Positions 1-24,276 of a stretch of DNA of 24,276 nucleotides are shown piece by piece. The position numbers and the translations under genes were made by a program. Origin of the DNA: a virus. Its lineage: Duplodnaviria; Heunggongvirae; Uroviricota; Caudoviricetes. The notes beneath the pieces were generated by a model. That model saw only the letters and a list, made by a program, of their open reading frames with translations, did no database searches and was not told where the DNA came from. The DNA lies in the IMG/VR virus record IMGVR_UViG_648276660_000003, positions 1 to 24,276 of that record, one strand, 5' to 3'. Position 1 is the first letter of the stretch. The number at the start of each line of letters is the position of its first letter.

Positions 1-847
1 GACTTTTTGCTGCATCGCAAATGTAAAATAAATATTTGTATTCGTAATACGTCCTAACAGTTTTAGTAAACAAACTGGTATCAGAGAAAACCACTGAGTC
101 TTCTGATATTATTTTAATCCATGATAAGTCACATCCTGCTGAAATTTCTATTTGCTCATTGAGCACAAAACCGGAAAGAATTTTAATTATGCAAAAGTCA
201 ATGCCATTTTTCCATAGTGGACGCAGTGCAACAGCCGAGTTTAGAGCATCACTAATAGATTTAAAATTACCATATTCCCCAACTGTTATTGTGAATGCAT
301 ACCTGGAATTAAATACTGCGGCACTCTCTCCAGAGTTAATAGCTGCAGATATCATGTCATAATTTGATATAAAATCATTTGGCGTGATTATTTCTGCGTT
401 TTTATTGTGCTGTGTTCTAAGTTTTGAATTTACATGAACACTTTTAACTGCAATACGGGAGTCGTCAACAAGTATTTCATTACCCTCTGTTGCTAACTCT
501 TGTCTTAACTGATCCGGGTCATACTTCAGCACATTCGGAAAATAGAACTGCTGCACACCGTACGCATCATAAACAGCCATAGAATGGCCCTGTACAGTAA
601 CGAATTTGGCAATCTGTCCGTTATATACCGGATATCCAGCAGCGTTAATGATGATTGGTTGCGAAACAGGAACGTGAGATCCATCTTCGTTCTCTACATA
701 AACCTGAATCTGGTTTTCAGGATTTACAGGGTCAGTATCAATTTTACCGATATAAATTTTGCCATTGGCTACGGCTTTAAAAGAACGAGCCATAGTGAAG
801 AGTTGAGAAGGCATCGATACAATCACATTGGCTGTAATGTCTGTCAT
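1..847 (-). CDS. tailspike protein, 5' part only (gene runs off the left edge of the window)
   Basis: Manual reverse-complement translation from ATG at 847..845 gives [113 protein letters not shown], which matches the P22/Sf6 tailspike head-binding domain as I remember it. The frame stays open to position 1. The ORF track lists no minus-strand ORF here, consistent with no in-frame stop inside the window. Confidence 0.85.
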
Positions 848-905
848 TTAATTTGCTCCAGATACAAGGAATCGCCGCAGCATGGCCACGGTGAAATTTG
901 GGCAT

Positions 906-929
906 AAAAAAACCCAGCCTAAGCTGGGT
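906..929 (-). terminator. rho-independent terminator downstream of ant
   Basis: On the minus strand: stem ACCCAGC, loop TTAG, stem GCTGGGT, then a run of seven T. It lies between the ant stop (948) and the tailspike start (847). Confidence 0.6.
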
Positions 930-947
930 CGTTGCGTTGGTTATCTG

Positions 948-1871
948 TCAGTAGTTATGTACTGAAGGAGGTAATTCTTTATTCTTAAGTCTCATCCATG
1001 CGGAAAGATTCGTTGGTCCGTCTGGCTCATTAATATCAACATCTCGTGTGTGATTGATTAAAACGTCTCTCGCCATTCCGATAACATACGAGAATTCATG
1101 ACCGTAGTCGTAGCATCTGCCGGAATAGTTCGATTGAATTTGTTTTAGCGCCGGATACAGTTCGCGGAATAATGCCTGTGAGCGGTTGGCATAATCCCAT
1201 AACCATACAAGGCTGTTTGCTTCTTTTGCAGAAAGCTCGTTGGTTTTCTTCTCTTGTTTGCCAATGAACTCACCTTCAAGTGGAACTCGAGCTGCAAGTG
1301 ATAGTGCTTCGGTAAACTGCTCCTCACTGATTTCTTTGTACGAACATCCAAAATGGGATTTTAGTGACGACCACATGGTGATCATCGCCTTAGCCTGTTT
1401 TTCTTTTGGCAGAGACTGACCGCGACTCATGACGAGTTGTTTAATGGCTTCCTGCTGTTCAGTGGTGATTTTACCCGGCAACGCCTTTTTAGCTTTGCGT
1501 GGGTTAACTACATGGCCTTTAGTCCAGTACTCGTATAGCACATCGTCACACTCTTCCTGATACTGGATTACCTTGTCGCGGATTTCAGGGCGGACTTTGT
1601 TAGGGCTGATGGTTTGCAACCAGCCATTCAGTTTACGTAAAGCAAGGCAAATCATGGCTTGCACCCCACCGGCAGAAGGTATGGTGATTTCCACCATACC
1701 CTTCGAGAAGCGTTGAGAAATCTTCTTATGTTGAGATTTCCAGTCTAGCCCCATTCCCTCAACGATAGGTTTCATTGGGGTATACGGTTCGCCGTTGTGA
1801 TTGACAACATAAAGCTCTTCGCCGTGGAATGGCACGTTGATAGTAGATACTGCTGTTGCTATACTTTTCAT
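948..1871 (-). CDS. ant: antirepressor Ant (immI region)
   Basis: Operon position immediately downstream of arc and divergent from mnt, as in P22 immI. ATG at 1871 is preceded by AGGA at about 9 nt spacing ([20 protein letters not shown]...). The ORF track's longer version starts at a GTG at 1937 that overlaps the stop of the upstream 73-aa ORF; either start is possible. Confidence 0.7.
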
Positions 1872-1933
1872 GTCAATATTTCCTAATCCGATTTGTTGAT
1901 ACCGAAGCCCTGACTGTTCCAGCAGTTGGGGCT

Positions 1934-2155
1934 TCACTGTTTTTGTAAGTCACTGTAGCTATAAAGCCACTGACCACTCATTTTTGATTTGATTGACTCT
2001 ACTGAGTCACGGCAAGGAATGATTCCACCTGACATCATTCTGATCTCCGTAAATTCACCACTCCATATCGACTCAATGCCATTAACGTTAACTAAAGATT
2101 TACCTCTACCAAGTGCATTCTCATAGCCAATCTCATCAACCTCAATAAACTTCAT
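1934..2155 (-). CDS. hypothetical 73-aa protein inserted between arc and ant
   Basis: ORF track. Its ATG (2155..2153) overlaps the arc stop (2154..2152) in an ATGA arrangement, and its stop overlaps the alternative GTG start of ant. No motif recognised. Confidence 0.45.
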
Positions 2156-2310
2156 ACCGTTATCCCCTCTCTCTTCAGGCTGTCCAACACTCGCTTGTAA
2201 ATCTCAGAGTTAACAGATCGCCCGTTCTCTTCAGCTACCTTGCGCACCAAATCCAATACTTCTTTAGGCCACCGCAAATTGAATTGCGGCATTTTGCTCA
2301 TTCCTTTCAT
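2152..2310 (-). CDS. arc: Arc repressor (ribbon-helix-helix)
   Basis: [52 protein letters not shown] is near-identical to P22 Arc as I remember it. RBS GAGGTGAAT precedes the ATG at 2310. The ORF-track extension to 2373 starts at an ATG inside the arc operator and is not the real start. Confidence 0.9.
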   Translation of the reverse strand: MKGMSKMPQFNLRWPKEVLDLVRKVAEENGRSVNSEIYKRVLDSLKREGITV

Positions 2311-2326
2311 ATTCACCTCACAATAT

Positions 2327-2343
2327 AGGTCCACCGTGGACCT
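2327..2343. promoter_or_regulatory. Mnt operator (Omnt), perfect 17-bp palindrome AGGTCCACCGTGGACCT
   Basis: Palindrome read directly from the sequence. It lies between the Pant -10 and the arc start, and matches the P22 Mnt operator as I remember it. Confidence 0.8.
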
Positions 2344-2372
2344 ATTGAGAATATAATAGAGTGCTTCTATCA
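2344..2372 (+). promoter_or_regulatory. candidate Pmnt promoter, divergent from and overlapping Pant
   Basis: Plus strand: TTGAGA (2344-2349), 17-bp spacer, TATCAT (2367-2372), about 28 nt upstream of the mnt ATG. It overlaps Oarc, consistent with Arc repressing both promoters in P22. Confidence 0.45.
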
Positions 2373-2378
2373 TGTCAA
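2350..2378 (-). promoter_or_regulatory. Pant promoter (drives arc, the 73-aa ORF and ant)
   Basis: Minus strand: -35 TTGACA (2378..2373), 17-bp spacer, -10 TATATT (2355..2350). Confidence 0.7.
2353..2373. promoter_or_regulatory. Arc operator (Oarc)
   Basis: Minus-strand reading ATGATAGAAGCACTCTATTAT is almost identical to the 21-bp P22 arc operator as I remember it. It sits between the -35 and -10 of Pant. Confidence 0.75.
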
Positions 2379-2400
2379 TACACTAACTTGGGGTGATGGC

Positions 2401-2655
2401 ATGGCTAGAGACGATCCGCACTTTAACTTCCGTATGCCTTTGGAAGTAAGAGAAAAATTGAAATTAAGAGCAGAGGCTAACGGAAGGTCAATGAACTCAG
2501 AGTTATTACAAATCGTTCAGGATGCGCTATCAAAACCATCACCGATTACAGGATATCGCGACGAAGCTGAACGCTTGGCTGATCAGCAGGCAGAGCAGTT
2601 CAAGGCCGTAGTTTTTGAGACTCTAAAAAACATGTATGGCAATGGTGAAAAATGA
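2401..2655 (+). CDS. mnt: Mnt repressor (maintenance of lysogeny, immI)
   Basis: MARDDPHFNFRMPLEVREKLKLRAEANGRSMNSELLQIVQDALSKPSP... is near-identical to the P22 Mnt N-terminal region as I remember it. Confidence 0.9.
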   Translation: MARDDPHFNFRMPLEVREKLKLRAEANGRSMNSELLQIVQDALSKPSPITGYRDEAERLADQQAEQFKAVVFETLKNMYGNGEK

Positions 2656-2969
2656 AACGTATAGCAATCCTATTGCTCCTGTGTCTCTCGAGCATAGCTA
2701 ACGCAGAAACAAAATCAGACGATAGCAGTTTTGATGAAATACAAGGCCTCATGATAGCTTCTAAAATGGCTGGTATGTGTGGTGCAATCAAACAAATGGC
2801 AATATTCCAAGAATCTACAAACATGCCGGGTGGGAATGAATTCTTACAGAGATTCCTTACTACAGAGCAAGCAAGGCTTGGGATGACTCCGCAGCAATTT
2901 CTTGAAGCATGTCAGAAATCAATCTCTATTTATACCACCTATTACAATATGAGCTCTGAGAAAAAATAG
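2652..2969 (+). CDS. hypothetical secreted (periplasmic) protein, translationally coupled to mnt
   Basis: ATG at 2652 overlaps the mnt stop (ATGA). The N-terminus MKRIAILLLLCLSSIANA-ETK looks like a Sec signal peptide with an AXA cleavage site. The mature part is about 87 aa with two Cys. No family recognised. Confidence 0.6.
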   Translation: MKRIAILLLLCLSSIANAETKSDDSSFDEIQGLMIASKMAGMCGAIKQMAIFQESTNMPGGNEFLQRFLTTEQARLGMTPQQFLEACQKSISIYTTYYNMSSEKK

Positions 2970-2978
2970 ACAAGGATT

Positions 2979-3173
2979 TCAACAACTTCCGCGTACCTGA
3001 GTAATTCTGTCGCGGATTTGCTTCTTACGGTGGTTTAAGCTGGAGAGCTTGGCTTCTGCTTCTGATATTTGCGCATCCAAATCTTTAAGCTCAAGATCTG
3101 AAAGTCGCTGGTCAAGCAGGGTTTGGTTCAACTCAATGTTGTTCAGGCGTTCTTCTATGGTCATAACTTTCAT
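2979..3173 (-). CDS. hypothetical small coiled-coil protein (about 62-65 aa)
   Basis: ORF track, trimmed to MKVMTIEERLNNIELNQTLLDQRLSDLELKDLDAQISEAEAKL..., which has a heptad-like charged/leucine pattern. AGGA lies 8 nt upstream of the second ATG (3164). The longer track version overlaps the plus-strand ORF 3196..3378. Confidence 0.3.
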   Translation of the reverse strand: MKVMTIEERLNNIELNQTLLDQRLSDLELKDLDAQISEAEAKLSSLNHRKKQIRDRITQVRGSC

Positions 3174-3195
3174 CCTATAACTATTTGGAATCAAA

Positions 3196-3378
3196 ATGAA
3201 AAATATATTAATTGGTTTCGTTTTTGGTGCAGCCTGCGCCGCCAGCATTAGCGTTATCGCCGCCCAGATTGTTGGTGGTAACTCATATCTAATGGGCTAT
3301 GACGTCATGATAAATGGAGAGGTTGTTTGCTCAGATCCTTATGTATGGACATCGACAAAAGAAATAGAATGTGACTAA
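3196..3378 (+). CDS. hypothetical small membrane or secreted peptide (60 aa)
   Basis: A hydrophobic stretch [23 protein letters not shown] is followed by a 35-aa tail with two Cys. A hairpin plus T-run follows at 3381-3405. The RBS is weak. Confidence 0.35.
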
Positions 3379-3380
3379 TA

Positions 3381-3405
3381 CCAGCCTGATGGCTGGTTAA
3401 TTTTT
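3381..3405 (+). terminator. rho-independent terminator
   Basis: CCAGCC, loop TGAT, GGCTGG, then TTAATTTTT, immediately after the stop of the 60-aa ORF. Confidence 0.5.
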
Positions 3406-3423
3406 GCATTTACCTGGGCCATA

Positions 3424-3452
3424 TTGACTACTTATAAAATGAGATCAATATT
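3424..3452 (+). promoter_or_regulatory. candidate sigma70 promoter for the small-protein unit
   Basis: TTGACT (3424-3429), 17-bp spacer, AATATT (3447-3452), about 36 nt upstream of the ATG at 3489. Confidence 0.35.
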
Positions 3453-3488
3453 TAATCGCCCAATAACGGGTGTATGTTGAGGTATATC

Positions 3489-3668
3489 ATGGCGAAAAAA
3501 CCAGGTGAAAACACAGGAAAAAACGGTGGAATATACCAAGAAGTTGGCCCACGCGGCGGTAAGAAAGACAATTTTGCCACCGTCAAGGACAACGAAAGGC
3601 TTCCGCCAACAACAAAGCCAGGTCATGGCTGGGTATTGGATAAGCGAACTCCAGACAGCAAAAAGTAA
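3489..3668 (+). CDS. small basic protein (59 aa), possibly YjzC-like
   Basis: RBS GAGGT lies 6 nt upstream of the ATG. MAKKPGENTGKNGGIYQEVGPRGGKKDNFATVKDNERLPPTTKPGHGWVLDKRTPDSKK has a G-x-Y-x-E-V-G-P-R-G-G core that I associate, from memory and unverified, with the YjzC-like small-protein family. The unit is bracketed by its own promoter-like element and terminator. Confidence 0.55.
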   Translation: MAKKPGENTGKNGGIYQEVGPRGGKKDNFATVKDNERLPPTTKPGHGWVLDKRTPDSKK

Positions 3669-3673
3669 TACTC

Positions 3674-3696
3674 AAGCCGGATCACTCCGGCTTTTT
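3674..3696 (+). terminator. rho-independent terminator, probably shared by the convergent genes
   Basis: AAGCCGGA, loop TCAC, TCCGGCTT, then a T-run on the plus strand. The stop codon of the minus-strand HExxH gene lies in the loop. Confidence 0.55.
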
Positions 3697-4047
3697 GATA
3701 TGTCGCTCGCAGAACTCAACAAGCCTGCTCATTAAGTAGCAGTAAGTCTCGTTGGCTCTTCCTGGTTCAACATCAACACCGACCCTTGAGCAGATATCGA
3801 ATGCCATGTGAGCGCACTCATGGGCAATGGTAGATAGTTTGCCATTGAACACGCCTATCACATGCAAAACACCATTCTCGCTGCTCATTGTATGAGACGC
3901 TCCGTTGGCATCCGAGTCCCGCACGTCCACGCCAAGTTTTTGATGCAGGCGTTGCCATTCTGGAAAGTCTCTACAAAACACAATTGTACCGCTCTCAAAG
4001 AGCGGAACGAGCATCTTTGGTACGTTTCCAATGTTAACTTTTTTCAT
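3682..4047 (-). CDS. hypothetical HExxH-motif protein (putative small zinc-metallopeptidase-like), 121 aa
   Basis: ORF track, trimmed to the ATG at 4047 with AGGA just upstream. It contains ...GKLSTIAHECAHMAFDICSR..., a HExxH signature. It has no signal peptide. Family not assignable by eye. Confidence 0.55.
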   Translation of the reverse strand: MKKVNIGNVPKMLVPLFESGTIVFCRDFPEWQRLHQKLGVDVRDSDANGASHTMSSENGVLHVIGVFNGKLSTIAHECAHMAFDICSRVGVDVEPGRANETYCYLMSRLVEFCERHIKKPE

Positions 4048-4077
4048 GGTATCCTGCGTAAAACTAAGGAGGTTGGT

Positions 4078-4467
4078 GTGAAACAATTTCTTGCTGCTAT
4101 GTTCTTATTCATATCTTTTGGGGCTACAGCAGAGTGCTGGGTCGTTGGAGATATGCGCGGAATAAGCTATTCAGAACGAAATAATTTCCATCCGGAAGAA
4201 GATGGTTTTAGTGGAACATTCATCATTAAGACAAGCGGTGAAGATGCTAGCATCACATATTCTGGGACAGATGCGGGCGGCATGGCTTACAAAGTATTGT
4301 CTAAAAACTCCATCATAGGAATCGGCGCGAATGGCGAAACTCAACGCGTTATCGACTCATGGGTAATACATCCTACTGGAACAGTTTTAATGTCAAAAAC
4401 CATTTCCGGTTATGGAAATATGGATTCAACCAAAGCTTTTGTTGGAAAAGTAAAAAGAAAATGTTAG
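4078..4467 (+). CDS. hypothetical secreted protein (129 aa), divergent from the HExxH gene
   Basis: Strong SD AAGGAGG lies 5 nt before an in-frame GTG at 4078. The N-terminus (V/M)KQFLAAMFLFISFGATA-EC looks like a signal peptide. The mature part has Cys near both termini. The upstream part of the track ORF (3862-4077) overlaps the HExxH gene and is rejected. Confidence 0.5.
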   Translation: MKQFLAAMFLFISFGATAECWVVGDMRGISYSERNNFHPEEDGFSGTFIIKTSGEDASITYSGTDAGGMAYKVLSKNSIIGIGANGETQRVIDSWVIHPTGTVLMSKTISGYGNMDSTKAFVGKVKRKC

Positions 4468-4491
4468 CGATTGAATCCAATTTCCCATACG

Positions 4492-6402
4492 TTACTGCTG
4501 TGTTGCCTCAGTGGCAAGCAGCGGCCTGATGGCATTCGCAGCGTTATTCAGCGCTCTTTCATAGGCTGGCGTTCCAGCTTTAGTGTTTGCCAGACGTAAG
4601 AGAGCATTCCTTGCTGCTTTGGACTCATACAAGCGCATGATTGCACCGAAACCAGCCTCAAGTCCCAGTGATACACCAAGGGTTGCAGTTGCGCCAATCG
4701 TTCTAATCCTGTTAGCTTGCGATTGTCCTGTCTGTGTTACTACATTTGCGGCGTCCGACCTTGCTGTTTGCTGTAGAACTTCATGAAGAGCATCAAGCTC
4801 TTTCATGTGTCTCCCACTGAATATCGTGTTATAGATCTGACCGTCAGATTGCGACTTCAACTTATTTAACTCGGTAAGAAATTTTGTTGGCGAGTCTCCT
4901 GCTTTTTCTGCAATCTTGCTGATATAAGCAGCACGCATAGCGTTCTTTCCATCTTCACTAAGAGCTGGCCATATCCTCTTAATATCTGATGGTTTTCTGC
5001 TGAATACAACGCTGTTTATTAGCTCTGGAGTAAACTCTTTTTTAGCTTTGTTGAGATTGTTCGCAATCCTTTTATTAAGAACCTTATTGAAGACGTTGGA
5101 GTAGTCAGAGTTTGCTTTGACGTATCTGGCGGCCTCTCCAGCCCCCAAATACCGCGCTGCGTTATTCCTCAAATCCGCCCCCATTGCCCTCTCCACGGCA
5201 TCAGTTGCGGCTTTCGCGCTATTAGGAAAAACCATGGCATCTCCCTGAATACTTTCCCTCAAGGCTGACCGCAACTCTCTCAATAGACCAAAATCTATAT
5301 CTGGTTTAGCAAGTTCTTCTCGCAAATCGGATAACCCGCGAATCAAATCCTTATTTGCCACTTTCCCAAGCCTATTAGCTCTGGTAAGTACGTTGTCGAT
5401 AACCTTAATAGATTTTGATGTGTCAACTGGTGTGTCTCCCATTTTGGCTGTAATGTCTTCAATAACGCTTCCGGCCGAATCCTTCCTTGACTTCAGAGAG
5501 CCATACAGATCGTCAACAACAACTGATGGGCTATATTCACCATATTTCTCAAGCTGTTTTTTAACTAGCTGACTTCTTTTTGCATACTGCTCAGCTCGCT
5601 TTGAGCCTGTTCCCAGCAAAGCCCCCTCAGCATCCTGAGTAAGACCACGAGTGAAAGCATTTTTCGGCGGGATTACATCAGATGTCATTGGTGTCACGCC
5701 CATCGATTCTGATGTGGCAATTTTCTTCGCCACTTCTGGTGCAATATCACCTTTAAAGGCAGTTATTCCACGCTCAAGCCCTTTTGCAACAGTATTAACA
5801 GCACCACCTGTTAGCATGCCAACACCTATATCTGTTGCCAGTTTTCCCGCATCATTTTTCTCACTGTTTGCGGCGAGCGATCCGACTGCGTTTTCTGCCA
5901 GAAGACGGGCTGCGCCTTGAGTAATTCGACCAGCAAGTGTTGGCGCCTGAGTTGAAGCGCCGCCAACGCCAACAGTAGCCAGGTAAGGCAATGCCTCCGC
6001 AAACACCCTACCTTCTGTCGTTTGTGGAGTCAGAGCACCTTGCTGAAGTCCAAACGCCTGCTCTAATCCCTGAGTTGTTACTCGTGGCGCTGGTTGATAT
6101 GTTCCATCGCCAATACCGAGTTTACCGCCAGCCCATGCCGCCGCGCTTGTTACAGCATCGGCAACTGATGCTGGTATATTTGCCACATTTACACCAGCCT
6201 GCACCAGACCGCGACCAGTTTCTTTTACTGCTTCGCCGAGGTCAGACATAAATCCATCTTGCTGTTCTACAGGCTGCTTTTGGTTTTGAGTTGGTTGATT
6301 ACTGGAGGACAGAATCTGAGCGATGCGACGTGCTCCCTCAGTATCACCAGCAGCATCAGCATTCCTTAACGCCGTCATCAATTGTTCACGACTATAGGCC
6401 AT
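4492..6402 (-). CDS. ejection/DNA-transfer protein, P22 gp16-like (636 aa)
   Basis: Size and position as the last gene of the 14-7-20-16 block. Ala/Gly/Gln-rich composition typical of ejection proteins. Confidence 0.8.
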   Translation of the reverse strand: MAYSREQLMTALRNADAAGDTEGARRIAQILSSSNQPTQNQKQPVEQQDGFMSDLGEAVKETGRGLVQAGVNVANIPASVADAVTSAAAWAGGKLGIGDGTYQPAPRVTTQGLEQAFGLQQGALTPQTTEGRVFAEALPYLATVGVGGASTQAPTLAGRITQGAARLLAENAVGSLAANSEKNDAGKLATDIGVGMLTGGAVNTVAKGLERGITAFKGDIAPEVAKKIATSESMGVTPMTSDVIPPKNAFTRGLTQDAEGALLGTGSKRAEQYAKRSQLVKKQLEKYGEYSPSVVVDDLYGSLKSRKDSAGSVIEDITAKMGDTPVDTSKSIKVIDNVLTRANRLGKVANKDLIRGLSDLREELAKPDIDFGLLRELRSALRESIQGDAMVFPNSAKAATDAVERAMGADLRNNAARYLGAGEAARYVKANSDYSNVFNKVLNKRIANNLNKAKKEFTPELINSVVFSRKPSDIKRIWPALSEDGKNAMRAAYISKIAEKAGDSPTKFLTELNKLKSQSDGQIYNTIFSGRHMKELDALHEVLQQTARSDAANVVTQTGQSQANRIRTIGATATLGVSLGLEAGFGAIMRLYESKAARNALLRLANTKAGTPAYERALNNAANAIRPLLATEATQQ

Positions 6403-17486: not shown

Positions 17487-17923
17487 TTTCCGAATAGAGT
17501 GCTCATCGGTGATGTTTCAATCTGGATTGCGCCGCCGTCTTTGCCTGTTAGCTCGTGATCAACCTTGTCGCGCCATTTATCCTTCTGTCGGTTCTTAAGC
17601 CAGAAAATGGCAGCAGTTGTATCAGGCGGGTAATACTTCTCAAGCGGAGTTTCGACAATTCTGTTTTCAATAACACGAATATCGATATCTGGAGCCACGA
17701 AGCCCATAGCGCGTTGATAAAGACGATCACTAACTTCTGCATCAGCGACGGCCTTACCCTTTTTTATGGACTCCGAAAACTTAGGATAATCAAGCTTCCA
17801 CTTGTTAATAGTTGACTCACTGACTTCAAAGAAATCAGCAAGTTCTGCATCGGTGTAGCCCAGCAAGCACAGTTTGCGTGCCTGTTCGGCATACGCCTCT
17901 TGATACTTTGTTGGGCGCGCCAT
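17483..17923 (-). CDS. terminase small subunit (146 aa)
   Basis: Immediately upstream of, and overlapping, the large terminase gene. The N-terminal region YTDAELADFFEVSESTINKWK resembles a helix-turn-helix. Confidence 0.75.
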   Translation of the reverse strand: MARPTKYQEAYAEQARKLCLLGYTDAELADFFEVSESTINKWKLDYPKFSESIKKGKAVADAEVSDRLYQRAMGFVAPDIDIRVIENRIVETPLEKYYPPDTTAAIFWLKNRQKDKWRDKVDHELTGKDGGAIQIETSPMSTLFGK

Positions 17924-17925
17924 GT

Positions 17926-18168
17926 TTATGCTCCGGTGGTGAACAGGTCTAACGCTTCCTTCGATTTACGCACCGCTTCGAATGTGCGGATCGTGATATC
18001 CGAATTAGCACCGCCTGACTGGAAGTGAATTTTGAATAGCTCAAGCTTCAGCTCGTCAGTGCCGATGAATTGAAATGCTTCTTCTGCGGCTGCGTTCTGG
18101 TTCATGACCAGCTTGTAAATCTCTAACTGGAATTTCTGTTCTTCAGTCATGGGAATAATCTCTGCCAT
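17926..18168 (-). CDS. hypothetical 80-aa protein upstream of small terminase
   Basis: ORF track. GGAG lies 9 nt upstream of the ATG. Function unknown. Confidence 0.5.
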   Translation of the reverse strand: MAEIIPMTEEQKFQLEIYKLVMNQNAAAEEAFQFIGTDELKLELFKIHFQSGGANSDITIRTFEAVRKSKEALDLFTTGA

Positions 18169-18520
18169 TGTTGGCTCCGTTTATCCGTTAAAAGGGATAT
18201 CAGTTAAGTTATCCCGTGTAGGGTATAAGCCATTGTCGAGACCACTCATTGAATGGCCTCTGCAATAACCGATGTCTTTCCATCAGTCCGCCACCACAAA
18301 GAATCTTTTTTGCCATAAGGCTGGAGGTTCATCTTTCAGTGGCTGCCAGTGTTATTTCCCCACTTTCTGGCTTGGGTTGTTTCGCTGTACTGCCGCAACT
18401 GGTGGTGCACAGATTTAGTTAAATCTGTTCTCGCCTGAACTATCTTTTACATACCCGGATTGTGGGGATGTAAATCACGGTTTCATTATCAAGCCCACCC
18501 GTAGATGAGCTTTGGAATGG

Positions 18521-19039
18521 TCACTTTGGCAGTCCGGGGATCGATATTTGCGCCTGCTGCTCAAGCCTTTCGATTCTTGCTATGAGTTGCGGTTTTTTGA
18601 TCCTGCCCCAGCGGTTCAGCAAGCGTCCTGACATACTGGCAACATCCTTTTCCTTCATGAACTCCAGCATTAACTCGTTGTGCTCTCTTTGGTATGAGTG
18701 AGCCATCTCCATCAGCCTGTCACGCATCCAATTAAATGCTTTGATAAACGCCTCTTTGATGGCGGCAGCTTTTTTGCCGGTAAACGACATGATGATGTAC
18801 ATCGCGCCGTCTTTGGAAATTTCATATTCAACATACTGATTACCCTTGTGTTCATAGGTAACCCGCGAAAAGTTGCTGGTTAGAAATTCATCCGAACAGT
18901 CTAGCTTTTCGATTTTCTGAATGATGTGGTGATGCTGCTTGTCGAAGTAAGCTGCTACCTTGCGGGAGGTTGTGATCACGCGATCACCAGAAACAACCAC
19001 CATGTCCCGGAAATCGAGATTAGCCAATTGATGATTCAT
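18521..19039 (-). CDS. rha: Rha family phage regulatory protein
   Basis: The N-terminal domain MNHQLANLDFRDMVVVSGDRVITTSRKVAAYFDKQHHHIIQKIEKL... is typical of the Rha family. It lies between the lysis and terminase genes, as in P22. The start is trimmed to an ATG; the track's upstream start is a GTG. Confidence 0.75.
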   Translation of the reverse strand: MNHQLANLDFRDMVVVSGDRVITTSRKVAAYFDKQHHHIIQKIEKLDCSDEFLTSNFSRVTYEHKGNQYVEYEISKDGAMYIIMSFTGKKAAAIKEAFIKAFNWMRDRLMEMAHSYQREHNELMLEFMKEKDVASMSGRLLNRWGRIKKPQLIARIERLEQQAQISIPGLPK

Positions 19040-19180
19040 AGCGTCTTTACCTTTTAGAAAGTGAGCCTGTCTCACAGAAAAGCCGCCCGAGAGAGGTCGC
19101 CACCTATAACGGCATTTCTCAGGCTCGCTTACTGAAAGGCTCTCGTTAATATGCGCGTGAGATGCGCTGTGAAATTCAGA

Positions 19181-19207
19181 TATAAAAAGCCCCGCGAATG
19201 CGAGGCT
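19181..19207 (-). terminator. rho-independent terminator downstream of Rz/Rz1
   Basis: Minus strand: AGCCUCGC, loop AUUC, GCGGGGCU (8-bp stem with one G-U pair), followed by UUUUUAUAU. Confidence 0.55.
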
Positions 19208-19380
19208 AAATCCTGGTATTTGTAATGACTGGCTCTTATCTCAACGCAGCCCCTTACCGCGCGCCAGATGCTCAATATCAAGCATCAGCAATGAGATGTT
19301 TAATCTGGATTCACTCCAGAAGTGATCATCACCCTGTCTACAGAGCCAGATGTGAAGGATGATGAGTAAAATTATCGCTA

Positions 19381-19848
19381 TCATCGAAGGCATTGCGTCC
19401 TGATGTATTCCTGAAGCGTTCTCAGTGCTGTTTGGTCGCGGATAATTCCGTCCCGGACACCGAGAACGTTTCGTCCAGCAACTGGAGAGAGTTCGACGGT
19501 GGCATCATTGCCCATGCCGGAGGCGCCGGAGGTTTCGGCTGAGGATGGCACAGGGCATTTTCCTTTGACGAGCACCCTGCCACCATTATCAAGCTTGCGC
19601 CGAAGAGCATCATTTTCAGCTTTCGCATCAGCTAACTCCTTCGTGTATTTAGCATCAAGTGCATCAGCATCACGCTGGCGCTGCTGCATGTCAGTAATGG
19701 TGGCAGTCGCCTGCTTCAGCTCACTGACTTTTTTATCGCGCTGCTCTTTGTAGGTAATGGCGTTATCACGGTAATGATTAACAGCCCATGACAGGCAGAC
19801 GATGATGCAGATAATCAGAGCGGAGATAATCGCGGTTACTCTGCTCAT
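19381..19848 (-). CDS. Rz: i-spanin Rz (155 aa)
   Basis: The N-terminal roughly 85 aa, [34 protein letters not shown]...[18 protein letters not shown], match lambda Rz as I remember it. The C-terminal half diverges. Confidence 0.9.
19422..19628 (-). CDS. Rz1: o-spanin Rz1, embedded in Rz in the +1 frame
   Basis: [19 protein letters not shown] has a lipobox, followed by the Pro-rich [13 protein letters not shown]. It is fully nested inside Rz, as in lambda. Confidence 0.8.
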
Positions 19849-20321
19849 ACCTCAATCTCTCTGACCGTTCCGCCTGCTTCTTTGAATTTTGCAATCAGGC
19901 TGTCAGCCTTATGCTCGAACTGACCATAACCAGCGCCCGGCAGTGAAGCCCAGATATTGCTGCAACGGTCGATTGCCTGACGAATATCACCGCGATCAAT
20001 CATAGGTAAAGCGCCACGCTCTTTAATCTGTTGCAGTGCCACAGCGTCCTGGCTTTTCGGAGAGAAGTCTTTCAGGCCAAGTTGCTTGCGGTAGGCATCC
20101 CACCAACGGGAAAGAAGCTGATAGCGCCCGGCTGCTGTTGATTTGAGTTTTGGGTTTAGCGTGACAAGTTTGCGAGGATGATCGGAGTAATCAGTGAATA
20201 GCTCTCCGCCTACAATGACGTCATAACCATGATTTCTGGTTTTCTGACGTCCGTTATCAGTTCCCTCTGACCACGCCAGCATATCGAGGAACGCCTTACG
20301 TTGATTATTGATTTCCACCAT
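19845..20321 (-). CDS. R: endolysin R (lytic transglycosylase), 158 aa
   Basis: [62 protein letters not shown]... is essentially identical to lambda R as I remember it. Confidence 0.95.
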
Positions 20322-20628
20322 CTTCTACTCCGGCTTTTTTAGCAGCGAAGCGTTTGATAAGCGAACCAATCGAGTCAGTACCGATGTAGCCGATGAACAC
20401 GCTAGTTATATAAGCGAGATTGCTACTTAGTCCGGCGAAGTCGAGAAGGTCACGAATGAACCAGGCGATAATGGCGCACATCGTTGCGTCGATTACTGTT
20501 TTTGTAAACGCACCGCCATTATACCTGCCGCGAAGGTACGCCATTGCAAACGCAAGGATTGCCCCGATGCCTTGTTCCTTTGCCGCGAGAATGGCGGCTA
20601 ACAGGTCATGTTTTTCTGGCATCTTCAT
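20305..20628 (-). CDS. S: holin/antiholin S (107 aa, dual-start MKM)
   Basis: [62 protein letters not shown]... is near-identical to lambda S. The Met-Lys-Met dual start is intact. Confidence 0.95.
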
Positions 20629-21023
20629 GTCTTACCCCCAATAAGGGGATTTGCTCTATTTAATTAGGAATAAGGTCGATTACTGATAGAACAAATCCAG
20701 GCTACTGTGTTTAGTAATCAGATTTGTTCGTGACCGATATGCACTGGCAAAACGGCAGGAGGTTGTTAGCGCGACCTCCTGCCACCCGCTTTCACGAAGG
20801 TCATGTGTAGAAGGCCGCAGCGTAACTATCACTGATGAATTCAGGATAGCCAGTGGCTACGGCTCAGTTTGGGTTGTGCTGTTGCTGGGCGGCGATGACG
20901 CCTGTACGCATTTGGTGATCCGGTTCTGCTTCCGGCATTCGCTTAATTCAGCACAACGGAAAGAGCACTCGGTGCATTTAAGCCAAGCCCCATAAGGGAG
21001 AATGCTCTTACCTGTTACACAGA

Positions 21024-21090
21024 TATAAAAAATCCCGAAACCGTTATGCAGGCTCTAACTATTACCTGCGAACTGTTTCGGGATTGCATT
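21024..21090 (-). terminator. tR'-like terminator of the PR' leader (6S RNA)
   Basis: Minus strand: GCAATCCCGAAACAGTTCGCAGGTAATAGTTAGAGCCTGCATAACGGTTTCGGGATTTTTTATATCT. This matches the lambda tR' region as I remember it. Confidence 0.6.
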
Positions 21091-21218
21091 TTACAGACCT
21101 CTCAGCCTGCGATGGTTGGAGTTCCAGACGATACGTCGAAGTGACCAACTAGGCGGAATCGGTAGTAAGCGCCGCCTCTTTTTATCTCACTACCACAACG
21201 AGCGAATTAACCCATCGT
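21027..21218 (-). ncRNA. PR' leader transcript (lambda 6S RNA-like, about 190 nt) carrying the qut region
   Basis: Interval between the inferred PR' start and the tR' T-run. The length agrees with the lambda 6S RNA of about 194 nt. Inferred from lambda, not measured. Confidence 0.5.
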
Positions 21219-21219
21219 T

Positions 21220-21254
21220 GGGTCAAATTTACCCAACTTTATTCAAAAAGTCAA
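21220..21254 (-). promoter_or_regulatory. late promoter PR' with the Q-utilisation (qut) site
   Basis: Minus strand: -35 TTGACT (21254..21249), 17-bp spacer, -10 TAAATT (21231..21226). The surrounding sequence is near-identical to lambda PR' as I remember it. Confidence 0.65.
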
Positions 21255-21296
21255 TATCATGCCGTTAATATGTTGCCATCCGTGGCAATCATGCTG

Positions 21297-21920
21297 CTAA
21301 CGTGTGACCGCATTCAAAATGTTGTCTGCGATTGACTCTTCTTTGTGGCATTGCACCACCAGAGCGTCATACAGCGGCTTAACAGTGCGTGACCAGGTGG
21401 GTTGGGTAAGGTTTGGGATTAGCATCGTTACAGCGCGATATGCGGCGCTTGCTGGCATTCTTGAATAGCCGACACCTTTGCATCTTCCGCACTCTTTCTC
21501 AACAACTCTCCCCCACTGCTCCGTTTTGGCTATATCAACCGCACGGCCTGTACCGTGGCAATCTCTGCATCTTGCGCCCGGCGTCGCGGCACTACGGCAA
21601 TAATCCGCATAAGCGAATGTTGCGAGCACTTGCAGTACCTTTGCCTTAGTATTTCCTTCCAGCTTTGCCACACCACGGTATTTCCCCGATACCTTGTGTG
21701 CAAATTGCATCAGATAGTTGATAGCCTTTTGTTTGTCGTTCTGGCTGAGTTCGTGCTTACCACAGAATGCAGCCATTCCGAATCCGGCCTGTGATTGTGC
21801 CATCCCCATAGCAGCCATCACATCAGTACCGGAAAGAGAGTCAGAAGCCGTAGCCCGTGGTGAGTCGCTCATCATCGGGCTTTTTGGCGAATGAAATTTA
21901 GCTACGCTTTCGAGTCTCAT
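21297..21920 (-). CDS. Q: late antiterminator Q (207 aa)
   Basis: MRLESVAKFHSPKSPMMSDSPRATASDSLSGTDVMAAMGMAQSQAGFGMAAFCGKHELSQNDKQKAINYLMQFAHK... is near-identical to lambda Q, with the same length. Confidence 0.95.
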   Translation of the reverse strand: MRLESVAKFHSPKSPMMSDSPRATASDSLSGTDVMAAMGMAQSQAGFGMAAFCGKHELSQNDKQKAINYLMQFAHKVSGKYRGVAKLEGNTKAKVLQVLATFAYADYCRSAATPGARCRDCHGTGRAVDIAKTEQWGRVVEKECGRCKGVGYSRMPASAAYRAVTMLIPNLTQPTWSRTVKPLYDALVVQCHKEESIADNILNAVTR

Positions 21921-22105
21921 GGTCTTCCCCTCTTGCCCTGTTTGACCATCAGGACGCCGTTAACTATTACGTGACGCTCGCCTTTGCTGTCTCGGTTGTA
22001 CTTGAGCACTGTTCCTCTTGCGCAGGAAAGCATCCTCGCCACTTCGGTCTGATTGCCTCGTGTCTGGATAAGAAGCTCTGGTATCGTTTGAATTGTGGCG
22101 TTCAT
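21917..22105 (-). CDS. ninH: NinH-like protein (62 aa)
   Basis: ...TIPELLIQTRGNQTEVARMLSCARGTVLKYNRDSKGERHVIVNGVLMV... resembles lambda NinH. It lies immediately upstream of Q and overlaps it by 4 nt. Confidence 0.7.
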   Translation of the reverse strand: MNATIQTIPELLIQTRGNQTEVARMLSCARGTVLKYNRDSKGERHVIVNGVLMVKQGKRGRP

Positions 22106-22464
22106 GCGTTCTCCAGTTCGGTGATTTTTATTCCAAGCCGTCCGCCTGGTACTTTCACACCACGAATTACGCGAATGTCATCGAATTGCTCGTCGTCTTC
22201 CGCAAATCCGGCGTGGATAAGGGAATCGAGTAAACCTTTCAGGATGTTATCGAGGTCGCGGCGGCGGGAGTCTGGAACGTCTGCGATGACTTTGATGCGG
22301 AGTCGTGATTTGGTGAAAATGTCTAACTTGAGTTGGCGGATGATTTGCTGAACGTCTTTTCGGTATTTCTGGCCTTTATCGCTGATGTAGTATTGGCTTC
22401 CCCGTCTTCGCCAGTAGGTGTTCACCGACGGCGGGTATGGAAGCACAAACTGATATTCGTTCAT
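22102..22464 (-). CDS. rusA: RusA-family Holliday-junction resolvase (120 aa)
   Basis: Length 120 aa. The motifs YPPSVNTYWRRRG and DVPDSRRRDLDNILK parallel E. coli RusA as I remember it. Confidence 0.85.
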   Translation of the reverse strand: MNEYQFVLPYPPSVNTYWRRRGSQYYISDKGQKYRKDVQQIIRQLKLDIFTKSRLRIKVIADVPDSRRRDLDNILKGLLDSLIHAGFAEDDEQFDDIRVIRGVKVPGGRLGIKITELENA

Positions 22465-22751
22465 GGCTTAATCTTCCCCTCCTTCAGCAGTATCGCCTGC
22501 GTCCTGATCACGCCTTCCAGGTGGTAAAGTCTGGCGTCTTTGTTGTCGAGGTTATGGGTGCGTCGGTCGATTTCATCGTGACACGCGCTACAAGCCCATG
22601 CGCCGATCAGGTCGTCAGGTTTCATTCCCGTTCCGCAAATTCCAGCCATCCGGTAATGTGCCAGAACTGTAGTTTCAGGATTGCCATTGCATACGCCGTA
22701 AATACGTACCTGACATTCTCTGCCGCGTGCTTCTTTGCGTAGATTGGCCAT
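22461..22751 (-). CDS. ybcO: YbcO-like (DUF1364) protein, 96 aa, Cys-rich
   Basis: 96 aa with the Cys pattern CQVRIYGVCNG...CSACHDE. It sits next to rusA, as ybcO does in the DLP12 prophage (from memory). Confidence 0.6.
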   Translation of the reverse strand: MANLRKEARGRECQVRIYGVCNGNPETTVLAHYRMAGICGTGMKPDDLIGAWACSACHDEIDRRTHNLDNKDARLYHLEGVIRTQAILLKEGKIKP

Positions 22752-23473
22752 TAAGCAGCCTCCCCTGTTACTTTCAGCATTCCGTTATCGAGCAGCTTTC
22801 TGGTCAGCCACTGTTGACCACGCCCGGTGATTTTTGTGGTGAACGATATCTGTATTCCGTGATTTGTGTTGAGCGCTGTTTCTTTCACTGTGAAATAGCC
22901 GCGATCCATATATTCCTGCATTGGCACATTGCGCCGGGAACCTGAAGCAATAAGGATTTTGTGATCGCGCATCCACGCAAACAGTTTGTTTGGACCAATA
23001 CCGACAACCTTTGCAAAGTTTCCAATCAAAATTCCGCTGGCCTCGCCAACGCGATCGGCAAACTCAACTTTAGGTGCGGCAATTGCGAGCTGGTTTTCCA
23101 GTTGCATTTTCTGCTCAGCAAGATCAGCAGCAAGGCGCAACGCTTCTGGTAGCGTTTTGGGGATATTAACCGCAGCTTCTTCAAGCTCTCGCCAGCGGTC
23201 AACAAGGCGAGCGGTGAATTCCGGCGACAACTGGGCAACAACGACAATACTGTCTCGCTTACCTTGTTCGCCTTCGAAGACGTAATGCTCGTACTGAACA
23301 TTGAACCCTAAGTTATTGATTCTTTCGGAAACCTCAATTTGAGGAAGCCGGATAACACCATTTTTAGCCAGCGTTTCGATGGTACGTTTCACATTGTCAT
23401 GACGCTTACCCACCAACTCAGCGATTTCAATGCTTGTCATTTTGATGGCATTGCCATTTATTAACTCATTCAT
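22751..23473 (-). CDS. Rha-domain / KilAC-domain antirepressor-like protein (240 aa)
   Basis: The N-terminus MTSIEIAELVGKRHDNVKRTIETL is Rha-like. The C-terminus FAKVVGIGPNKLFAWMRDHKIL is KilAC-like. Confidence 0.7.
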   Translation of the reverse strand: MNELINGNAIKMTSIEIAELVGKRHDNVKRTIETLAKNGVIRLPQIEVSERINNLGFNVQYEHYVFEGEQGKRDSIVVVAQLSPEFTARLVDRWRELEEAAVNIPKTLPEALRLAADLAEQKMQLENQLAIAAPKVEFADRVGEASGILIGNFAKVVGIGPNKLFAWMRDHKILIASGSRRNVPMQEYMDRGYFTVKETALNTNHGIQISFTTKITGRGQQWLTRKLLDNGMLKVTGEAA

Positions 23474-23642
23474 CGTCTTCTTCCTCGTACATTGAGCTAT
23501 TCGGATCGCTCATCAGTTCTGCGCAGCAATCGGAGCACACGTGAACTTCCAGCACATGCAGCTTCTGACCGCAGTTAGCGCACGTTAAAGCCCGCTCGAC
23601 GCTTTCTTTCTGGTATTGAAGGGATTGGGATGGGCTAAGCAT
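23466..23642 (-). CDS. ninF: NinF-like protein (58 aa); below the 60-aa cutoff of the ORF track
   Basis: Manual translation: MLSPSQSLQYQKESVERALTCANCGQKLHVLEVHVCSDCCAELMSDPNSSMYEEEDDE. The ...ESVERALTCANCGQKLHVLEVHVC... core matches lambda NinF as I remember it. Confidence 0.7.
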   Translation of the reverse strand: MLSPSQSLQYQKESVERALTCANCGQKLHVLEVHVCSDCCAELMSDPNSSMYEEEDDE

Positions 23643-24018
23643 TATTGGCGTCCTGCATCATGAGAAAGACAATCATGGCAGCACGGAGTGGATTGTCATA
23701 TGCAACACCAACATTCGGTCCGGCATCATCAAACAAGTCCCTTGCGTTGTCTGTAGCGCACGGCATTGAGGGATTGTCTAAAATTATGCTGATGTTGTTT
23801 TCAGTGATAATCGGCCATGCGTCTGCTGGGTTTACGCATGGGTTAAAGGATCCGCGCTCAACTTCTACTTCAACTGCGTCTCCGTTTACAATGTCTCCCT
23901 CAAATGAGACAAACACCATATCGCCATTCTCACCTTCTTTGTAATCCGGTGATCCGTTATGAATGGCTTCGAATACCGCCACGTTAATTTCAAAATCACT
24001 TAACTGTGAATAATCCAT
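23635..24018 (-). CDS. hypothetical acidic protein (127 aa), NinX-like by position
   Basis: ORF track, trimmed to the ATG at 24018 with GAGGAA 7 nt upstream. It lies between ninE and ninF, where P22 carries ninX. Sequence not independently recognised. Confidence 0.5.
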   Translation of the reverse strand: MDYSQLSDFEINVAVFEAIHNGSPDYKEGENGDMVFVSFEGDIVNGDAVEVEVERGSFNPCVNPADAWPIITENNISIILDNPSMPCATDNARDLFDDAGPNVGVAYDNPLRAAMIVFLMMQDANNA

Positions 24019-24020
24019 TG

Positions 24021-24197
24021 TCATTTCCTCGCACGATATCTTAGCCACCGGATATCCCACAGGTGAGCTGTGTAATTGAAGGTTTTTACGTCAGATTCTT
24101 TTGGGATTGGCTTGCGTTTATTTCTGGAGCGTTTCGTTGGAAGGTATTTGCAGTTTTCGCAGATTATGTCGGTGATGCTTCGTCGCTGTCGTCTCAT
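24021..24197 (-). CDS. ninE: NinE-like protein (58 aa)
   Basis: [52 protein letters not shown]... matches lambda NinE as I remember it. In-frame upstream ATGs at 24215 and 24257 are alternative starts. Confidence 0.6.
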
Positions 24198-24276
24198 GCC
24201 GCCCTGTCTCCCCATCTTGCTTTCCACTCCAGAGCCAGTCGAGCTTCGTCTGACCACTTAACGCCACGCTCTGTAC

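What the first reader, a model, noticed from the sequence alone, without database searches (positions are those of the whole stretch)
2652..4467. AT-rich accessory island of six small ORFs between mnt and the gp16-like ejection gene, in the position P22 uses for sieA
Both flanks are conserved P22-type genes (mnt on one side, the 14-7-20-16 ejection block on the other). In P22 this interval holds the superinfection-exclusion gene sieA. Here it holds six small ORFs in mixed orientation: a 105-aa signal-peptide protein coupled to mnt, a 64-aa coiled-coil ORF, a 60-aa hydrophobic peptide, a 59-aa basic protein with its own promoter and terminators, a 121-aa HExxH protein, and a 129-aa signal-peptide protein. 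None looks like a membrane-spanning SieA. The island is visibly more AT-rich than the structural genes. Position next to immI and moron-like architecture make it the most likely place in the window for an undescribed lysogen-expressed exclusion, defence or conversion function. That function is inferred, not shown.
Basis: partly seen in the sequence, partly recalled or inferred. Interest (0 to 1): 0.75.

Follow-up and report, generated by a model that had tools for sequence, protein, structure and literature searches.

The report
P22-like prophage "ant moron" cargo
This stretch is the already described, fast-changing accessory region of a P22-like prophage in E. coli: two conserved genes of unknown function and four swappable small genes, three of them exported proteins that sit where sister phages carry a superinfection-exclusion gene or a toxin-immunity gene.

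Summary
There are six small ORFs at 2652-4467 between mnt and the gene-16 homologue, in mixed orientation, and the interval has lower G+C (0.427) than the structural genes (0.488). The window is 100% identical to E. coli MS 198-1.

It is not a single island. It is the mnt-to-16 half of the published "ant moron" of P22-like phages. A 704-bp backbone (3377-4080) is 96-98% identical in P22, HK620 and ST-35. It carries orf59a, a bidirectional terminator, hkcC (the "HExxH" ORF, intact but unannotated in the P22 reference) and the sieA promoter with its ribosome-binding site and GTG.

Two cargo sites flank the backbone. ORF1-3 lie between the mnt stop codon and the mnt terminator. ORF6 starts exactly at the sieA-slot GTG. 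In 81 related loci that slot holds ten alternative genes or is empty. Every cargo protein in lysogenic orientation has an N-terminal export or membrane segment. Sibling prophages carry SieA or a Rap1a type VI immunity protein at these sites.

ORF6 is predicted to be a periplasmic beta-barrel. ORF1 belongs to a widespread unannotated periplasmic family. hkcC is predicted to be a minimal zinc metallopeptidase in the late-operon direction. No function is shown. This is a new combination within a known kind of region.

The parts
2345..2378 (.). Divergent Pmnt (+, 2345-2373) and Pant (-, 2378-2350) promoters of immI
   Evidence: Consensus scan, 10/12 and 11/12 matches. They fall at the positions that correspond to the annotated P22 promoters.
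2401..2655 (+). mnt (maintenance repressor), left anchor
   Evidence: Pfam Arc 97 bits and Repressor_Mnt 44 bits.
2652..2969 (+). ORF1: 105-aa exported protein (signal peptide ...ANA|E, two invariant Cys), translationally coupled to mnt. Cargo of the mnt-operon slot.
   Evidence: ATGA overlap. phrog_19844. Family of 254 clusters at 50% identity, with no Pfam or PDB match. In all listed E. coli hits it overlaps the mnt gene.
2979..3173 (-). ORF2: 61-64-aa coiled-coil protein with no hydrophobic segment, in late-operon orientation
   Evidence: phrog_7586. Present in 21 of 91 loci. XhlA Pfam score is only 12.8 bits against a cut-off of 34.7.
3196..3378 (+). ORF3: 60-aa peptide with an N-terminal hydrophobic segment and a C-terminal Cys pair. 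Last gene before the mnt terminator.
   Evidence: phrog_37095. Kyte-Doolittle 2.35. Always found with ORF2.
3380..3397 (+). Terminator-like hairpin at the position of tMNT
   Evidence: The homologous position in P22 and HK620 directly follows mnt, so ORF1-3 are inserted between the mnt stop and its terminator.
3377..4080 (.). 704-bp conserved backbone segment of the ant moron
   Evidence: 96.3-98.4% identical to P22, ST-35, HK620 and ETEC1747.
3424..3452 (+). Promoter-like site upstream of orf59a
   Evidence: TTGACT-17-AATATT, 9/12 matches. A consensus match only.
3489..3668 (+). ORF4 = P22 orf59a / HK620 hkcD: 59-aa basic protein, backbone gene
   Evidence: P22 annotation. phrog_3202. YjzC-like at 19.1 bits, below the 25-bit cut-off. 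It is the convergent partner of hkcC also in Xenorhabdus, Proteus and Pasteurellaceae prophages.
3674..3693 (.). Hairpin terminator between convergent orf59a and hkcC
   Evidence: Annotated as the bidirectional terminator tORF59A in HK620 and as the mnt terminator in P22.
3682..4047 (-). ORF5 = hkcC: 121-aa predicted minimal zinc metallopeptidase, late-operon orientation, backbone gene
   Evidence: 99.2% identical to HK620 hkcC and to an intact, unannotated P22 ORF. H76, E77, H80 and G96-x-A98-N99-E100-T101 are invariant down to 36% identity. AlphaFold2 pLDDT 83. Weak zincin fold matches.
4017..4080 (+). Homologue of the P22 sieA promoter, plus AAGGAGG and a shared GTG start: the docking site for slot-B cargo
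   Evidence: Identical to P22 except at 2 positions. Sequences diverge immediately after the GTG in five phages. PsieA is annotated at the corresponding P22 position.
4078..4467 (+). ORF6: 129-aa exported protein (signal peptide ...ATA|E, Cys at both ends of the mature chain). Cargo in the sieA slot.
   Evidence: phrog_2651. AlphaFold2 pLDDT 88.9, ten-stranded all-beta. Generic small-barrel matches. Present in 147 of 5426 E. coli genomes. Found only in P22-like contexts, behind mnt, Rap1a or PsieA.
4411..4489 (.). 19-nt inverted repeat straddling the ORF6 stop, between convergent ORF6 and gene 16
   Evidence: Function not tested.
4492..6402 (-). Gene-16-type DNA ejection protein, right anchor and last gene of the ejection block
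   Evidence: PGAP names such as 'P22-gp16 family phage DNA ejection protein' in near-identical relatives.

Best explanation
The interval is the mnt-to-gene-16 half of the 'ant moron' of a P22-like (Lederbergvirus) prophage. It consists of a conserved backbone and two cargo docking sites.

Shown: the backbone (3377-4080) carries orf59a, a terminator, hkcC and the sieA promoter with its RBS and GTG. Cargo A (ORF1, ORF2, ORF3) is inserted between the mnt stop codon and the mnt terminator. Cargo B (ORF6) begins at the GTG served by the sieA promoter.

Inferred: in a lysogen, Pmnt and PsieA drive the + strand genes. ORF1, ORF3 and ORF6 are therefore made by the prophage and exported.

Most likely mechanism: they are stand-alone envelope-protection proteins that bind and neutralise something arriving in the periplasm. 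ORF6 is a disulfide-closed soluble beta-barrel found only in P22-like prophages next to the ejection genes. It most likely replaces SieA functionally, as a periplasmic blocker of DNA delivery by incoming P22-like phages. ORF1 belongs to a broad phage and mobile-element family and is more likely a general periplasmic inhibitor or immunity-type protein.

The two - strand genes are not lysogenic cargo. hkcC and ORF2 lie in the direction of PLate transcripts, which read through this region to the tailspike gene. hkcC is predicted to be a minimal HExxH...E zinc metallopeptidase with an unknown substrate.
For: Identity and mosaic structure: the window is 100% identical to E. coli MS 198-1. The backbone is 96-98% identical to P22, HK620, ST-35 and ETEC1747, with sharp junctions at 3377 and 4080. 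The region between genes 16 and 9 was published as a fast-changing 'ant moron' that in P22 holds sieA, hkcC and 59a (PMC2629481).

Lysogenic expression context: sieA is among the P22 genes expressed from the prophage (10.1101/2023.08.15.553423); for mnt this is my own knowledge of immI (Mnt is the maintenance repressor). The Pmnt site and the PsieA sequence are conserved. ORF1 overlaps the mnt stop in every listed E. coli copy. Among 80 ORF6 loci the commonest layouts are mnt-ORF6-16 and mnt-Rap1a-ORF6-16.

Cargo logic: the sieA slot holds 10 alternative genes in 81 loci, including SieA itself (13 loci). All 10 slot-B and all 4 + strand slot-A cargo families have an N-terminal hydrophobic segment, against 1 of 19 long ORFs in the window. 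A sibling carries a true Rap1a immunity protein (PF18602, 55 bits) coupled to mnt. ORF1 and ORF6 each occur in both slots.

ORF6: confident all-beta model, terminal cysteines and no lipobox.

Confidence: 0.45

Rival explanations
1. ORF1 and/or ORF6 are orphan immunity proteins against periplasm-acting antibacterial toxins (T6SS amidases or muramidases, colicins, pesticin-type lysozymes). The prophage would protect its host in interbacterial competition rather than against phages.
For: A bona fide Rap1a/Tai immunity protein occupies the mnt-coupled position in sibling prophages and is followed by ORF6 in 13 of 80 ORF6 loci. ORF1 and ORF6 are small, exported, disulfide-containing and stand-alone, as immunity proteins are. 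ORF1 is spread over many phage types and islands, which argues against a P22-specific target.
Confidence: 0.2
2. The exported cargo proteins are host-interaction (virulence or fitness) factors of the lysogen, comparable to lambda Bor or Lom. They would alter the cell surface or resistance to host factors rather than block phages or toxins.
For: The top ORF6 structural matches include Neisserial surface barrels that bind host factors (NspA, NHBA, fHbp, HpuA) and outer-membrane barrels. The mnt end of the P22-like prophage Gally is induced 6-40-fold inside macrophages (PMC9928086). MS 198-1 is a human colon isolate.
Against: The barrel similarity is generic (avidins, lipocalins and designed barrels score alike). 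ORF6 has no lipobox, no C-terminal aromatic beta-signal, short strands and terminal cysteines, all of which favour a soluble periplasmic protein. Carriers come from many hosts and foods.
Confidence: 0.08
3. The cargo ORFs have no role in the lysogen. They are lytic-cycle accessory genes or near-neutral passengers that persist because this is the one place in the late operon that tolerates insertions.
For: The 2008 analysis raised exactly this possibility (PMC2629481). No moron expression was seen in the Gally prophage in LB. 8 of 81 loci have an empty sieA slot, and many phages lack the region altogether.
Against: ORF1 and ORF6 are conserved at the protein level down to 29-46% identity, with invariant Cys and motif residues. 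Their placement at a conserved promoter/RBS/start codon, or in ATGA coupling with mnt, is precise and recurrent. The universal export signals on lysogenic-strand cargo are hard to explain by neutrality.
Confidence: 0.15
4. The six ORFs form one co-adapted multi-gene defence system, which is the implied reading of 'island'.
For: They are contiguous and flanked by conserved genes. The same six occur together in two E. coli genomes.
Against: They reassort freely. No IMG/VR locus among 80 anchored on hkcC, or among 80 anchored on ORF6, has all six. They lie on both strands in at least three transcription units. Two of them are backbone genes found with any cargo. There is no PADLOC hit.
Confidence: 0.03

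Closest known systems
The 'ant moron' / immunity I region of P22-like phages (Villafane, Casjens et al. 2008, PMC2629481)
   Same: Same location between the gene 16 and gene 9 homologues. Contains mnt, arc, sar and ant plus extra genes. Variable content; the 2008 paper counted ten types in sixteen genomes. PLate transcripts cross it.
   Different: This particular gene set (ORF1-ORF2-ORF3 behind mnt, ORF6 in the sieA slot, an extra 73-aa ORF between arc and ant) was not among those described. Two things were worked out here rather than taken from the paper: the two-slot-plus-backbone anatomy, and the finding that all lysogenic-strand cargo is exported.
P22 SieA (superinfection exclusion; Leavitt et al., mBio 2024 / 10.1101/2023.08.15.553423)
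   Same: ORF6 uses the same promoter, ribosome-binding site and start codon position, lies next to gene 16, and acts (if at all) in the envelope.
   Different: No sequence similarity. SieA is a multi-pass inner-membrane protein, whereas ORF6 is predicted to be a cleaved, soluble periplasmic beta-barrel. No exclusion phenotype is known for ORF6.
HK620 hkcB / hkcC / hkcD and P22 orf59a
   Same: ORF5 is 99.2% identical to hkcC. ORF4 is orf59a (hkcD). The terminator between them is the annotated tORF59A.
   Different: None for these two genes. HK620 carries hkcB (membrane anchor plus coiled coil) where this prophage carries ORF6.
Rap1a/Tai4 type VI secretion immunity proteins (Pfam PF18602)
   Same: A Rap1a gene occupies the mnt-coupled slot in sibling prophages. 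Same size class, signal peptide and Cys pair as ORF1.
   Different: ORF1 and ORF6 do not match PF18602. ORF1 lacks the Rap1a C-terminal motifs, and ORF6 is all-beta.
Minimal zincins: minigluzincins (projannalysin), the Acel_2062-type 'zincin-like' proteins (3e11), and ImmA/IrrE/CapP proteases
   Same: hkcC has HExxH on a predicted long helix, a Glu 20 residues downstream at the start of the next helix, and a preceding beta-sheet, in about 120 residues. These are its best (weak) structural matches.
Other phage-encoded envelope exclusion proteins (T4 Imm/Sp, T5 Llp, phi80/N15 Cor, HK97 gp15), cited from my own knowledge
   Same: Small prophage- or early-expressed membrane, lipoprotein or periplasmic proteins that block entry of related phages.
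   Different: No sequence or fold relationship was tested or found. This is an analogy only.

Membership tests
ant moron of P22-like phages | [quoted passage not shown] | tested here: met
   Gene-16-type ORF at 4492-6402 (-). Tailspike ('head-binding domain') gene from about 847 leftwards.
ant moron of P22-like phages | Carries immI elements (mnt, arc, sar, ant) | tested here: met
   Pfam Arc/Repressor_Mnt and P22_AR_N/C. Rfam sar at 60.3 bits, 1873-1938.
ant moron of P22-like phages | Gene content differs between otherwise syntenic phages | tested here: met
   More than 35 layouts among 80 hkcC-anchored loci; 10 alternative genes in the sieA slot.
SieA superinfection exclusion proteins | Sequence similarity to SieA types A-C (phrog_7745; conserved FnRYPnEAnnFNK motif) | tested here: not met
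   None of the six ORFs hits phrog_7745, whereas P22 SieA does. The motif is absent from the translations.
SieA superinfection exclusion proteins | Multi-pass inner-membrane topology | tested here: not met
   ORF6 has a single N-terminal hydrophobic segment followed by an AXA site and an all-beta mature domain.
SieA superinfection exclusion proteins | Position and expression signals (downstream of PsieA, next to gene 16) | tested here: met
   Promoter, SD and GTG identical to P22 except at 2 bases.
SieA superinfection exclusion proteins | Blocks DNA entry of P22-like phages | not testable with these tools
   Needs plating and potassium-efflux assays.
Rap1a/Tai4 T6SS immunity proteins (PF18602) | Match to PF18602 above the gathering score | tested here: not met
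   No hit for ORF1 or ORF6 at E<=1, nor for 53 ORF1-family members. The sibling ETEC1747 protein scores 55.3 bits against a cut-off of 27.7.
Gluzincin-type zinc metallopeptidases (for ORF5/hkcC) | HExxH motif, invariant | tested here: met
   H76, E77 and H80 are invariant in 19 and in 12 sequences, down to 36% identity.
Gluzincin-type zinc metallopeptidases (for ORF5/hkcC) | Third-ligand Glu on the following helix (NExxx, about 20 residues after the second His) | tested here: met
   N99-E100-T101 are invariant, and E100 lies 20 residues after H80. The predicted second helix starts at residue 100. Metal coordination itself was not tested.
Gluzincin-type zinc metallopeptidases (for ORF5/hkcC) | Zincin fold recognisable by structure comparison | tested here: inconclusive
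Gluzincin-type zinc metallopeptidases (for ORF5/hkcC) | Sequence-profile membership in a curated peptidase family | tested here: not met
   No Pfam or NCBIfam peptidase hit. A PDB profile search was empty. The single-sequence thermolysin match has E 0.097 only.
YjzC-like proteins (PF14168) (for ORF4/orf59a) | Match above the gathering score of 25 bits | tested here: inconclusive
   19.1, 18.9 and 19.8 bits for three orthologues, covering nearly the whole model.
XhlA family (PF10779) (PGAP name for ORF2 in some genomes) | Match above 34.7 bits and a membrane segment | tested here: not met
   12.8 bits. Maximum hydropathy is -0.13.
Known anti-phage defence systems (PADLOC-DB 2.0) | Any component model matched | tested here: not met
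   Only coiled-coil noise for ORF2 (PbeC, JetC).

The most novel reading that the evidence does not exclude
The sieA promoter/RBS/GTG site and the mnt-coupled site of P22-like prophages form a general docking system for interchangeable, prophage-expressed exported proteins. At least 14 families were seen here, of which only SieA and Rap1a are understood. On this reading, ORF6 (periplasmic disulfide-closed beta-barrel) and ORF1 (a periplasmic family of about 250 clusters with no Pfam entry) would be founding members of new families of periplasmic exclusion or immunity proteins. The conserved pair hkcC/orf59a would be a late-expressed minimal metalloprotease with its small partner.
Probability: 0.3. 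Interest if true: 0.6.

Novelty: new member of a known kind. Interest (0 to 1): 0.3.

Why it matters
As it stands, this is an ordinary example of a known variable region, and its genes are already in public annotations and PHROGs as unknowns. Its practical value is as a short, well-delimited list of candidates. The two slots are read from promoters that in P22 are active in the prophage (sieA documented; mnt from own knowledge), and they hold one experimentally proven exclusion gene (sieA) and one known immunity family (Rap1a). The unknown exported proteins that alternate with them, ORF6 and ORF1 first of all, are therefore cheap to test for exclusion of P22-like phages or for protection against periplasmic toxins. 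The analysis also flags that the reference annotation of P22 omits an intact, widely conserved gene (hkcC) with a metalloprotease signature.

Tried and rejected
- Pfam, NCBIfam, PADLOC and PDB sequence searches of all six proteins gave no usable assignment.
- A profile of 53 ORF1-family members against Pfam and PDB found nothing. A profile of the hkcC family against PDB found nothing.
- I looked for a toxin or effector neighbour of ORF1 homologues in viral and metagenome contigs and found none that recurs.
- I rejected ORF1 as a Rap1a homologue: no PF18602 hit and different motifs.
- I rejected PGAP's 'XhlA family' label for ORF2.
- I rejected reading the long 201-aa + strand ORF (3862-4467) as the gene. 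Its first 72 codons are the antisense of hkcC, and the real start is the SD-GTG at 4078.
- Literature searches for Rap1a in prophages and for orf59a found no functional work.
Full report
**What is there.**
- ORF1, 2652-2969 +, 105 aa
- ORF2, 2979-3173 -, 64 aa (61 aa from the ATG at 3164)
- ORF3, 3196-3378 +, 60 aa
- ORF4, 3489-3668 +, 59 aa
- ORF5, 3682-4047 -, 121 aa, HECAH
- ORF6, 4078-4467 +, 129 aa from a GTG six bases after AAGGAGG

The window is 100% identical to the chromosome of E. coli MS 198-1, a human colon isolate, where all six are annotated as hypothetical proteins. Each matches a PHROG family of unknown function at E 1e-31 to 1e-70. Pfam, NCBIfam and PADLOC gave no usable assignment. 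G+C of 2652-4467 is 0.427. The structural region averages 0.488, and no equal-sized window there falls below 0.462. The low G+C is confined to ORF1, ORF3 and ORF6 (0.40-0.41); ORF4 and ORF5 (0.47) look like the rest of the phage.

**What P22 has in this interval.** The curated P22 record shows mnt, orf59a, a terminator, the sieA promoter, sieA and gene 16. ORF listing of that stretch also shows an intact 121-aa reverse-strand ORF between the terminator and the sieA promoter. It is 99% identical to ORF5 and is not annotated in the P22 reference. The same gene is annotated in HK620 as hkcC, function unknown, and the hairpin after it as the bidirectional terminator tORF59A. The epsilon34 genome paper names the whole 16-to-9 interval the 'ant moron'. 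It lists sieA, hkcC and 59a as its extra P22 genes, counts ten types in sixteen genomes, calls it a region in rapid flux, and notes that PLate transcripts read through it into the tailspike gene (PMC2629481). The SieA paper adds that only 22 of 66 P22-like phages carry sieA. The region is thus a described phenomenon, and two of the six ORFs are conserved P22-family genes of unknown function.

**Anatomy.** Pairwise BLAST and alignments define a 704-bp backbone, window 3377-4080, that is 96.3-98.4% identical in P22, ST-35, HK620 and E. coli ETEC1747. It contains:
- the sequence that follows mnt in P22 (a hairpin at 3380-3397, at the position of HK620's tMNT)
- a promoter-like site
- orf59a
- the terminator at 3674-3693
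- hkcC
- the homologue of the P22 sieA promoter with AAGGAGG and a GTG

The five phages are identical up to that GTG, apart from two bases just upstream of the ribosome-binding site, and diverge immediately after it. Cargo is therefore exchanged exactly at a shared start codon.

On the other side, the mnt stop overlaps the ATG of the next gene (ATGA) both here (ORF1) and in ETEC1747, where the next gene is a Rap1a protein. P22 homology resumes only at 3377. ORF1, ORF2 and ORF3 are thus inserted between the mnt stop codon and the mnt terminator.

**Do the ORFs travel together? No.**
- Among 5426 complete E. coli genomes, 543 records share part of the region, but only MS 198-1 and CUPS04 carry all six ORFs.
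- ORF6 alone is in 147 genomes and ORF1 in 36. In every listed case ORF1 overlaps the mnt gene.
- Eighty IMG/VR contigs anchored on hkcC show more than 35 layouts, none with all six.
- Eighty anchored on ORF6 most often read mnt-ORF6-16 or mnt-Rap1a-ORF6-16, with no backbone at all.
- In ETEC1747 the part of ORF6 that encodes the mature protein is 99.4% identical, but it is joined to a different signal peptide and sits behind Rap1a in the mnt operon.
- ORF1 homologues in turn occur in the sieA slot.

**The sieA slot.** I extracted the DNA between gene 16 and hkcC from 81 loci and took the ORF that starts at the SD-GTG. The contents were:

| Cargo | Loci |
|---|---|
| 161-aa lipoprotein | 18 |
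| SieA | 13 |
| ORF6 | 12 |
| Two unrelated membrane-anchored coiled-coil proteins (one is HK620 hkcB) | 8 and 7 |
| 106-aa anchored protein | 5 |
| 62-aa membrane peptide | 4 |
| YobH-like secreted protein | 2 |
| ORF1 homologue | 2 |
| 149-aa anchored protein | 1 |
| Empty 255-bp slot | 8 |

Two further loci with very long slots (1.9 and 2.6 kb) and one locus with no slot at all also gave no ORF by this rule; they make up the rest of the 81.

All ten families, and all four + strand cargo families of the mnt slot (ORF1, ORF3, Rap1a and a 74-aa membrane protein), have an N-terminal hydrophobic segment. Only 1 of 19 long ORFs in the window does, and none of Mnt, orf59a, hkcC or ORF2 does. Only SieA (phrog 'superinfection exclusion') and Rap1a (PF18602, 55 bits) have a known role.

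**ORF1.** Close homologues are few. A profile search of 1.84 billion representatives, however, found 254 clusters (167 below 1e-10). They are about 100 aa long with a signal peptide and the conserved pattern K..G.CG...Q...FQ..T.M.GG.EF..RF...E.AR.G...C...Y, including two invariant Cys. No member matches Pfam and the profile finds nothing in the PDB. In viral and metagenome contigs the gene stands alone. It is often directly behind an Mnt-like repressor (L118, L119, L138), but it also occurs in Mu-like, P2-like and integrase-linked contexts, and no neighbour recurs.

**ORF5 (hkcC).**
- *Motif.* Homologues reach Xenorhabdus, Proteus, Pasteurellaceae, Moraxella, Kluyvera, Citrobacter, Mixta and Atlantibacter. 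H76, E77, H80, G96, A98, N99, E100, T101 and C103 are invariant down to 36% identity. E100 lies 20 residues after H80, the thermolysin spacing as I recall it (not checked here).
- *Context.* It always lies on the strand of the late or structural genes: beside terminase in four genera, beside tail genes in Xenorhabdus, and between 16 and 9 here. A 36-40% paralogue (ST64T orf-129, epsilon34 gene 70) occurs elsewhere in P22-like genomes.
- *Partner.* orf59a is its convergent neighbour in three other genera as well, which suggests a functional pair. orf59a scores just below the YjzC-like threshold.

**How it most likely works.**
- *Shown:* the positions, the ATGA coupling, the conserved promoter/RBS/start codon, the mosaic junctions, the export signals, and the identity of the alternative cargo.
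- *From the literature:* sieA is expressed from the P22 prophage, and PLate transcripts cross the region. That mnt is expressed in the lysogen is my own knowledge of immI, not taken from these papers.
- *Inferred:* ORF1, ORF3 and ORF6 are made in the lysogen and exported, and they act as stand-alone envelope-protection proteins.

I commit to ORF6 as a SieA-like functional replacement that interferes in the periplasm with DNA delivery by incoming P22-like phages. It is restricted to such prophages, always lies beside the ejection genes, and occupies SieA's expression site. I take ORF1 to be a more general periplasmic inhibitor or immunity-type protein.

The main rival is toxin immunity, supported by Rap1a in the same slot. 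Weaker rivals are a host-interaction role and neutrality.

One caution: in the P22-like prophage Gally of LF82, no gene other than the repressor was transcribed more than 5-fold above background in LB. The mnt end of that prophage was induced only in macrophages (PMC9928086).

**Verdict.** The region is a new combination within a known, published kind of variable region. All its genes are already catalogued as unknowns. Interest is modest (0.3). The main value is a short list of testable exported proteins and the note that hkcC is missing from the P22 reference annotation.

Noticed in passing
window 1873-1938 (+): Rfam sar antisense RNA (RF00262, 60.3 bits against a gathering score of 43) overlaps the 5' end of ant, so the immI control circuit appears complete.
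   Followed up: partly
window 1934-2155 (-): An extra 73-aa ORF is wedged between arc and ant, with overlapping stop and start codons on both sides. G+C is 0.387. It is absent from P22 and has no Pfam match. It is seen in only a handful of related IMG/VR loci (for example L070, L095, L181, L198, L218, L230).
   Followed up: partly
window 1-847 (-): The tailspike ('phage head-binding domain-containing protein') gene starts near 847 and runs off the left end. The first 947 bases have G+C 0.385, the lowest in the window.
   Followed up: no
window 4066-4080; L001 (P22) 3530-3544: All sieA-slot cargo genes, including P22 sieA, share AAGGAGG plus a GTG. The annotated P22 sieA ATG lies four codons downstream of that GTG, so SieA may really start at the GTG.
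   Followed up: partly
L001 (P22 BK000583) 3146-3511 (-): The curated P22 reference record and two other P22 records do not annotate hkcC, although the 121-codon frame is intact and 99% identical to HK620 hkcC.
   Followed up: yes
window 4127-4466; L005 2253-2592: The part of ORF6 that encodes the mature protein is 99.4% identical in ETEC1747 but is fused to a different signal peptide. The recombination joint lies at the boundary between signal peptide and mature protein.
   Followed up: partly
phage records ST64T, L, epsilon34, ST104, SE1, ST160; loci L009-L013: hkcC has a 36-40% identical paralogue (orf-129 / gene 70), located elsewhere in these genomes than the 16-to-9 region. In prophages of other genera (Kluyvera, Citrobacter, Mixta, Atlantibacter) the hkcC homologue lies directly upstream of the terminase genes. 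Some P22-like phages carry both copies.
   Followed up: partly
window 4411-4429 and 4471-4489: A 19-nt inverted repeat (84% complementary, 41 nt apart) straddles the ORF6 stop codon, between convergent ORF6 and gene 16. It may be a terminator or a recombination joint.
   Followed up: no
L161 4995-6068: In one metagenomic P22-like prophage the sieA slot holds three exported genes in series: an ORF1 homologue, a 111-aa signal-peptide protein and a 154-aa lipoprotein with a weak BamE-like match.
   Followed up: partly
L156 4980-9629: An ORF1 homologue sits directly upstream of a 759-aa ATPase-like ORF and a 619-aa UvrD-like ORF in a metagenome contig. This may be a defence island. The neighbours were not scanned.
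   Followed up: no
L004 (E. coli GF43) 1940-2908: An IS903B copy is inserted right after mnt and truncates the Rap1a gene. This is an example of ongoing disruption at the mnt-coupled slot.
   Followed up: no

Follow-up and report, generated by a model that had tools for sequence, protein, structure and literature searches.

A predicted periplasmic protein whose gene starts on the mnt stop codon of a P22-like prophage: a probable moron product from a widespread, unannotated family

Background

How bacteria compete, resist phages and cause disease is shaped in part by accessory genes that their prophages express in the lysogenic state, and most of the small ones are unannotated. The window analysed here (the whole stretch of 24,276 nucleotides from IMG/VR record IMGVR_UViG_648276660_000003) contains an open reading frame (ORF) of 105 codons that begins on the stop codon of mnt, the maintenance repressor gene of a P22-like prophage. 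Is this ORF a real gene, is it expressed together with Mnt, and what might its product do for the lysogen?

Results and discussion

The prophage and its immI region

The window comprises the virion-gene half and the immI region of an HK620/Sf6/P22-like (Lederbergvirus) prophage. HK620 aligns to approximately 68% of it at 96% identity, and the region of the ORF matches, at 100% identity, the E. coli MS 198-1 chromosome, where it adjoins intS. The following features of the window are relevant.

Left end of the window, running off it: tailspike gene, one flank of the variable region
1873-1938: sar antisense RNA (RF00262, 60.3 bits)
About 2327-2349: Mnt operator, mapped from the annotated P22-pbi features
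2345-2373, plus strand: Pmnt (promoter scan; coordinates mapped from the P22-pbi annotation)
2378-2350, minus strand: Pant, overlapping and divergent to Pmnt (promoter scan; coordinates mapped from the P22-pbi annotation)
About 2353-2373: Arc operator, mapped from the annotated P22-pbi features
2401-2655, plus strand: mnt, maintenance repressor, 84 aa (Pfam Arc and Repressor_Mnt), with a C-terminal junction conserved among the aligned mnt alleles
2644-2655, plus strand: coupling junction, with a GGTGA Shine-Dalgarno sequence (2644-2648), a 3-nt spacer and ATGA (2652-2655)
2652-2969, plus strand: target ORF, 105 aa, WP_000820796.1 'hypothetical protein', member of PHROG 19844
3380-3397, plus strand: first terminator-like hairpin with T-run downstream of mnt (terminator scan)
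3489-3668: orf59a homologue, followed by a t_mnt-like terminator at 3674-3693
4492-6402, minus strand: ejection-protein gene 16, the other flank of the variable region

The immI set is complete in the window: Mnt, arc, ant, sar, the overlapping Pant and Pmnt promoters, and the Mnt and Arc operators. The gene upstream of the ORF is a genuine mnt. It matches PF03869 (Arc, the RHH domain) at 4.6e-28 and PF11423 (Repressor_Mnt, the C-terminal domain) at 1.5e-11, and its product is 78% identical to P22 Mnt. The promoter and operator stretch (2300-2420, the 121 nt upstream of mnt) shows 98% identity to P22, and the best two matches of the promoter scan coincide, after coordinate transfer, with the annotated P22 Pmnt and Pant.

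The variable region between gene 16 and the tailspike gene is the 'ant moron' of Casjens and colleagues, a recognised site for morons (PMC2629481). Compared to P22, an insertion of approximately 830 nt separates mnt from the orf59a homologue; within it lie the target ORF, an XhlA-like gene in the reverse orientation and an ORF whose 60-aa product bears a signal peptide. Immediately 3' of the target ORF no terminator was detected, neither by the terminator scan nor by folding 2960-3040 against shuffled sequences (z = 0.49). No sieA homologue is annotated in this region of the prophage.

A selected gene coupled to mnt

The start codon of the ORF (ATG, 2652-2654) shares bases with the mnt stop codon (TGA, 2653-2655) to give ATGA, and the last mnt codons (…MYGNGEK and the stop) also contain the ORF's Shine-Dalgarno sequence and its ATG. 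This arrangement is conserved. All 21 close IMG/VR loci, defined as those encoding a protein at least 71% identical to the target, keep the 4-nt overlap with the stop of an Arc/Mnt-like gene; they comprise at least four mnt alleles, most of which show only 35-45% identity to the mnt of the window. E. coli O104:H4 C227-11, in which mnt and the ORF are followed by a gene for a 161-aa lipoprotein, retains the overlap too, as does Citrobacter freundii. The mnt alleles that are followed by a coupled gene have a common C-terminus, …MYG(K/N)(D/G)EK and the stop, in whose codons a Shine-Dalgarno sequence and a start codon are embedded, whereas P22 Mnt has a different C-terminal end and orf59a lies 100 nt away from it.

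The ORF is moreover under purifying selection, with a dN/dS of 0.146 against the O104:H4 allele (72% amino acid identity) and of 0.093 against the Citrobacter allele. Judged by these comparisons it is a real, selected gene.

The preliminary description of this locus had stated that the ORF starts on the mnt stop and should be expressed from Pmnt. The former holds in the window and in all of the close loci; the latter is supported by the near-identity of the regulatory region to that of P22 and by the promoter-scan matches on Pmnt and Pant. Transcription from a P22-type Pmnt and translational coupling to mnt are well supported at the sequence level, and so is co-expression with Mnt, because the ATGA overlap is conserved and the Pant/Pmnt/operator region is P22-like. 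From the analogy to P22 Pmnt we infer that the ORF would be expressed in lysogens and that its expression would not depend on the late operon around it. Constitutive production in lysogens, as the preliminary description supposed, is less secure. A transcriptome study of the Kapi1 lysogen detected no mnt transcripts (PMC12922286), an observation that counts against the explanation of function we favour below; it lists no figure for Kapi1_059, the homologue of the target. In the Gally prophage, macrophages raised mnt 40-fold, a strongly condition-dependent response (PMC9928086).

The usual marks of a moron are present. The ORF is patchily distributed among syntenic relatives (it is missing from P22, HK620 and Sf6, as from most P22-like phages), its GC content deviates (39.6% against 48.6% for the remainder of the phage) and it lies behind Pmnt, oriented against the late genes. 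It is therefore probably a moron, that is, a cargo gene, inserted in the mnt operon within the immI or 'ant moron' region of a P22/HK620-like prophage. The same data bear on a role in the lytic cycle, such as lysis timing or the maturation of virion or ejection proteins, with the mnt overlap a by-product of compact insertion. Gene 16 and the tailspike gene, which flank the region, do place it within the late operon, and the convergent neighbour of the ORF is XhlA-like, from a family that is holin-associated. Orientation and membership of the mnt transcription unit nevertheless argue against such a role, as do the absence of the ORF from most P22-like phages and the family members found in non-phage islands, and we consider it very improbable.

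A predicted exported three-helix protein with two cysteines

The features of the predicted product are as follows.

2652-2705, plus strand: predicted Sec signal peptide, residues 1-18 (MKRIAILLLLCLSSIANA), with the signal peptidase I cut before E19
2706-2966, plus strand: mature domain, 87 aa, 9.8 kDa, pI 5.0, three-helix bundle (AlphaFold2 model, conservation)
2778-2780: C43, in helix 1
2823-2843, plus strand: conserved loop M58-F64 (MPGGNEF), the turn between helix 1 and helix 2 in the model
2910-2912: C87, in helix 3

On inspection, the N-terminus consists of an MKR n-region, a hydrophobic h-region (IAILLLLCLSSI) and an A-N-A/E cleavage site that fits the -3/-1 rules. It thus has what Sec and signal peptidase I call for: a positive n-region, an h-region of 10-15 residues, small residues at -3 and -1, and no lipobox. 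An N-terminal hydrophobic stretch is found in 95/95 family members, and a GenBank DeepTMHMM remark on the Kapi1 homologue reads 'signal residues 1-22'. Export through a cleavable Sec signal peptide is therefore strongly supported by the sequence data. A lipoprotein was also considered and ruled out: LLLC in the target is not a lipobox, and a lipobox occurs in one of the 95 members.

The AlphaFold2 model (based on an alignment of 88 sequences) has a pLDDT of 88, with 94-98 in the core, and shows the signal helix followed by three helices (residues 24-56, 61-76 and 80-102). The signal peptide is the sole hydrophobic segment; the remainder is modelled as an amphipathic three-helix bundle. The mature part contains exactly two cysteines, C43 and C87. 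Both are conserved in 94/95 family members, and 90/95 likewise have exactly two cysteines in the mature part. Lying in helix 1 and helix 3, they may form a disulfide. The classical signal peptide with cleavage after ANA and the small two-cysteine mature domain, both put forward in the preliminary description, are supported for the target; a signal peptide and the two cysteines recur in the family.

The mature protein is acidic in 76/95 members. Acidity is typical of inhibitors of basic murein hydrolases, and offers weak evidence for an inhibitory function.

A widespread family without annotation

The target matches PHROG 19844 over its full length (E = 1.1e-69, positions 1-105 of 105), a family in the category 'unknown function'. 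A profile search of 1.84 billion representatives yielded 256 clusters, defined at 50% identity, at E ≤ 1e-3 and 167 at E ≤ 1e-10; nearly all are 95-115 aa long. Close relatives are scarce (11 clusters at 90%).

Neither Pfam, NCBIfam nor PADLOC (anti-phage defence models) matches the target, Pfam across 88 relatives gives nothing consistent (and no PF18602), and the family profile finds no PDB sequence at E ≤ 10. Nor was there an informative fold match. A housekeeping periplasmic homologue, which the preliminary description had named as an outcome that would refute its proposal, is thus absent from all of these searches. No paper in the literature names WP_000820796, WP_000820795 or PHROG 19844. 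On the evidence of these searches the target belongs to a widespread family on mobile elements that has hitherto been neither annotated nor studied.

Mean column identity in the 95-sequence alignment is only about 30%, against which a near-invariant motif stands out: K..G.CG…FQ..T.MPGGDEF..RF…E..R…C…Y. The positions concerned are K38, G41, C43, G44, F52, Q53, T56, G60, G61, F64, R67, F68, E72, R75, C87 and Y94. In most members the loop spells GGDEF. A diguanylate cyclase was rejected, and we take the spelling to be coincidence because the fold is a small periplasmic three-helix bundle (approximately 87 residues).

Near-100% conservation of K38, Q53, T56, R67, E72, R75 and Y94 in so divergent a family resembles a ligand or partner site more than the outcome of an arms race. 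It might therefore be argued that the protein is a lysogenic-conversion factor that alters the physiology of the host instead of blocking an invader. Its partner would be a small ligand or a conserved component of the host periplasm, and it could serve as a chaperone, a stress buffer, a binder of metals or metabolites, or a modulator of an envelope machine. The genes are solitary and partnerless, as would suit such a factor, and genes of the mnt region in a related prophage are raised 6- to 40-fold in macrophages (PMC9928086). On the other hand, the Pfam, NCBIfam and PDB searches show no similarity to known periplasmic chaperone or binding families, apart from the two cysteines of the presumed disulfide, no His, Met or Cys is conserved that could make up a metal site, and the family is almost restricted to mobile elements rather than core genomes. 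Overall we regard a function in host physiology as possible but doubtful.

Distribution and neighbourhoods

At least 1000 public contigs from E. coli and Salmonella encode the exact protein, always named 'hypothetical' save for one automatic 'periplasmic protein', and the ORF occurs in 54 of 5426 complete E. coli genomes. Among the matches listed, each E. coli copy overlaps an 'Arc family DNA-binding protein' annotation. The O104:H4 outbreak strain has a diverged allele. Among cultured phages, a family member occurs in just two, Kapi1 and Salmonella phage S.Kent 1-2-1; no copies were found on plasmids.

Further afield the family is diverse in its surroundings. Members occur in P22-like prophages of E. 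coli, Salmonella and Citrobacter; in a lambda-like Yersinia prophage, downstream of an Arc-like gene in an antirepressor (Arc/Bro-N) module; in a Mu-like baseplate cluster, on the opposite strand; in early regions of Pseudomonas-type phages; and in a podovirus internal-protein cluster. Island sites include P4-like primase/AlpA/integrase islands, a VapE/capsid satellite-like element and a CBASS-bearing island of Pseudomonas nitroreducens. Members are also found in Methylophaga, Sulfurimonas, Nitrosomonas, Oceanospirillales and Pseudobdellovibrionaceae. In short, across Proteobacteria the members travel as lone cargo of podo-, sipho- and myovirus prophages, of satellites and of genomic islands.

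No conserved partner gene was found in 12 genome, 45 viral and 21 metagenome loci plus 7 exact-protein look-ups, where neighbouring ORFs were called by a crude longest-ORF rule that may miss small ones. In 32 non-redundant contexts with 120 neighbouring proteins, the Pfam families that recur most are Bro-N (three times), phage integrase (twice) and Arc (twice).

These distributions bear on the role that position suggests. A superinfection-exclusion or lysogenic-conversion role, as the preliminary description proposed, is plausible by analogy, on grounds of position only: the 'ant moron' that contains the ORF is also the site of sieA in P22. In its most specific form, the protein would exclude P22-like phages by acting on their periplasmic ejection conduit (gp7/gp20/gp16), as a soluble counterpart of SieA. 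Several points are in line with this: the ORF occupies the same interval between gene 16 and mnt as P22 sieA, beside the ejection-protein genes; SieA has been proposed to disturb gp20/gp16 (PMC10883804); and the prophage has no annotated sieA homologue in the region. However, the same invariant residues recur in lambda-like, Mu-like and Pseudomonas phages and in P4-like islands, and members exist in Sulfurimonas, Nitrosomonas and Methylophaga, none of which hosts P22-like phages. Targets as variable as ejection proteins would not be expected to hold a binding face invariant. Because the invariant residues cross phage types, the fast-evolving ejection proteins of one phage group are disfavoured as the target, and we consider this form of exclusion rather unlikely.

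A cargo slot after mnt

To the 21 loci above we add a census of 80 IMG/VR loci that carry the mnt type of the window. The cargo found directly after mnt is given below, with the gap to the mnt stop in nt in brackets (negative for overlap).

Rap1a: 10 loci (-4)
193-aa protein of unknown function: 11 loci (-4)
ClpP-like protein: 7 loci (-1)
89-aa protein of unknown function: 5 loci (-8)
239-aa protein: 8 loci (+49)
199-aa protein: 4 loci (+42)
orf59a: 5 loci (+84)
None or other cargo: 25 loci

Since the census shows diverse cargo, the slot after mnt is a general cargo junction. Of this cargo only Rap1a and the ClpP-like protein could be assigned to a family. Besides the target, other genes start on the mnt stop as well: Rap1a and a Kapi1 ORF do so with ATGA, the ClpP-like gene with TAATG. 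A slot reserved for exported proteins was considered and rejected, for the 80 loci include cytoplasmic-looking cargo too.

The Rap1a/Tai4 immunity protein (PF18602 at 9.8e-15), which is also found at this slot in loci L003 and L005, introduces a narrower form of our best explanation, namely that the target is a cognate or orphan T6SS immunity protein for a specific effector family. The shared mnt-overlapping position is suggestive, and the target is likewise small, predicted to be periplasmic, helical, of disulfide type and acidic. Cytoplasmic-looking proteins (the ClpP-like protein and those of 193, 89 and 239 aa) use the slot as well, however, and therefore the analogy that Rap1a offers is weak. 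Profile comparison by hhalign against Rap1a gives a probability of 1.4%, and PF18602 is unmatched; homology to Rap1a/Tai4 was rejected on these grounds. Moreover, a true immunity family should adjoin its effector somewhere, which weakens the case further: among the 120 neighbours in 32 contexts there is no effector, VgrG, PAAR or Hcp, and no T6SS, effector or lysin family recurs. Overall we judge a dedicated T6SS immunity protein improbable.

Proposed function

The explanation that we tentatively favour over the others is that the ORF is a mnt-coupled, exported moron whose product binds and inhibits an incoming murein hydrolase or a similar envelope attacker. Transcription from Pmnt, translation coupled to mnt and Sec export would place the mature protein in the periplasm of the lysogen. 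There, the near-invariant polar face and loop (K38, Q53, T56, MPGG(D/N)EF, R67, E72, R75 and Y94) would bind their target, and a conserved class of incoming envelope-attacking protein would be bound and neutralised. The likeliest target would be a peptidoglycan-degrading enzyme, either from a superinfecting virion or delivered by a competitor as a T6SS effector or bacteriocin. The lysogen would thereby be protected, as with T4 Spackle or the Tai/Rap immunity proteins.

A conserved class of target, whether an enzyme active site or a host component, is suggested because the polar residues are kept across phyla and phage types. A defensive accessory gene also fits, because the site lies beside the ejection-protein genes (the sieA site of P22) and the distribution is solitary and mobile. 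The inhibitory step itself carries low to moderate confidence.

The near-invariant residues could alternatively be structural, or bind a host component or small ligand, which speaks against inhibition of an attacker. The same can be said of the neighbourhoods: in 32 diverse contexts with 120 neighbouring proteins, no effector, T6SS gene or lysin adjoins a member.

A broader proposal goes beyond the single locus. The family as a whole (at least 256 clusters), with the target as its first recognised member, might consist of three-helix inhibitors that act in the periplasm and are carried by mobile elements. Lysogens and carriers of islands would gain broad immunity to murein-degrading or other envelope-attacking proteins that arrive with phage virions, T6SS or bacteriocins, and the mnt 3' end (…MYG-x-x-EK, the stop and ATGA) might serve as a docking junction. 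At this generality we think it speculative and unlikely to hold in full.

Significance

That lysogen-expressed morons occupy the 'ant moron' hot spot is already known; what is new here is a widespread, unannotated family. The breadth of the family, a confident model and a sharply defined conserved surface should make the search for its target tractable, and a target once identified would apply to hundreds of mobile elements. The junction of the mnt stop with the following start is a reusable cargo slot, and as such a handy place to seek new functions expressed in lysogens. If the broad proposal were true, the family would represent a novel kind of immunity protein, encoded by one gene, active in the periplasm and disseminated by phages of every morphotype, and the docking junction would put interchangeable cargo under lysogen-specific, repressor-coupled translation.

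Comparison with known systems

T4 Spackle (Sp, gp61.3) offers a parallel in overall design: it is likewise phage-encoded, approximately 100 aa long and made with a cleavable signal peptide and a small two-cysteine mature domain. Its domain is helical and blocks, in the periplasm, the murein hydrolase of an incoming phage, the gp5 lysozyme. Homology between the two was rejected by hhalign profile comparison.

The Rap1a/Tai4 proteins (PF18602) share with the target the identical slot on the mnt stop in sister prophages, a length of approximately 110 aa and a signal peptide. They are T6SS immunity proteins, helical with a disulfide. In the 32 loci and 120 neighbours inspected for the target family, no T6SS effector accompanies its members.

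As regards expression, lambda provides one comparable case, in which the accessory genes rexAB are co-transcribed with the repressor gene cI. The rexAB/cI case is mentioned in PMC2629481. In P22 itself the accessory gene orf59a is similarly co-transcribed with the maintenance repressor, in the order mnt, orf59a, t_mnt, but its product is cytoplasmic and YjzC-like, and the gene lies approximately 100 nt from mnt.

Finally, P22 sieA shares the location of the target gene in the 'ant moron', between gene 16 and mnt, and SieA is likewise prophage-expressed and acts on the envelope. [quoted passage not shown] The target, by contrast, is predicted to be a soluble, exported protein coupled to mnt, with a signal peptide and a helix bundle in place of the three transmembrane segments, so the distinction from SieA drawn in the first account of this locus is retained.

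A conserved junction for cargo genes at the mnt 3' end

The 3' end of the maintenance repressor gene mnt forms a conserved junction, in which the reading frame terminates as …MYG(K/N)(D/G)EK* with ATGA or TAATG (window 2615-2655; loci L099-L178, L003, L004 and L001). In these same loci many unrelated cargo genes are joined to mnt through overlapping stop and start codons, among them genes for Rap1a, a ClpP-like protein and two proteins of unknown function (193 and 89 aa). Proteins of 239 and 199 aa are also encoded downstream of mnt, but are separated from it by short gaps. Most of the cargo genes at the junction had no match in Pfam or PADLOC.

The Rap1a/Tai4 family comprises periplasmic immunity proteins of the T6SS, and two E. 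coli genomes carry such a gene (PF18602, 9.8e-15) in the slot after mnt:
L003 2853-3188, E. coli WCHEC050613, Rap1a/Tai4-family gene
L005 2853-3188, E. coli ETEC1747, Rap1a/Tai4-family gene

Besides these two, the slot holds a Rap1a/Tai4 gene in 10 of the 80 IMG/VR mnt loci. The gene is predicted to be translationally coupled to mnt in P22-like prophages, an arrangement for which no report was found in the literature searched. It appears to be an orphan immunity gene carried by phages.

Neighbouring genes in the mnt region

The following ORFs lie downstream of the target (the 105-aa ORF that overlaps the mnt stop):
2979-3164, minus strand, 61-aa coiled-coil ORF (phrog_7586), convergent with the target
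3196-3378, plus strand, 60-aa ORF (phrog_37095), homologue of Kapi1_060, a gene of the cultured phage Kapi1
4099-4467, plus strand, 122-aa ORF with homologues in L003 and L070

Longer versions of the 61-aa ORF are named 'hemolysin XhlA family' in RefSeq. Together with target alleles of at least 95% identity it constitutes one mosaic block in E. coli genomes (window about 2615-3180), and it would be antisense to any transcript reading through from Pmnt.

The 60-aa and 122-aa ORFs, which belong to the same 'ant moron' as the target, each have an N-terminal signal or hydrophobic segment and two cysteines. Since they share these features with the target, three small putative exported proteins are encoded between mnt and gene 16 of this prophage. 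Homologues of the 122-aa ORF are found downstream of Rap1a in L003, and between mnt and a member of the target's family in L070.

In the prophage of the O104:H4 outbreak strain the mnt operon contains a family member followed by a predicted lipoprotein, for which Pfam and PADLOC gave no match:
L024 4341-4826, E. coli O104:H4 C227-11, 161-aa predicted lipoprotein (lipobox LLAGC)

Features of the target's family

Two separate family copies are present in one Oceanospirillales MAG (L013, L015), and the 202-aa metagenomic protein P0023 is a tandem duplication of the family domain.

The conserved loop between helices 1 and 2 reads M-P-G-G-D-E-F in most family members (window 2823-2843, residues 58-64); at position 62 the target has N where most members have D. 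These letters coincide with the GGDEF motif of diguanylate cyclases, a match that we rejected: the likeness is almost certainly a coincidence, because family members are periplasmic and fold into three helices over roughly 87 residues.

Comparison with P22

P22 Mnt lacks the …MYG(K/N)(D/G)EK* ending. The sar antisense RNA is common to P22 and the window, whereas a 73-aa ORF between arc and the sar/ant start is additional to the P22 gene set:
1873-1938, plus strand, sar antisense RNA (RF00262, 60.3 bits)
1934-2155, minus strand, 73-aa ORF of unknown function (WP_000668598.1)
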